A stretch of DNA of 64,000 bases, taken from positions 32,001 to 96,000 of the forward strand of contig JBBTCT010000024.1 of assembly GCA_038060895.1 (NCBI GenBank), given 5' to 3'. The DNA is from Planctomycetota bacterium. GTDB taxonomy: Bacteria; Planctomycetota; MHYJ01; WSZJ01. The notes below the pieces were generated by a model that did no database searches, was not told the DNA's origin, and was given only the letters and a program-made list of their open reading frames with translations. The translations under genes and the position numbers were made by a program. Positions 1 to 64,000 of the stretch are shown here, piece after piece; positions within the stretch are counted from its first letter, which is position 1; every line of letters begins with the position of its first letter.

Positions 1-95
1 TATAAAGTAGAAAGATGTCGAAGGGAAGGCCTTTCTGCAAAAAAAAGTGGGCGCGGCTTCATCGGCCGCGCCCGCGTGACTCCGTCTCTTCACCC

Positions 96-485
96 TCACT
101 CGCAATGATGCTCTGGCGCCGGCGCAGGCATCCGGTGCCTGTAGATCCCCCAGTAGCAGATCGCGAAAATCCCGAACGCCACCGCGCAGATCCCCAGCGC
201 AACGAGGTAGTAGTGATTCCCCGCACTCCGGGCCGACTCCAGCGACCCCGACATCGCCAGCACGTCGGACGTGGGAAGGTTCTTCAATCCCTCCTGCACC
301 TCAGCTGATCCCGCTCCCGCCTCCGACAGTCGAGCCTGGAGATTCAGCAGCGCCGCCTCCCGGGCCTCTCTCGCTTCCCTGTCGGCCTTCGGCGTCTGCA
401 CCATGTCCGCAAAAGCCGGGTTGCTGAATGCCAGCAAGGACAACAGGGCCAGCGCGGGCAGGAACGCCCGCAGAACGGAATTCAT
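96..485 (-). CDS. PA2779-like small exported/membrane protein
   Basis: Signal peptide (…NPAFA-DMVQT), helical middle, C-terminal hydrophobic helix; start reassigned to ATG at 485; paralog of the adjacent gene. Confidence 0.55.
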   Translation of the reverse strand: MNSVLRAFLPALALLSLLAFSNPAFADMVQTPKADREAREAREAALLNLQARLSEAGAGSAEVQEGLKNLPTSDVLAMSGSLESARSAGNHYYLVALGICAVAFGIFAICYWGIYRHRMPAPAPEHHCE

Positions 486-563
486 GAATGCCTCCTTCCG
501 GGCGCGCCCCCTGGCGAACGTCAACGTCAACCTGGACTCACGGCACTGTAGCGGCCGGGCGCG

Positions 564-965
564 TCACTTCGAAGCGCGTTCTTCCAGAACAGGAACCGGT
601 CCTTCCTCCCGCTCGCCGTGGAAATGCCGTTTGTGCCGCTGCACGCGGGAGATGATCACGATCACGATGATCATGGCGACGAAACTCAGGACCAGGACCA
701 CGATGAGAAGCGCGATGAGCGCATCGTTGGCGCCGTGCAGAAACGCTTCCGGAGCATTCGCGAGAAGCAGAAGTTCGGCGGTCGGCAGGCCGCGCAGGAC
801 CTCCGCGTCGCCGGGAATCCGCAGCGCGGCGCCCTGAAGCGCCGCCTCCCTTTCCTCCGGCCGGGGGCGGGGCGTCGCGATCATCCCTGCGCCGGCGGGC
901 GTCGCGATCAGAAGTTGGACCAGGACCGAAGCGGCGACCAGGAACGCCCGAAGTGATTCACGCAC
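564..965 (-). CDS. PA2779-like small exported/membrane protein
   Basis: GTG start at 965 after a GGGAGG-type RBS; signal peptide (…PAGA-GMIAT), REAAL and LPTAELL motifs shared with 96-485, C-terminal TM helix. Confidence 0.55.
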   Translation of the reverse strand: MRESLRAFLVAASVLVQLLIATPAGAGMIATPRPRPEEREAALQGAALRIPGDAEVLRGLPTAELLLLANAPEAFLHGANDALIALLIVVLVLSFVAMIIVIVIISRVQRHKRHFHGEREEGPVPVLEERASK

Positions 966-1096
966 GGTGTTGTCCCTCCCCCCCCTCCACTCGAATTGTA
1001 GCGGCTCGGGTTGAGAAAGCGCCTCTTGCAAATATGCATACGGAATGCAGATTTACAAGAAGCGACCGCCGACGGCTCTCGTCCTTTTTGCGCGGT

Positions 1097-2671
1097 CTAA
1101 ATTGTGCGGACGTACTTCTCCAGCTCGATCTTCCACACCGGAATCCCGCAGTACCGGTCGCCTTCGGGGCACGACGGCTTGATCCCCGCCATCCATCGCA
1201 GGCCGCACGGCGGAAGCAGGTACTTGCCGATCCGCGGGTTGGCAATCTTGATCTGCTCGGCTTCGTCCTTCGAAGCGCGCCAGATTTCTTCCTGCGCGTT
1301 GTAGCAGAGGCGCGCCTTGAGCTTGTGGTGCAGGTTCAGGAGATCGCTCGACTCGCTGAAGCGGACCGCGACGGCGTTCGGGAGAACGTAGGACGCGTAC
1401 TCCGCGGGGACGCCCATCGCCTTGAGCTTCGCGAACGCGTCCCACGCCCGCGCCATGGCTTCGTCGAAGAGCCGCTTGCCGTCGTCGCTCAGCTTCACGA
1501 GCTCCGGCGCGACGAAATCCGGCTCGTCGTGCAGGTGCGTCAGCAGCACGGGCCGCGAAGCGGGCGTCATCCGGTGGCGCTGGTCCTGCGAATCCGCCGT
1601 GTGCGAGAGCTTCTTCTTGAACGTGAAGTTCGGGTGGTGAAGCGTCCGCGACAGGTGCGACAGCGTCGTCACGTTCATCGACTCGCCGAAAAACCGGTTC
1701 GACTTCGGGTCGAGCGCCACGCGGATCGCCTCGTCGTCCGACATCCGCGATTCCGGAAGCCCGAAAACCTCTCGCACCGCGTCCGCAAGCCCCTTCTCGT
1801 TGTCCGACTTCCACCCCGTCAGCACGCTCGTCCGCCCTCCCAGCTTCGCGTCGAACTCGGCGCAGAATTCTTTCGCCGACGGACGGAAGCGCTGCTGGAT
1901 CCCGGTCTCGGGCAGTTCCGCCTCGGGGATCGGCTCTTCCAGGATCACCTTGAAGAGCGGGTCGGCGCGCAGCAACTCCTCGACCATCAGCCGCACCAGC
2001 TCCTTCGTTTCCGCCGGCGTGTCAGGCTGCTCGCACATCCGCCAGTACCGCAGGAGCGTGAGCCCGGACACCGTGTGATACATGTACGCGAAGATCGAAA
2101 CCGGCAGCACGTACCGCGCGATCTCCTGCGCCTTCTTTTTGACTTCCTTGTCGTACTTCCGATTCGTCCGGCGGCCATTGAAGCGCTTGTAGTACTCCTC
2201 GCCGGTGACGGGCATCAGCACGTCGATCAGCTTCTGGTAGCACCGCACCTGCGCGTCGCACGTCTCGGTGTAGAGCTTCAGCGCTTCGCCCGAAAGCGGC
2301 GGCACCGCGTAGCTCCCCTGCTTCACTTCGACGTACCGCTGGCTCACCTGCTCCGAGTTGTAAAACGGGTGCGAGTGGAGGAACGCCCAGATGCAGTGCC
2401 GCGACACGCGGTCGAGCGCGAACTGGAAATGCGCGTGCTGAAGCGTCGTGTGGTGCCCGGCCTCGTAGATCGACTTCGCGAGCGAATCCCGGCGCTCCGC
2501 CTTCTCCGCCTTCTTGACCTCGGACTTCTCCTTGTCCCCGCCGACTTCCTCCGCCGAAATGATTCCCTTCGACGAATAGCAGGTCCGCGCCGTGGCCACC
2601 GCGTTTTCGAACGGGCGTTCGAACGCGTTGACGAGGCGCACGACGGGGGGGCCGCTTAGAAAGACAGTCAT
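1097..2671 (-). CDS. thyX: FAD-dependent thymidylate synthase with tandemly duplicated ThyX domain
   Basis: ARTCYS, GHHTTLQH, SEQVSQRYV, EIARYVLP in domain 1; QDQRHR, YVLPN, RLCYNAQEEI in domain 2; 524 aa is about two ThyX units. Confidence 0.85.
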   Translation of the reverse strand: MTVFLSGPPVVRLVNAFERPFENAVATARTCYSSKGIISAEEVGGDKEKSEVKKAEKAERRDSLAKSIYEAGHHTTLQHAHFQFALDRVSRHCIWAFLHSHPFYNSEQVSQRYVEVKQGSYAVPPLSGEALKLYTETCDAQVRCYQKLIDVLMPVTGEEYYKRFNGRRTNRKYDKEVKKKAQEIARYVLPVSIFAYMYHTVSGLTLLRYWRMCEQPDTPAETKELVRLMVEELLRADPLFKVILEEPIPEAELPETGIQQRFRPSAKEFCAEFDAKLGGRTSVLTGWKSDNEKGLADAVREVFGLPESRMSDDEAIRVALDPKSNRFFGESMNVTTLSHLSRTLHHPNFTFKKKLSHTADSQDQRHRMTPASRPVLLTHLHDEPDFVAPELVKLSDDGKRLFDEAMARAWDAFAKLKAMGVPAEYASYVLPNAVAVRFSESSDLLNLHHKLKARLCYNAQEEIWRASKDEAEQIKIANPRIGKYLLPPCGLRWMAGIKPSCPEGDRYCGIPVWKIELEKYVRTI

Positions 2672-2814
2672 GAGTGTTGAGGATTGAGGGTTGAGGAACG
2701 GCGACCTGCGAGGCGGTGTTAGGGAAAAGTTTATGCCTGCGCCGGAAGATGCGGAAGGGAATTCAGCGAAGGTCGAACTGCGGCTAGCGGCGCGCGTTTG
2801 CAGGACGGGAGGAT

Positions 2815-4209
2815 GTGCGCGTGGCGAAACCAGTCGGGCTGCTGGTGGCAGGAATGGTGCTGACGATTGTCATCGCCGTGCAACTGCGTCGACGTGTCGA
2901 GCTGCCGCAAGCGAATGATGGAGCGTCGGGAGAATTCGGATCCGTGCCGGGGCCGACGCTTCCGATGGCGGCGGAAAATCTGAGTGAATGCAAGAGGGCG
3001 ACCAATCCGCTGCCAGGTGAAGCGGCGGAAGAGCGGTGCTCGGTCGATCTCCACGTCATGGACGAGGATGGAGCACACGTTGTGAACGCCCGCCTCACAG
3101 TGTTCCCGCATTCTTCGTCAATCGTCGATGGTGACAAGATCGAGCGCTCCGGGATTCCACTCGCGTGCGGGGTTTCGGGCAACCTGGGCGAGTTCAAGTT
3201 TGAGCTTTACCCTGACGATTACAAGGCGAGCGCATCGCGGGCCGGTTCGGGGCCCGTGGAGTGCGGAAGCTTCGAGTTCACCATTTCGCCCGGAGAAAGA
3301 TCGCGGAACCTGGTTCTCCGCGTCCCTTACCGCTGGATCGACGGTGAAGCCCTCGACGCCCTGGGCACTCCGCTTCCCGGCGCGCACATCCTGCTTCACC
3401 AGCCGGACATTGGCGGGAAGTACCCCGAAGCAACGGCCTCCGGACCGGACGGGAAGTTCACGATGTGGTGCAGTACCGAGTTCCCGGCGCTCCTGAAGTT
3501 GAACGGAAAGTTTGACGGTCGCGCCTCGGGAGACGCGGCGCTGCCCTGGACTTCCGAAGGGATTTCGGACGTCCTCGAGCTTCCGGCCGGCGCGCGTCAC
3601 GCCGTGCTGCGGGCGAAGTCGCTCGACGCCGGCGGCCGGACGACGTTCATGGTCGCGGACGACTCCGGGCTCGCACGGCCGTGGGTGGAAGTCTTCTTCC
3701 GCGGCGATCCGCCGCGCTGCCTGAGGACCGGCGATGACGGCTGCGTGACGATGGACCGCGTGCCGCGCGGCGAATTCGTGGTCGGCGCACGCTTCCCGCA
3801 CGACGACGGGCGCGCCGATGTCTGGGTACTCCCCGAGCGGATCGCGGCGGTCGGCGACGGGCGCACCGTTCTCATTCGCGCGCAGCGCGGCGTCCCGGCC
3901 CGCGGGAAAGTCGTCGGGCCGGAGGGCCAGCCGCTTTTCGGCGCAGACATCCGCCGGGTTGGGGACGGCGAATACCCCAGGGTGCGAACGACGACACGGG
4001 AGGACGGAACCTTCACTTTGTTGTTCCCCCCGGACGTGAAGGAAGTGATTCAGTTCCAGGTGACGTACGAGCCCCCCGCCACGGGAAGCGAGCCGGCGCC
4101 GCATCATGCCTGGATCGGCTGCGTCGTGGGCATCGCGCCCGGGGACACCCCTGTTGAAATCGTGCTGAGTCCCGAAGAGGAAGCAGTCGCCGACCGAACG
4201 GACCGATGA
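2815..4209 (+). CDS. Membrane-anchored carboxypeptidase-regulatory-like (beta-sandwich repeat) protein
   Basis: N-terminal TM; repeated motifs such as GEALDALGTPLPGA, GKVVGPEGQPLFGA, TTREDGTF. Confidence 0.6.
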   Translation: MRVAKPVGLLVAGMVLTIVIAVQLRRRVELPQANDGASGEFGSVPGPTLPMAAENLSECKRATNPLPGEAAEERCSVDLHVMDEDGAHVVNARLTVFPHSSSIVDGDKIERSGIPLACGVSGNLGEFKFELYPDDYKASASRAGSGPVECGSFEFTISPGERSRNLVLRVPYRWIDGEALDALGTPLPGAHILLHQPDIGGKYPEATASGPDGKFTMWCSTEFPALLKLNGKFDGRASGDAALPWTSEGISDVLELPAGARHAVLRAKSLDAGGRTTFMVADDSGLARPWVEVFFRGDPPRCLRTGDDGCVTMDRVPRGEFVVGARFPHDDGRADVWVLPERIAAVGDGRTVLIRAQRGVPARGKVVGPEGQPLFGADIRRVGDGEYPRVRTTTREDGTFTLLFPPDVKEVIQFQVTYEPPATGSEPAPHHAWIGCVVGIAPGDTPVEIVLSPEEEAVADRTDR

Positions 4210-4242
4210 TTCGCCTCCGATGAAGCTGCGCGGTCGTGCCTG

Positions 4243-5835
4243 CTACTTCCCTTTCTTGAATTCCTCCGGCCACTTGTGCTCCGCCCGTCCCATGATCTCC
4301 TCGACGACCTTCCCGGCCGCTTCCGCAGCTTCCTTCTTTCCGTCCTTCTTCGCGGTCTCGATGATCTCGCGGATCTCGGGGATGAACTCCGTGTACCAGC
4401 GCTCCGCGACCTCGAACATGCCGTGCCAGTGGGTGTAGTCGGGGGCCATCATCGAAGCGCCGTGGCGGGCGCGGCGGCCTTCGTGGTGCCAGATGAGGTA
4501 CCAGGACCACTCGACTTTTTCGTCGAAGTCCTTCTCGCTGAGCAGTCCGTTCTTCTTCATGGCCGCCATGATCGCCAGCCCCGGCTTGCCGAACTTCTCG
4601 TTGTAGAGGCGGACGAGGTCGTCGTACTGCTTGTAGAAGTTGTTCACGTAGTCGGGCGAATGGCAGTGCATGCAGGTGTCGGTCATGCGCTGCCGCTTCT
4701 GCTGCCAGGTGTCGACGATGAGCCCGCGGCGCTTCTCCGGGTCCGCTTCCTTCACGACGCCGTGCTGCGCGTCCGTATCCATGACGAGGCTGACGGGCGG
4801 GCGGTTGGTCCAGCTGATGCGCTCGCCGGGATCGTGCGTCGTCTTGCCGCCGTTGCGCATGTTGCCGCTCATGTGGCAGGTTGCGCAGGTCGGCGCGGCG
4901 CTGTAGTCCTTGCCGAGCACCCAGTCCTTCGCGTCCAGGTTCATCTTGTCGCGCAGGTCGCGGTACGCCACGCCGTGCTTCGACTCGTTGTAGATCTCCT
5001 CCTGCGGGTGGTCGGGGCCCAGGTGGCACTTGCCGCAGTTCTCCGGTTGCCGCGCGCGCCGCGGGCTGAAGTCGTGCCGGCTGTGGCACGCCGCGCAGGA
5101 GCCCAGCGAGCCGTCGAGGTTGATGCGCCCGATCCCCGTGTTCGGCCAGGTCTTCGAGTCCAGCATCGGCTTGCCCTTGGCATCCCTGGCCACGCGGCCG
5201 AGCGCCTCGGCGTTCGTCGGCTTTCCGTCGCTCCCCGGCTTCAGGTCGAGGTTCGTCACCGGCTTGCCGTCTTTGTCGAGAAGCGCCACCCGGCCGCCGT
5301 GGCACTGCTGGCAGCCGGAGTTCACGCTGGCCAGGCCGTTCACCTGCGCGGCCATCTCACGCCCGAGCGTCGGAGAGTGCGGGTTGAACGGCTCCCGCGA
5401 ACCTTCCACCGTCTCCGCCAGCAGGTTGTCCAGCGACGCCAGGATGTTCGCCGCCTTCGCATGGTGGCTGTGCGCGAACTCCTCCCCCTCCGTCACGTGG
5501 CACCGCGAGCAGTCCATCGGCGTCACCACCGTCGCAATCGTCTGCCCGTAGTGGCTGAACGCGTCCGCCTCCCCCTGCTGCGCCTGGTGACATTCGAAAC
5601 ACGCCACGCCCTTCTCCGCGTGCGTGCTTCCCTTCCAGTGCGCCACGATCCCAGGCGAGTTCTCCGCGTGGCAGTCCACGCACCCCTTCGACGACGCCGG
5701 CACCGCCACGTGCGCCGCCGACAGCCCCGCCTCCTCCCGCTTGCGCGTCACCTCCATCCACTGGACGAAGACGAGGCTCGTCAGGAAGAGCAACCCGAGG
5801 ATGAAGATGATCCGGCGTTTGGCTTCGAGGCTCAT
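4243..5835 (-). CDS. Octaheme cytochrome c, hydroxylamine oxidoreductase (HAO)-like
   Basis: Eight CxxCH motifs (CVDCH, CFECH, CSRCH, CQQCH, CAACH, CGKCH, CATCH, CMHCH); CHLGPDHPQEEIYNESKHG and MAPDYTHWHG segments; N-terminal membrane anchor. Confidence 0.85.
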   Translation of the reverse strand: MSLEAKRRIIFILGLLFLTSLVFVQWMEVTRKREEAGLSAAHVAVPASSKGCVDCHAENSPGIVAHWKGSTHAEKGVACFECHQAQQGEADAFSHYGQTIATVVTPMDCSRCHVTEGEEFAHSHHAKAANILASLDNLLAETVEGSREPFNPHSPTLGREMAAQVNGLASVNSGCQQCHGGRVALLDKDGKPVTNLDLKPGSDGKPTNAEALGRVARDAKGKPMLDSKTWPNTGIGRINLDGSLGSCAACHSRHDFSPRRARQPENCGKCHLGPDHPQEEIYNESKHGVAYRDLRDKMNLDAKDWVLGKDYSAAPTCATCHMSGNMRNGGKTTHDPGERISWTNRPPVSLVMDTDAQHGVVKEADPEKRRGLIVDTWQQKRQRMTDTCMHCHSPDYVNNFYKQYDDLVRLYNEKFGKPGLAIMAAMKKNGLLSEKDFDEKVEWSWYLIWHHEGRRARHGASMMAPDYTHWHGMFEVAERWYTEFIPEIREIIETAKKDGKKEAAEAAGKVVEEIMGRAEHKWPEEFKKGK

Positions 5836-5844
5836 GGTGGGTTC

Positions 5845-6894
5845 CTAATGGGCTACGGCCGCTTCCCAGACGGTCAGCCCGATGATGGCGAGCACGGCGA
5901 GAATCCCGATGGCGACAGAGGCTTCCTGGAACTTCGACTTCCTGCGAATCCAGCCGTCGATGAAGGGCCAGATGAACATGGTGAAGGCGATGAAGCCGGA
6001 AGAGAGGATAGCGAAGGTGCCGGAGAAGAGCTTGAGCCAGCGGAAGGTGACGTAGAAGAACCACTCCGGCTTGATGACTTCGGGAGTGGAGAGCGGGTCG
6101 GCACGCGGGCCTAGCGTCGCAGGAAGGATCGTGGCCAGCGCCGAGAGGACGATCATGAGGACGAGACCGATGGAGAGCTCGGTGTAGAGGTGGTCGGGAA
6201 AAAATGGAAAGTGCTTCGGCTTGTCGGCGGGTTCGTCCTTGAACTGGAACTCCGTGACGCCCTGGAGGCGGATGAGGGCGATGTGGACGACGATCAGGCC
6301 GACCATGAGCGCCGGGAGAATGGCGGCGTGCACGATGAACAGGCGCGAGAGCGTGCGCTCGTTGTAGGCCTCGCCGCCGAGCATCATGTCGCGCATGAAG
6401 GGGCCGACGACGGGGACGCTTCCGCTGATGTTGGCGCCGACGGTCGTGCCCCAGTAGCTGAGCTGTTCGTAGACGAGGGAGTAACCGGTGAAGCCGGCCA
6501 TGAGCGTGCAGACGAGCAGGCACATCCCGATCATCCAGTTGATTTCGCGGGGCTTGCGGTAGGCGCCCGTGAAGAAGACGCGCATCTGGTGCAGGATTAC
6601 CGCGGCGATCATCAGCGTCGCGCCCCACTTGTGGACGCTTCGGAAATACCACCCGTACGCCGCCGTGTCCGTGATGTACTGCACCGACCCGTACGCCGTG
6701 CGCGGCGACGGCTCGTAGTAGAACGCGAGCAGGATCCCCGTCACGATCTGCACCACGAACAGGTACGCCGGCGTCCCGCCGAGCGCAAACCACCAGCGCT
6801 TCAGATGATTCGGCACCGGCTCATTCGACAGCTCCGCCAGCTGGTCGCCGTCAACCGGGATGCGTTCCTTCAGCCAGGCGATCGGGGAAATCAC
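5845..6894 (-). CDS. Cytochrome b of a Rieske/cytochrome b complex (b6-like domain fused to subunit IV)
   Basis: Four heme-b His ligands (SVHKW…ILHQ; IVHAA…VVHI), PREINW, FTGYSL, Qo motif PEWF. Confidence 0.92.
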   Translation of the reverse strand: MISPIAWLKERIPVDGDQLAELSNEPVPNHLKRWWFALGGTPAYLFVVQIVTGILLAFYYEPSPRTAYGSVQYITDTAAYGWYFRSVHKWGATLMIAAVILHQMRVFFTGAYRKPREINWMIGMCLLVCTLMAGFTGYSLVYEQLSYWGTTVGANISGSVPVVGPFMRDMMLGGEAYNERTLSRLFIVHAAILPALMVGLIVVHIALIRLQGVTEFQFKDEPADKPKHFPFFPDHLYTELSIGLVLMIVLSALATILPATLGPRADPLSTPEVIKPEWFFYVTFRWLKLFSGTFAILSSGFIAFTMFIWPFIDGWIRRKSKFQEASVAIGILAVLAIIGLTVWEAAVAH

Positions 6895-7592
6895 GCTTCC
6901 TCCGGGCCGGGCAGTCCTTCAAGGGGGACCTCGATGTAGAGGAGGCCGCCGTCGATGCGAAGCGGATACCGGCCGAGCGACTGGCCGGCTTCTTTCGGGG
7001 GCCCGGCGGTGGCCTTGCCGGACGGGTCGAACGCGCCGTTGTGGCAGGGGCAGAAGAAGCGCTGGTTCTGGCCTTCCCAGTGGACCTTGCACCCGAGGTG
7101 GGGGCAGGTGCTGGAGAGCGCGATGAAGTCGCCGACCTGTCCGGTCAGTCCCTGGCGCGCGACGGCGATGGTCGCGCCGTCGGGGGCGGTGTACGTGAGC
7201 GAAGCGCCCGGTTTCATGGCGGCGACTTCGATGACGAAGAGCCAGCCTTTCAGGGGCGGATGCGCCGGGTACAGGAATCGGCCGGCCATCGCGGCGAAGA
7301 CGCCGTAGCTTCCGACCAGGCCGGCGCCCATAGCGATCGACGAAGCGCGGGAAAGGAAACTGCGCCGGTCGATCGCCTCGGGCAGGGCTGGCGGTTCGGC
7401 TTCGGCGACGGGCTCGGGAGCGTTCCAGGCAGGGGCGGGCTCAGGGTCGGCTTGATTCGCGGGTGCGGGCGCAGGAATTTCGGCCGGGGGCGCGGAATCT
7501 CCCACGAGCCAGTTGTCCGGCGCGGGCTCGCCGGCCGGCGAGGACGGTGGAGGCGTCGGCTGACCGTCTTCCTGCGGAGTCTCTTCGCTCAT
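6891..7592 (-). CDS. Rieske [2Fe-2S] subunit, Tat-exported, with acidic Pro-rich N-terminal extension
   Basis: RRSFL Tat motif plus TM helix; CPHLGC and CPCH boxes; 4-nt overlap with the cytochrome b start. Confidence 0.92.
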   Translation of the reverse strand: MSEETPQEDGQPTPPPSSPAGEPAPDNWLVGDSAPPAEIPAPAPANQADPEPAPAWNAPEPVAEAEPPALPEAIDRRSFLSRASSIAMGAGLVGSYGVFAAMAGRFLYPAHPPLKGWLFVIEVAAMKPGASLTYTAPDGATIAVARQGLTGQVGDFIALSSTCPHLGCKVHWEGQNQRFFCPCHNGAFDPSGKATAGPPKEAGQSLGRYPLRIDGGLLYIEVPLEGLPGPEEA

Positions 7593-7793
7593 CCGCTCCC
7601 TCAAAGATGCATTCCCGGTGTGGGGAACATCGTCCCCTTGCGGGAGTATGGGCAGCCCGCGACGATTCCATCAAATCCTCTGCAGAATCCAGGCCACGTA
7701 TTCCGGCCCAGTTCCGTGCGGAAGACGTTTCACAACTCATGCGGCCAGCGCGAAATCCCGCTTCACAGTGTATTTCTCCGCATTTTGCAGTTA

Positions 7794-8930
7794 CTACCTT
7801 CCCTTCATCCGCGCTTCCACGCCGAGAATCCGCTTCGCCTGCTTCGCGCCGGCCTTCATCAGCGCGGCGACGACTTCGTCGCGACGTTTGTAGAGCCGCT
7901 TCAGTTTGCGCGGCTTGTGGCGCGTGAGCATGTACTGGGCAAGAAGAGGGGCGGCGATCGTCGAGTCGGTGTAGCAGACGATGGAGTCGGGGAGTTTGTC
8001 GGGGTCGACCTTGCCCCAGGTCACGGCCTCTCCGGGCGTCGCGCCCGACAGGCCGCCGGTGTCGGCGCGCGCGTCGGTGATCTGGATGAAGAAATCGTGG
8101 CCGCGCTCGTTCACGTAGAGGATTTCCTGGATGAAGGGCTCCGTCTGGAGCATGTAGTTCTTCGGAGTGCCGCCGCCGAGGATGAGGACGGCCGACCGGC
8201 CGCCGCGGACCTTGGCGTCGTAGATATAGGCCGCGCTCTCGAAGATGTCGCGGTTCATGTCGAGCTTGAGCGAGGAGCCCGTGAGCGCGGCGGCGGCGAC
8301 GTTCATGCCGATCGTGCCGTCGCCGGGGGCGGGCGTGAAGATCGGGACGTCGGCGCGGTAGCACGCGGCGAGCAGCGACCGCTCTTTCAGCTTCAGCTTG
8401 CGCTCCGTCTCCGCGACGTACTTCCCGAGCCGCCAGTGCAGCTCCGTCGTCCCCATCTCCTTCTGGAACTCGGGCTGCCGGCAGACGCTGCGCACGTACG
8501 CATCGCTGTCGAGCAGCACGTCCTGGTCGAAAACGATGTCGTAGATCCGGATGAGCTTCCTGTCGCGCAGGTCCACGTCGTCCACGAACGGCGAGCTCTC
8601 GAAGAGGTCGTAGCCGATGCCGAAGTGGATGTCGTGATACAGGTTGGCGCCGGTGGAAATGATGTAGTCCACGAAACCGGCCTTCACGAGCGGGATGAGC
8701 ACCCCCGCGCCGAGTCCCGCCGGCGTCAGTGCGCCGCTGAGCGAAATCCCCACCGTGACGTCGGGATCCAGCGCCTTCCTGACCATCAGCTGCGCCGCTT
8801 CTTTCAGGCGCGCCGAGTTGTAAGCAAGAAAGTATCCGTCCAGCAGGTCCGCCGCGCCCATCCCGCCCTTCATGCCGGGGGGGTCAATCTTGCGCTTCTT
8901 GTACGGGCCCAGGCCTTTGAATTTCGACAT
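7794..8930 (-). CDS. Deoxyhypusine synthase-like protein / homospermidine synthase
   Basis: SGALTPAG, STGANLYHD, GGGTPKN, TGGLSGATPGEAVTWGK (catalytic Lys retained). Confidence 0.88.
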   Translation of the reverse strand: MSKFKGLGPYKKRKIDPPGMKGGMGAADLLDGYFLAYNSARLKEAAQLMVRKALDPDVTVGISLSGALTPAGLGAGVLIPLVKAGFVDYIISTGANLYHDIHFGIGYDLFESSPFVDDVDLRDRKLIRIYDIVFDQDVLLDSDAYVRSVCRQPEFQKEMGTTELHWRLGKYVAETERKLKLKERSLLAACYRADVPIFTPAPGDGTIGMNVAAAALTGSSLKLDMNRDIFESAAYIYDAKVRGGRSAVLILGGGTPKNYMLQTEPFIQEILYVNERGHDFFIQITDARADTGGLSGATPGEAVTWGKVDPDKLPDSIVCYTDSTIAAPLLAQYMLTRHKPRKLKRLYKRRDEVVAALMKAGAKQAKRILGVEARMKGR

Positions 8931-8994
8931 GGAGCGTCCTCACCAGTTCGGGGGAGGGCGTATTCTGCGGGAAGAACGCGATGCGTAAAGGAAT

Positions 8995-9107
8995 GCTGGC
9001 GGAGGCGGGCGGAGGCTAAAGACGAGTGCAAGAAGCTGCGGCATCGATTCAAACCACGCGAGAACCCGATCCGTTCGGAATCCGCAGCCTCTGCAGCCTC
9101 CGCCAGC
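8995..9107. repeat. Intergenic imperfect palindrome of GGAGGCnGC-type 9-10 nt units
   Basis: GCTGGCGGAGGCGGGCGGAGGC … GCAGCCTCTGCAGCCTCCGCCAGC; related half-element at 53566-53596. Confidence 0.6.
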
Positions 9108-9118
9108 CTCCCGTTCCC

Positions 9119-10219
9119 CTACCCCCAGCTCTCAACCTGCTTCAACGCCTCGACCAGCGACGCCCCCGTCTTCGCGCGCAACAAGTTAACGGCCTTCAGC
9201 TTGTCTCCGCGCTTGATCAGCTCGCCGACTTCGTGCCGATACTCGAAGCGGTCGCCGGGCTCGTACGACAGGTTGGCCGCCGCGGCCGTCTCTCGCTGCG
9301 GCGCCGGCCCGAAGGGCGGCACGCGCTGCTGCATCTCCATCACGACCTCGGGCTGGTACGTGGCCGTCGGCGCGCCCGTCGGCACGGGGACGTAGGGCGG
9401 CGGCGCGGGACGCTCGACCGTGCGTCCGCGCAAGTTCTCCGGCGGCTGCTCGGGTTCGGGAAGCTTGATGACGGGATCCATCGAAGTGGGGCGGTCGATG
9501 CCCGAAGAACGCATGTTGATGGGCGCGGGCGCCGGAGCCGGCGGGGGCGCGGGGCGGACCGCAGGAATCTCGGAGACGCGCGCGTCGCTGCTCATCCAGC
9601 CCGACGGCGCCGCGGCCGGCTTCGGCGCCGCCTGCACCGGCGACGGCGTTGCTGCCGGCGTCGCAGTCCCCGTGCTCGCTTCACGCACCCCCGGCGCAAT
9701 CGAGACCAGCCCCTGGTACTTCGCCGGAACTTTCCCCGCCGCGACTCCCGCCGTCAGCGACATGCGCGCCGTCGTCTTCGAGGCCGCATCCCCCGACTGC
9801 AGGATCTGCGCCAGCACTTCGCACAGCGCGTTCGACATCGCCAGCGACACCTTCGGCTTCATCAGCCGCGCCCCGATCACCGCCACCGGCGCCCGCTTCG
9901 CCAGCGCCGGCGTCGCCAGTGCGCGCACGCAGTGGATCATCGAAACCGGGTCTTCCTTCTTCAGCTCCTCGACCACCGCGCCGGCCGCGGGCTCGCCGAT
10001 CGCCGAAAGCGCCATCGAACACCGCTCCGCGATCGTGATCATCCGCTCGCTGCCGTCCGTCATCTTCACGTTCACGCCGTCGATGTCCCTGAGAAGCGGC
10101 ACGAGCTTGGGAACCGCCGGGGCCGCCGCGGGGCCCATCTTGTAAAGGGCGGTGATGGCCTTGAAGCGGACCTCGGGGTCGGTGGAATCAAGGTCGGGGA
10201 CGATGTCGATGAGGCCCAT
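9119..10219 (-). CDS. HEAT-repeat protein with Pro-rich linker and ribosomal L7/L12 C-terminal-like motif
   Basis: N-terminal HEAT repeats (VRFKAITAL…AVPKLVPLL); C-terminal KLKAVNLLRAKTGASLVEALKQVE. Confidence 0.6.
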   Translation of the reverse strand: MGLIDIVPDLDSTDPEVRFKAITALYKMGPAAAPAVPKLVPLLRDIDGVNVKMTDGSERMITIAERCSMALSAIGEPAAGAVVEELKKEDPVSMIHCVRALATPALAKRAPVAVIGARLMKPKVSLAMSNALCEVLAQILQSGDAASKTTARMSLTAGVAAGKVPAKYQGLVSIAPGVREASTGTATPAATPSPVQAAPKPAAAPSGWMSSDARVSEIPAVRPAPPPAPAPAPINMRSSGIDRPTSMDPVIKLPEPEQPPENLRGRTVERPAPPPYVPVPTGAPTATYQPEVVMEMQQRVPPFGPAPQRETAAAANLSYEPGDRFEYRHEVGELIKRGDKLKAVNLLRAKTGASLVEALKQVESWG

Positions 10220-10308
10220 GAGCGGTTCCCTTGAAGTGAAGCGGGGATTCTACGGCAGGAGTCGTCGCGACGAAAGGAAGTTGGGCCGCAGGGTCTATAA
10301 TCCCGTCG

Positions 10309-11190
10309 ATGTCGAGCGAAGACCCCACGAGGACGCAGCTGGTCAGCGCATTTCTGACGAAGCTGCTGGACGACACCGGGTACCTGGTGCGCCTTTACCC
10401 CGTCGCGGTCGGCGAAGGCGTGATCGCGATGCCGCGTGGCGGCGCGCTGATCGGGCGCGACGCGGAGTGCGGGGTCGTCCTCGAGGACACCGATGTGTCG
10501 CGCCGCCACGCGTCGATCGAACTCAAGGACGACGCTTACATCCTCAAGGATCTCGGGAGCCGGAACGGGACGACCGTGAACGACCACCGGGTGACGGAAG
10601 CGCCGCTGCAGTCGGGCGATCGGATCGGGATCGGCCGCGTCATCCTGAAATTCATGCGCGGTTACGACGTCGAGAAGCAGTACCACGAGACGATCTACGC
10701 GATGACGATCCAGGACGCGCTTACGGGGATTCCCAACCGGCGCTATCTCATGGAAGCGCTTCGCCGCGAGCTTGTCCGCGCGCACCGGCACCGGCGCCCG
10801 CTGTCGATCGCGATGATCGACATCGATCACTTCAAGAAGGTCAACGACCGCTACGGCCACTTTTCAGGCGACGCCGTGCTGCGCGAAGCCTGCGTTCGCT
10901 TCCGTGCTTCCGTCCGCGCCGACGAGGTCATCGCGCGTTACGGGGGGGAAGAGTTCGTGCTGGTCCTGCCGGAAGCGACGCCCGAGCAGGCGAGAGAGAT
11001 GGCGGAGCGGCTGCGGGCGCTGGCCGCGGCGAAACCGGTGGCGGTGAATGCGGTTTCGATCCCGGTGACGGTGAGCATCGGGCTGGCGTACACGCAGGGT
11101 GAGGACGTCACGGCGGAGGAATTGATTTCGCGCGCGGACAAGAAGCTGTACGACGCGAAGACGACGGGGCGGAACAGGGTGTGCGGGTAA
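10309..11190 (+). CDS. FHA-GGDEF diguanylate cyclase
   Basis: FHA motifs IGR, VSRRHA, DLGSRNGT; DALTGIPNR, DIDHFKKVND, GGEEF; the I-site reads RADE instead of RxxD. Confidence 0.93.
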   Translation: MSSEDPTRTQLVSAFLTKLLDDTGYLVRLYPVAVGEGVIAMPRGGALIGRDAECGVVLEDTDVSRRHASIELKDDAYILKDLGSRNGTTVNDHRVTEAPLQSGDRIGIGRVILKFMRGYDVEKQYHETIYAMTIQDALTGIPNRRYLMEALRRELVRAHRHRRPLSIAMIDIDHFKKVNDRYGHFSGDAVLREACVRFRASVRADEVIARYGGEEFVLVLPEATPEQAREMAERLRALAAAKPVAVNAVSIPVTVSIGLAYTQGEDVTAEELISRADKKLYDAKTTGRNRVCG

Positions 11191-11241
11191 TTCAAATACT
11201 TAATTTATAATTACTAATTTATAATTATAAATTATGAATTA
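11188..11241. repeat. AT-rich heptamer tandem array between convergent genes
   Basis: TTCAAAT-ACTTAAT-TTATAAT-TACTAAT-TTATAAT-TATAAAT-TATGAAT; 4 G/C in 49 nt; ends are inversely complementary. Confidence 0.85.
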
Positions 11242-12255
11242 GACGTTCAAGTTGCGAAACGCCTGCACCGCACCCGCGACCGCGTCTTTCCCCACGTCGT
11301 TGTGCGTGATGAGCCGGACGCGCGCGGCGTCCGCGGGCGTCGCGAGGATGCCGGCTTTTTTTAACTGCGCGATCACGAAATCGCTGGTCTTGCCCGTCTC
11401 GCGCACGTCGATAATCACGATGTTGGTTTCGGGGGGATCGGCCTTGAAGCGCGTGCCCTGCAGGCCTGCCGCCAGGGTGCGAGCGTTCTCGTGGTCCTCG
11501 GCGAGACGATCAACCATGGTCATGACGCCGACGAGCCCGGCCGCCGCGAGCACGCCGGACTGGCGCATCCCGCCGCCGAGGAGTTTGCGCCACTTGCGCG
11601 CCTTCTCGATGAAATCCGCCGGGCCGCAAAGCACGCTCCCCGCCGGACCCGCAAGCCCCTTCGAGAGGGACAGCATCACGCTGTCGGCATACTGCGCGAT
11701 CTCGAACGGCTCGACCTTCTGCGCGACGGCCGCGTTCCAGAGGCGGGCGCCGTCGAGGTGAAGCGAAAGTCCATTCTCCGTGGTGAATGCGCGGATTTCC
11801 TTCAGCACGGCGGCCGGGTAGCACGTCCCGCCGGTCATGTTCGTCGTGTTCTCGATGCAGACGAGCGACGGGGCGCTGAAGTAGTACGTCTTCGGCCGCA
11901 GTTCCCGCGCCAGCGCCGGGACGCGGATGATCCCTCGCTCCCCTTCGACGACCCGCGGCAGCACGCCCGCCACAACCGCGAACGCGGCCATCTCGTAGTT
12001 CATGATGTGCGACCGGCGCTCCAGCAGGATCTCGTCGCCCGGCTCCGTCCAGCACTTGATCGCCACCTGGTTCGCCATCGTGCCGGTCGGGAAAAACAGC
12101 CCCGCTTCCTTCTTCACCTTCCACGCCACGACTTCCTGCAGCTTGTTGACCGTCGGGTCCTCGCCGAACACGTCGTCCCCGACTTCGGCCTTCGCCATCG
12201 CCTCGCGCATCGCGGGCGTCGGTTTCGTCACGGTGTCGCTTCGGAAGTCGAACAT
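11239..12255 (-). CDS. ltaE: Low-specificity L-threonine aldolase
   Basis: DFRSDTVTKPT, GDDVFGEDPTV, GTMANQ, HLDGARLWNA, LSKGL. Confidence 0.93.
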   Translation of the reverse strand: MFDFRSDTVTKPTPAMREAMAKAEVGDDVFGEDPTVNKLQEVVAWKVKKEAGLFFPTGTMANQVAIKCWTEPGDEILLERRSHIMNYEMAAFAVVAGVLPRVVEGERGIIRVPALARELRPKTYYFSAPSLVCIENTTNMTGGTCYPAAVLKEIRAFTTENGLSLHLDGARLWNAAVAQKVEPFEIAQYADSVMLSLSKGLAGPAGSVLCGPADFIEKARKWRKLLGGGMRQSGVLAAAGLVGVMTMVDRLAEDHENARTLAAGLQGTRFKADPPETNIVIIDVRETGKTSDFVIAQLKKAGILATPADAARVRLITHNDVGKDAVAGAVQAFRNLNV

Positions 12256-12359
12256 GGGAGGGTCCCCTGAAGAGCTCTCTGCGAGAGGTTAGGTCCGCGC
12301 CCTGCGCCTGTGAACGAATCTCGCCGAACCTCCAGCGGGCCGCGTCGTTAAACTGAGCC

Positions 12360-13526
12360 ATGAGAATCCTCTTCCTGTTCCTCGCCGTTTCCGTCGCCTC
12401 CGCCGACGACCTCGACGACCGCATCCGCGCCGCGCAGGCCCAGCTCGAATCGGACGACTCCGCGGTCAGGGACAAGGGAGAAGCGGACCTGGTCGCGCTC
12501 GCTTCGGAAGCAGGGGCTCGGCTCAAGCCGCTTCTCGACCACCCCGACGCCGAGGTCCGCGCCCGCGTGTCGCGCGCGCTCGACCGCGCCGGGATCATTC
12601 CCGAGGAAGGCAAGACGGCGCTCCTCCGCGAACTTTTCGAAGTCCTGGCAAAGGCGGGAACGCCGGACGAAGCGCGCCTCGGGACGGTGCGCGACATTCT
12701 TGAACTTCACCCGCGGACCGCCGCGTTCATTTCGCGCGAGCTCGCCGAAGGAAAGCTGACGTGGGATTCCGACAGGACGCGCGTCGTCCCGCCGGGCCGC
12801 GTCGCGGTCGAATTCGAGGCCACGAACGAAGGAGACTGCGCCGCCTGGGTCCGCCCTTCGCGCTGGTACGTCCTCCCTCGCTTCAAGCAGTTCGGCGAGC
12901 GCCCCGGCCGCATGTCGCTTTACTCCGGCGCCGCGGGCGGCCTTGTGGGCCTGCTGCACCGCGACCGGAGTGCCGAGGACTCGATGGTGCTCGCGCTCGC
13001 TTCGATGGTCCGCGTCCCGCCCAAGGGGCGGCAAGGGGTTGTTTCCGGTGCCATCGTCGAAACGCGCTGCGGCTCCATGACATTCCAGGCCCAGGCGATG
13101 GGGTACTCGCCCCGCGCCTTTGAAGCGACGTTCTCAGGAACAGTGCTCAGGCTTCCGGAAGCCGATCCGGGGACCTCCATCTCGGCCGTACGAATCCTGC
13201 TCCAGGAAAAGACCGGCAGGGTGTTCCGGGCATCGTCCTGGGAAAAAGACGGCTCGAGAGGACTGGATGTGACGCCGCTGGAGGACGCGCCGGCGCTGAA
13301 GCTCGACAATTTCGACCCGTTCTGGTGGGTGGCGATGGACGAGAAGGGCGAGTTCCTGGACGAAGGCGCCTTTTCGACCGAGGCGGCAGACCTGGCCGCG
13401 TGGAAGAAAAATGAGGCCCGCCGGGTCAAGATGCGCGGCGGCCCTCCGGCGGGGACGAAGACGCTCTGGATGGGCTTCAGCGGCGGAGGCGACGAGTGCG
13501 TGCCGGCACCGGTGGAGCTGAAGTAG
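12360..13526 (+). CDS. Secreted hypothetical protein with N-terminal HEAT-like repeat
   Basis: Signal peptide (VASA-DD); LLDHPDAEVRARV; GC3-rich codon usage. Confidence 0.65.
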   Translation: MRILFLFLAVSVASADDLDDRIRAAQAQLESDDSAVRDKGEADLVALASEAGARLKPLLDHPDAEVRARVSRALDRAGIIPEEGKTALLRELFEVLAKAGTPDEARLGTVRDILELHPRTAAFISRELAEGKLTWDSDRTRVVPPGRVAVEFEATNEGDCAAWVRPSRWYVLPRFKQFGERPGRMSLYSGAAGGLVGLLHRDRSAEDSMVLALASMVRVPPKGRQGVVSGAIVETRCGSMTFQAQAMGYSPRAFEATFSGTVLRLPEADPGTSISAVRILLQEKTGRVFRASSWEKDGSRGLDVTPLEDAPALKLDNFDPFWWVAMDEKGEFLDEGAFSTEAADLAAWKKNEARRVKMRGGPPAGTKTLWMGFSGGGDECVPAPVELK

Positions 13527-14360
13527 CTATCGCGGTGACCAGCGGCCGGACGCGAGCATCCCGGCGATCAGCCCGGCGAGCGCAAGCCGGTACGCGATAA
13601 ATCCCCAGGAAGTCCGGGTGCGGAAGAAGCGGAGCAGCGCGCCGATCGCAAGGTAGCCGGAAACGCCGGCGACCGCCGAGGCCACGGCCAGCATGCCGAG
13701 GTCGGAGCGGGGCAGCAATTCGAGCGCCTCGTGCAATTCGAGCACCCCCGCCGCGCCGACCGCGGGGATCGAGAGCAGGAAGGAGAGACGCGCGGCGGCT
13801 TCGCGAGTGAGGCCGGCGAAGAGCCCTCCCGCCAGGGTCGTCCCCGACCGCGACGAGCCGGGAATCAGCGCGAACACTTGAAACAAACCAAGCGTCCAGG
13901 CATCGCGCCAGGTCGCCGCTTCCTGCGAGCGCTCGCGCTTCCCCAACCGCTCCGCGATCCCGAGGATCACGGACCAGGCCGCGAGCGCGGCGGCGATGAG
14001 GCGGAGGTCCTTGGTCCATGGACCCTCGATCGTCTTTTTGAACAGGAGGCCCAGGATGACGATGGGAATGGTGCCGGCGACCATGAATCCGAGCAGCCGG
14101 AGGGACTCGCGGCTTTCGGGCGCGCGAGGGCGGGTGCAGGCGCGGGCGATGCCGAAGAGGTCCTTGGCGAAGAACGCGAGGACGGCCGCGAGGGTGCCGA
14201 GTTGGACGACGGCGACGATCGCGGTGACCTGTTCGGGGGTATAGCGGGACGCCAACCCGAGCCAGCGCGTCGCGAAGACGAGGTGGGCGGTCGAGGAGAC
14301 GGGGAGGAACTCGGTGAGGCCTTGAACGAGGCCGAGGATGAGGGCGTCGAGGGGTGACAC
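13527..14360 (-). CDS. uppP: Undecaprenyl-diphosphate phosphatase
   Basis: QGLTEFLPVSSTAH, ALIPGSSRSGTT, SFLLSIP. Confidence 0.95.
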   Translation of the reverse strand: MSPLDALILGLVQGLTEFLPVSSTAHLVFATRWLGLASRYTPEQVTAIVAVVQLGTLAAVLAFFAKDLFGIARACTRPRAPESRESLRLLGFMVAGTIPIVILGLLFKKTIEGPWTKDLRLIAAALAAWSVILGIAERLGKRERSQEAATWRDAWTLGLFQVFALIPGSSRSGTTLAGGLFAGLTREAAARLSFLLSIPAVGAAGVLELHEALELLPRSDLGMLAVASAVAGVSGYLAIGALLRFFRTRTSWGFIAYRLALAGLIAGMLASGRWSPR

Positions 14361-14398
14361 GTACTTTTCTTATCGGCGGGAGGGGGTGGGGAACCGTT

Positions 14399-14610
14399 GT
14401 GAGGGTCGAGTGCGAGGGAAAACAGAAACTTCAATTTCAACTTCAACTTTCGATTTTCAAGCAAGAGTCGAACTACAAGACGACAACTTCAATTCCCCCG
14501 AACATCGCAGGAACTTGAAGTTGTCGTCTTGTAGTTCGACTCTTGCTTGAGAATTGAAAGTTGAAGTTGAAGTTTTCCCTTTTCCCTCACGAGCGCACCC
14601 CAACCCTCAC
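14399..14610. repeat. Long intergenic inverted repeat with 36-bp perfect inner arms
   Basis: 14457-14492 is the exact reverse complement of 14515-14550; 22-nt loop; outer imperfect arms of (C/T)TTCAA hexamers. Confidence 0.92.
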
Positions 14611-17387
14611 TTCTCTCCAAGCTTGTACACCACGACATCATCAAACCCCACTCCCTTATCCCACGTCATAAACCCCAGAAAATTCGACTTGTCCACCTGC
14701 GGCATCGAAACGTCGTCAAACACCTTCACTCCGTCAAACGTCACCGAAATCCTTTCTTTGAACCGCACCAGCGTCATCGTGTGCTCCTTCGCCGCCGGAA
14801 AAACAATCCCCGGCACGTCGTAGAGCACATGGTCGTAGCGCCACAGGATCGCCCGGCATCCTTCCCCGTCCGGGTGGAACACGATCGTCGTCCCCGACTG
14901 CCCGTCGTTCTGCCCTTCGCCGTCGAGCGTGATCCCGAACTTCGGCCGGCCGTCGTTCACGTGCACCAGCTTCAGCTCGATCGCCAGGTCCTTCGCGCCC
15001 TTCAGCGTCGTGTCCTTCACCCAGATGCACTGCGCCGGCGCATCCTTCTCCCTCCCCGGCGTCACCAGGAACTTCATCCACCCCATGTTCCGCTTGTCGT
15101 CGGTCCCCCACAGCGCCTTGTTCGTGACCTTCCAACCGCCGCACGGGACCTGGTACTTCCGCTCCGACCCCGCCGCGTTGAAGTCGTCCCGCCAGACCGG
15201 ATCCGCCTTGCCGGGCTTGCGCCCCGTCAGCATCGGCGTCTCCTTCGGCTCGTGCGACATCTCCATCCCCGCAATCGCCACCCCCTTGCGGTCCGTGATC
15301 CGCCCCACGAATCCCATCTCTCCGTTGCCGTTGCGGATCTTCAGCAGCACCCGGTTCCACCCAGCGCGCAGCCGGATGTTCACGCGGTCCTCGTCGAACA
15401 TCACCCCGCGCCATTCGTCGAACTTGTCGATCAGCTCCCCCTTCACCCACGCCCCCCACCCATCGTTGCTCCCCGCAAACAGCCACGCGTCCGTGTCCCC
15501 AGGCACCTTCACGTTCACCAGCCCGTAACACACGATCCCATCCATGTACGGGAACTCGAACTTCACGATCCCATCGAAGCGGATCTTCGGGTCGAACCAC
15601 GTCGCCTTCGCCATCGGGTTCGCGTATTCCTTCGCGTAGTCGATCTCGCGCTCGGGGCCGAAAATGTCGAAGAGCCCGTTGACCTTCGAATAGAACGGCC
15701 CGCAGCACTTCCATTCCATCACCAGCCCCAGGTCCTTTCGGATCTGCTCCGCGCCCTTGCCGCCCGACTTGTCCAGCGCTTCCAGCGCCAGCCGCCGCGC
15801 GCGCGCCGCGAGATGGTGCTCGGGATACTTCATCCAGAGGTTTTCGCACTTGAGGAACGTCTCGTCCACGTCCCCGCGCGCCCACTGGTTGGTCGCGTCG
15901 CGCCAGAGATCCGCAAGCTCGTCCTTCTCGATCTTCGTCAGGCTCTCGTCGTCCTCGATCACCGGCCACCCGAACGATTTCAGGTCCTTCCACACCGCCG
16001 TCCCGAACACTTCCGACAGGCACCGCCCGAAGACGCGCGCCTTCTCGACCGTCTCGCCGGGCGGAAGAGGGTGCGCGCGCCAGAGCCGGAACCACTTGCG
16101 GTACATCGACCAGTCCCAGACGCCGTCGGCGCCCTTGCCGTACTTGTCCACGAAGTGCAGCCAGAACCCGCACGACGGCCCGTAATTCTGGATCCGGAAG
16201 AAGTCCTCGTCGCGCCCGAGAAAGTCCCGGTGGAACGCCTCGAGATTCGACTTGAACGACCCCTCCCCCGCCGCCTTCTGCCCGAGCGAGCACTGCGCCA
16301 TCGTCGCCCCGAAATTCGCGACGCCCTCGACGAACCCCGTCCAGATCATCGCGGTGTCGAAGAGGCAGTGGCACAGCTCGTGAAAGTACAGGAAGTTCGA
16401 GACCGTGATGTCCTTCTGCTTCGGGTTGATGCTCCCCGCACGGATCGTCTTCCCGCCCCCGGTGGCCCCGCCGAAATTCCATAGCTCCTTGAAGAACACC
16501 GTGATCCGCTGCCCGTCGTCGTCCGGCTGCCGCGCGATCATGTCCGTGATGAAGATGTACGCGACGTCCAGCTCCAGCATCGACTGCTCCGGAATCCGCG
16601 GCACGAACCCCTTGTCGCCGATGAAGATGAAGTGGTGCGACTCGCGCGTGACCAGGTCGCTGAACACCCTGTGGTTCACCGCGTCGTTGAACGCCTTCGT
16701 CTCCTCGGGCGACACCAGTTCCAGCACTTCCTTCTCCAGCGCGTCCATCCTCTCCCGAAGCTCCTCCAGCGCCTTCGCATCCCCCGCGCCGCCCGCTCCG
16801 TAAAACGCGTCCTTGTACAGCTCCAGCGCCATGTGCTTCTTCCCGCGCTTCTCAGCATCCTTACCCGCCTCCGCCCACTTGCTCTTCGGAAACGACTTCT
16901 TCAGCTTCTCGACCTCGTCCTTGTCTTCCTTCGGCAGCAGCTCCCGGATGATCCGCGCTTCGAGTTCCCGCAGCGCGTTCTTCTGCCCGTCCGTCCCGCC
17001 CCCGCCGTCTTCCATGATCCGCTTGCGGAAAAGCCGCACGCCGCGAAGCTGCCGGTTCCCCGCAAGCTGGTCCATCACGTCGCCGTAGTACCGGTGCCTT
17101 TCCTCGAGGATCTCGGAAGCGACCTGTGCTTTTTCGCCGTCGTTCTGCGGCCGCGCGGCGGTCGGTCCCATCTTCAGCATCTCTTCGCGCGCTGCGAACT
17201 TGTGCGGCTGGTCCACCGAGTTGCGGATGACTTCTTCGAGGAGCGCAAAGGCCTCGGGCTTGCGCCCGGTCGCGGCCATCTCGCGGGCTTCGGTGAGCTT
17301 CGCGTCGAGCTCGGCAGGGGGGAGGTCGGCGGAGAGTGTTGAGGCGGCCGCCAGGACCCATATGCACGAGTGAAGCAGGTGTCGCAT
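14607..17387 (-). CDS. Secreted multidomain protein: helical/TPR-like region, gluzincin metallopeptidase-like domain, beta-sandwich and ConA-like domains
   Basis: Signal peptide; HELCH followed by GFVEGVA; WKCCGPF…GSNDG…LRAGWNRVLLK jelly-roll; C-terminal DDF…FDDVVVY domain. Confidence 0.65.
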   Translation of the reverse strand: MRHLLHSCIWVLAAASTLSADLPPAELDAKLTEAREMAATGRKPEAFALLEEVIRNSVDQPHKFAAREEMLKMGPTAARPQNDGEKAQVASEILEERHRYYGDVMDQLAGNRQLRGVRLFRKRIMEDGGGGTDGQKNALRELEARIIRELLPKEDKDEVEKLKKSFPKSKWAEAGKDAEKRGKKHMALELYKDAFYGAGGAGDAKALEELRERMDALEKEVLELVSPEETKAFNDAVNHRVFSDLVTRESHHFIFIGDKGFVPRIPEQSMLELDVAYIFITDMIARQPDDDGQRITVFFKELWNFGGATGGGKTIRAGSINPKQKDITVSNFLYFHELCHCLFDTAMIWTGFVEGVANFGATMAQCSLGQKAAGEGSFKSNLEAFHRDFLGRDEDFFRIQNYGPSCGFWLHFVDKYGKGADGVWDWSMYRKWFRLWRAHPLPPGETVEKARVFGRCLSEVFGTAVWKDLKSFGWPVIEDDESLTKIEKDELADLWRDATNQWARGDVDETFLKCENLWMKYPEHHLAARARRLALEALDKSGGKGAEQIRKDLGLVMEWKCCGPFYSKVNGLFDIFGPEREIDYAKEYANPMAKATWFDPKIRFDGIVKFEFPYMDGIVCYGLVNVKVPGDTDAWLFAGSNDGWGAWVKGELIDKFDEWRGVMFDEDRVNIRLRAGWNRVLLKIRNGNGEMGFVGRITDRKGVAIAGMEMSHEPKETPMLTGRKPGKADPVWRDDFNAAGSERKYQVPCGGWKVTNKALWGTDDKRNMGWMKFLVTPGREKDAPAQCIWVKDTTLKGAKDLAIELKLVHVNDGRPKFGITLDGEGQNDGQSGTTIVFHPDGEGCRAILWRYDHVLYDVPGIVFPAAKEHTMTLVRFKERISVTFDGVKVFDDVSMPQVDKSNFLGFMTWDKGVGFDDVVVYKLGEK

Positions 17388-17526
17388 CAGCAGAGGGTAA
17401 CTTGTGTCGATCGCTCGGAGAAAACGAAAGATCGAATCAGATGAGCCGACCTACTCGCGCGCAGGGCAAACGCCGATCACGCTCCAGCCGGCGCCCCATG
17501 TCAAGCGGTTGCAACAGCTTGAATCG

Positions 17527-18018
17527 TTACTTCTTGTTCTCCTTGGCGTACCAATCTGCAGCTTCCGCTCTCCAGTCCTCGAGATCGCGCTCCTTATCTG
17601 CGCTCCACCAAGATGACCAAGACCGATGGTATTTGATGTTAATGAACCCTGGGCTTCTCGGTGGAAAATTAAGCAGGGACTCGAGCATCCGTGAGCACTG
17701 CAATCCAACCGTGGGCTGATTCCAGATCGCCGGTGCTCCCATCATCTCCGAGCCGTCTTCCTCGAGATCACCAAAGGGTCTGGGATCCTCGGTACCTTCG
17801 ACCAGCATCTGGACAATTCTCTTGTCGCGATTGCCTCGGACATACCGAAGCATGAAATCGCAGAGGTTCTCGCGGTCTTCCGTTGGAGCCGACTGATCCG
17901 CCAGCATTTCGATCAGGGCTTCGTATCTATCGGGTTCCTTTGGAGCAGCGTTCTCAGGCGGGCAAGTACACCCCTGCAGGAGAGTTCCGAGCGCCAGAAT
18001 CTGAAGAACTCGAATCAC
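17527..18018 (-). CDS. Hypothetical lipoprotein
   Basis: Lipobox LLQG-C; GAGGGAG RBS; more A/T-ending codons than its neighbours. Confidence 0.6.
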   Translation of the reverse strand: MIRVLQILALGTLLQGCTCPPENAAPKEPDRYEALIEMLADQSAPTEDRENLCDFMLRYVRGNRDKRIVQMLVEGTEDPRPFGDLEEDGSEMMGAPAIWNQPTVGLQCSRMLESLLNFPPRSPGFINIKYHRSWSSWWSADKERDLEDWRAEAADWYAKENKK

Positions 18019-18059
18019 ATTTCACTCCCTCGTCATTTCAAGGCATGGCCGCTGCTTTT

Positions 18060-19019
18060 CTAGTCAACGCCATCCGCCCGCGTCACCATCCCGTCCCCGT
18101 TCGCATCGCACCGCCCGAACGCCCCGTCCGGGCCGTCGAACTCGTCGCGGGTGACCTTGCCGTCGCCGTTCAGGTCGTAGCGGGTCATGAAGGCGTTGGC
18201 CTTCTGGCGGAGGTCGCGGACGCGCGTGATGTACCTTTCGATCTCGTCCTTGTTGACCGTCGGGTCTTCCTTTTCGGGGCGGTAGCCGTTGATCTCGTTC
18301 CAGAGGCGGTCGTTGCCGTCAAACTCCTTGCGGACGAGTTCGCCGTCGCCGTTGGCGTCCATGCGGCGCAGGACGGACTCGGCGCTCGAGCCGGGGATGC
18401 CGCCCCACTTGCGGAGGATCGTCTCGATCAGCTCTTCCTTTGAGACCAGGTTGTCGTTGTTCCGGTCGAGCGCGTCGACGTACTCCTTCGAGAGGTCGAA
18501 CTCCCGGAGAGTGAGGCTCTTGTTGTGGTTCTCGTCGAGCTTGTCGAAGCTCTGCAGGTCCACGGCCTTTTCTTCGCCGCCCGGCGTGCGGTCGACGTAC
18601 TTGTACTCGTCTTCGTTCACGTAGCCGTCGCGGTTCTGGTCGCAGGAGTCGTGGATGTAGGACTCGAGCTCCTTCTTCGACAGGCGCCCGTCGGCGTTCG
18701 CGTCGTGCTCGCCGAAGTCGTCGAGGCCGCGGAAGTATTCTTTGCGCTTGGGCGCGTCCATCTCAGCTTTGGACTTGATCCCCTGCTCGACCTGGCGGAT
18801 TTCGACGGCGGTGACGCGGAGGTCGCCGTCGCCGTCGTAGCGCTTGAAGAATTCGGGGGAAGGCAGCTCGGATTTGGAGATCGCGCCGTCGTCGTTGGAG
18901 TCGTACTTCTTAAGGAAATTGAGCGCGATCTTGGCGGGGGAATCGCCTTCGGGCTTCATCTCCTGGGCCCAGAGTGGAGCGGTGAGGGTGAGGAGAAGGA
19001 AGAGCGTTGTGCGGCTCAT
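18060..19019 (-). CDS. Secreted multi-EF-hand calcium-binding protein
   Basis: Signal peptide; nine EF-hand-like loops (DSNDDGAISKSE, DANADGRLSKKE, DLNGDGKVTRDE and others). Confidence 0.88.
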   Translation of the reverse strand: MSRTTLFLLLTLTAPLWAQEMKPEGDSPAKIALNFLKKYDSNDDGAISKSELPSPEFFKRYDGDGDLRVTAVEIRQVEQGIKSKAEMDAPKRKEYFRGLDDFGEHDANADGRLSKKELESYIHDSCDQNRDGYVNEDEYKYVDRTPGGEEKAVDLQSFDKLDENHNKSLTLREFDLSKEYVDALDRNNDNLVSKEELIETILRKWGGIPGSSAESVLRRMDANGDGELVRKEFDGNDRLWNEINGYRPEKEDPTVNKDEIERYITRVRDLRQKANAFMTRYDLNGDGKVTRDEFDGPDGAFGRCDANGDGMVTRADGVD

Positions 19020-19043
19020 CGTGGGGCTCCTGGTCGTTGGCCT

Positions 19044-19218
19044 GGCTGTATCCGCGCCTTATCCGCGGCATCTGGCTTTATCCGCGAATTCCGTTGGGTC
19101 TTTTTTCTGAAAATCATTCCCGCTTGCACGACGGTCTGACTTACCTGCTGACTGAACGACGAAGACAAAGGAATTCGCGGATAAAGGCTGATGTCGCGGA
19201 AACGGCCGCGGATACGGC
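19044..19218. repeat. Intergenic palindromic element with TATCCGCG units
   Basis: GGCTGTATCCGCG…TATCCGCG…TTTATCCGCGAATTCC versus GGAATTCGCGGATAAA…CGCGGATACGGC; related to 62435-62612. Confidence 0.8.
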
Positions 19219-22136
19219 TACTTCAACGGCACCCGCAGTAGTCTCTCGAACTCCTCCTTCTTCAAGTACCTCGCTCCTTCATGCGAGATGTCCTTCAACT
19301 GCCTCCCATCTTCATCAATCATCCGATCCAGCGGGAACGCTTCCACCGCCACCGCCCCGCCGCCTTTCGCCCCTGCATACGCCGCCACGATCGACGGCGT
19401 CCCTGGCTTCGTCGCATCCACGATGAAGATCCCGTCCGTAGTGGACATCACCACGAACCGCTGCAGGAACGGCGGGTTGTACGCGTGGATCACCGCGAGC
19501 GCGTCGTTCTTGTCCTGCGCCTGGATGCTCGACACGAACTGCGCCTTCTCGGGGTCCGTCACCTTGAGGCACATGAGCCGCCCCATCATGTTCCCGTCCT
19601 CCTGCGTGTACTCGAACGTGAACCAGACGTAGTCGTTCTCCTCCGTCGGGATCTGGCCGCCTTCGGAGCCGATGTCGAAGTGGCTCTCGAACGCGATCGC
19701 GCCGACGCGGGCGGTGCGGTAGCCCTTGAGCATGTCCTCGAAGCCGCGGATGAGCTTCATGGCGGACGGCTCCGTCGCGTCGAAGATGCGCAGGCCGTAC
19801 ACGTCGTCCGTCACGAACGCGAGCATCCTCGCCAGCGTGCGGTTCTTCTTCGCGGGGTTCGGCCTGGAATACTGGAAGTTGGTGATCACGCGCGTCGCCA
19901 TGCCGGCGGCCGTGGTCGCGCCGCGGCCTCCCGTCGCGCGCCCGAGCACTTTCGGCGCGGCCGCGTCGCCGACGTCGGCCGCAAGCAGACCGCCCTCGCC
20001 GTCGGCGATGTAGGCGATCGGGCCGTTCAGCGAAATGTCGCGCGCGTCGGTCGTCGCGAGCCGGCCGAGTTCTTTCGGCCTTGCGAGGTCCGAGATGTCC
20101 CAGATCGCCACGCCCTTCTTTCCTTCGCACACGTAGAGCCGCTTCCCTGCCGCCGCCATCATCTGGCCGTCCTCGCCGGGCATGCGGCCGACGACTTTCG
20201 GGAACGACGGGTTCTTGAGATCGACGATCGAGATCCCCTGCGTGGCGCTCGACACGAACGCGACTTCGCCGCGGCCGCTCACCGGGTCGGACAGAAGCAC
20301 CACCCCCCGCGCGTCCCGCACCGGCGCCGTCGCGACCGGCTTCGACTGGTCGGGCGTCTTGCGGTCGAACGCCACCACTTCAAGCCCGTTGGCCGTCGTG
20401 ACGTAGAAGAAATCGCGGAACAGCTTGTAGTTCTGCGACCCCAGCCCCCATGTCGCCGCGCTCCGGTGGCACTCCACGCACGTCCGCGCTTCCGGCCTCG
20501 TCGTGTGCGTCTGGTGGTGCACCATCGTCATCCCCGAGAGGCCGTTCGCGGTCTCGGGGAGACCCTGATCCACCAGAAATTTCCCCTTCTCGTCGCGCAC
20601 CGTGCACATCGTTGAAAACCCGACCATGTACGGCGAGATCATTCCTTCCGGGTTGTACCCCAACCGGAACTCGCGGTACGTCGCGAACACCTTCTCCAGC
20701 GTCGTCACCCGCCCCGACGTGCGATTGCCCGAGAGGATGTCGAGCTGGCTGAAGCCCTCGTTGCGGTCGAAGTGAAACCCGAAGAAGTTCGTGTTCCACC
20801 CGTTGTGGCACGTGTAGCACTCGAGCTTTGCGTGCTGCTGCGTCATCGCCTTCGCCGCCTTCTCGCTGTAGTGCGGCCGCCCCTTCGTCACCACGTCCTT
20901 CGCCTGCACGACCTCGTGCTCCTTGCCGTCCACCTTCGACGTCAGCACGAACTTGTCGCCGTCCTGCCGCACGTGGTCCAGCACCATCCCCTTCTCCGTC
21001 TTCAGCGTCGCGTACGCGTCCGGCGTCCCGTGGCACGTCGTGCACTCGATCTCGACCGCGTGCTCCATCTGCCCGTAGATGTTCCCGTCCCCCATCACGT
21101 CCTTCGCCGTGTGGCAGTCGATGCAGTGCATCCCCTTCTCGTGGTGCACGTCCGGCGGCGTCACCTTGTCGTCGCGCAGGTACCACAGGCCGTTCAGCCG
21201 GTACGGCGTCGACCCCGGCACCTGCGGCCCTCCCGGCGCGCCCGGCGGCAGCATCGCCATGCCGCGGTAATGCAGCCCGATCGAAGCGTCGCCATAGTGG
21301 CAGTGCGTGCAGGTCGTCGTCGGGATCGCGCTCGTGAGCTGGTGCCGGAGCGGGTGCCCGGCCTCGTACCGCGACACCGTCGGGTCGCCGGTCTCTGTCA
21401 GCCCGTCGTCGGCGTACGTCACGTGGCACGCGGCGCACCCTTCGCTCCGGTAGTCCCCGTCCATCCCCAGCCGCCCGCGCACCGCGCGACCCTTCCCCCA
21501 CAGGTGGCACTGCATGCACGACTTCCGGGGCACGTCCCTGTAGTGCGCCGCGATGTTCTTCGTCTCGCCGAAGTCCGCGAACGCCGGGATGCGCGAAAGC
21601 GACTTCACCGCGTGCGCCGGCACTTCCCCGTCGTCGTCCACCACGTCGAACACCCCGTGCCTCGGCGTCTTCGACTTGTCCACGCCATTCTCATACAGCC
21701 CGTCGCACAGGTGCCCCGCCGTCGTCCCGTGAAGGCTCTTCGGCACCGAGGAGCACTCCGTTTTGTGGCATTCACCGCATGTCTTCGACGCAATTCTCAG
21801 ATTGGTCGGGTTGACGAAGCGGATGTACTCCGGCTCGAAGTCCATCGCGACGACGCGCTCGTCAACCGGAAGCGCGCCCTTCGGCTTGACGTGCGCCGTC
21901 CCCTTGACCGTGGCCTTCCCGTCGCCGCCGTGGCATCCGACGCACGAGATCGGGAACCACGGGTGCATGTCCTCCGTCCCCTGGTGGCACGACAGGCAGC
22001 CCTTCGAGTCCGCGTTCTTGTCGTCCCCGGCCTCGCCGCCGTTCTCTGGCATCTGCCCGTCGGGCTCGGCGCGCAGAAGGGCCACGGCGGCGAGCAGCGC
22101 GGCGGCGAGGGAGGCGAAGAGGGCGGAACGCCTCAC
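19218..22136 (-). CDS. Decaheme cytochrome c fused to an LVIVD-like beta-propeller
   Basis: GTG start at 22136 gives a signal peptide; ten CxxCH motifs; repeats GISIVDLKNP, GVAIWDISD, GLLAADVGD, GLRIFDATEP, GIFIVDATKP. Confidence 0.85.
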   Translation of the reverse strand: MRRSALFASLAAALLAAVALLRAEPDGQMPENGGEAGDDKNADSKGCLSCHQGTEDMHPWFPISCVGCHGGDGKATVKGTAHVKPKGALPVDERVVAMDFEPEYIRFVNPTNLRIASKTCGECHKTECSSVPKSLHGTTAGHLCDGLYENGVDKSKTPRHGVFDVVDDDGEVPAHAVKSLSRIPAFADFGETKNIAAHYRDVPRKSCMQCHLWGKGRAVRGRLGMDGDYRSEGCAACHVTYADDGLTETGDPTVSRYEAGHPLRHQLTSAIPTTTCTHCHYGDASIGLHYRGMAMLPPGAPGGPQVPGSTPYRLNGLWYLRDDKVTPPDVHHEKGMHCIDCHTAKDVMGDGNIYGQMEHAVEIECTTCHGTPDAYATLKTEKGMVLDHVRQDGDKFVLTSKVDGKEHEVVQAKDVVTKGRPHYSEKAAKAMTQQHAKLECYTCHNGWNTNFFGFHFDRNEGFSQLDILSGNRTSGRVTTLEKVFATYREFRLGYNPEGMISPYMVGFSTMCTVRDEKGKFLVDQGLPETANGLSGMTMVHHQTHTTRPEARTCVECHRSAATWGLGSQNYKLFRDFFYVTTANGLEVVAFDRKTPDQSKPVATAPVRDARGVVLLSDPVSGRGEVAFVSSATQGISIVDLKNPSFPKVVGRMPGEDGQMMAAAGKRLYVCEGKKGVAIWDISDLARPKELGRLATTDARDISLNGPIAYIADGEGGLLAADVGDAAAPKVLGRATGGRGATTAAGMATRVITNFQYSRPNPAKKNRTLARMLAFVTDDVYGLRIFDATEPSAMKLIRGFEDMLKGYRTARVGAIAFESHFDIGSEGGQIPTEENDYVWFTFEYTQEDGNMMGRLMCLKVTDPEKAQFVSSIQAQDKNDALAVIHAYNPPFLQRFVVMSTTDGIFIVDATKPGTPSIVAAYAGAKGGGAVAVEAFPLDRMIDEDGRQLKDISHEGARYLKKEEFERLLRVPLK

Positions 22137-22193
22137 GCTGCGGCCTGCAAAAGGCACGCTTGACGCGGATCGCGACGCGCTACACTGGCGCCC

Positions 22194-22463
22194 ATGCTCA
22201 CCATCATCGGCCTCATCCTCATGGTCATCGGCGGGATCTGGGTCCTGATCGAAGCGTTCAAGGAGAGCATCCTCTGGGGTCTGGGCTGCATCTTCATCCC
22301 GCTCGTCAGCCTGATCTTCGTCATCATGCACTGGGACAAGGCGGGCAAGCCCTTCCTGATCCAGCTCGTCGGGATCGTGCTGTTCGCCGTCGGGGGCGGT
22401 TTCTCCGACAACCGGATGTCGAGCCTCGACCGCCCCTGTGCCTCCGTTTCCGTCCGCGCCTGA
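22194..22463 (+). CDS. Small three-helix membrane protein
   Basis: Hydrophobic 89 aa with AFKESILWGLGCIFIP…FVIMHWDKA; typical codon usage. Confidence 0.75.
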   Translation: MLTIIGLILMVIGGIWVLIEAFKESILWGLGCIFIPLVSLIFVIMHWDKAGKPFLIQLVGIVLFAVGGGFSDNRMSSLDRPCASVSVRA

Positions 22464-22472
22464 CGGACCCGG

Positions 22473-23645
22473 CTACCCGTACAGTTCCTTGAGCGCCTTC
22501 GCCTTTGCGTGCTCCGCCTTCGCGCCCATGAGCGCGCACATCGTCGGGGCGACGTCGATCGTCTGGAACTCGGCGAGCGACTGGCTGTTCTTCTTGAAGT
22601 CCGGGCCCGCCGCGAACATGCAGACCTTTCCGAGCTCGTCGGAGCGGTCGCCGTGGTCGAGGCCGTTGCGCTGGTTGAGGTCCTTGTCGCGGCCGAACTC
22701 GGGCAGGACGATCACGGTCGTCGTCTCCTTGAGCTCCGGGTCCATCTGGATCGCGTCCCAGAGCTTCCCGATCTCCGCGTCGTTCCGGCGGATGACCTCG
22801 ATGTAGGCGTTGATGCTGTTGTGCGCGACGTCGGCCTCCTGCAGCCCGATGCCAATGACGCGGGGCTTGAAGATGCGGAAGAGGTTCATGGCGACGCGGA
22901 TGGACTTGGCGTCTGCGGCGCCCGGCCCCGTGAGATTCGCGGTGTTGGCGCTGATCTCGTCGAGGATGAACTGCTTCACCTTGCGCTGCGTTTCAGCGTC
23001 GTTCTTGAGCGAGCCGTCGGCGATCTTCTTGACCTCCTCGGGGTCCATCGCGTCTTCCATTTTCTTCACGAGCGCCGCTTCGGCATCGTTCGCCTTCTTC
23101 GGCCGCCCGAACCTGTCGAGGATGTCGCGGAACTCGGCGTTGAAGATGCCGTCGCCGCTGATGAGGTTGGCGCCGTACTTCGCGCCGTAGTCCTTGTGGT
23201 CGCCGTAGGCGTAGTTGATCGTCTGCGCGCCGCCGGTCGTGGAGAGCCAGCAGTCCTTCGCGCCGAGGTCGAGCTGCTTTCTCAGGTATTCGAACACCGT
23301 CGGATTCTTGCCGCGCTGGTTCTCGCGGATCCCGAGTTCCTCGACGCAGCCCGTGAAGAGCCCCAGTGCCGCGCCGTAGTGACCGACGTTGCGGGCCTTC
23401 ATGTTAGGGGCAACGACGCCCGCCTTCGCGATGCGCATGAGATTCGGGATGTTCTCCGGCGTCCCGATCGTCTCCTTGCTCCGCACGCCGCCGGCGAAGG
23501 CGACGAGGATCACGCGCTTCGTTTTAAGCCCGGACCCGTTCTCGGCAAATGCGCGAGAGCTCTTGCTGAGCAGGCTCGGCAGGAAGGAAGTCGCGGCTGC
23601 AGCCGCGGTCGTCGTCTTCAGGAAGTCGCGTCGGGTCATCGGCAT
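22473..23645 (-). CDS. Tat-exported alkaline-phosphatase/sulfatase-superfamily protein (DUF1501-like)
   Basis: MTRRDFLK Tat motif; VILVAFAGG, EADVAH, PEFGRD…GLDHG; start reassigned to 23645. Confidence 0.72.
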   Translation of the reverse strand: MPMTRRDFLKTTTAAAAATSFLPSLLSKSSRAFAENGSGLKTKRVILVAFAGGVRSKETIGTPENIPNLMRIAKAGVVAPNMKARNVGHYGAALGLFTGCVEELGIRENQRGKNPTVFEYLRKQLDLGAKDCWLSTTGGAQTINYAYGDHKDYGAKYGANLISGDGIFNAEFRDILDRFGRPKKANDAEAALVKKMEDAMDPEEVKKIADGSLKNDAETQRKVKQFILDEISANTANLTGPGAADAKSIRVAMNLFRIFKPRVIGIGLQEADVAHNSINAYIEVIRRNDAEIGKLWDAIQMDPELKETTTVIVLPEFGRDKDLNQRNGLDHGDRSDELGKVCMFAAGPDFKKNSQSLAEFQTIDVAPTMCALMGAKAEHAKAKALKELYG

Positions 23646-23680
23646 GGTGGGGTCCTTACTTGGGAGGGTGGGGTGGGGGA

Positions 23681-23765
23681 GGTCGAAAGTCGAAGGTCTA
23701 AGGTCGAAGGCTACCAGCGTTGCAGGACGTCGTTCCCTTCGACCTTCGACATTCGACTTTCGACC
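23681..23765. repeat. Intergenic palindrome of GGTCGAA heptamers
   Basis: 30-bp arms 23681-23710 and 23736-23765 with 2 mismatches; short related remnant at about 32619-32635. Confidence 0.85.
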
Positions 23766-23791
23766 CTTGGAACGCGAGCCTGTCTTCCTCA

Positions 23792-25891
23792 TCAATAGTG
23801 CTGGTACTCCTCACTATCCACGATCGCCTGGATCGCAAGTTTCGGTTTTCCGTCCTTCACCACCGGCGCAAACACCGCCAGTTCCTTCTCGTTCGGCATC
23901 CGCCCCAGCATTCTGGCGTACAGGTCTTTCACCCACTGCCCGGAATCGCCGACCTTTCCGGCCTTCACCTGCTCGCTGTCCACCATCACCTTCGCCAGCA
24001 CGCTCCGGATCGGCGTCGGGTCGGCCAGCGCCTGCAGCGCGTTCCGGAACAGCCGGAACTCGTCATACGTCGCGCGCCGGCCCAGCAGGTCCGTGTACAA
24101 CCCCCGGATGAACTGGTGATCCGACTTCTTGCGGAGCTTCGACGCCCTCGCAATGTACGCGTCGTCCAGCATCCACTCCTTCATCACCTCGTGAAACGCC
24201 TTCGGGTCCGCCACGACGCGCTCCACGTTGTTCGCCAGCACGTTCGGACGGATCGCCGCCCCCGCGATCCGCTTGTGCAGCCGCTCCAGCACCAGCTCAT
24301 GGAAGCGCTTCTGCTTCATCACGATCGAAACGAGGTCGGCCTGGTTCCGGCCGGTCTCGCCGAAAAGCTTCCCTTCGTAGCCGTCGTACATCTGCTTGCC
24401 GACCTTGAGGAGCATCGGCTGGTCCTGCACGACCATGCCCAGCAGTTGCTCGAGGATGACCGTGACGTAGGTGTCGTTTCCGGGATTGCGGTGGTTGAAA
24501 TACTGGCAGATCACGATCTCGTGGATCGCGTCCGGGATCGTCATCGCGCCGGCCGACAGCTTCTTCGGGATCGACACCATCCGGTCCGTCGCCGGCCGGA
24601 AATTGTCCAGCAGCAGGAAGTAGTACACCTCTTCCTCGTACCACGTTTCAAAACACTCGACCGACCGGAGCAGGCGGTCCACCGTTCCTGCGCGCGTCTC
24701 CGCCGCCGCGCGCTGCACGTCGTCTTCCGTCGGCGAACGGCCGAGCAGGTCGAAGTGCACGTCGCGCGTGTAGCGCAGCTCGTCCGCGCTGAGGACCAGC
24801 CGGCCGCGCGGGTCCAGTTTCCCCTCGGCGCGCAGTTCCTCCGGGTCCCGGTCGCGACCTGCATACCGCACCGTCTTCGATTTCGCCGTGACCGCCGTCG
24901 GCTTTGCCGGCGCCTCCGTTCCCGAAGCAAGCAACTCCACGACCAGCTCACGGCCATCGGCGTATCCGTACTTGCGGCACCAGGCTTCCAGCGCCCGAAG
25001 CGCCGTTTCGGTCTTTGCCGCCTCGAGCTTCCGGGCGAAAATCGCGCCCCAGTCCGGCCTCATCGTCTCATCGCCGACCTTCAGCACTTCTTCAATGCCG
25101 TACGACTCGCGCACCGGCTTCCCGCTGACCACGCACTCCACTTCGATCTCGAACTTCGTCCGGCTCACTACTTTGCCGACGCGCGCGGTGCCGTCGCGGA
25201 AGCGGACGCGGACTTCTCCGTCGCGAGGCTCCTCCGGGTCCTGCAGGGCGCGCTTCGGCACCTCGGCCGGCTTGACGGGCTCAGGTTCGGGATCGGCAGG
25301 CGGCGCGACGGGTTCCGGCTTCGCGGGTGCGTTCGCGACGGGGACGGGCGGCCGTTCCTGCTTCGCGCCGCCGTCATACATGATGAAAACGACGAGCAAG
25401 CCCGCGGCGGCGAGGCCGCCCAGTCCGGCCATGGCGAGGAAGAGCGTCTTGCGAGAAGAGAGGTCCGGGATTTCGGTGGTGATCTCGTCGTCGGGAGCGT
25501 GCTCGGCGCGCGGCCCCTTGGGAATCCCGGGCGCGCCGGGCGCGGGGGGAACTTGCGGAACGTGTGCGGGCGAGATGCGCGTCGGCAGGTCATCCGGCGT
25601 CACGGCCTCGCCGGAGAATTCAAACTCCGCCTTCCCGCACCGGAAATGATCGCCCGGACGCAATGGGGCGCGCATCACCGGCCGGCCCTCGACGCGAATG
25701 CCGTTCTTGGACCCCAGATCCATGACGATCCAGACGCCCGCTTCGAATTCGACGGCCGCGTGCTGCCGCGAGAGCGTGGGGTGGTCCACGACGACCTGGC
25801 AATCGGTCCCGCGGCCAATGACGGTCCGGCCGGGGACAAGCGTGTGGTCCCACGAGTGACCGTCGGGCGTCGTGATGCGAAGGCGGGCCAT
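23792..25891 (-). CDS. FHA domain-TM-DUF1549/DUF1553-like protein
   Basis: FHA (IGR, LSRQHA, DLGSKNG); Pro-rich linker; TM; three motifs DLLGRSPTEDD, DLLGRRATYDE, RMLGRMPNEKE. Confidence 0.68.
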   Translation of the reverse strand: MARLRITTPDGHSWDHTLVPGRTVIGRGTDCQVVVDHPTLSRQHAAVEFEAGVWIVMDLGSKNGIRVEGRPVMRAPLRPGDHFRCGKAEFEFSGEAVTPDDLPTRISPAHVPQVPPAPGAPGIPKGPRAEHAPDDEITTEIPDLSSRKTLFLAMAGLGGLAAAGLLVVFIMYDGGAKQERPPVPVANAPAKPEPVAPPADPEPEPVKPAEVPKRALQDPEEPRDGEVRVRFRDGTARVGKVVSRTKFEIEVECVVSGKPVRESYGIEEVLKVGDETMRPDWGAIFARKLEAAKTETALRALEAWCRKYGYADGRELVVELLASGTEAPAKPTAVTAKSKTVRYAGRDRDPEELRAEGKLDPRGRLVLSADELRYTRDVHFDLLGRSPTEDDVQRAAAETRAGTVDRLLRSVECFETWYEEEVYYFLLLDNFRPATDRMVSIPKKLSAGAMTIPDAIHEIVICQYFNHRNPGNDTYVTVILEQLLGMVVQDQPMLLKVGKQMYDGYEGKLFGETGRNQADLVSIVMKQKRFHELVLERLHKRIAGAAIRPNVLANNVERVVADPKAFHEVMKEWMLDDAYIARASKLRKKSDHQFIRGLYTDLLGRRATYDEFRLFRNALQALADPTPIRSVLAKVMVDSEQVKAGKVGDSGQWVKDLYARMLGRMPNEKELAVFAPVVKDGKPKLAIQAIVDSEEYQHY

Positions 25892-26003
25892 GCGGCGCAG
25901 CCTATGGTACTCCCCCGGGGGGGATTCTAGAGGGGGAAGGGCCACCGGGAAACAATACAGCGGAAAGAGGCGGGTGGTTTCGCTCGAATCCGAGTCGAAT
26001 GGC

Positions 26004-26240
26004 TCAACTCTTGGGCGGCGGAAAGACCTTGAATATCAGGATCTGCACTCCCAGAAACACGGCAAACACTCCCAGGAAAACGAGCGCCGGGACGAGCAGT
26101 CCCGAGACCATCATCAGGCCCGAGATCGCCGCGATGACGACGCCGCCGATGGCGTAGATCGGGTTAAAGGGCTGTGTCAGTTCGGGCTCGCCTTCCTGGG
26201 GCGACGCTGCGTCTTCTTCCCGTGGTCTGTCCTCGAGCAA
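26004..26240 (-). CDS. Small two-TM membrane protein
   Basis: GGAGG RBS 5 nt before TTG at 26240; two hydrophobic helices. Confidence 0.6.
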   Translation of the reverse strand: MLEDRPREEDAASPQEGEPELTQPFNPIYAIGGVVIAAISGLMMVSGLLVPALVFLGVFAVFLGVQILIFKVFPPPKS

Positions 26241-26265
26241 GGCACCTCCGCAACGCAAAAGGCGG

Positions 26266-26348
26266 GGAGCCGCAGAGGACACAGAGCGCACAGAGAAATG
26301 CGATTTGAAATCGTCGTTCTCTGTGGCCTCTGTGCCCTCTGTGGCTCC
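26266..26348. repeat. Intergenic palindrome of CACAGAG-containing nonamers
   Basis: GGAGCCGCAGAGGACACAGAGCGCACAGAGAA versus TTCTCTGTGGCCTCTGTGCCCTCTGTGGCTCC. Confidence 0.85.
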
Positions 26349-26408
26349 GGTCGTTTTCAACCGCCGCCCCATGCTACCCCGCCCTCACACAGTGTTACAA
26401 TCCACCCC

Positions 26409-28805
26409 ATGGCACGCCCCGAACGCCGCCCCGACGACCCCGCCGCGTTCGTCTCCGATCACGTCCTCGCCGATCACGACGCGACGAGCGCGACCCTTTC
26501 CTACGACGAATACCTCCGCGCCCTGTCGGCCGACCCGTATCGCGCGACGCGCACCTCCTACCAGTACATCCGCGACGCCATCACGTCCTTCGGCACCGAC
26601 GTCGTCAAGGACATGGGCCGCAACTTCCCGCGCTTTACCCTCTTCTCCGATCCGTTTTTCGGCGGACAGAAGCGCGTCGTCGGCCAGATCCGCTCGATCG
26701 CGGCCCTCTACAAGCACATCGACGCGTGCGCGAAGCAGGAAGAAGACGAGTCGATCTACATCCTGGTCGGCCCGCCCGGGACCGGGAAAAGCCGGATCTT
26801 CACCCTGGTCGAAAAGGGACTCGAGGAGTACTCGCGCACGCCGGCCGGCGCCGTCCACACGCTCAACTGGCTCTTCTGCGAAAAATTCGAGATGGAAGGC
26901 GAGAGCCGCGGGCTCGGGTTCAGGAAGTTCGAAGACCTTGCGAGCGAGACGGAGTCGTACGCGCATCTGCCGGAGGACGCGATCTTCTCGAAGGTGGAGT
27001 GCCAGGTCCGCGACCACCCGCTCGCGCTGATCCCGCGCAAGATCCGCAAGGAAGCGATTGCGCGCGTGATCGACCAGCGGATTGAATCGCTGAAGCGCGA
27101 CCCGACCGATGCGGCGAAGGACGAGATCAAGCGGCTGCAGCAGATCGTGGTGCCGCAGAAGCTTGTCGAAGCGGAGCTCTGCCGGAACTGCCAGAACATC
27201 CGCGACCGGCTGCTCGAGCTGTACGAGGGCAACTGGGAAAAGATGACGAAGCACGTGCAGGTCATGCGCTGGCACTTCTCGCTCGAGATGGGGCGCGGGA
27301 TGGCCGAGGTTGATCCCGGCGTGAACGTCGAGACGGAGCTCTCCCCCGCTTCCCACGACGAAAACAAGTCCAACCTCTCCGGCCTCCTGCGCGGGATCCG
27401 GCTCTACACGTTCCACGGCAAGCCCGCGAGCGCGAACCGCGGGATGATCAATTACCAGGACATCTTCAACAAGAGCCACCAGCAGCTGCAGCACCTGCTC
27501 AGCGCGGTCGAGGAAAAGACGGTCAGCTTCGGCGACGTCACGCAGAAGGTGGACTACGCGATCTTCGGCTCGACGAACCTCCCCGAGAACAAGCTCCTCG
27601 AGGAGGACCTCCTCACCGAGGGGCTCCGCGACCGGATCGAGCAGATTCCGGTCCCCTACCTCCTGAACTTCCACGACGAAGAGCAGATCTACGAACCCAA
27701 CGTCCGCGAAATCCGGAAGTCCCAGCACGTCGCCCCCCACTCCATCCGCACCGGCGCGCTCTTCGCCGTCCTCTCCCGCCTCCGCAATTCCGGACTCGCC
27801 GAGTACTTCACCGGCGAGCGCCGCCGCATGCAGCAGTTCGAGCACGACAAGGCGAAGTTCGAATCGCGGAAATTCCTGCTCCTGAGGCAGGAAGAAGTCG
27901 TGAAGCGCATGACCCTCCTCCAGAAAGCCAAGCTCTATGCCGGCGACCTCCATTGGGTCAACCACGAGCGCACGGACATCCTCACCGACGCTTTCCTCTT
28001 CGCCATCCGGGAAGAACACCACAGCACCGAAGGCACAACCGGCCGCTCTCCGCGCTGGTTCAAGCGCATCCTCGGCCGCCTCTCGATGGACGAGAACAAC
28101 CGCTGCATCAATCCCTTCCAGGTCTACGCCCAGATCCACCTGACCACCGACGACGAGTCGCAGCCCCTGCTAGACATGGTGCAGGAAGAGTACAACCGCA
28201 ACGTCGTGAAGGAGTCGGAGGAAGCGCTGTTCGAAGTGACGGAGCAGGATCTACTGAAGCGCGTCGAGGGATTCCTCGAGCACGCGCGCGCCTACGTCCG
28301 CAAGGAATCGGTATTCGACGCGTTTCAGAAGAAGAACGTCGATCCCGAGGAGTACCTCGCGCGCGAAGAGGAGTTCCTCGATATAGCGCCGGGGCAGCGA
28401 AGCGACTTCCGCGTCTCGATGGTGCAGAAGTTCGGCAAGGCCGCCGTCGCCGCCGGGACGCGCCCGAATCCGCGAGACGCGGTCCCCGAGCTCTTCGACC
28501 GCTACCGCGACCGCCTCACGCGCTCCGTCCGCGACAAATTCAACTTCCAGGCGTTCCTCCTCGCGCTCGAGCGCTTCGATCCCGTGGAGCAGGACGCGTT
28601 CGCGGAAATCAAGCCGACTCCCGGCTCAAGCAGCGTGGAGAAGGCGACGAGCGAGGTCGCGCGCGTGCTGAACAACATGCGCAAGCGAAGCGCGGCGGCG
28701 ACGGGGAGCGATCGGGGGGGGTACTGCAATGACTGCGCGAAGAAGGTGATCAAGTACGTGCTCACGAATGAGAAAACGAGGGGGCACTTTGTTCCCGGTA
28801 AATAG
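26409..28805 (+). CDS. PrkA/YeaG-family AAA+ ATPase/serine protein kinase
   Basis: Walker A GPPGTGKS; DHPLALIP, ANRG, LRDRI, VPYLL…EEQIY, HVAPH, C-terminal GYCNDCA. Confidence 0.82.
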   Translation: MARPERRPDDPAAFVSDHVLADHDATSATLSYDEYLRALSADPYRATRTSYQYIRDAITSFGTDVVKDMGRNFPRFTLFSDPFFGGQKRVVGQIRSIAALYKHIDACAKQEEDESIYILVGPPGTGKSRIFTLVEKGLEEYSRTPAGAVHTLNWLFCEKFEMEGESRGLGFRKFEDLASETESYAHLPEDAIFSKVECQVRDHPLALIPRKIRKEAIARVIDQRIESLKRDPTDAAKDEIKRLQQIVVPQKLVEAELCRNCQNIRDRLLELYEGNWEKMTKHVQVMRWHFSLEMGRGMAEVDPGVNVETELSPASHDENKSNLSGLLRGIRLYTFHGKPASANRGMINYQDIFNKSHQQLQHLLSAVEEKTVSFGDVTQKVDYAIFGSTNLPENKLLEEDLLTEGLRDRIEQIPVPYLLNFHDEEQIYEPNVREIRKSQHVAPHSIRTGALFAVLSRLRNSGLAEYFTGERRRMQQFEHDKAKFESRKFLLLRQEEVVKRMTLLQKAKLYAGDLHWVNHERTDILTDAFLFAIREEHHSTEGTTGRSPRWFKRILGRLSMDENNRCINPFQVYAQIHLTTDDESQPLLDMVQEEYNRNVVKESEEALFEVTEQDLLKRVEGFLEHARAYVRKESVFDAFQKKNVDPEEYLAREEEFLDIAPGQRSDFRVSMVQKFGKAAVAAGTRPNPRDAVPELFDRYRDRLTRSVRDKFNFQAFLLALERFDPVEQDAFAEIKPTPGSSSVEKATSEVARVLNNMRKRSAAATGSDRGGYCNDCAKKVIKYVLTNEKTRGHFVPGK

Positions 28806-28851
28806 ACGACACGAAGAAACCCTGAAGAGTAAAACGGGAACGACGTTCGAT

Positions 28852-30315
28852 TCACTTTGACTTGATGCGAAGCGTTTTCGGTTGGCCGGGTGTAAGAGGG
28901 ATTCCACGAAGTAGATCCATGGAGTCCTGGGTGTTTTCGCCACGCTTGCCACGTTCCGCTGCTTCTCGGGCTATCAAGGATCTCAGATGACTCGGAAGTC
29001 GCACGCGGAAGAGAAAATGATCGGCTTGAGCCGGTTCCCACCCCGGATCCGGGCAGGAGAGGCCGGACCAAGTTGCTCTCCCGTCGCTACCGGTAGTCGA
29101 TCTTAGTTCCAGTTGCGACGGGAAGAAGTCTGAAAACAAAACGAGTTCAACATTCTCGATAGGTGTTTCAGTCACGGAGTCGAGAAGAGTAATTTCAGTC
29201 GACTTCGCCATGTCCAGGGGCGCGAAATCTATTCCGAGGGGTGCGCCTGCGGCGAGCACACCCTGAAAGTAACCGATTCCTGCCTCCGGGTGATAGGCCG
29301 CCACCCAACACTTCTGCCCTAGTGGATCGGTTGTGGCGTTGTTAGTTCCCACAGGCAATTGCAGGGAAGCCACGCCGATTTCGTTCGTCACCGCGCAGGT
29401 CATCGTACAGGTGCCTGGCAAGCTGAATCCATTTTCGAACAATAGAGTGACCAACGCGCTCGAAATCGGCCGGCCGCTGGCGTCATGACATTCCACGGTT
29501 CTTGATAGGAAACTGCTCAACGATATTTGAAGGTGATGCTCGAAATTCTCGGAGCATCGATACAGGTTTGGAGGGCCAACGAGCGTCAGATCCGTGGAAA
29601 CGGAAAAATGTCCGTTCGAAACTCCCATAGGCAAGACTTGAATCCCGAACTCAGGACTCAAGGAATTCAGCTCAAAATTGCCCAAAGGGTCAGTTTCAAG
29701 CACCAAACACCCAGGGAACGACCTCAATTTTGTGGCTATCGCTAGCTCGCGCTCGCTCGTCGGCGTCCAAAGGCGTTTGAACGCAAATTGGAGGCGCTGT
29801 CTTGCGAGTTCTCCCCCCTCTTCATCGACCAGTTTACCTCGGACACGACTTCCAACTGGGTACCTCAACGGAATCTCGGCGACGTCGTCTGGAAGTTCCA
29901 ATGTCTGCCGAAGCCACAAGACTCCCGTATCTTCGCGAATGCACTGGGCGTAGAACGTCAGTTCTTTCTGGTCACGGACTGATCGAGGGATTAGACACAC
30001 TCCGCTGATCGTGGTTCGGAACTCCAGCATTTTCCCCGAGGTCGTCATCACGAACAAATGAGAGACTCCGGGTGACAGCCCATTCGCCATCAGAACGGAG
30101 ACCCGAATCATCTCGGAGGAATTTTGGCCGCCTGAAGAATCCATTACTTCGCTCGCTTCGCGGACTTCAGGAATCTGTGAAGAATTGAAGTCGGTCCCCG
30201 GCGTAGGGCGTGAACGTAGGCGTTCTCTCGTCAACCATGCGACTGACGAGACGAACACAAGGACGCCGATGATCAGCGATGCGATCCGAACTCGATTCGT
30301 GTCTCGGACTACCAC
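28852..30315 (-). CDS. Membrane-anchored beta-sandwich repeat (carboxypeptidase-regulatory-like) protein
   Basis: N-terminal TM; RGKLVDEEG, DASGRPISSA, TGSDGRATW; GTG start overlaps the upstream stop; lower GC. Confidence 0.55.
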   Translation of the reverse strand: MVVRDTNRVRIASLIIGVLVFVSSVAWLTRERLRSRPTPGTDFNSSQIPEVREASEVMDSSGGQNSSEMIRVSVLMANGLSPGVSHLFVMTTSGKMLEFRTTISGVCLIPRSVRDQKELTFYAQCIREDTGVLWLRQTLELPDDVAEIPLRYPVGSRVRGKLVDEEGGELARQRLQFAFKRLWTPTSERELAIATKLRSFPGCLVLETDPLGNFELNSLSPEFGIQVLPMGVSNGHFSVSTDLTLVGPPNLYRCSENFEHHLQISLSSFLSRTVECHDASGRPISSALVTLLFENGFSLPGTCTMTCAVTNEIGVASLQLPVGTNNATTDPLGQKCWVAAYHPEAGIGYFQGVLAAGAPLGIDFAPLDMAKSTEITLLDSVTETPIENVELVLFSDFFPSQLELRSTTGSDGRATWSGLSCPDPGWEPAQADHFLFRVRLPSHLRSLIAREAAERGKRGENTQDSMDLLRGIPLTPGQPKTLRIKSK

Positions 30316-31718
30316 GGCTGGTCCTTTCCGTCAGTGCCGTCGTGAGCAGGTCCGCCGGTCCCGCCCGCTCCACCTTCGCCAGGACTAGACGTTCCGCCTG
30401 GCGCCCAAGAGTCGCCACCATTTCCACCTGAGCCAAAGGCTTCGGTGTCGTCGCCACCATCCCCGCCGGTTGCTGTATTCCCCCCGCCCGTAGCTTTCGC
30501 ACGTCCTCCATGTCCGCCTGAACCGTTTGCCCCGCCGGTTCCTCCAACACCTCCATGAGCCTCACAAGGCCCCCCCTGCGCAGTCGCCTCGGCGTCTCCG
30601 CCAGCCCCGGCGTGCCTGGCGTCCGGTCCATTGCCACCATATGCGTACGCCTCGAAAGCTCCCGTGGCCGTCCCCTTTCCGCCCTTCCCGCCACGAGTCA
30701 CCGACTCTCCACCCGGTCCGCCGCGAGCGGATGCTGAGTCGCCCGTTGCAACCGCTTCACCTCCTGCCCCGCCCTGATTGTTGCAGCTACCACCCTTGCC
30801 TCCTTCAGCTTCGGCGTGTCCGCTCGGTGCTTCTGCTGTGGCTGGACCGCCAACGCCACCCTGCTGTGCCGCGGCGCCGGCATCTCCTCCGTTGCCGCCA
30901 TAGGCCTCAGCAGTGACTTGTCCTTCCACTCCAGCGGCAGTTGCCTTGCTCACTCCACCGAGTCCGCCAACAACCTGGCCTGGACCGCCTGCACCAGCCC
31001 TGGAAAACGCATAAGAGATTCCCTCAGCCTTCGCTTCGCCGCCTCTAGATCCGTTCGGTCCGGCAGCGATTCCACCGCCGTTTCCGGCGATCGCAAAAGC
31101 AACAGGGGCCGATGTATACGCGTCACCCCCCTTTCCGTTCTGAGATCCATCACCGCCAACCGCGTTCGCGTGGTCGGAAGCGCCGATTGCGTTGGCATTT
31201 CCCCCAACGAAGGGTGCTCCAGCTCCTGCGTTGCCGGCTACGGCATTCGCCCGCCCGATGGCAAGGTTTGTAGCGAAGGCAGGCGCCGAAAAACTCGAAG
31301 GTCCTAGCGCATAAACGCCCGCGATCATGATGCCGTTCCCCGCCCGCGCATCTGCCGTTAGCCCACCGAAGCTGGTAGCGATGATGATCGAATCGCCGAG
31401 CTGAACCAGAGTGTTCGCCACGGGTTTCCAGGAAACCGTGATCGCGCGCGGCCCGGGAAGGGTGACAGTTTCGGTGCTCTCGATGGTTGTCGTTCCCTCC
31501 CAAGTCGTCTTGCACCAGTCGGCGAGAGATCGAAGACGCTCCTCCATAGTCTGGGCGCCTGTCCCATCCTCGAGCAGAACAGGGTGATTCTGAGGGTCTA
31601 AGCCTACCTGAAGGCCTGACGCTGTGATGCCGTCGAGGATTGTTGGAGCGACCGCATGAGAGTCCGAGCAAACCGAAAGAAGTGCAACCACGACCGCCAA
31701 CCAAGTTCTGTTAGACAT
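30309..31718 (-). CDS. Secreted glycine-rich (PGRS-like GGxGG repeat) protein
   Basis: Signal peptide (…DSHA-VAP); about 300 residues of GGxGG and AxAxGG repeats; GGAG RBS. Confidence 0.72.
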   Translation of the reverse strand: MSNRTWLAVVVALLSVCSDSHAVAPTILDGITASGLQVGLDPQNHPVLLEDGTGAQTMEERLRSLADWCKTTWEGTTTIESTETVTLPGPRAITVSWKPVANTLVQLGDSIIIATSFGGLTADARAGNGIMIAGVYALGPSSFSAPAFATNLAIGRANAVAGNAGAGAPFVGGNANAIGASDHANAVGGDGSQNGKGGDAYTSAPVAFAIAGNGGGIAAGPNGSRGGEAKAEGISYAFSRAGAGGPGQVVGGLGGVSKATAAGVEGQVTAEAYGGNGGDAGAAAQQGGVGGPATAEAPSGHAEAEGGKGGSCNNQGGAGGEAVATGDSASARGGPGGESVTRGGKGGKGTATGAFEAYAYGGNGPDARHAGAGGDAEATAQGGPCEAHGGVGGTGGANGSGGHGGRAKATGGGNTATGGDGGDDTEAFGSGGNGGDSWAPGGTSSPGEGGAGGTGGPAHDGTDGKDQPW

Positions 31719-31799
31719 GTCGATTCTCCAATAGGGACCTTTGGCCAGGTCATCCTTCCGAATCCAGCACACGCCTTCGATGAGAGGCGCCTCCCACTT

Positions 31800-32519
31800 C
31801 TATTTACGACGTCTGTCGCGAGCGGTTTCAGAAATCAGAGAAATGAATTCTCGTAACTCGGCCTTGAAGTCTGCCTCCGCGGCGACGGTGGCCCGGATTC
31901 GCGCTTCGATTAGAGCGCGAAGCTGCGCACGAAGTCGGTGGTTCGAGGTCTTCGCAGCGGCAGGAATCAACCTGGTCGCGGCTAGGATCTCAGCGTAATT
32001 CTGACCAGCGAGGCGCATGCGAAGCGCCAGTAATCGCGGAGGAGAGACCTCCAGACTCGCAATCGTCGCTTCCAGTAGATTCCGTGCCCAAGCCCGATTC
32101 AGGGCTTCCTCGGGAGAAGCGTCGACTGCAACCTCCAACTCGTACTCCGACTCTCCCATTTCGAAATCCAGGGAGAGCGTCAGCTTGCCACTCCCGCGCT
32201 TCTCGCGCAAAGCTGACTTCCTCCAGTCTCGAAGGAAATTAGACAGCGCAGCCAACAGCCATGTCCGGAAGCGTCCGCGCGCGGGGTCGGCTTGTTTGAA
32301 TGCCGAACGTTCAAAGAGGCGAGTCAGGAATTCTTGAACGATGTCCTTTGAGGAGTGGTGGTCGTAACCTCGGCGCCGCACGAAAAAGAAGAGCGGCTTC
32401 CAGTAGATCATGAGCAACTCATTTAGGACCTCAACGTCAGTGGAGTTTCGCACCAGATTCCAAGGCGTGAATGGGAACGCCTTACCTCCGATGTTCCGGG
32501 GAATGCCATCATCGACCAC
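31800..32519 (-). CDS. ECF-type RNA polymerase sigma factor
   Basis: FPFTPWNLV, YWKPLFFFVRRRG, DIVQEF, ADPARGRFRTWLL; region-4-like HRLRAQLR. Confidence 0.85.
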   Translation of the reverse strand: MVDDGIPRNIGGKAFPFTPWNLVRNSTDVEVLNELLMIYWKPLFFFVRRRGYDHHSSKDIVQEFLTRLFERSAFKQADPARGRFRTWLLAALSNFLRDWRKSALREKRGSGKLTLSLDFEMGESEYELEVAVDASPEEALNRAWARNLLEATIASLEVSPPRLLALRMRLAGQNYAEILAATRLIPAAAKTSNHRLRAQLRALIEARIRATVAAEADFKAELREFISLISETARDRRRK

Positions 32520-32580
32520 TGTTTCCCGCTCTCACTTCCGCCTCCTCGTGGTGTTCTGGTCGGAGAACCTGTCAACTGAG

Positions 32581-32608
32581 AAGGGCCCCGGCAGAAACCG
32601 GGGCCCTT
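32581..32608 (-). terminator. Hairpin terminator downstream of the cold-shock gene
   Basis: 11-bp perfect stem AAGGGCCCCGG/CCGGGGCCCTT with 6-nt loop; weak U-tract. Confidence 0.65.
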
Positions 32609-32638
32609 AGACTCTCAACCTTCGACATTCGACCCTTC

Positions 32639-32845
32639 CTACGTTGCCGCCTGCACATTGGTAGCCCGGGCACCCTTCACGTCCTGCGTAATGTCGAAGC
32701 TCACCTTCATCCCCTCCTGCAGAGTCCGGAATCCCTGCATCTGGATGGCGGTGTGATGGACGAAGACGTCCTTCCCACCGTCGTCCGGCGCGATGAATCC
32801 GTAGCCCTTCTGGTCGCTGAACCACTTCACGGTGCCCGTCGCCAT
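32639..32845 (-). CDS. cspA: Cold-shock protein
   Basis: GTVKWF, KGYGFI, DVFVHH; AGGAGG RBS; symbol denotes the CspA family, not proven orthology. Confidence 0.95.
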
Positions 32846-32883
32846 GCGTCCTCCTGCTTCTGAATGTTCCCCACACCTGGGTG

Positions 32884-32920
32884 AAAAAAAAACCGCCGGG
32901 GCCTCGGTGGCCCTGGCGGC
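32884..32920 (-). terminator. Intrinsic terminator in the cold-shock gene leader
   Basis: Minus strand CCGCCAGGGCC-ACCGA-GGCCCCGGCGG followed by T9. Confidence 0.75.
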
Positions 32921-32982
32921 TTCAGTCGTTCGTCGTTGACTTCGGCGTTCCTCTATCCCTGCAAGTGTCCTTCTGTCCCCGG

Positions 32983-33012
32983 ATTATCGCGAACGGGCCG
33001 GGGACCATTCAA
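32983..33012 (-). promoter_or_regulatory. Putative sigma70 promoter
   Basis: TTGAAT-18 nt-GATAAT on the minus strand. Confidence 0.5.
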
Positions 33013-33022
33013 GCGCGATTCG

Positions 33023-34315
33023 TTACTTGCGCTCCATCGCCGCCTTTTCCTTCGCTTCACGCTCCTCGGCGATCTTCGTCTTCACCCACGCCTTGCCGTC
33101 CTTGCGGTACCACTGGTTCCACGGCGTGAAGTCGTCGCCGAGCTCCTGGCCGGTCAGCTTCTGCAGGACGGCGCCGAACATCGCCGACGTCTCGTGGTAA
33201 CCCTCGGGGTAGGCCACCGTCGTCTTGACCCGCTGGATCTGGAGGATCGGCGTCTCGATCCGCACCGGCACGGGAATCGCCCGGCGCGTCGGGTCCGGGA
33301 AGACGTCCACGAATGAATCCGTGATGTCCTGCACCTGCGAAGCGTTCGTCGCGCGGATCTCCATGTAGATCGTGTAGAAGGCCGCGATCATGTACGGCAC
33401 GCTCTCGGCGCTCCCCATCTCGCCCAGCACCGAGGCCGACCGGCGCCGCGAATCCATCTGCTCCTCCTCGACCACCCGCTTCTGGTACCACATCCGCGCG
33501 TAGTCGTCCCCCATCCCGCGCGTCGCATCCACCGCGATGGCGCGGATCTCGTCGTCTTTTTCTCGTAGAGCCGTCCCGGTCAGGTCGCCGAGCTTGTCGA
33601 AGCGCGCCTGAAGGTCGCGGACCGAGTGAAGGTGGTCGTGGGTGTGCTGGAAGAAGCGCTTCAGCCCCCGCCATGCCGCGATGCGCGTTCCCCTGTTCGA
33701 GCTGAGGACGGTGCGGGAGCAGGGTGAGAGAAGCGAATCGGCGCGGACTTTCAGGAGCGACGCGACCGCGGCGTCGTGCTTCGCCGGGTCCTTGGACGCC
33801 GACTCGATCAGGAACTTCTTCGCCAGGGCTTCGCAGTCGAGGCGGTCGGCCTCGTCCTGGGTCATCCACTCGCCGTCGCGCTTGACCTCGCCGTTGTCGA
33901 GGTGGATGTCGTCGGGCGACTTCCACTCGCCTGCGACCTGCTTGTGCCCGAGCGCAAGGCGCGCGTCGACGTGGTTCGGGTCGGCGGCGACCGTCTTTGC
34001 CGCTTCCTTCCGGTACTCGGCCTCGATGCCGACGTCCTTGCACCACTTTGCGAGAGCCCAGTGGCCTTTCGCGTCGTCGTCCTTCAGCGCGGCGGCCTTC
34101 TCGGCGTAGAGCTCGAGGGAGGTTTTGCCGTACTCGATCTTGTCGATCTGGTTCTTTCTGAAGCGCGTGGAGCCGTATTTTCCTTCGAGGAGGATCTCTT
34201 CGCCGAGGTCCTTGACCTTGCCTTCGAGGCGGCGGCCATCGACGGTGAAGATGGTGTCGGCGGGGGCGAGGGAAGCGGCGAGGGCGAGGAACAGGGCGGG
34301 CAGGGTGATTTTCAT
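33023..34315 (-). CDS. Secreted HEAT-repeat protein with conserved N-terminal module
   Basis: Signal peptide, ADTIFTVDGRRLEGKV; HEAT repeats; N-terminal about 150 aa similar to 47351-48379. Confidence 0.7.
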   Translation of the reverse strand: MKITLPALFLALAASLAPADTIFTVDGRRLEGKVKDLGEEILLEGKYGSTRFRKNQIDKIEYGKTSLELYAEKAAALKDDDAKGHWALAKWCKDVGIEAEYRKEAAKTVAADPNHVDARLALGHKQVAGEWKSPDDIHLDNGEVKRDGEWMTQDEADRLDCEALAKKFLIESASKDPAKHDAAVASLLKVRADSLLSPCSRTVLSSNRGTRIAAWRGLKRFFQHTHDHLHSVRDLQARFDKLGDLTGTALREKDDEIRAIAVDATRGMGDDYARMWYQKRVVEEEQMDSRRRSASVLGEMGSAESVPYMIAAFYTIYMEIRATNASQVQDITDSFVDVFPDPTRRAIPVPVRIETPILQIQRVKTTVAYPEGYHETSAMFGAVLQKLTGQELGDDFTPWNQWYRKDGKAWVKTKIAEEREAKEKAAMERK

Positions 34316-34479
34316 GGGGAGAAGCGAATGCAAGAAGCGCGCCGGGGTTGTTGGATTCATAAGCCCTTTATCCTGAAGGGTTTAAGTGCTACGGGAGCCC
34401 GACTGAAACGGCAACAGGATTGACATCGTGTAAACACCGGTTCCACGTTCGGCCCGAAAAACGTCAAACTCCGGCGGCC

Positions 34480-35655
34480 TTACTTCGCCTCGAGCGCAGC
34501 CAGCACCCACTCGTACTCCTTGATCAGGCTCTCTACCAGCGACTTCCCGCAGAGCTTCTCCCGCTCCCCTGCAGGGATCACGTCCCACGTGTACGTCTCG
34601 ATTTCGAAGTCGGAACACAGCCCGCGCTTCCCCACCTCCGCCAGCGCGGACTTCAGGAACGCCTGCGTCGTCTTCAACCCGCCGATCTGTTCCAGGAAGA
34701 CCGGCACGTGAAAATGCGTCCGAGCCTCTTTATCCGGCCAACCTTTCGCCTCGCCAAGATCCGGCGCACGCTTCCCGCTCTCCGTGCACACCTGGTGGAA
34801 ATAACGTGGCTCGTCGAAGCGCGCGAGTTCGCCCGGCGGTCCTTCGAGCGCGCAGGTCACCTGCATTTTTCCGATGACGATGCCGCTTCGGTCGATCCTG
34901 TCCACGAGGTCGGCGGGGTCTTCCCACATCACGGCGTGGTGGCAGGCGTCGAAGCAGAGGCCGAGGTGTTCGTGGAGGATGTCGGTGGCCTGCTCGCGGT
35001 TGTACTTGTCGGTGCCGTGCAGGGCGCGCTCGCCGCCGGGATAGATGTGGCGCCGGAAAAACTCGATCGCGTCCGCCGCGGTTTCGCAGGTCGTGAGCGG
35101 CTCGGGCTCGAGGCAGACGCGGACGCTCACGCCCGTTTCGTTCTTGAGCGTGTGGAGCCCCGCGGCGACCTGGGCGAGATTGCGCGCCATGTCGTCGCGC
35201 ACCCGCTTGTCGTCGCCGTCAGCGCGGTACCCGCCCGCCACCGTCGAAAGCGTCAGAGACTGTCCGCCCCCCAGCGCCGCCATCACGTGAGCCGCCGCGA
35301 GCGTGTACGCCGCCCGCTTCTGGTCCGCCCACGAGGGCCGGTAGACCTCTTCTTTCACGCGCCCCGCGTTGAACTTCCCGAACGGAAACACATTGGCGGT
35401 GAAGGCGAAGAGGTCGAGGGAGTCGAGAAGCGCCTTCGTTTTGGCGAGGCGGTAGGGATCGCTCGCGAGGGCGTCGGCGGCCTGCGCGGACAGGCGCAGC
35501 CCGGCGCCAGTCCGCCGGCCCGGAAAGAGCAGGCGACGGATTTCGCCCGGGCCGTCGCGAAGGGCCGACTCGAGTTCGTCCACGGTTTCGCACGGGTGGA
35601 CGTTCATCGAGTAACCGAGACGGATGACCTGGCCGCGGGAGGAGAGTTCGGGCAT
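34480..35655 (-). CDS. eboE: Metabolite traffic protein EboE (xylose-isomerase-like TIM barrel)
   Basis: YSMNVHP, VKEEVYRPSW, LEPEP, CFDACH, RYFHQV, RTHFHVP, EIETYTW. Confidence 0.88.
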   Translation of the reverse strand: MPELSSRGQVIRLGYSMNVHPCETVDELESALRDGPGEIRRLLFPGRRTGAGLRLSAQAADALASDPYRLAKTKALLDSLDLFAFTANVFPFGKFNAGRVKEEVYRPSWADQKRAAYTLAAAHVMAALGGGQSLTLSTVAGGYRADGDDKRVRDDMARNLAQVAAGLHTLKNETGVSVRVCLEPEPLTTCETAADAIEFFRRHIYPGGERALHGTDKYNREQATDILHEHLGLCFDACHHAVMWEDPADLVDRIDRSGIVIGKMQVTCALEGPPGELARFDEPRYFHQVCTESGKRAPDLGEAKGWPDKEARTHFHVPVFLEQIGGLKTTQAFLKSALAEVGKRGLCSDFEIETYTWDVIPAGEREKLCGKSLVESLIKEYEWVLAALEAK

Positions 35656-35716
35656 GGGGGGAGATTATAGACCGGGGGAGCGGGAACGACGCGCTTCGCT
35701 TGGTTTGGAGTTCGGG

Positions 35717-35859
35717 GTTCCGGAGGTTGAGTTCCGGGTTCCGGGTTCGGAGTTCCGGGTGGGGTCCTGAACCAGCAACACACTCAACAACCCCAAACTC
35801 CCAACCCGCAACCCCACCCGGAACTCGGAACCCGGAACCCGGAACTCAACCTCCGGAAC
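35717..35859. repeat. Intergenic palindrome of GGAAC(C/T)C heptamers
   Basis: 49-bp arms 35717-35765 and 35811-35859 with 1 mismatch. Confidence 0.92.
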
Positions 35860-35872
35860 TCACAACTCTCAA

Positions 35873-36280
35873 CTAGCTTTTCTTCCTCGCGAACGCCACG
35901 GTCTTGGGCAGCCCGCCCTTCACCGGAATCGGCCTTCCCCCCGAATCCACCGAAACATACGTCACCGTCGCCTCGGTGACCTTGACCGTCACGCTCGGGT
36001 CTTCGAACCGCTGCGCTTCCACGCGCACTTTCACTGTCACCGACGTGTTCCCGACCTTTTCCACCTCGGCGTAGAAGCTGACCACGTCGCCCACGTACAC
36101 CGGCTCGGGAAACGCAATCTTGTCCATCCCGACGGTCACATACTTGTGCGGCCCGAGCCCGCGCGCGGCGACCGCGCCCGCGAGGTCGATGTACGACAGG
36201 ATCACGCCGCCGAAGATCGTGCCGTGGCCGTTCGTGTCCTTCGGCATCAGGATCGTGCGGATCGCCGGGTCTCGCTTCAC
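35873..36280 (-). CDS. Acyl-CoA thioesterase (hotdog fold, YciA-like)
   Basis: MPKDTNGHGTIFGG…IDLAG, VGNTS; GTG start overlaps the upstream TGA; GGAGG RBS. Confidence 0.9.
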   Translation of the reverse strand: MKRDPAIRTILMPKDTNGHGTIFGGVILSYIDLAGAVAARGLGPHKYVTVGMDKIAFPEPVYVGDVVSFYAEVEKVGNTSVTVKVRVEAQRFEDPSVTVKVTEATVTYVSVDSGGRPIPVKGGLPKTVAFARKKS

Positions 36281-36852
36281 CTTGCCTCCTTGAAGACGGG
36301 TTCTCCTTCGGCCGGCTCGATCAGCAGCAGGCTGCACTCCCACCGGTCCCAGTATCCAGGCTTGCACTTCTTCGCCTGCCGCCACGGCGCAGGGTCGTGA
36401 AGGCGGAATTCGCCGGCTTCGTGACCGATCACCACGACCCAGTGCGAGCCTTGCCGGCGGTCGCCGAACGCCACGTCCTTGTCGGGGATGCACACCACCG
36501 GCGGGCGCGCCGCCGCGAGGCACCGGTCGATGTCGGATTTCCGCGGCTCGCGCTGAATCCACTTCCCTCCGGCCTTCAGGAATTCCTTCCCGACGTCGCG
36601 CGGGCTCGTATCGATCAGCGTCGCCCGCGCGCCGTGCGCCAGCGCCACCCGCCCCAGCCGCCCGGGGCCGATTCCCCAGCTCTGCAGCATCCGCGGCAGG
36701 ATCAGCGAATGCCGCTCTAACTCCTCAAGCTCCGCGGAAATCCGCGCCGCTTTCAGCGCCATCGTCACGCACGCCAGCCCGCAGCCGCAGTTCGGTCCCT
36801 GCCGCACGAGCGGCACGTCGAGGAGAAGGCCGCCCGGGGGCGCGATATCCAT
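36277..36852 (-). CDS. C39-like cysteine peptidase
   Basis: VPLVRQ…CGLAC, HWVVVIG, HDP catalytic pattern. Confidence 0.75.
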   Translation of the reverse strand: MDIAPPGGLLLDVPLVRQGPNCGCGLACVTMALKAARISAELEELERHSLILPRMLQSWGIGPGRLGRVALAHGARATLIDTSPRDVGKEFLKAGGKWIQREPRKSDIDRCLAAARPPVVCIPDKDVAFGDRRQGSHWVVVIGHEAGEFRLHDPAPWRQAKKCKPGYWDRWECSLLLIEPAEGEPVFKEAR

Positions 36853-36859
36853 GAAGCGC

Positions 36860-37828
36860 CTACTTTGCGGCGACTGCTTTCTTTCCCGCAGTTTTCTTCT
36901 CCGCCGCGGCGGGAAGCCAGGTCAGCCATTTGTGATACTTCGCGTTCTCCCCGCGCACGATCCGGAAGAACTCCGACTGCAGCCGCTCGGTCACCGGCCC
37001 GCGCTTCCCGTCCCCGATCGTGCGGTCGTTGATCTCGCGCACCGGCGTGACCTCCGCCGCGGTGCCGGTGAAGAAGACTTCGTCCGCGTGGAAAAGCTCC
37101 GACGGCGCAATGTCCTTCACGGTCACGGTGATCCCCATGTCCTTCGCCACCCGGATGATCGAGTCGCGCGTAATCCCCGGCAGGATGGAACTCGACAGGT
37201 CGTTCGTGAACAATTCCCCGTCCTTCACGAAGAACACGTTCTCCCCGCACCCCTCCGACACGCACCCACGGTGGTCCAGCAGGATCGCTTCGTCGTACCC
37301 CCGCCTCCGCGCGTCGTTCCCCGACAGGATGCTAGACAGGTACTGCCCGCACGCCTTCGCCGCGGCCGGAAGCGCGTCCGGCGCGAACTTGCGCCACGCG
37401 CTGTACACCGCGCGGATGCCCTTCTCAAGCCCGTCCGACCCGAGATACCGCTCCCACTGCCAGCTCGCGACGTAGACCTCCGTCGGGAGCCCGCTCGCGT
37501 GCAGCCCGAACTGCCCGTATCCCCAGAACGCCAGCGGGCGGAGGTAGGCCGCGGAAAGCCCGGAAGCGGCCAGCGTCTCGACGCAGGCGTCCTCGATCTG
37601 GCGGTGCGTGAACGGCACCTTGATGTCGTAGACCTTCGCGGAATTGAAGAACCGCGAGATGTGTTCCTTGAGCCGGAAAATGGCGGGGCCGCGATCGGTT
37701 CCGTAGGCGCGGATCCCCTCGAACACGCCGGTGCCGTAATGAAGGACGTGGCACATGATGTGGACCTTCGCGTCGTCCCACGGGATGAGTTTGCCGTTGG
37801 CCCAGACGGTCGAACTATGCTTGTTCAT
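36860..37828 (-). CDS. ilvE: Branched-chain amino acid aminotransferase
   Basis: LHYGTGVFEGIRAY, AKACGQY, EGCGENVF, LPGITR, FTGTAAEV. Confidence 0.95.
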   Translation of the reverse strand: MNKHSSTVWANGKLIPWDDAKVHIMCHVLHYGTGVFEGIRAYGTDRGPAIFRLKEHISRFFNSAKVYDIKVPFTHRQIEDACVETLAASGLSAAYLRPLAFWGYGQFGLHASGLPTEVYVASWQWERYLGSDGLEKGIRAVYSAWRKFAPDALPAAAKACGQYLSSILSGNDARRRGYDEAILLDHRGCVSEGCGENVFFVKDGELFTNDLSSSILPGITRDSIIRVAKDMGITVTVKDIAPSELFHADEVFFTGTAAEVTPVREINDRTIGDGKRGPVTERLQSEFFRIVRGENAKYHKWLTWLPAAAEKKTAGKKAVAAK

Positions 37829-37884
37829 AGGCGATCCATCGTACGACGGAGGTTGAAGTTTGCAAATGGTCGCCGCCCGCGGGC

Positions 37885-38751
37885 CTACTTCCTCGTCGTG
37901 AACTTCCACGCCTTCTTCCACGCCTTCCCGTCAACCTTTGCGTCCACCGTCACCGTGTAAGTCGTCGCCGGCTTCAGCGGGTCCTTCGCAATCAGCCCGA
38001 TCGTGTTGCGCTGGCCCTGCGGCTGCACGGTTTTCTCGGGGGTCGAAAGCCAGACCGGAACCTCGACGCCCGCGGCGTCCTTCAGGGTTGCCGTCGCGTC
38101 GGTGACCTTCACGATCTCCCGGAACGTCGCCGTCACCGGAAATCCCGCCTTCTGGTCCGGGTCATCCGGGATCGGCGTCGGCCGCTCGCCCCCGAAATCG
38201 AGCGGAACGTCCTTCTGCCCGTCGGCCGGATACATCACGACCTTCGCTTTCTCTTCCGTCAGAGGCGGGAGCCCCGACAGCACATCGACGCAGCAGACCC
38301 ACGGCGGATTCGCCGTGCCCTTCACGTAACCCAGGCCGATTTTCTGCAAGTCGGCGTTGAGAAGCGGAATCCGGTGGTAGAGCGACGCCATGAATCCGTC
38401 CACCGCTTCCGCCGGCTCGACGTAATGAATGTCCGACGCCTTCCCCGCGGCCGCGCCTTCCTTCGTATACCCCTCGAGCTTGGGGTCCTCCGAGTGCATG
38501 CTCGTCCCCGCCTTCATCATCGCGTCGTAATGCTTCAGTAGATACGCCGCGTGCGACGAGCAGCCCGCCGACATCTTCGCGTCGATCGTCACCGGCCCCA
38601 CCCCCGCCAGCTTCCGGACCGCGTTGATCTTCTCCAGCGCCTTCGCGTCCGCCTCGGGAAGCGGCGGCCCCTTGCCTGGTTTTTTCGGCGGCTCGGCGGA
38701 AGCGAGCGCCAGAACGAACATCGCGACGACGAGCGGCAGCAGCACCTTCAT
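37885..38751 (-). CDS. Secreted CAP (SCP)-domain protein with C-terminal Ig-like domain
   Basis: Signal peptide; INAVRKLAG, HAAY, SLYHRIPLL, IGLG; PLKPATTYTV. Confidence 0.8.
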   Translation of the reverse strand: MKVLLPLVVAMFVLALASAEPPKKPGKGPPLPEADAKALEKINAVRKLAGVGPVTIDAKMSAGCSSHAAYLLKHYDAMMKAGTSMHSEDPKLEGYTKEGAAAGKASDIHYVEPAEAVDGFMASLYHRIPLLNADLQKIGLGYVKGTANPPWVCCVDVLSGLPPLTEEKAKVVMYPADGQKDVPLDFGGERPTPIPDDPDQKAGFPVTATFREIVKVTDATATLKDAAGVEVPVWLSTPEKTVQPQGQRNTIGLIAKDPLKPATTYTVTVDAKVDGKAWKKAWKFTTRK

Positions 38752-38786
38752 GGCGAATCCCTTCTTCGCCCCCCGGGGCATCATAC

Positions 38787-38912
38787 CCGTCGTGGGCGTG
38801 AAGACAATCCGACGGCTCAGGCTGCGTCGGCCCGGTGTTCGTGAATTGAGAAGTGCATCTTCTGCGGGCCGACTCCGCCCGATCCGCCGAATTGTCTTCA
38901 CGCCCACGACGG
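38787..38912. repeat. Palindromic element with conserved core (copy 1)
   Basis: 22-bp perfect outer arms; core shared with 48780-48887. Confidence 0.88.
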
Positions 38913-39010
38913 CGCTCCCATGCGATCGAATCGGGCGGGCCATCGCGCCATGCAACCCGGCTTTACGATGAGACGTCTAAAAGCAAAGTGTGGTTTCGTG
39001 CTGAGAACGA

Positions 39011-39574
39011 TCAGGGCGCAACCATCGCGCGCTGTTCCATCGTAAGAATTCTCCATTCGCCGGCGCGCAGGACGCCCAGCTTCAAGCCGCCGATCCGCCC
39101 ACGCATCAGGCGCAGCGTCGGATGTCCGATCGCCGCCGTCATCCGCCGCACCTGGCGATTCCGGCCTTCGATCAACTCGAGTCCAATCCAGCAATCAGGG
39201 ACGTTCTTGCGGAAGCGGATCGGCGGCACCCGCGGAGGTATCCCCGGCTGCGGCTTCAGCAGCCACGCCTTGCAGGGCAGCGTCTTCCGACGCTGGATCG
39301 AAACTCCTCGCCCAAGCCGCTTCAGGCTCTCCGCCGACGGCACTCCCTCGACCTGCGCCCAGTACTCGCGCTCGTGGGCGTTGCGCGGATGCAGGAGGCG
39401 CTCGTTCCAATCCGGCTCGTCGCTGAGCAGCAGCAGCCCCTCGGAGTCCGCGTCCAGCCGCCCGATGGGATAAACGCCCTTCGGGAATTTGAATCCGGCC
39501 AGCGCACGGTTCGGCGAGCCGTCGCCGGTGAACTGCGACAGAACGCCGTACGGCTTGTGGAAGGCGATGAGCAT
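39011..39574 (-). CDS. rluE: rRNA pseudouridine synthase, RluE-like (no S4 domain)
   Basis: KPYGVLSQF, GRLDADSEGLL, EGRNRQVRRM, PTLRL. Confidence 0.88.
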   Translation of the reverse strand: MLIAFHKPYGVLSQFTGDGSPNRALAGFKFPKGVYPIGRLDADSEGLLLLSDEPDWNERLLHPRNAHEREYWAQVEGVPSAESLKRLGRGVSIQRRKTLPCKAWLLKPQPGIPPRVPPIRFRKNVPDCWIGLELIEGRNRQVRRMTAAIGHPTLRLMRGRIGGLKLGVLRAGEWRILTMEQRAMVAP

Positions 39575-39668
39575 CGGTTCGCGGGCGAATCTTACCCCTG
39601 GGACTACGCCCTGTCAGCGAAGGCGCTTCAGACTTGCCCGCGCCGCCGCGCTGTTCTAGGCTTCGGCC

Positions 39669-40151
39669 ATGAAGAAATCCATCGTCCCCGGCGTCATCCT
39701 TGCCGTGCTCCTGGCCTCCTGGATGTACGTGATCGGCTACATGGGCTGGTACAAGCACCCCACCCTGGCGAACATGTTCTGGCTCGTCGTGCTGATCCAG
39801 ATCGTCGTCCTCACGTTCGTCATCAAGGGCGCGGCAAAGGACGGGGCAGGGTTCGTCGGCAAATTCGTCCGCGGCGCAGGCACGTCCCTGGTCGCCGCCC
39901 CCCTCGTCTTCCTCAACTCACTCCTCTTCACGCAGGTCGTCTTCCCGAAGTACTTCGAAGAGATCCGCGCGGCGCAGGAGACGCTTCTGCGCTCGAAGGG
40001 AATTCCGGAGGCGCAGATCGTCGAGACCCTGAAGGCCGCCGCCGCGATGGAAAACCCGTACCTGCAGGCGACACTCGGCGCGATCGGCACCATCGTGACC
40101 GGGATCATCGTTTCACTCATCGCTTCGGCGATGGTGAAGAAGCCCGAATAG
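39669..40151 (+). CDS. Four-TM membrane protein (DUF4199-like)
   Basis: Four hydrophobic helices with a PKYFE helical loop. Confidence 0.65.
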   Translation: MKKSIVPGVILAVLLASWMYVIGYMGWYKHPTLANMFWLVVLIQIVVLTFVIKGAAKDGAGFVGKFVRGAGTSLVAAPLVFLNSLLFTQVVFPKYFEEIRAAQETLLRSKGIPEAQIVETLKAAAAMENPYLQATLGAIGTIVTGIIVSLIASAMVKKPE

Positions 40152-40194
40152 CCGGGCGCTTGCCTGCAGCGCGCATAGATTGCAGAGTGGGGCC

Positions 40195-42960
40195 ATGCGA
40201 ATCCTGCTCACCCTGTCGCTGCTCGCCCTTCCCGCCATCGCCCAGGACCTCGCGGTTGACCGCAAGGCGCTGGCCGACTTCCTGGCGAAGAAGGGCCTGA
40301 AGCCGGAGAACTTCGGCTTCGATTTCGAGCACCTCGACTCGATGCCGCTGAACTACGTCGCCTCGCACTCGAACACGAAGTCAAAGGAAGGCCAGCTCGC
40401 GGTGTGGCGGCGGGTGCAGAATGTGCCGGTCGAGTTTCCTGCGGAGGTGCAGAAGATCTCGGGGCGGATTCTGCGGGACGAGATGTGGGAAGCGATTGCG
40501 GAAGCGATGGACCGCGAGCTGCCGCCACGAGAGGTGCCGCTTCCCAGTGAGCTCGAGGACCTGCGCGACGACCTGCGCAAGCCGGTGGGGACGATTCTCG
40601 CGGCGATGGAGAAGAAGGAGCCGGCGCTGATCTGGCGGGCGATTGTCGAAGCGCGGCCGGCGCTGGAGGAGTTCAAGGGCGAGGTGGACTATGCGAGGGA
40701 CGGCGTTGTCGTCACGAACGCCGCGACGCCGACGGACCCGGCCGCGAAGCTGACGATCCGCTTCGGCGGCGACGACAGGTACACGGGCCCGTGGGGCGGC
40801 GCGGACGGCGCGGTCGTGCGCGTCTTCATCGACGTCTCGGGGAACGACACGTACGAAGCGGGAGAAGAGGACATCGCGCAGGGCGCGGCGCAGAACGGCG
40901 GGATCGGATTTCACGCCGACTTCGCGGGGAACGACACGTATCGCACGGCGAAGTACGTCGCGCAGGGCGCCGGCATCGGCGGCACGGGCGTGCTGTGGGA
41001 CGCCGCGGGGAATGACACGTACGAAGCGGAAGGATTTGCGCAGGGCGCGGGGCAGGACGGCATCGGCGTCCTGGTGGACGACGCGGGAAACGACCGCTTC
41101 ACGCTCACCGGAAACGGCCAGGGCTACGCCGGCCCGGCCGCCTTCGGCCTGCTCCTCGACCGTGCCGGCGATGACGTCTATCACGCCCGCGACTCCGTTT
41201 TCGGCGACAAGGTCACCGTCCCCGCGCCGCAGGACGAGAAACACAACGCCTGCATGGCGCAGGGCGCCGCCTTCGGCCACAACGGCCAGCCCTTCCGCGC
41301 CGGCGGCGTCGCCCTTCTCCTCGACGTCGCGGGGGACGACCGCTACGAGGCCGGCTGCTGGGCCCAGGGCGTCGGCTACTTCCAGGCGGTCGGCGCTCTC
41401 ATCGACATCGCAGGCAACGATTCGTACGAAGCGTGGGTCTACGTGATGGGAAGCGGCGCGCACGGCGGCTTCGGCATTCAGCTCGACGCGCGCGGCGACG
41501 ACGTCTACAAGGTCGGCGGCTGGAACGGCCCCGCGATGTCGGTGGACTACGGCATCGGCTTCTTCCTCGACGGACGCGGAAACGACCAGTACCTCGGCGC
41601 CGCATCCGGCCTCGGCACGTCCATCGGCCTCGGCATCTCCCTGTTCCAGGACGGCGGCGGCGACGACGTCTACCAGCCCAAGGATGACCGCATCGGCTTC
41701 GGCATCCTCTACGAGAACGAGGACTACAACCAGGACGGTAAGGTCACCCCCGCGGAAAAACGGCACTGGGGAGTCTTCCTCGATCTTGCCGGCTCCGACC
41801 GCTATCCGAAGCCGCGCGCCAACAGCATGCGGTGGGATCCCGCGGAGTTCAGCGGAGGGATGGACGTCGCGGACGCGAAACCGGAGTTCACGCCGGGCAA
41901 AGCGCGTCTCTGGGACGGGACGGAAGTCGACGTTTCCGCCGAGAACTGGGAGGGCATCCAGCCGGTGGACCTGCTCAAGCTGCTCAAGGGAGACGCCGCA
42001 TCGAAGGCCGAATACGCGTTCTCGCACGGGCTGCGGCATGAGGGAAGCGATCTTCTCGCGCTTGTGGCGGACCCGAAGCCGCTTCTGCGCCGTCACTTCG
42101 ATTCCGTGGATCGCACGTACTCGAAGGACCTCCACCTTTGGGTGACGGCTGAGGAAGCGGCGTGGGCGCCGAAGGTCGCGGTGCTGGCGGCCGTGGAAGC
42201 GGCGCCTGCGGGTTGGCCGCGGTGGGTGAAGGAGTCGGTCGCCTGGCGCGCGAAGGCGGCCGCGTGGGGCCGGCGTGACGCGGCGCTGACGCGCGTGCGC
42301 GCGTGGACCGACAGCAAGGACGTCCAGGCGCTCCTCGCGCGAAAAAAAGAACTCGAGGCGCTCCGCACCGCCGCCCGCTCCGGACTGATCGCCGCGGACG
42401 TGAAGGCGGCGGAAGCGCCGATGAAGAAGCTCGCCGCGTACTGGACGACGCGCAAGACGCCTTCGGTCCCCTGCGGACTCAAGGGCGCCGCCGCGGATCT
42501 CAACGCCGCAGACCCGGGCTGGGAGAAGCGCTACCCGATCGCCGCGGCCAACGCGGGGCTCGAAGCGGTGACGCTCGAGAATTTTGCGCTGACCCTCGAA
42601 GAGCGCGCCCTGATTCTCCCGGCGCCGGATCTCGCGGCGCTCGGCTCGGCGGCGAAGGCGATCCTCTCCGCCATCAACAACGAGCGCCTGATGCTCGGCC
42701 GCCCGCCGCTAGTCCCCGACGACACGCTCATGAAGGTCGCGGCGGGCACGGCGAAGGGCGGCAAGGCCGCTGAAGGACTGCCGAATTACGAAGGAACCTC
42801 GGTGCCGTTCACGGCAAAAGGCAGCGGCCCCGCCGCCGCGCTCGACGACCTGCTGAAAAACCAGGTAAACCACAACACGCTTCTCGACGCGGAATGGAAA
42901 GTCGCCGGCGTCGGCGCGGGCGCGAACAACAACTACGTGGTGATCGTTGGAAAGAAGTAG
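40195..42960 (+). CDS. Secreted DxxG(N/D)DxY repeat protein with C-terminal CAP-like domain
   Basis: Signal peptide; about 12 repeats (DVSGNDTY, DFAGNDTY, DRAGDDVY and others); INNERLMLGRPPL…HNTLLD…GVG. Confidence 0.7.
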   Translation: MRILLTLSLLALPAIAQDLAVDRKALADFLAKKGLKPENFGFDFEHLDSMPLNYVASHSNTKSKEGQLAVWRRVQNVPVEFPAEVQKISGRILRDEMWEAIAEAMDRELPPREVPLPSELEDLRDDLRKPVGTILAAMEKKEPALIWRAIVEARPALEEFKGEVDYARDGVVVTNAATPTDPAAKLTIRFGGDDRYTGPWGGADGAVVRVFIDVSGNDTYEAGEEDIAQGAAQNGGIGFHADFAGNDTYRTAKYVAQGAGIGGTGVLWDAAGNDTYEAEGFAQGAGQDGIGVLVDDAGNDRFTLTGNGQGYAGPAAFGLLLDRAGDDVYHARDSVFGDKVTVPAPQDEKHNACMAQGAAFGHNGQPFRAGGVALLLDVAGDDRYEAGCWAQGVGYFQAVGALIDIAGNDSYEAWVYVMGSGAHGGFGIQLDARGDDVYKVGGWNGPAMSVDYGIGFFLDGRGNDQYLGAASGLGTSIGLGISLFQDGGGDDVYQPKDDRIGFGILYENEDYNQDGKVTPAEKRHWGVFLDLAGSDRYPKPRANSMRWDPAEFSGGMDVADAKPEFTPGKARLWDGTEVDVSAENWEGIQPVDLLKLLKGDAASKAEYAFSHGLRHEGSDLLALVADPKPLLRRHFDSVDRTYSKDLHLWVTAEEAAWAPKVAVLAAVEAAPAGWPRWVKESVAWRAKAAAWGRRDAALTRVRAWTDSKDVQALLARKKELEALRTAARSGLIAADVKAAEAPMKKLAAYWTTRKTPSVPCGLKGAAADLNAADPGWEKRYPIAAANAGLEAVTLENFALTLEERALILPAPDLAALGSAAKAILSAINNERLMLGRPPLVPDDTLMKVAAGTAKGGKAAEGLPNYEGTSVPFTAKGSGPAAALDDLLKNQVNHNTLLDAEWKVAGVGAGANNNYVVIVGKK

Positions 42961-43044
42961 GGAGAGTTGAGGATTGAGTCGTGAGCAGGGAGTAGGGGGT
43001 AGTTGGTAGGGGGTAGGAAGGACACTGCGGTCGATCCGGGGTGG

Positions 43045-43560
43045 TTACTTCAGGGGCGCGCGCAGCTCCGGCTTGAGAAGTTCGCCCCATTTCGCGTCAT
43101 ACGGGTGCACCATGGACGCGGGCCCCTTCTCGTCCACGACTTGACGGCCCTCGTTTGCCCACGCGAAGATCGACCCCTCGAGATTCACCGCGTTCGTCCA
43201 GCCCGCCTTCTGCAGTTTCTCGACGTACTGGCTCGACCTGTAGCCGACCGAGCAGTAGACCACCACCGGCGCGTCCTTGGCGACTCCCGCCAGCGCTTCC
43301 TCCGGCTTCATCCCCGGCGGCACGTTCTTCGCCCCGGACAAGTGGCTCACCGCCCACTCCGCGGGCTCGCGCGCATCCAGCAGCACCGGCTTCGCGCGCT
43401 TCGGGTCCGCCAGCCACGCCGCAAGCTCGCCCGTGGCGAGCTGCTTCACGCCGGGAAACTTCACGCGGATCTCCTCTTCGGTCTTCGACAGATCCGGCGG
43501 AACGCCGTTCCCGCATCCGACGAGAACCGCCACGAGAGCGACTCGAATGGTGAGTTTCAT
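43045..43560 (-). CDS. Rhodanese-like lipoprotein
   Basis: Lipobox LVG-C; LLDARE, SHLSGA, YCSVGYRS, NLEGSIFAW. Confidence 0.88.
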   Translation of the reverse strand: MKLTIRVALVAVLVGCGNGVPPDLSKTEEEIRVKFPGVKQLATGELAAWLADPKRAKPVLLDAREPAEWAVSHLSGAKNVPPGMKPEEALAGVAKDAPVVVYCSVGYRSSQYVEKLQKAGWTNAVNLEGSIFAWANEGRQVVDEKGPASMVHPYDAKWGELLKPELRAPLK

Positions 43561-43568
43561 CGGCGCTT

Positions 43569-44414
43569 CTACCACCCCGGCTTCTTCCCGGGCTGCCGCG
43601 GTCCCTCGGCATCCCCCGGCTTCGATCTCATCAGCGCCTGGATCGACGCCCGCTCCGCGTCCATGCGCTTCTCTTCCTCCGTCTTTTCGCGCATGCCCGG
43701 CGACGGCCGTTTCGCGACGTATTCGAGCACTTTCAGCGCGGTGTCGGGGACGTTCGTGACGAATTCGTCGATGCCGAGGACGGCGAGGCGTTCGATATCG
43801 GAGGCGTTGTCAACGGTCCACGCGCAGACCTTGAGGCCGCGGGCGCGGGCGTCGGTGAGGAGTTCGGCGGTGACGTAGGTGTGGTGGGGGTGAAGAGCGT
43901 CAGCGCCGGCGTCGATGGCGAGCTGGGTGTTCTGGACGGGGGATGCGGAGTAGAGGACGCCGGTTTCGAGGTCGGGGCAGATGGATTTCACCTGCTGGAC
44001 GGCGCGGTGCCAGAAGGAGGAGATGCGAGCTCGGCCGACGAAGTTCTTTTTCACGAGGAGGTCGACGGCGGCCTTGAGCGCCAGCGAGGCCTTGACCTCA
44101 ACATGAAGGAAGACGCCTGCGGGCGCGGCCCATTCGAGGACTTCATCGAGGGAAGGGGGGTGGTGGCCGCCCGCGATTTTCAGGCGCTGGATATCTTCGA
44201 GGGTGATGTCGGCGACGCGGCCGGCGCCGTTGGTGGTGCGGTCCACCGTTTCGTCGTGCAGAACGGCGAGGCGGCCATCCGCCGTCAGATGAACATCCAG
44301 CTCCACCGCGGTGGCGCCGAGTTCGAGCGCTTTCGCGAAGGAAGCGAGAGTGTTCTCGGGAGCGAGGTGAGGAACTCCGCGGTGGGCGACGACTCGCAGC
44401 GTTGGCATCGGCAT
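43569..44414 (-). CDS. Glycerophosphodiester phosphodiesterase
   Basis: AHRG, PENT, ELDVH, HDETVDRTT, WTVD. Confidence 0.92.
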   Translation of the reverse strand: MPMPTLRVVAHRGVPHLAPENTLASFAKALELGATAVELDVHLTADGRLAVLHDETVDRTTNGAGRVADITLEDIQRLKIAGGHHPPSLDEVLEWAAPAGVFLHVEVKASLALKAAVDLLVKKNFVGRARISSFWHRAVQQVKSICPDLETGVLYSASPVQNTQLAIDAGADALHPHHTYVTAELLTDARARGLKVCAWTVDNASDIERLAVLGIDEFVTNVPDTALKVLEYVAKRPSPGMREKTEEEKRMDAERASIQALMRSKPGDAEGPRQPGKKPGW

Positions 44415-44437
44415 GATGGGCCAAGGATAAATCCCAA

Positions 44438-44511
44438 ATCCCAACTCCAACCCCAAATCCCAATCACGGCGACGAAACGCGGGCCTTGGAATTTGGAGTT
44501 GGAGTTGGGAT
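44438..44511. repeat. Intergenic palindrome of CCAAAT/CCAACT units
   Basis: 26-bp arms 44438-44463 and 44486-44511 with 2 mismatches; related to 47137-47250; followed by a small REP-like hairpin at 44511-44539. Confidence 0.82.
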
Positions 44512-44576
44512 CCGCCTTCGCCCTTCGGGCTTCGGCGGACAGGTTTTGGAGTTGCCGCCCGCAGGGCGGCTCAGCC

Positions 44577-45605
44577 CTACCCGCCGTTCTCACGCACAAA
44601 CTTCTCATACAACGCAACGTCCGCTTTCGGCCCGATGCACAACGGCGTGCGGTCATGCAGTCCTTTCGGCTGCAAATCCAGAATCCGGTGCCTTCCGTCG
44701 CTCGCCGCTCCCCCCGCCTGCTCCGCGATGTACGCCAGCGGCGCCGCTTCGTACAGCAGCCGCAATTTACCCTGCGGCTTCTTCGGATCTTTCCGGTCCG
44801 ACGGGTACAGGAACACGCCGCCCGCGAGCAGATTGCGGTGAAAATCGCTCACCAGCGTCCCGATGTAACGCGACGAATACGGCCGCCCGCTCGCCTTGTC
44901 CGGAGTCTTGAGGTGCTCGATGAACTGCCGGTCCGCTTCCCCCCAGTACGCACGGTTTCCCTCGTTCGCGCTGTAGTACTTGCCGCGCTCCGGCATCCGG
45001 ATGTCCTCGTGGCTGAGGCAGAACTCGCCGATCGACGGGTCGAGGGTGAAGCCGGCGACGCCGCTGGCGGTCGAGTAGACGAGGACGGTCGAAGGGCCGT
45101 AAAGGACGTACCCGGCGCAGACGAGGTTGTTGCCGACCTGGAGGGCGTCTTCGAGCGTGCCGGGGCCGTGGGCGGTCTTGCGCCGGTGGATCGCGAAGAT
45201 CGTCCCGATGGAAACGTTGGCGTCGATGTTCGAGCTCCCGTCGAGCGGGTCGAACAGGAGCACGTACTTTCCGTTCGGGAACTGCGGCGGGATCGGGATC
45301 AGCTCCGCTTCCTCCTCGCTCGCCATGCAGCACAGGTGCCCGCCGTGGTCCATCGCCTTGTAGATCCGGTCCTGCGCGAACGCGTCCAGCTTCATCACCG
45401 CTTCGCCCTGCACGTTTTCATGCCCCGCGTCGCCGAGGATCTCCGCGATGCCGGCCTTGTTGACCTCGCGCGAGATGATCTTCACCGCCACCATCAGGTC
45501 CATCAGCATCGCAGTGAATTCGCCGGTCGCGAACGGGAAGCGCGCCTGCTGTTCGAGCATGTGGCGCTGGAGGGTGACAAGCTTGTGGGGCATGGGGGTG
45601 GGCAT
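44577..45605 (-). CDS. fbp: Fructose-1,6-bisphosphatase class 1
   Basis: [38 protein letters not shown]. Confidence 0.95.
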
Positions 45606-45633
45606 GAGGCGGTCTCCGGGGGCGGAAGGAAGA

Positions 45634-45792
45634 GCAACAACGAAACTAAAAGCGAAAAACGAAAAACGAAAAACGAAAATTGAAACGGCCGGGGAGTGAA
45701 TCCCCGGCCGCGTAGTCGATACCCCTTGCAAACTGTCGATTTCGTTTTTTGTTTTTCGTTTTTCGGTTTTCGTTTCGTTGTTGCCGTTGCCC
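45634..45792. repeat. Intergenic palindrome of CGAAAAA heptamers
   Basis: GCAACAACGAAAC…(CGAAAAA)n versus (TTTTTCG)n…GTTTCGTTGTTGC; internal hairpin CGGCCGGGGA/TCCCCGGCCG. Confidence 0.88.
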
Positions 45793-47013
45793 CTACTTCT
45801 CTTCCTCCCCATGCCCCCCCTCAGGCCACCTGTAGTAAACCTCCAGCGTCAAAACTCCCATCACCGTCGAGAAGATCCTCCCCCCGTCGCACCCCCACCG
45901 GTCCACCGCCGGATCCCAGCTCCCCGCGTCGCATCCCTTGCCGCTCTTCTGCGAGCCGGCGACCGCGGTCTTCATCGTCTTGTTCCACGCCTTCCAGTAC
46001 TTCGTCTCCGGCCCGTGACACTCCCACAGCGCCTGGGTCCCGTAGTACCAGTAGTATGAATCCACTTTCGCCGGCACTTCCTTGATCGGCAGGTCGCACA
46101 CCAGCAGCTTCGCCGCGTTGTCGAGCGTGCGCGAGCCGGGCTTTGCCCCCGCGTACAGCCGGGCGAGCATTCCCGCTGCCGTCAGCGTCTCGTGGTGCTC
46201 CCAGTCTTCGTTCTTCCCCATGATGATCACCTTGCCCGTACCCTTCGCCGTGTACCCCACCCGGCCGTACTCCTGGTCCGTCACCCGCTTCACCCAGGCC
46301 AGCGCCCCCTTGACGCCCTCTTCGTCAACTTCAAGCCCGCCCGCGACGGCTGCATGAAGCGCGTGGACGCACCAGCTCGTTACGGAAGTGTCGTTGTCGC
46401 CGCACTTCGGCGAGTACCGCCACGCGCCCTCGGGATTTCGCGCGGCCAGGAGGAAGTCCACGCCGGCGATGGCCGACGCCTTCCAGCCCGCGTCTTTCGT
46501 CAGGCCGTAGAGTTCGCACATCGCCGCGGTCGCGACAGCGTGGTTGTACATGACCTTGCTCACGTTCCGCGGCCCGAACGAACCGTCCTGGTTCTGTTTC
46601 TTCTCGAGCCATACGGCGCCGCGCTTCACGACCTCCCCCGGCTTCACGTTGCGGTTGGTCGAAGGGTCGTTCCAGGTCTCGGCAAAATCGGGACCGATGC
46701 CCGCGCCGACGAAGGCGAGGAGCGCGAGCCCGGTCTCGCCGGTGTCGAATTCGTCGAGCCCTTCGCCGGTGCAGTCGGCGTCGAGGCACTCGGCGGAGAA
46801 TTTCGAAGCGCGCCAGGAGCCGTCGTTGGCCTGGTGCCGGGCGAGCCAGAGCAGGCCGGCCTTGACCGCGGCTTCGGTGTCGTCGTCTCCGCCGCCGGCC
46901 TTCACGCGGTCGGTCCTGTCGCCGACACGGTGTTTCAGGGCAGGGGCAGGATCATCCGCGAGGGCGGGAAGGGCGAGGAGAGAAGCGGCGAGGACGGTTG
47001 AGAAGCGAAGCAT
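45793..47013 (-). CDS. Prenyltransferase/squalene-oxidase repeat (alpha-alpha toroid) protein, secreted
   Basis: [34 protein letters not shown]. Confidence 0.82.
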
Positions 47014-47136
47014 GCGACCTCCTGAGGTAGAGGTGAAGTCCCCCCCGGGACTGGAAGCGGGGCCCGTTGACGGAGCGGGGGCCGGGAATGAGAACGGGAG
47101 AGCCGCGGCGGGGTTCGGAAAAAATGCCAGGACTCA

Positions 47137-47250
47137 CTCCAAATCCCGACTCCAACACCAAATCCCAAGGCGGGCCCGCTGCGCTCGCCGGTCGACGGCG
47201 GAGCGAAGCGACGCCTCCTTGGGATTTGGTGTTGGAGTCGGAATCTGGAG
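47137..47250. repeat. Intergenic palindrome related to 44438-44511
   Basis: 34-bp arms 47137-47170 and 47217-47250 with 2 mismatches. Confidence 0.88.
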
Positions 47251-47350
47251 CCAGTCCATGCATTTTTCGCCCCGTCCTTTTTCGCCTTGATCCCCGCGCC
47301 TCATAGGTCTACCCTGTTTCTCAAGGGGGCCCGAGGAGGTCAATTCATCC

Positions 47351-48379
47351 ATGCGTATCCTTCTCTCAGCAGCATTCATCGCGGCCGCAGCGGCCGCCGC
47401 TTCGGCCGATACCGTCTGGCTCAAGAACGGCGGCAAGCTCGAGGGCGTCACGACGTCGATGGAAGGCGACAAGCTGGTCGTCAAGATGCCCAGCGGCGTC
47501 ATCAAGCTCGACAAGGACCAGATCGAGAAAATCGTCCACCGTGCGACCGCGATGGAGGAGTACGAGCTCGCGGCCGCGAAGCTGAAGAAAGACGATGCGA
47601 AGGGCCACGCCGAGCTCGCGAACTGGTGCGCCGACAAGGGCCTGACGCACTTTGAGCGCGAAGAACTCGAGGCGGTGATCGCGGCCGATCCGGACAATGC
47701 GGACGCTCGCAAGCGCCTGAACTACGAGAAAGTCGGCGGCAAGTGGCTGCGCGGCGAAGAGTTGCTGAAGGCCCGCGGGATGGTGAAGATCGACTGCAAG
47801 TGGATGTCGAAGGAAGTCGCCGCGGCGGATGCGGCCGCGAAGGAAAAGAAGAAACTCGAGCGGCAGTTGGCCGAGGCGGAGAAGAAGGCGAAGCGCGAGG
47901 CGGCGGAGTCCGAGGACGACCGGCTGCGCGCCTTCTATGAATCACAGGAGCGCGTGCAGCGTCGCATGCAGGATCGTGACAATTCGTTCGACCATCGCCG
48001 GTCGTCGGGCGACTACTCGCGCCGGTATTACAACGGGTACCGCGGCGGGTCGTTCTGGGCCGGGACGGTCGGGTACTACCCGTACGGGTATTACTACTCC
48101 CCGGGGTACTACTATCCGGGCCACTACCATTCCTCCGCGGGCATTTATTACTCGCACGGCAACTATTCGTTCTCATTCGGCACGAGCCATTACGGCGGCG
48201 GGTACTACGGGGGTGGGTACTACGGAGGCGGGTATTACCCCGGCACGTCCGGCGGCTACTCTTACGGATCGCAGTACCAGGGCGCGGGCTCGAATTCGTT
48301 CGGCCCCGTCGGGCCGGGCGGCAACAGTTCGGGGAATTTCAGCGACGGCGGCCCGCCGCAAGTCGGCGGATCGAGGTAG
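47351..48379 (+). CDS. Secreted protein with conserved N-terminal module, coiled coil and Tyr/Gly-rich tail
   Basis: Signal peptide; GAGGAGG RBS; similarity to 33023-34315; GGYYGGGYY repeats. Confidence 0.75.
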   Translation: MRILLSAAFIAAAAAAASADTVWLKNGGKLEGVTTSMEGDKLVVKMPSGVIKLDKDQIEKIVHRATAMEEYELAAAKLKKDDAKGHAELANWCADKGLTHFEREELEAVIAADPDNADARKRLNYEKVGGKWLRGEELLKARGMVKIDCKWMSKEVAAADAAAKEKKKLERQLAEAEKKAKREAAESEDDRLRAFYESQERVQRRMQDRDNSFDHRRSSGDYSRRYYNGYRGGSFWAGTVGYYPYGYYYSPGYYYPGHYHSSAGIYYSHGNYSFSFGTSHYGGGYYGGGYYGGGYYPGTSGGYSYGSQYQGAGSNSFGPVGPGGNSSGNFSDGGPPQVGGSR

Positions 48380-48396
48380 CTCCATCTGGCTATCGA

Positions 48397-48431
48397 AAGG
48401 GCCGCCGGTTTCCGGCGGCCCTTCTTGTTTT
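48397..48431 (+). terminator. Intrinsic terminator between convergent genes
   Basis: AAGGGCCGCCGG-TTT-CCGGCGGCCCTT followed by CTTGTTTT. Confidence 0.75.
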
Positions 48432-48439
48432 GAGCGCTT

Positions 48440-48691
48440 CTACCGGAACAGTCGCGGGATCAACTGCACCCCCGCCATGAGCGCGCACACGACGAGCGCC
48501 AGCGCCGCAGCAATCCACATCCAGGCAGGCCAGCCCGCCCGCGGCGCATCTTCCGCCGACGGGTAATTCCCGCACGCCGGACACCGCTCCGCATCGTCGT
48601 AGATGTCGGCGCGGCAGTGGGGACAAGGCGCGGTCGTGCCGCTGTCGCTCGAATCCTCGCCCTCCGATCCGTCCTCGTCATCCCATGCCAT
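48440..48691 (-). CDS. Small zinc-ribbon membrane protein
   Basis: CPHC…IYDDAERCPAC and a C-terminal TM helix. Confidence 0.75.
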   Translation of the reverse strand: MAWDDEDGSEGEDSSDSGTTAPCPHCRADIYDDAERCPACGNYPSAEDAPRAGWPAWMWIAAALALVVCALMAGVQLIPRLFR

Positions 48692-48779
48692 CCCGGGACT
48701 TTAAGAGAGCGAGAGGGATCCGTCGCGGGTCAGCCAGCGTAGGCCGGCGAGTCCCGGTATCCAAGGGCCGTTTTCCAGG

Positions 48780-48887
48780 GCGCGAGAAAAATCCTGCGGG
48801 TCGGGCGGAGTCGGCCCGCTCAACCGGGACCCTGCAATTCACCCTCACCGGGCCGACGCAGCCTGACCCGCAGGATTTTTCTCGCGC
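48780..48887. repeat. Palindromic element with conserved core (copy 2, opposite orientation)
   Basis: 23-bp perfect outer arms; core matches 38817-38882. Confidence 0.88.
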
Positions 48888-48888
48888 T

Positions 48889-50631
48889 CTAGGCGAGCAT
48901 CTGCAACTCGCACAGCCGCCGGTACAGGCCGCCCTTCGCGAGAAGCTCCTCGTGCCTTCCCTGCTCGGCCACCCGGCCGGCCTCCAGAACCGCGACGCCC
49001 GTCGCCTTGCGCACCGTCGCCAGCCGGTGCGCGATGACGATCGTCGTGCGCCCCTGGAACAGCCGCTCGAACGCCTTCTGCACCAGCGACTCCGACTCCG
49101 CGTCCAGGGCGCTCGTCGCTTCGTCCAGCAGCACGATCACTGGATCCTTCAGGAACACCCGCGCAATCGCGATGCGCTGCCGCTCCCCCGCCGAAAGGCG
49201 CACCCCGCGCTCTCCAACGATCGTCTCGTACCCCTTCGGCAGCTTCGCCACAAATTCCGCCGCATGCGCCGCTTCAGCCGCCGCTTTCACTTCCGCCTCC
49301 GTCGCGCCCGGCTTGCCGTAACGGATGTTCTCCGCGACGGTGCCGCCGAAAAGAAAGACGTCCTGGGGAACGAAACCGATCGCCGCACGCAGGTCGGCGA
49401 CCTTGAGGGACCGGATGTCCTGCCCGTCAACCATGACCGCGCCGGAGATCGGATCATGGAAGCGAAGCAGAAGAGAGGCCAGGGTGGTCTTCCCGGCGCC
49501 GGAGGGGCCGACCAGCGCGAGCATCTCGCCGGATGCGACGGCGAGCGTGACTCCATCCAGGGCGGGGCGGTCCGCGGAAGGATACTGGAAGCGGACGGCG
49601 TTGAAACTCACCTCCCCCTTCGAGTGAGCCAGCGGTTTCGCGTCGGGCGCATCGGCAACCGCCGGGGTCGTATTGAGGATCTCGCGGATTCGAATCGTCG
49701 CGCCGCCTGCGGCGGCCAGCCTGCCGTAGAGGGACGTCAGCGAGCCGACTGACGTCGCGACGGCGACGGTATAAAGAAGAAACGAGGCCAGCTGCCCGTG
49801 GGAAAGGCGGTCCTGCGCCGCGAGGCGCAGTCCGTACCAGACGACCAGGCCGATGGCGCACCCGGCCAGCAGTTGCACGAGCGAATGAAAAAGACCCCAC
49901 GCGACGGCGCTCTTCATCTGGATCCCGAACAGCAACCGCAGTTTTTCGCCGTACCGCGAGCGCTCTTCCGGCTCCCGGGCGAACGACTGCACCGTGCGGA
50001 TCCCGGAGAGCGCTTCCTCCGCCGCGACGTTGGTCTCGGCGAGCAGGTCCTGTTCGCGTTCGGAGACCTTTTCGATGCGCCGTGCGAAGAGGACGGCGGC
50101 GGCGATGATGGGGGGAACGGCGGCGAGCATGATGCCGGTGAGCCGCAGGTGGACGGAGAGGAGGATCGCGAGGGCGCCGGCTAGAATCAAGGAGCGCTGG
50201 AGGCCGTTCACGAGATCGCGGGTCAGGACGCCGCCGAGGATGCCGACATCGGTGTTCAACCGGGAGAGCAGTTCGCCGGTCCGTCGCGCGTCGTAGAACG
50301 CCGGCGTGAGAGTCAGCAGATGTGCCTGGAGCCGGCCGCGAAGGTCGCGCAGCATGCGTGCCGCGGCCGACTGGATGAGCCAGGATTCCAGGAAGTCGAG
50401 CGACGCGGAAACGGCGAAGAGGCCCACGAAGACGAGCGCGAACGAATTCAGTCCGCCGATCGATTTCGAGACGAACGCGACGTCGATCGACTGGCCGACG
50501 AGGTAGGGGAAGACGAGATTCAGCCCGCTGGAAGCGCAGAGCGAGACCGCCGCGACGGCGAGGCGGACGGAGTAGGGGCGGACGAGGGAAGCGAACCAGC
50601 GCCCATTGCGGGTCGGAGGAGACGCGGACAC
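48889..50631 (-). CDS. ABC exporter, fused permease/ATPase (MsbA-like)
   Basis: TM domain; GPSGAGKT, LSAGERQR, LLDEATSALD, IAHRL. Confidence 0.93.
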   Translation of the reverse strand: MSASPPTRNGRWFASLVRPYSVRLAVAAVSLCASSGLNLVFPYLVGQSIDVAFVSKSIGGLNSFALVFVGLFAVSASLDFLESWLIQSAAARMLRDLRGRLQAHLLTLTPAFYDARRTGELLSRLNTDVGILGGVLTRDLVNGLQRSLILAGALAILLSVHLRLTGIMLAAVPPIIAAAVLFARRIEKVSEREQDLLAETNVAAEEALSGIRTVQSFAREPEERSRYGEKLRLLFGIQMKSAVAWGLFHSLVQLLAGCAIGLVVWYGLRLAAQDRLSHGQLASFLLYTVAVATSVGSLTSLYGRLAAAGGATIRIREILNTTPAVADAPDAKPLAHSKGEVSFNAVRFQYPSADRPALDGVTLAVASGEMLALVGPSGAGKTTLASLLLRFHDPISGAVMVDGQDIRSLKVADLRAAIGFVPQDVFLFGGTVAENIRYGKPGATEAEVKAAAEAAHAAEFVAKLPKGYETIVGERGVRLSAGERQRIAIARVFLKDPVIVLLDEATSALDAESESLVQKAFERLFQGRTTIVIAHRLATVRKATGVAVLEAGRVAEQGRHEELLAKGGLYRRLCELQMLA

Positions 50632-50678
50632 CGAGCGAGGGTACTGCGAATTCGGCCGTCACTGCTACTCTTGGGCGC

Positions 50679-53573
50679 ATGTGGGAGACCAACCTCGCCC
50701 TCGCCCGCGCGGCGCTCTCGCGCGGCCTCGCCCTCGCCCGCGACCTCGAAATGCTCGCGCCGCTCTGGCTCGGCCCCGAGCCGCGCGACGTAGTCTCGCT
50801 CCTGCTCGACCACGGGCTCATCACCGCGGCCGCCGCCGACTCCCTCCGCCGGGATGTTTCCGCCTCCGCGGCAACCCTCATCACCCCCACGCCCCCCTCC
50901 GCCCTCGACGCCACTCGCGTCGCTTCAAGCCGCCCCGGCGCCGGCACACCACCCGCGCCCCCGCTCTCCCCCGCTCCCGCCGATCGCTACGAACTCGGAA
51001 AACTGATCGGAAGCGGCGGCCTGGGGCGCGTCGTCGAAACCACGGACCGCGAGATCGGCCGGACGGTCGCGCTCAAGCTCGCCCACACCGGCGCCCCCGC
51101 CCACGTCCTGGAGCGCTTCCGGTCGGAAGCCCGCATCACCGGCCGCCTGGAGCACCCCAACATCGTGCCGGTGCACGAAATGGGCGTGCTGCCCGGGACG
51201 CGCGAGGTTTTCTTCTGCATGAAGCGGATCGCGGGCCGGGACATGCAGCAGGTCATCCGCGAACGAAAATGGCGTCTGCGGCGGCTGGTGGAGGCGTTCC
51301 GGGACGTCTGCCGCGCCGTCGCGTACGCGCACTCGCGCGGCGTGATCCACCGCGACCTCAAGCCCGCCAACGTGATGCTCGGCGACTTCGGCGAAACGCT
51401 CGTCGTTGACTGGGGACTTGCAAAGGAGCGCGGCACGGCGGAGACCGGCGGAGCGGCGGTGTCGGGAAGCGGCTCGAGTTCGGACAACATGCGCCAGAGC
51501 GGATCCTCGCTCACGGTCGCGGGCGACGTCCTCGGCACGCCGTCGTACATGCCGCCCGAGCAGGCCCGCGGGAAAATCGAAGAAATCGACGAGCGGTCGG
51601 ACGTCTACTCGCTCGGAGCGATCCTCTACGAAATCCTCACCGGCAAACCCCCGTTCAGCGGCAAGTCCCACCTCGAGACGCTGCTCTCCGTCATCGAGGA
51701 CCCCGTCATTCCGCCCGCGGGCGCACCTCCCGAGCTCGTTTCCGTCTGCCTGCGCGCCCTCTCGAAAAAAAAACACGATCGCTTCGGTTCGGCGGCGGAC
51801 ATGGAAGAAGCGGTGGAAGCGTGGCTGGAAGGAACGCTCGAGCGCGAGCGGCGCGAGCGGCTGGCGGAGGAGCAGTACGGGGAAGCGCAGAAGGCATTCG
51901 AGTCCTGGCGCCGCCTCCGCGGCGAAGGGCGCATGGCCTCCGCCGTGGCCCGCCAGGCCCGTGAAGAAATGAAACCGTCGGCCGCGCGCGAGGAGAAACG
52001 CGGCGTCTGGGAAGCGGAGGACCGCGTGAAGGCGCTGGAAGCGGAGTCGATCGAGGCTTTCAGCGCCGCGAGCGCGGCCCTGGCCTCGGCGCTCGGAAAC
52101 GCCCCCTCTCACCCCGGGGCGCGGCGGCTGCGCGCCGAGCTTCACTGGGAGCGGTTCCTGGAATCAGAGGAAAGTGGCGACGAGAAGAACGCGCTCCTCA
52201 ACCGCCGCCTCTCGGAGCGCTTCAATGACGGCAGCCTGGACGCGGCCCTGCGCGGCGAAGGCGTCCTCGCCGTGGCAGCGCGCGCCTGGCCGTGCGCGTG
52301 CCTGGTGGAGGGACGGGAAGTCCGCCCCGAGGAACTGGACGTCCTCGGCACGCACCCCTGGAGCGGCCGATGGAGAGCGGAACCCGCCGACGACCGGGGG
52401 CGCTCGCTCGAACCCGAGGGACCGCTTCGGCTGAAAGTCCATGCGCGCGCGTGCCTTCCGGGAGCGGTCGAGGGGGCGGACGTCTGGGCGTTCCGGTACG
52501 AAGAACGGGACCGCGTGCTCGTGCCGGTGACGCCCGCAGGTGCCTCAGGCCCGCCAGTCCCCGCGTCCGTCCTGGACCGGCTCTTCCCGGATTCGCCCTA
52601 CCGGCCCTCCGGCACGGGCCTTCATCTCGGGAAGACTCCGGTCGCGCCGCGCGCCTGGCCGATGGGGTCCTGGCTCCTCGTGCTCGCGCAAGCAGGATTC
52701 GAGCCGGCGCGCTTCCCCGTCCTCGTCCAGCGGCAGGAAAGCGTCGGCGCGGCGGTGACGCTCTTCCGTCCCGGCGAAATCCCCGGGGGCTTTCTGCCCG
52801 TGCGCTCGGGACCCTTCCGGTTCCAGGGCGATCCGGGGAATCCGTACACGGAGCCGGCGGAAGCGCGCTTCCTGGACGATGTTTTTATTTCGCGCTTCCC
52901 TACGACCTGCCTCGAGTACGCGGAATTCCTGGGAGAGCTGGCGAAGGAGAATCTCGCGGAATCGGAGAGGCGGGCGCCGCGCGAGTCCACGGGGGCTTCG
53001 GCGTCGTGGGCGTTCGATGGGAAGGGGTTCCCGGTGCCGACGGCAGAGTGGCGGAAGACGGCGCCGGCGGAGCTGTCGGCGCGCGCGAAGCCGTTGTCGT
53101 ACGCGGCGCTGGAGTGGCTGGAGGACTGGCCCGTGTTCGGGCTCGACTGGCACGACGCGGCGGCGTATGCGCGGTGGCGGGCGAGACGGGAAGGGCGGCT
53201 GGTGTGCCTGCCGCACGAGGTGTGGTGGGAGAAAGCGGCGCGGGGGCCGGACCGGCGGGCGTTTCCGTGGGGGAATGTGTCCGACCCGGCGTTTTCGAAC
53301 ACGCAGCTGTCGCAGCCGGTCTCGATCCGGCCGGCGAGGGTGACGGAGTTCCCGCTGGACGAGTCGCCGTACGGGGTGAGGGGGATGGGAGGAAACATCC
53401 AGCAGTGGGCGCTGAACGAGAACGTGAAGGCGGGGCGGCGGTGGCAGATGATCCGCGGCGTCTCGTGGCCGCAGTCGCACGCGCAGGCGAGGTCGAGTTA
53501 CCGGACGGCGGCGACGAAGGACTACGTGAATTTTACGGTGGGGGTGAGGCTGGCGGCGGTGGTAAGGCTGTAG
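50679..53573 (+). CDS. Hanks-type Ser/Thr kinase with C-terminal FGE-sulfatase-like domain
   Basis: GSGGLG, VALK, HRDLKPAN, DWG, GTPSYMPPE; WEKAARG, FPWG, SPYGVRGMGGN. Confidence 0.9.
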   Translation: MWETNLALARAALSRGLALARDLEMLAPLWLGPEPRDVVSLLLDHGLITAAAADSLRRDVSASAATLITPTPPSALDATRVASSRPGAGTPPAPPLSPAPADRYELGKLIGSGGLGRVVETTDREIGRTVALKLAHTGAPAHVLERFRSEARITGRLEHPNIVPVHEMGVLPGTREVFFCMKRIAGRDMQQVIRERKWRLRRLVEAFRDVCRAVAYAHSRGVIHRDLKPANVMLGDFGETLVVDWGLAKERGTAETGGAAVSGSGSSSDNMRQSGSSLTVAGDVLGTPSYMPPEQARGKIEEIDERSDVYSLGAILYEILTGKPPFSGKSHLETLLSVIEDPVIPPAGAPPELVSVCLRALSKKKHDRFGSAADMEEAVEAWLEGTLERERRERLAEEQYGEAQKAFESWRRLRGEGRMASAVARQAREEMKPSAAREEKRGVWEAEDRVKALEAESIEAFSAASAALASALGNAPSHPGARRLRAELHWERFLESEESGDEKNALLNRRLSERFNDGSLDAALRGEGVLAVAARAWPCACLVEGREVRPEELDVLGTHPWSGRWRAEPADDRGRSLEPEGPLRLKVHARACLPGAVEGADVWAFRYEERDRVLVPVTPAGASGPPVPASVLDRLFPDSPYRPSGTGLHLGKTPVAPRAWPMGSWLLVLAQAGFEPARFPVLVQRQESVGAAVTLFRPGEIPGGFLPVRSGPFRFQGDPGNPYTEPAEARFLDDVFISRFPTTCLEYAEFLGELAKENLAESERRAPRESTGASASWAFDGKGFPVPTAEWRKTAPAELSARAKPLSYAALEWLEDWPVFGLDWHDAAAYARWRARREGRLVCLPHEVWWEKAARGPDRRAFPWGNVSDPAFSNTQLSQPVSIRPARVTEFPLDESPYGVRGMGGNIQQWALNENVKAGRRWQMIRGVSWPQSHAQARSSYRTAATKDYVNFTVGVRLAAVVRL

Positions 53574-53585
53574 AGGCTGCGGAGG

Positions 53586-54035
53586 CTAACGGATTTGGGC
53601 CATCGGGATGCCGTCGTCGGAGGTGCATCGCGGCACGTGCACGTTGCGAAGTTCTTCGATGACGTCGTCCTCGGCCTTCAGCCCGAGCAACCCGGAGAGC
53701 CTCTTCCGCTGGCTCCCTACGACCGCGAAGAGCCCTCTTGCGAGCGGCATCAGTGCGGGCGTCGAAAGCCGTTCGGCCCACTCCCGGTATTCGACGAGCG
53801 CCCAGAGCGAAATGAGCCACGCCTTGGTCCCTTTCCAGACCTCGCCCGTGTCCGCGACCACGGTGAGTTCTTCCGGCTGCTCCGGCAGCTCGAGACCGGG
53901 AAACTGCTTCGCGGACGCCGCCGACCGCGCGGGGACGAAATCCACCTCGACGAATTTCGGCTGGAGCCCGAGCCAGTGGCGGCAGGTCACGCAGAAGCCG
54001 CACTTCGCGTCGTAGAGCAGCGTGAGCCGGGTCAT
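53586..54035 (-). CDS. DCC1-like thiol-disulfide oxidoreductase (DUF393)
   Basis: LLYDAKCGFC motif. Confidence 0.85.
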   Translation of the reverse strand: MTRLTLLYDAKCGFCVTCRHWLGLQPKFVEVDFVPARSAASAKQFPGLELPEQPEELTVVADTGEVWKGTKAWLISLWALVEYREWAERLSTPALMPLARGLFAVVGSQRKRLSGLLGLKAEDDVIEELRNVHVPRCTSDDGIPMAQIR

Positions 54036-54096
54036 GGGAGTCGCTCCGAAGTCGGGCCGCCCGCCGGCGCGTGGCCGGCGGGCCTGGGCAGGACGT

Positions 54097-54507
54097 CTAC
54101 GCCACGCCGGGAGCCTTCGAATTCCGGATGGCGTCGGGTGCGACGGGCGGCGGTTGGTGCTTGAGCATCGCGCGGCGGCGCATGCGGCTGAAGACGTAAA
54201 TATTGAAGAAGTGCATGACGCCGAGGACGAGGAGGACGAGGCCGATGCGGGTGCTGAAGGATTCGATGGCGCCGACCAGGGTGTCGGGCTTGTCGCCGTA
54301 CTTGAGGGCGAGGCAGACGTAGCCGACGTTGATGAGGTAGAAGCCGACGACGAGGAGGTGATTGACGGAATCGGCGAGGGCTTCGTTCTGGAGGAACGAG
54401 TCGACGAGGAAGATACGGCCGTTCTTGTGGAGCGTGCGGGCGACCCAGATGGTGGTGGCGATGCTGGCGGTGAGATAGGCGAGGTAGGTCCAGGTGGTGG
54501 GGTTCAT
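54097..54507 (-). CDS. Conserved three-TM membrane protein
   Basis: WVARTLHKNG, LADSVNHLLVVGFYLIN, LGVMHFFN; GGAGG RBS. Confidence 0.75.
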   Translation of the reverse strand: MNPTTWTYLAYLTASIATTIWVARTLHKNGRIFLVDSFLQNEALADSVNHLLVVGFYLINVGYVCLALKYGDKPDTLVGAIESFSTRIGLVLLVLGVMHFFNIYVFSRMRRRAMLKHQPPPVAPDAIRNSKAPGVA

Positions 54508-54602
54508 GGCAGGCCCTCCGAAAGGGGTTGAAGGCGGAGGGAGGAAGTGCAAACGGGGGGCGAGAGCAGGGGGTGGGCGCTAAGTCCTGCACTTGTCAGA
54601 AG

Positions 54603-54620
54603 TTTCGGTTATTACAGAAA
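54603..54620. promoter_or_regulatory. Operator-like imperfect palindrome
   Basis: TTTCGGTTA-TTACAGAAA, 7 of 9 positions pair; AT-rich patch about 95 nt upstream of the 54507 start. Confidence 0.35.
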
Positions 54621-54820
54621 CAATCGACGGCTGCCGAAGTGCGGCAGTGGTGCTGGAGCGGCGCGGATCTGCCGCAGAAGGCGCCGGGCGTCGCCGTGAC
54701 GACAAATCGGGAGCTAGTGCGGGAAATCTGCGGTCAACGGATTGATTTCGAGAATTCGACATGTCTACGATGCCCCGTTCAAACTTCACCAGCCTTCTCC
54801 CCCAGCTTCGGAGCACCGTC

Positions 54821-55357
54821 ATGACAGCGGATACTTCGCTTGTTCCGGTCGAGCGAGTGGAGCGACGGATCCTTCTTCTGCGTGGAGGGCGGGTCATCCT
54901 CGACGCGGATCTGGCGGATCTCTATGGCGTCCCAACGAAACGCCTCAATGAGCAGGCCAAGCGAAACCACTCGAGATTTCCAGAGGACTTCATGTTCCGA
55001 CTGACTCGGAGGGAAGCGTCCGTCGTGAACCGGTCGCAAATTGCGACCGGTTCCCGGAAACATCGCGATCCCCGCTTCAGGCCGTTCGCCTTCACGGAGC
55101 ACGGGGCCATCATGGCGGCGAACGTCCTGAACAGCCCTCAAGCCGTCGCCGCCAGCGTGCTCGTCGTGCGGGCCTTCGTGCGTCTGCGGCACCTCACCGA
55201 GTCTCACCGCGAAATCGCGGCCAAGCTTCAGGAACTCGAGAAACGCGTCGGCGGGCACGGTGCAGCCATCCAGGAAATCGTCTCTGCAATCCGGCGGCTG
55301 ATGGATCCGCCGCGTGAACGACGGCGGAAGCGGATCGGCTTTCATCTGAAGCGCTGA
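54821..55357 (+). CDS. ORF6N-domain DNA-binding protein
   Basis: VILDADLADLYGV, RFPEDFMFRL, PFAFTEHG, VVRAFV. Confidence 0.9.
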   Translation: MTADTSLVPVERVERRILLLRGGRVILDADLADLYGVPTKRLNEQAKRNHSRFPEDFMFRLTRREASVVNRSQIATGSRKHRDPRFRPFAFTEHGAIMAANVLNSPQAVAASVLVVRAFVRLRHLTESHREIAAKLQELEKRVGGHGAAIQEIVSAIRRLMDPPRERRRKRIGFHLKR

Positions 55358-55506
55358 CGGCAAATTGACATTCCAATCTGCGCAGGGGTTGCACTTCGCC
55401 GCCGTCTGACGCACCCCGGGTGGATCGGGGGAGTCCCAGGCGGGTATTCAACCCCGACCCCCGCCGTTCCTATCCCGTTACTCATCGGCACTCTTGCCAT
55501 GGCGAA

Positions 55507-56310
55507 TCACTTCTTCTCCGGTTCCTCCGTAGCTTTCGTCTTCAACGCCGGCTTTGCGTCAGTCCCGAACGCCTTCAGAACCCTCGCGAATTTCCGCTCG
55601 CCGATCACACTGGCTCGTTTGAGGATCCCGCCGTTGGACGTCCATTTGCCCTCCCACGGTAAGTCCTTGTGGAAGATCATCGGGTTTCCGGCCTTGTCCA
55701 GTCGGCGGCGGAAGGGAATCTTGTCGCTCATCCAGAAAGTCTCCACCCGCTTCTTCTGGTCGCTGCCGGGGGTGTGTTCGAGCGTCCACTTCTCGCACTG
55801 GAATTTCTCCTCGCCCACCGTGACCTCTTCCTTCGCCGGAGAAACCGTGCAGGTGGCCCGCTCGGAAGCGCTCAGCCTGCGGTCTTCTTCCGGCGGAATC
55901 TTGGGTCCGGCAACCGGATTTCCTCCCCCCTGCGAGACCCCCATAATATGGCGTTCCGTCACTCGCAGCTTCCGGCCGACTTCGCCTGGCTTACCTGCGT
56001 ATCCCAACAGGACAAGGTTGGATGCCTTGGAAACCCCGAGCAACTGGACTTCTGCTTCGCGCTTTCCCGTGGCCTTGTCAATCCACGCGACGGACCTCTC
56101 AATCCAGACCACGTTTTTTTCCACCTCGGTGCACGCAAGCCGGGAAGTGACGACGTCCATGGCGTCGGGATCGGCGTACTCAACCCAGTCACCCGCTTTG
56201 AGCGCGGCAACGTCGTATTCGTAAAACGCCGTCTCTTCGACTTCGGTTTGTTGAGCTGAAGCAGTGGCACCGGTAAGGAGCACCACCGCGAAGCAGGTGA
56301 CAGACTTCAT
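55507..56310 (-). CDS. Secreted hypothetical protein
   Basis: Signal peptide; AAGGAG RBS; KAGDWVEY and EEVTV…FQCEK beta-rich motifs. Confidence 0.65.
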   Translation of the reverse strand: MKSVTCFAVVLLTGATASAQQTEVEETAFYEYDVAALKAGDWVEYADPDAMDVVTSRLACTEVEKNVVWIERSVAWIDKATGKREAEVQLLGVSKASNLVLLGYAGKPGEVGRKLRVTERHIMGVSQGGGNPVAGPKIPPEEDRRLSASERATCTVSPAKEEVTVGEEKFQCEKWTLEHTPGSDQKKRVETFWMSDKIPFRRRLDKAGNPMIFHKDLPWEGKWTSNGGILKRASVIGERKFARVLKAFGTDAKPALKTKATEEPEKK

Positions 56311-56343
56311 GACGTGGCTCCTTTGATTGAACTCGGCTGGCTG

Positions 56344-57435
56344 CTACCAGCCCTTCATCAGTTCTTCCCGCCCCTTCGCGTCGTACACCTCCGGGAACTT
56401 CGCTCCCTTCTTCCCCGTCACCTTTCCCAGCGCTTCGTGCACCTTCTTCGCCAGGGTCACCGCCATCGGCTTCATCCACTTGTCCTCGGACGGCTCAGGG
56501 TACGCGTCCACCAGCGCCTTCCTCGCCGTTTCGCTCGCCCCCTTGTTCCTCTGCGCGATCTCCACGATCGCGTCCACGCTGATCCCCGTGAGCCCGTTGT
56601 TCGGCGCCGCTTTCGTCCCGGGCGCGAGGGCCGCAATCGAGGCCTCCCCTCCGCACTTGCCCAGCGCCTTCGCCGAGCGGCAGCGCACGACGTTCGGATT
56701 GCGCGACTCGCCGGGGTCCTTGAGAAGCACCTCGAGAGCGGGCGTCGCCTTCGGATCGGGGGCCGCGGAGAGGGCGTCGAGGACCTCGTATCGGAATGCG
56801 TCATTGGCCACGGCCAGCAGCTCCGTCGCGCGGGCGGCGATCATTGCGGGGCCCTGCTTCACGACGATGCGAAGCGCGAGCGTCTTCACGACGATGTCCA
56901 CGTCGCCAAGAAGTTTTTCCGACTTCTCCGCAGTCGGCGCCGCGTGCAGCTCCGCGGCCTTTTTCTCGGCTTCGCGCCACGCCGCAAGCCCCGCGCCTCC
57001 TTTGCCGCCCTTCGCGCTCTCGACGTTCGCCACGAAATCGTCGACCTCGCGCTCGGCCGCGCCCGTCACCTGAAGCGTCGCGGCGTCGAGGAACAGCAGC
57101 CCCGGCCAGCCGGTCACGCCGCAGCGGATCGAGATGCGTTCGGCCATGCGGTCGGCGTCGCTTCCCGTGAAATCGCGGTAGACCCAGACCCACTCGACCT
57201 TGTCGTAGACCGGCTTGAGTGCCGCGTTCGGGAGCAACTGCTCCTCAAGGACGACGCAGTGGGGTCAGTAGGTCTTGGTGAAGTAGAGGAACACGGGCTT
57301 GCCGGACTTTGAAGCGGCCTCCAGCGCGGCGCCGAAGTCCTTGGTCCAGGGAGCGCCGGGGGGAGGGTTGGACGAATCCGCGAGGGCCACGGAGGCGGCA
57401 ACAGCGAACACAAAAACGTATGGAGCGGCAATCAA
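56344..57435 (-). CDS. Putative selenoprotein: secreted thioredoxin-like (UxxC) domain plus HEAT repeats
   Basis: GGAGG RBS, TTG start at 57435, signal peptide, WTKDFGAALEAASKSGKPVFLYFTKTY-TGA-PHC in frame with ORF 56344-57237. Confidence 0.8.
57224..57257 (-). promoter_or_regulatory. Candidate bacterial SECIS hairpin
   Basis: GGAGC-AGTT-GCTCC upper stem, loop 25 nt after the UGA with G at loop position 2; lower stem GCGTCG/CGAACGC. Confidence 0.5.
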
Positions 57436-57471
57436 GGGCGCCTCCGCAAATAAAAACAGCCGCTGGCAAAG

Positions 57472-57539
57472 CGGCCGTTTTCACTTTTCGTTTTTCGTTT
57501 TTACTTTTTCGTTTTTCGTTTCGTTGTTGCCGTTCTTCC
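57472..57539. repeat. One-armed copy of the CGAAAAA heptamer element
   Basis: (TTTTTCG)n…TTTTCGTTTCGTTGTTGCCGTT identical to the right end of 45634-45792. Confidence 0.82.
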
Positions 57540-58898
57540 CTACTTCCCCGTGCTGGTCGTCCCGCCATTGGGATCCACCGGCGGCAGATCAAATAACGCC
57601 GCCTTCGCCGTAAACACCATGTTGTAGTCGTTCCTCTGCACCGCGCTCTCCAGCGCGACCTCGAACGACGGCGCCATCATCCCGTTGAACTTCTCCGTCC
57701 CGTTGATCTTGATGATCACCGGCTTCTTGAAATCCACCAGCTGCTCGTTCAGCCACACCGTGACCTTCGGGTTGAATTTCGTGAACTTCACGTCCACCAC
57801 GTTGTCCTTGATCTCTCCTTCAATCCGGCACCGCTCGCCGGCCGTCCCGGGAATCTCCTCGATGCTCAGCCAGTAGCTGTAAGGCCGGTACTTGCGCGTC
57901 GGCATCCAGATCAGCTGCCTCGGGTACGCATTCCTCGTCTTCGCCAGCATCCATTCGACGATCGGACCCAGGCTGTCCGGCGGATAGCCGTGCCCGATCC
58001 CCTGGTACTCGTGGTACTCGTACGTGTACCCCCACTCCTTGAACTTCGCGTCCGCGTACCGGCTCCCGTGCACCGGGACCTGCGGGTCGTCGGGGCAGTT
58101 ATAGAAGCGCACCCAGGTGTTCTTGAAGTTCTCGAGGCAGCCTGGCTCGTGGTACAGCACGCGCCCGTTTTCGTACCGCACGATCGGCGCCGAAGCGCAC
58201 GGCCCGACCGCCGCGAACAGGTCCGGGTGGTGTCCGCCCATCCCCCACGAGCCATACCCGCCCATCGAGTGCCCCGCGACGTAAATGCGGTTCGTGTCGA
58301 TAGGGTACGTGGCCTTCATCTCGTCGATGAGCATGTGCAGCCATTCCTGCTCGTTGTCCTTGTTCCATTCGCCTTCCGTCAGCGGCTCCAGCACCCACGG
58401 CGCGACCTGGATGCACTTCGAATTCGCCCCCGCCCACTGCCCCGCCGCGCCTCCCGCGTCCGCCGAGTTCTTGCCGCCTCCGTGCAGCGCGATGAACAGC
58501 GGCACCGGCCGGCCCTGCTTGGCTTTCCCTTCGCCGGCGACCAGGTAGTGGCCCTTGTGGTCCTTCTTCCACTGGTCGTCCGTGAAGAGCCGTTCGGGGA
58601 GCACCGTGTAGTTGTTGCTCTTCCCCTCGGACTTCTTCCCGTTCTGCATGATGACGTTGAACACGGTCGGGAGCTGTTTGGCGATCTGGTCGCCGGAAAT
58701 CTCCAGCGCCTTGATTTCGGTCATGATCGCCGCCCGGTCCTTCGCCTCGGCCTTCACATACTTCTGCAGCAGCTCGGCGAAGGCCTTCTTTTCCTTGGGG
58801 CCCCACGGCTTCTTGGCGGGCGGCGGATCGCCGGCAAGGACGGTGGCAAACAGCGCCGCGAAGGCACAGAGCGGGAAGACGAATCGAAGGGCTTTCAC
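57540..58898 (-). CDS. Secreted alpha/beta hydrolase (esterase/peptidase)
   Basis: GTG start with signal peptide; LHGGG, IDTNRIYVAGHSMGG, DPQVP, GIGH triad. Confidence 0.85.
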   Translation of the reverse strand: MKALRFVFPLCAFAALFATVLAGDPPPAKKPWGPKEKKAFAELLQKYVKAEAKDRAAIMTEIKALEISGDQIAKQLPTVFNVIMQNGKKSEGKSNNYTVLPERLFTDDQWKKDHKGHYLVAGEGKAKQGRPVPLFIALHGGGKNSADAGGAAGQWAGANSKCIQVAPWVLEPLTEGEWNKDNEQEWLHMLIDEMKATYPIDTNRIYVAGHSMGGYGSWGMGGHHPDLFAAVGPCASAPIVRYENGRVLYHEPGCLENFKNTWVRFYNCPDDPQVPVHGSRYADAKFKEWGYTYEYHEYQGIGHGYPPDSLGPIVEWMLAKTRNAYPRQLIWMPTRKYRPYSYWLSIEEIPGTAGERCRIEGEIKDNVVDVKFTKFNPKVTVWLNEQLVDFKKPVIIKINGTEKFNGMMAPSFEVALESAVQRNDYNMVFTAKAALFDLPPVDPNGGTTSTGK

Positions 58899-58983
58899 GG
58901 GTCGCGCCTCCGGTCGAATGCGAGGGAAGAACGAGGATACCAAGCGAGGATCGTGGGCTGGCTGAAATTCCGGGGCCGCGCCC

Positions 58984-61900
58984 TCAGTGCAAATACGGCC
59001 CGAAAGCCACTTTCCTTCCCGCCGCCCCTTCGCTCGCCGCCAGCCGATCTCCCTCCAGCGCAGCCTTCTTTGCGCCTGCGCCGTCTCCCGAGGCCGCCTT
59101 GACTTCCGCTTCGGCAAGGAGGAACTCGAGCGTGAGGCGAAGCGCCATCTGGGCCGGCTTCGCGGCCCGGGCCTGTTCGAGCAGCGCAGGAGCGTCGGAG
59201 GCCCGCGCTTTCGCTGCAACGCGCGCTCGGACGGTGAGCGCGCGGAACCGGGCTGAGGCGGACTTCGAAGCGGCGAGGGCGCGTGCGCCCTCCGTGTCGA
59301 GGCGGATGGAGGCGAGCGCCGCGGCGATGTCGTCGTCCGCGGCGGCGAGCGGTGCGAGCAGGGCGATCGCTTCGTCGAGTCGCCCCTCGAACGCCAGCGT
59401 TTCACCCAGCAGCTGCCGGCGGAGCCCGCCGGTGCCGGCCATCTTGATCTCGATCTGTATGGCGATCGATTCCTCCGCGGCCGCGCGCGCCAGCGCCGCT
59501 TCGCCGCGATCCAGCCGCGCCTCCGCGAGCCTCTCGAGAATGACCGAGACGCCGAGGCGGTCGCCGGTCGCGCGGCGGAGCTCGAGGGCGCGCTCGAGCA
59601 CGTCGCAGGCCTGCCGCGCCTGGCCGAGCTTGCAGCGGAACATCCCTTCGTTGCTGAGGAGCATGGCTTCGCCCCACTTGTCGGCGATGTCGCGGCGGAT
59701 CGCGAGCGCTTCTTCCGTCGTCGCGAACGCCTTGTCGGGGTGGCCGTCCTGGAACTCGACCGATGCCATGTTCGTGAGCACCATCGCGATGCGCCAGCGG
59801 TCCCCGGCTTCGCGGAAAACTTCGAGCGCCGCTTCGTACTCGACGCGCGCCTCGGGGAGCCTGTTCTGGTGCATGAAAAGAATGCCGAGCCCGTTGCGGA
59901 CGTTTGCAGCGCCGTGGACGTCTTCGGCTTCGGCGTAGAGGGCCTGCGCCCGCCTGTACGCCTCAGCCGCGAAAGTCGTTTCGGATTTCCGGTCGCGCAC
60001 GCGCGCCTCGGTGCTGATCGCGTTGGCCAGGTCGATCTTCGCCGCGCGGCCGCCGCCCGCGTCGGCCTGGGCCTGGGCCCGTTTCTGCAGCTCGGCCGCG
60101 TCCCGGAGGCATTCGTCGAAGCGCGACAGGCGGTAGAACAGGTGGCTGCGGTCCCGAAGGACATGCGTGTGAAGAAACGCGGCCTTCGGGTCGGCGAGGA
60201 TCGCTTCGTCGATCTCGAGCGCGCGCGCGAATTCGCCGCGCCGCTCGTGGATCGCGCCGATCTGGCGGCGGACGCGGAAGCGCAGGACTTCGGTGAGGTT
60301 GGTGGATTCGAGAAGCGACTCCGCTTCCGCGAGAGCCTGTTCGCCGAGACCGAGGATGTTGAGCGCCTTGATGGCGCTGAGCGCGGCCTCGGGCGAGCCG
60401 TCGATGCGCTGCGCCTCGCGCGCGGAGGCGAGGGCCTCCTCGTAGGCGGAGAATTCCAGCGCTTCCTCGGCGGCGCGCGCCCAGTGTTTCGAAGCGGCCT
60501 CGAGCCTCAGGGCCGCTTCGCAGTGGCCCGCAAGGAGGATGAGCACGCGGCGGCCGAGGTGGGGGATGAGGGGCTCGAGGATTTCGGCGGCGCGTCCGTG
60601 GAGGCGCTGGCGTTCTTTCTTGGTGAGGAGCGAGTACGCGGCGTCGCGCAGGGGGCTCTGGCGGAAGTGGAATTCCTCGTCGAGGGGGAGGAAGGACGAG
60701 CCGGCTCGCTCGACGAGCATGCGGCGGCCGGCCTGTTCGAGGGCGGGGCCGACGTCGTGGCCGGCGAGCGTGCCGGTGGCGGCCGACCAGAAGGCGCGGC
60801 CGAAGATGCTTCCGCATTTCAGCGCTTCGCGCGCGTCCGCGGAAACCGCGTCGATGCGCGAGACGAGCAGCCCGCGCAGCCCGTCGGGGAGCCGGTCGGG
60901 GCGCGTTGCAAAGCGTGCCGGGTTTCCCTCCAGGAATCCCTCCTGCCGGAGGAATCGAACGAGCTCCTCCATGTACAGCGGGTTCCCCGCCGACTGGTCG
61001 ACCAGGAACGACGACAGCTCCGGGTCGAGGTCGCGCTGCAGCAACTCGCGAGCGAGCTGCGCTGCTTCCGCCGCCGGCAGTTCCACCAGTTTCACGCGCT
61101 CGAATCCTCCCGGGATCCGCGTGGCGGGCCGCGACGTCGCGAGGATCACCACGCGCTCGTCGCGCAGCTTCGCCGCGAGATGGTCGAGCAGCGCGAACGT
61201 CGCCGGGTCCGCCCAGTGCAGGTCCTCGAGGCACAGCAGCACCGGCGCGCGCCGCGCCAGCCCGCGGATCCATCGCTCCCACGCCTCCAGCGTCTCCGTC
61301 CGCGCGCGGGTCGCGTCGCCGGGAGCCGGCCCCGTCCCCGCCGCCTGCCCCATCGACCGCGTCATCAGGTGCGCGAAATTTGAACGCTCTGCCGCTCCCG
61401 AAACCGTCAGCGCGAGGACTTCCGACACGAAGGCCCTCGTCGAAGCCGCCTCCGCCGCCGCGTCGCCCCCCGGCGACTGCGACGCCGCCCGGCACGCGCT
61501 CCGCACGATCTCCGCGAACGGCCCGAGCGGAAGCGGGGAGCCTTCCTGCGCGTGGCCCAGCCCGATCCACGTCTCCGGGTTCACGCGGCGCGCGTGGTCG
61601 CGCGCCTCCCCGGTCAGTCGCGTCTTGCCGACGCCAGAGTCCCCCTCGAGCAGCAGGAACGCGCTCTTCGCCCCCGTGACCGCGTCCTTGATCCGCTGGA
61701 GTTCCGTCACGCGCCCGATGAGCCGCGCGGGGCCGACGTCGCCGGTCGAAGGGACGATGGTGCCGGTCTCCCGGATCGCCTCGGAGACGCCGACGGAATC
61801 CTGACGCCCGCGCAGGTGCATCTCCCTCTCGGGGCCGAATTCGACGCGGTAGTTCGTGGCGCGGGCGACCGCCCGGGAAGCGAGGACCTCCCCAGGCTGC

Positions 61901-62319
61901 GCTTCCGACTGCAGCCGTTGCGCGACGTTGACGGCGTCGCCCATGGCCGTCGGCCGGTCTCCGCCCACGGTCCCCCAGAGCACCTCGCCCGTGTTGACAC
62001 CGACCCGGATCTTCAGGTCGAGCGATCGCTGCGCGTTGAAAAGCTCCAGCTCGCGCTTCATGGAGAGAGCCGCCCGCACCGCCCGAAGCGGATCATCCTC
62101 GTGCGCGGTCGGCGCGCCGAAAACTCCCATCACGGTGTCGCCGACGAACTTGTCCACCGTCCCGCCGCGAGCCTCGATCACGCGCCGGAATCGCGTGAAC
62201 ACGGCGTCCACGACCTCGGCCGCGGATTCGGCGGCGTCCTCAGGGTCCGGCGAGGAGACGTCGCCGATGCCGACGATGCCTGTGAAAAGGACGGTGACGA
62301 CGCGGCGTTCTTCGGCCAT
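58984..62319 (-). CDS. Class III nucleotide cyclase-like domain, STAND-type NTPase and TPR repeats
   Basis: KFVGD, FGAP.AHEDD, GDAVNVAQRL; Walker A GDSGVGKT, Walker B LEDLHWAD; C-terminal TPRs. Confidence 0.9.
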   Translation of the reverse strand: MAEERRVVTVLFTGIVGIGDVSSPDPEDAAESAAEVVDAVFTRFRRVIEARGGTVDKFVGDTVMGVFGAPTAHEDDPLRAVRAALSMKRELELFNAQRSLDLKIRVGVNTGEVLWGTVGGDRPTAMGDAVNVAQRLQSEAQPGEVLASRAVARATNYRVEFGPEREMHLRGRQDSVGVSEAIRETGTIVPSTGDVGPARLIGRVTELQRIKDAVTGAKSAFLLLEGDSGVGKTRLTGEARDHARRVNPETWIGLGHAQEGSPLPLGPFAEIVRSACRAASQSPGGDAAAEAASTRAFVSEVLALTVSGAAERSNFAHLMTRSMGQAAGTGPAPGDATRARTETLEAWERWIRGLARRAPVLLCLEDLHWADPATFALLDHLAAKLRDERVVILATSRPATRIPGGFERVKLVELPAAEAAQLARELLQRDLDPELSSFLVDQSAGNPLYMEELVRFLRQEGFLEGNPARFATRPDRLPDGLRGLLVSRIDAVSADAREALKCGSIFGRAFWSAATGTLAGHDVGPALEQAGRRMLVERAGSSFLPLDEEFHFRQSPLRDAAYSLLTKKERQRLHGRAAEILEPLIPHLGRRVLILLAGHCEAALRLEAASKHWARAAEEALEFSAYEEALASAREAQRIDGSPEAALSAIKALNILGLGEQALAEAESLLESTNLTEVLRFRVRRQIGAIHERRGEFARALEIDEAILADPKAAFLHTHVLRDRSHLFYRLSRFDECLRDAAELQKRAQAQADAGGGRAAKIDLANAISTEARVRDRKSETTFAAEAYRRAQALYAEAEDVHGAANVRNGLGILFMHQNRLPEARVEYEAALEVFREAGDRWRIAMVLTNMASVEFQDGHPDKAFATTEEALAIRRDIADKWGEAMLLSNEGMFRCKLGQARQACDVLERALELRRATGDRLGVSVILERLAEARLDRGEAALARAAAEESIAIQIEIKMAGTGGLRRQLLGETLAFEGRLDEAIALLAPLAAADDDIAAALASIRLDTEGARALAASKSASARFRALTVRARVAAKARASDAPALLEQARAAKPAQMALRLTLEFLLAEAEVKAASGDGAGAKKAALEGDRLAASEGAAGRKVAFGPYLH

Positions 62320-62434
62320 AGAGGCGGGAGAGCATAGACGCACGATCGGCAAAGGACAAAGGGGAAGCGGAGATCGGCGGCGACTTTCGGCAAATCTCAA
62401 ATCCGGTGTCGGCCCGTCTTTTTCAAAATCCCTT

Positions 62435-62612
62435 TGGCTGTATCTGCGCTTATCTGCGCGGATCTCGTTTTATCTGCGCAAATGTCGTTTTCGAGTTCAA
62501 GCGCGCTCTATGACCGAGGGCGAGCACGTCGGCGGAAGCCGGGCTCATGAGCAATCCGAAATGCGTCGCGCAGATAGAAATCGATCCGCGCTGAAACGCG
62601 CAGATACAGCCA
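62435..62612. repeat. Intergenic palindromic element with TATCTGCG units
   Basis: 15-bp perfect termini TGGCTGTATCTGCGC/GCGCAGATACAGCCA; related to 19044-19218. Confidence 0.82.
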
Positions 62613-62616
62613 GATC

Positions 62617-64000
62617 TCAGCGAGCCTCAATCGCCGCGCCCCCGTCAGCCGTTCGCGTGACGACAAACGGCCGGCCCGCGCCCTTCTCCCGCTTCACGCG
62701 GTAAAGCCGTCCCTCCTCGGCCTTGAATCCGATCTCGTACTCGCTGACGGACTTCGACGCGACTTCCTTCCACCCGTCCACGGTCCACGATTCGATACCG
62801 CGAACCGGATTCGCCAGCGCAGCCGACGCGGGCGGCTTCTCCTGAATCAGTGCCTCCAGCGCGCCTTCGCCAGGCGGGCCGTCCTGAAGCGGGCTCATCG
62901 TCCCGTTTTTCGCGAGCGCGAAGACGCGGTCCTTCTCGCCCGGCAGGCGCACGGCCAGCGCGAAGTCGCGCGGGCAGCCGACCTTTTCGAAGACCGCCTT
63001 GCCGTTCTTGACCGGAACGCGCGCCACGCGCCGCCACTCCTCCATGTTCCACACGCGCAATTCCGCCTCGCCGTCTTTCGTCCCTTCGAACGTCAGCGTC
63101 GTCACCGGCACGTACTTGTCCGTCACGTCCTCCAGCGCGTCCCACGTTTTCACGAAGAGCTTCACCGCCGTGCGTCCCTCGCCGCACTCCACCCCGAACG
63201 CAGGGATCCAGGTCCACGCATGGTTCCCGTCCCCTGCCGCCCAGAACGGCGTGAACGCCTGGCAGCCGGGAATCGCGACCGTGCGCAGAAAAGCGGTCTC
63301 CATGTTCGAGCAGTCCTCGCAACGCCCCTCATGCGTCGCCAGACCCGTCAGCGTCCCGAAGTCCTCCCAGGTGGTGTCGCCCTCGTACTGGTAGAAGTCG
63401 TTGCTCGCCTCGAGCGCGAGCTTGATCGCCTTGTCGAGGTCCTTGCGCGGCAGCCAGCGGACTTCCGGGAAGATCGCTTCGTAGAAAAGGCGGCGCCATC
63501 GCTGAAGCGGTTCACCGGTGCCGCGCGGCGAGAGGACAAAATTGAGGAAGTCGTGGTCGCTCAGCTCGGCGCCCCAGGGGAATTCGTTCTTCGCTTTCAC
63601 GGCGTAGAACACGTTTTCGTAGAACGCGCGCGCCTCGACGACCTTCAGGTCGCAGATCGACGTCTCCGGGTCCATCCCCGACTCGTCCGGCTTGAAGCGC
63701 AGGAAAGACATCTTGTCCATCCGCGAGATCACCCAGACCGCCGCGCGACAGAGCGCCGGCGCCGGGTCGGAGTCGGCGAGGGCCTGAAGCGCCCGCGCCA
63801 GTTCGGCCGACTGCGTCCCCGGCGCTTCCATGTTCTGGATCGCGCGCTGAAGCGTCTCGGCGTCGAGGGCCGGCGACGCCATCCTCGTCGCGCGGGCGAG
63901 CGCCTCGCCGGGTTTCGCCTCCTTCCCCATCCACGCCGCCAACTCCTTCGCCGGCGCCGCGAGAAATCCCTTCCCGAGATAGAGCCGTTTCAGGATCCGC
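62617..64000 (-). CDS. Transglutaminase-like domain protein (5' end lies outside the window)
   Basis: GRCEDCS and GNHAWTW motifs, FLNFVLSPR…EPL..WR; the frame stays open to the window edge. Confidence 0.75.
   Translation of the reverse strand, partial: RILKRLYLGKGFLAAPAKELAAWMGKEAKPGEALARATRMASPALDAETLQRAIQNMEAPGTQSAELARALQALADSDPAPALCRAAVWVISRMDKMSFLRFKPDESGMDPETSICDLKVVEARAFYENVFYAVKAKNEFPWGAELSDHDFLNFVLSPRGTGEPLQRWRRLFYEAIFPEVRWLPRKDLDKAIKLALEASNDFYQYEGDTTWEDFGTLTGLATHEGRCEDCSNMETAFLRTVAIPGCQAFTPFWAAGDGNHAWTWIPAFGVECGEGRTAVKLFVKTWDALEDVTDKYVPVTTLTFEGTKDGEAELRVWNMEEWRRVARVPVKNGKAVFEKVGCPRDFALAVRLPGEKDRVFALAKNGTMSPLQDGPPGEGALEALIQEKPPASAALANPVRGIESWTVDGWKEVASKSVSEYEIGFKAEEGRLYRVKREKGAGRPFVVTRTADGGAAIEAR

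Follow-up and report, generated by a model that had tools for sequence, protein, structure and literature searches.

A UGA-interrupted thioredoxin-HEAT gene in Planctomycetota that very probably encodes an exported selenoprotein

The window analysed here, a 64,000-nucleotide stretch of contig C24 in a Planctomycetota genome assembly (5.4 Mb in 47 contigs, 86.5% complete), carries on its minus strand a frame that is open from a TTG start (57435-57433) to a TAG stop (56346-56344) and is interrupted only by a lone internal TGA at 57267-57265 (codon 57). The whole gene (56344..57435, minus strand) comprises 363 codons plus the TAG at 56344-56346, and its product would be 363 residues long with the TGA read as selenocysteine (Sec). 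A ribosome-binding site read from the sequence, GGAGG (57441..57445, minus), lies 5 nt 5' of the TTG. The translation begins with M/L-IAAPYVFVFAVAASVALA-DSS and continues through GKPVFLYFTKTY into U-PHC, giving the motif FLYFTKTY-U-PHC. In this motif the UGA of codon 57 (57265..57267, minus), the proposed Sec, takes the first position of U-P-H-C, and the TGC of codon 60 (57256..57258, minus), the putative resolving Cys, takes the last and corresponds to an invariant column (C60) of the ortholog alignment.

Ordinary ORF calling splits this gene into pieces of 56 and 297 aa: the table-11 ORF list contains a truncated 297-aa ORF (56344..57237, minus; start TTG 57237), which is an artefact of the UGA being taken as a stop. 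On re-reading, the frame from 57435 to 56344 with its GGAGG, the single TGA at codon 57 and the motif proposed by the first-pass annotation proved correct, and the total length of 363 aa was obtained again from the TTG-to-TAG frame. Its prediction that gene callers would truncate the protein was borne out as well, as the public protein database holds only the 297-aa product for this gene (entry P0002 is exactly that piece).

Upstream on the same strand lies a gene for an exported esterase/S9-like protein (57543-58898), which is closed by a G+C-rich hairpin (57475-57459) and a T-run located just 5' of the GGAGG; an adenylate-cyclase/AAA/TPR protein (58984-62400) is encoded further upstream, and a 267-aa exported protein without a Pfam family (55507-56310) downstream. 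When the two window neighbours were searched by tblastn against six ortholog loci, the esterase alone was conserved, and only in the same-genus relative. Moreover, clustering of the 228 ORFs from 38 loci revealed no neighbour common to more than four loci and no conserved operon: apart from the gene, which recurred in 32 loci, only an antisense ORF shadowing it was widely shared (28 loci). Therefore, functional inference from genomic context was rejected.

A TGA within a reading frame may simply reflect a nonsense mutation or a sequencing error, in which case a 297-aa HEAT protein, or nothing, would be made; the listing of the 297-aa product alone in databases and the common use of TGA as a stop in this genome are consistent with such a broken gene. 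Homologs argued otherwise. Among 40 relatives, each full-length ortholog (41-79% identity) carried one TGA, always at TKTY-U-P[HSA]C. In an even sample of 401 Planctomycetota genomes, orthologs (match threshold E <= 1e-25) were present in 27 genomes, representing 22 of 288 genera and including the window's own genome, and all 27 had exactly one TGA, in the same column and in the context TK[TK][YH]-U-P[HSA]C; the dipeptide following it was P-H in 25 of them. A full-length alignment of five orthologs and one Cys homolog covered the whole gene end to end. Thus the TGA has been kept in 27/27 orthologs from 22 genera while the protein is conserved on both of its flanks, and neither half alone can form a thioredoxin fold. 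These observations, together with a covarying hairpin that tracks the TGA and a full set of Sec machinery in the genome (both below), reduce a broken or mis-sequenced gene to a virtually negligible explanation.

Cys also occurs at this column in homologs, one of the two states for which the first-pass annotation had proposed to look. The Cys homolog P0005 (386 aa; 44% identical over 97% coverage) reads FIYFTKTY-C-PHC, and four Planctomycetota genes (L065, L067, L072 and L074) have TGT or TGC at this exact column. When 1.84 billion representatives were searched exhaustively with a profile, 102 proteins were retrieved at E <= 1e-30; 99 of the top entries (P0002-P0111) were tabulated, leaving aside the very long multi-HEAT proteins P0097, P0107 and P0108 and everything below P0111. 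These 99 comprise 56 proteins whose match sets in, no more than three residues from the N-terminus, at profile positions 66-80, immediately behind the Sec column, as well as 18 full-length proteins and 25 fragments of other kinds. CxxC occupies the column in 13 of the 18, and the other five lack the redox motif. The clustering of 56 N-termini immediately after the Sec column looks like the signature of gene callers restarting past a stop, and the underlying genes probably contain the TGA, as judged from where their products begin. Among the collections searched, the family was seen only in Planctomycetota.

Downstream of the TGA lies a bSECIS-like hairpin (57228..57248, minus) which was delineated by comparative pairing and covariation. 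Its upper stem pairs 57244-57240 with 57235-57231 (GGAGC-AGUU-GCUCC, 57244-57231) around an AGUU loop at 57239-57236, and its lower stem consists of three pairs (57248-57246 with 57230-57228) separated from the upper stem by a bulged A (57245). The hairpin begins 16-20 nt past the TGA and the distance from UGA to the AGUU loop is exactly 25 nt, so the loop and spacing noted in the first-pass annotation were reproduced. TTG 57237, the start of the 297-aa ORF, falls inside the hairpin loop. For bacterial SECIS elements, the bSECISearch distance window to the apical loop is approximately 16-37 nt, with a G (GU) in the loop; the AGUU loop 25 nt after the UGA agrees with this stem-loop pattern. On its own, the sequence was less informative: the single-sequence fold of an 81-nt stretch was no more stable than its shuffles (z = -1.06), and an Rfam scan of 57100-57350 returned no match at E <= 10. 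Single-sequence folding was therefore set aside as evidence, and support was drawn from the comparison with other genes.

The pairing statistics were based on the 27 orthologs, which are gap-free over 66 nt from the TGA; in these columns the upper stem joins 24-28 with 33-37 around an AG(U/G)U loop, with the bulged A and the lower pairs (20-22 with 38-40) beneath it. Of the 216 cells, 88.4% were paired, compared with 82.0 +/- 1.2% when the 3' letters were shuffled (0/500 reached the observed value) and 36-67% when the partner was slid by 1-3 columns, and the covariation score was 0.223 versus 0.109 in shuffles (0/500); the 27 sequences being related, the shuffle control overstates significance and these figures are not to be read as probabilities. 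Compensatory changes were found in both stems: pair 25-36 is GC in 15 orthologs, AU in seven, CG in two, GU in one and otherwise in two, while pair 21-39, which joins two synonymous third codon positions, is GC in 11, CG in five, UG in one and otherwise in 10, i.e., broken in 10/27. One ortholog of the 27 (L052) has a differing sequence at the hairpin position, and RNAalifold found the upper stem unaided.

The hairpin also follows the identity of the active-site codon. In 19 named Planctomycetota loci, which partly overlap the 27 orthologs, it was present in 15/15 TGA-form genes and in 0/4 Cys-form genes. In the four Cys forms (L065, L067, L072 and L074) just one of the five upper pairs is possible in register, and the peptide E[EK]QLLP is replaced by ESE[ML]LS or DAMLSR. 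Thus the bSECIS check suggested earlier yielded a hairpin that is conserved, covarying and confined to TGA forms.

The first-pass annotation had proposed a search of the genome for selA, selB, selC and selD, and all components were found. SelA scored 448.7 bits; SelB scored 310.7 bits, rising to 344.3 when the C-terminal part was included (cut-off 242); and SelD (364 bits) is interrupted by a single in-frame TGA of its own, which gives U-x-x-K. One clear tRNA-Sec gene lies at C4:13533-13624 (Rfam RF01852, 71.7 bits; gathering score 47), on the contig that also carries selA. A second tRNA-Sec called by ARAGORN on contig C1 was rejected as a probable false positive: it is identical to the C4 copy at 34/93 positions, has acceptor-stem mismatches and is missing from the RF01852 matches. 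In the other TGA-containing candidates of the genome (SelD and three thioredoxin-like paralogs), a hairpin begins ~14-21 nt past the TGA.

The UGA might also be read through without Sec, either by genome-wide reassignment of TGA or by near-cognate insertion of Trp or Cys stimulated by the hairpin, as downstream hairpins can stimulate read-through in general. On the other hand, TGA terminates 386 of 888 long, high-GC3 ORFs of this genome, and two of the orthologs use TGA as their own terminator, which argues against reassignment; TGA being a normal stop elsewhere, any recoding here would be site-specific and local. Moreover, the recoded column aligns with the Cys of CxxC, and the Sec machinery is kept, including a Sec-containing SelD. 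We therefore regard read-through of this kind as hardly credible. With the Sec machinery, the 27/27 TGA orthologs, the Cys homologs and the TGA-linked hairpin in agreement, the Sec reading of codon 57 put forward from the sequence was upheld: the UGA almost certainly encodes Sec within one 363-residue protein. By the standard bacterial mechanism, SelB carrying Sec-tRNA(Sec) would bind the AGUU-loop hairpin and bring Sec to the ribosome, where UGA codon 57 would be recoded during translation.

The predicted protein consists of two domains, in line with the thioredoxin-HEAT fusion that had been claimed for it, as both Pfam Thioredoxin_7 and HEAT_2 were matched above their cut-offs. The N-terminal part (approximately residues 30-140; 57016..57348, minus) is a thioredoxin-fold domain of the Thioredoxin_7 type, as indicated by Pfam, AlphaFold2 (AF2), Foldseek and HMM comparison with the PDB. 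Thioredoxin_7 (PF13899) matched residues 30-117 (E 3.3e-10; 40.4 bits, cut-off 27), a span that includes the TGA, while PF13098 matched the same residues more weakly (27.9 bits, cut-off 27). The C-terminal part (approximately residues 148-363; 56347..56994, minus) is an all-helical HEAT/alpha-solenoid domain: HEAT_2 (PF13646) matched residues 207-278 (34.5 bits, cut-off 27.7), HEAT_PBS was also matched, the model has helices at 148-362, and comparison with the PDB returned armadillo, alphaRep and HEAT solenoids (E 1.6e-21). The AF2 model, built from a 7-sequence alignment, has a pLDDT of 90.4 and a pTM of 0.86. In this model a strand (48-54), Sec57 and a helix (58-67) succeed one another as in the canonical thioredoxin active site, and the invariant Pro111 (57103-57105), which precedes strand 112-117, falls, in both model and alignment, where thioredoxins have their cis-Pro loop; a U-x-x-C opening helix 1 and this Pro are the features expected of a Thioredoxin_7 fold. 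The nearest structures to the N-terminal domain by Foldseek were DsbH (2ju5; TM 0.69, rmsd 2.6 A), DsbD-gamma (2fwf; 0.65) and ERp18 (1sen; 0.64), and 2ju5 was also matched by HMM (E 7.6e-8). Outside the active site, R87-D88-F89, E99-R100 and, in the solenoid, S-R-N-P-N at 244-248 (R245-N248) are invariant.

A Sec/Cys pair may alternatively serve as a ligand of a metal or metalloid (e.g., Hg, Cu, As or Se), with the HEAT domain as a scaffold. In the main text of a 2026 inventory, several predicted UxxC/UxxU bacterial selenoproteins are metal-related (PMC13188914), and no operon context speaks against such a role here. However, a motif placed where helix 1 begins, together with the invariant Pro at the cis-Pro position, gives the canonical catalytic geometry of thioredoxin folds, the nearest folds are thiol-disulfide oxidoreductases, and metal-resistance genes are absent from the neighbours. 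A ligand role is thus very unlikely, and catalysis by the Sec/Cys pair is the reading we retain.

Export is suggested by the N-terminus. Codons 1-19 (57379..57435, minus), MIAAPYVFVFAVAASVALA, form a hydrophobic segment ending in A-L-A, a putative signal peptide that would be cleaved at A-x-A ahead of DSS. Residues 1-18 have a pLDDT below 50 and are the sole disordered part of the AF2 model, as expected of a signal peptide, and the N-termini of orthologs in the full-length alignment are hydrophobic with K/R. The n-region of this copy, on the other hand, has no basic residue, which counts against the exported-selenoprotein reading. We consider it highly probable, overall, that the locus is an intact gene for an exported 363-residue thioredoxin-HEAT selenoprotein engaged in thiol-disulfide chemistry; a periplasmic location and any given redox direction are inferences rather than observations.

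The proposed pathway can be outlined as follows: i) the protein would be exported by its N-terminal signal peptide; ii) its DsbH/DsbD-gamma-like thioredoxin fold would present, where helix 1 begins, the active site U57-P-H-C60, facing the loop of the invariant Pro111; iii) the most likely chemistry would be thiol-disulfide (selenenylsulfide) exchange on exported clients, with Sec57 as the nucleophile attacking client disulfides or thiols and Cys60 resolving the selenenylsulfide; and iv) the HEAT solenoid may act as a module that binds the client or a redox partner. As for direction, the DsbH/DsbD-gamma-like fold and the presence of a reductant importer in the genome, a DsbD/CcdA-type membrane electron transporter (DsbD_TM, 113.4 bits; C14:123686-124321), make us lean towards a reductase or isomerase that would be recycled by this transporter.

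The same selenoprotein may instead be an oxidase, i.e., a DsbA-like disulfide donor whose HEAT domain binds nascent exported clients. P-H is the active-site dipeptide of DsbA, which counts against a purely reductive role, and its prevalence (25/27 orthologs) speaks for an oxidase. DsbB and VKOR, the two membrane-partner families searched, were not detected in the genome (at 86.5% completeness they may have been missed), which leaves room for another oxidant. On the other side, no re-oxidising partner was identified, and a DsbD/CcdA-type reductant importer is present. Moreover, the fold matches DsbH, DsbD-gamma and ERp18 and not DsbA, there was no DSBA (PF01323) match at E <= 0.1, and disulfides serve more readily as oxidants than selenenylsulfides do. 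An oxidase is thus the less favoured and rather unlikely direction, and a reductase or isomerase the one we prefer.

More speculatively, the Thioredoxin_7-HEAT protein may be a redox enzyme of the periplasm that is specific to Planctomycetota, depends mostly on selenium, carries its own client-binding solenoid and is dedicated to one class of exported substrate; we put this forward as a doubtful idea. If it were true, the enzyme could for example maintain in reduced form, until the cofactor is attached, the cysteines of the many cytochrome-type or cysteine-rich proteins that the phylum exports, which would echo the thioether chemistry that PBS-lyase HEAT proteins carry out, and the preference for Sec over Cys (56 truncated versus 13 CxxC forms among the 99 tabulated representatives) would stem from a genuine catalytic requirement in the envelope.

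The Thioredoxin_7 U-P-H-C plus HEAT family, spread across Planctomycetota, appears to be uncatalogued in the sources checked, yet familiar in kind, and enlarges the bacterial selenoproteome by a family with good support. As public annotation systematically cuts this family in two, the domain and functional statistics of these genomes are consistently wrong. The 15 TGA-form and four Cys-form genes, furthermore, provide a clean natural experiment on the planctomycete SECIS, and this contrast could train selenoprotein predictors for a poorly covered phylum.

Sec machinery and some selenoproteins were documented in planctomycetes in 2016 (PMC4807772). No thioredoxin-HEAT selenoprotein turned up in our full-text literature search or by word search in the main texts of PMC13188914, PMC13326102, PMC12013277 and PMC4807772, the main texts of the BSepDB and deep-Sep papers included. 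The words HEAT, PF13899 and PF13646 are likewise absent from the main text of the 119-family inventory (PMC13188914).

Among curated selenoprotein families, NCBIfam yielded sub-threshold matches only (TsoB, 24.6 bits versus 805; Trx7/PDZ, 22.7 versus 300), and the VPGUxxT families gave sub-threshold matches for the Cys homolog only; membership of these families was therefore rejected. The Trx7/PDZ (seleno)protein NF041199 resembles the present protein in having Sec in a Thioredoxin_7-type domain that is fused to a protein-binding module, with weak local similarity over residues 29-71. It differs in that our protein reaches only 22.7 bits against its cut-off of 300 and has HEAT as the partner module with no PDZ match, and in that the motif listed for it in the inventory's main text is CxxU (PMC13188914), as opposed to UxxC here.

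The nearest solved folds are those of DsbH from Chlamydia (2ju5) and DsbD gamma (2fwf, 1uc7), which superimpose at an rmsd of 2.6-3.6 A over ~124 columns. Both belong to the reductive pathway, have a thioredoxin fold and reside in the periplasm. They use Cys instead of Sec, have other x-x dipeptides and lack a HEAT domain, while the present gene lacks the DsbD membrane domain; scores for DsbH (NF043050; 22 bits, cut-off 190) and DsbD (NF001419; 14.6 bits, cut-off 330) were far below those required for membership. DsbA membership was rejected on the missing PF01323 match, the P-H dipeptide being the sole resemblance. The C-terminal domain, on the other hand, shares its HEAT_2, HEAT_PBS and alphaRep matches with PBS-lyase-type HEAT and alphaRep proteins; those are stand-alone scaffolds or lyase subunits, none of them known to be fused to a Sec-thioredoxin, and the invariant S-R-N-P-N motif was not attributable to either group.

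Finally, according to the main text of the 2026 review, which lists 119 selenoprotein families, no kind of selenoprotein is more common in bacteria than the thioredoxin-fold UxxC proteins (PMC13188914). The present protein is like them in placing Sec first in UxxC, in its probably exported thioredoxin-like fold, in having Cys homologs and in carrying a bSECIS just downstream of the UGA. With its UxxC motif and a PF13098 score of 27.9 bits (cut-off 27), it may be a candidate member of the thiol:disulfide interchange selenoproteins; its best Pfam family is Thioredoxin_7 (PF13899, 40.4 bits), which is not listed in the inventory's main text (PMC13188914), and its active-site domain is followed by a C-terminal HEAT solenoid of ~215 residues.

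Three further thioredoxin-like ORFs of the window's own genome assembly (G000), at C22:368986-369321 (+), C1:204066-204461 (-) and C1:199011-199268 (+), each carry one in-frame TGA at the U-x-x-C position, with the motifs FTRSFAP-U-PFC, FTRSYAP-U-GPC and HFTADW-U-NAC respectively, and hairpins lie downstream of the TGA. Moreover, related genomes contain dozens of comparable TGA-containing matches. Thus these ORFs, together with the matches in relatives, suggest from sequence that exported thioredoxin-fold selenoproteins form an expanded set in this lineage.

The selenophosphate synthetase gene selD (C2:48628-49548 (-)) also has one in-frame TGA, which lies in the context SSCAG-U-ASKLG (i.e., the U-x-x-K type) and is followed ~14 nt downstream by a hairpin. 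SelD is a second selenoprotein in G000 beside the thioredoxin-HEAT protein.

A homolog of the thioredoxin-HEAT protein in the related genome G008 (contig C60; ~35% identity) is longer, with an open frame of ~500 aa, and keeps the thioredoxin-HEAT layout while the redox motif is absent: TQNSMSEQ replaces TKTY-U-PHC. CxxC is likewise absent in five of the 18 full-length representatives found among the tabulated top rows of the profile search. Judged by their motifs, this homolog and the five representatives are redox-dead relatives, which may act as binding proteins only. Three Cys-form members (P0014, P0028 and P0041; 535-580 aa) have an extra N-terminal region of ~170-220 residues preceding the thioredoxin-HEAT unit.

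ARAGORN called a second tRNA-SeC at C1:472898-472990 (75% G+C). This call was rejected as probably a false positive, since its acceptor stem contains mismatches, only 34 of 93 positions are identical to the Rfam-supported gene on C4, and the locus is absent from the matches of the Rfam tRNA-Sec model. At C22:196109-196184 (complement), ARAGORN also reported a tRNA without assigning its identity; the anticodon of this tRNA has four bases (tatg).

Around the thioredoxin-HEAT gene, an A/T-rich 7-nt tandem repeat (window 57476-57521; plus-strand unit TTTTCGT; 5.3 copies, 86% matches), unusual against the genome's 66% G+C, separates the stop codon of the esterase-like gene from the terminator-like hairpin (57459-57475). 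In a large signalling protein of 1138 aa (58984-62400 (-)), TPR repeats occur together with an AAA_16 ATPase domain and the catalytic domain of an adenylate/guanylate cyclase. Convergent with the gene cluster containing the selenoprotein gene is a 198-aa ORF (54761-55357 (+)) that matches ORF6N at 96.1 bits; this domain often occurs in antirepressor-like proteins of phages and mobile elements.
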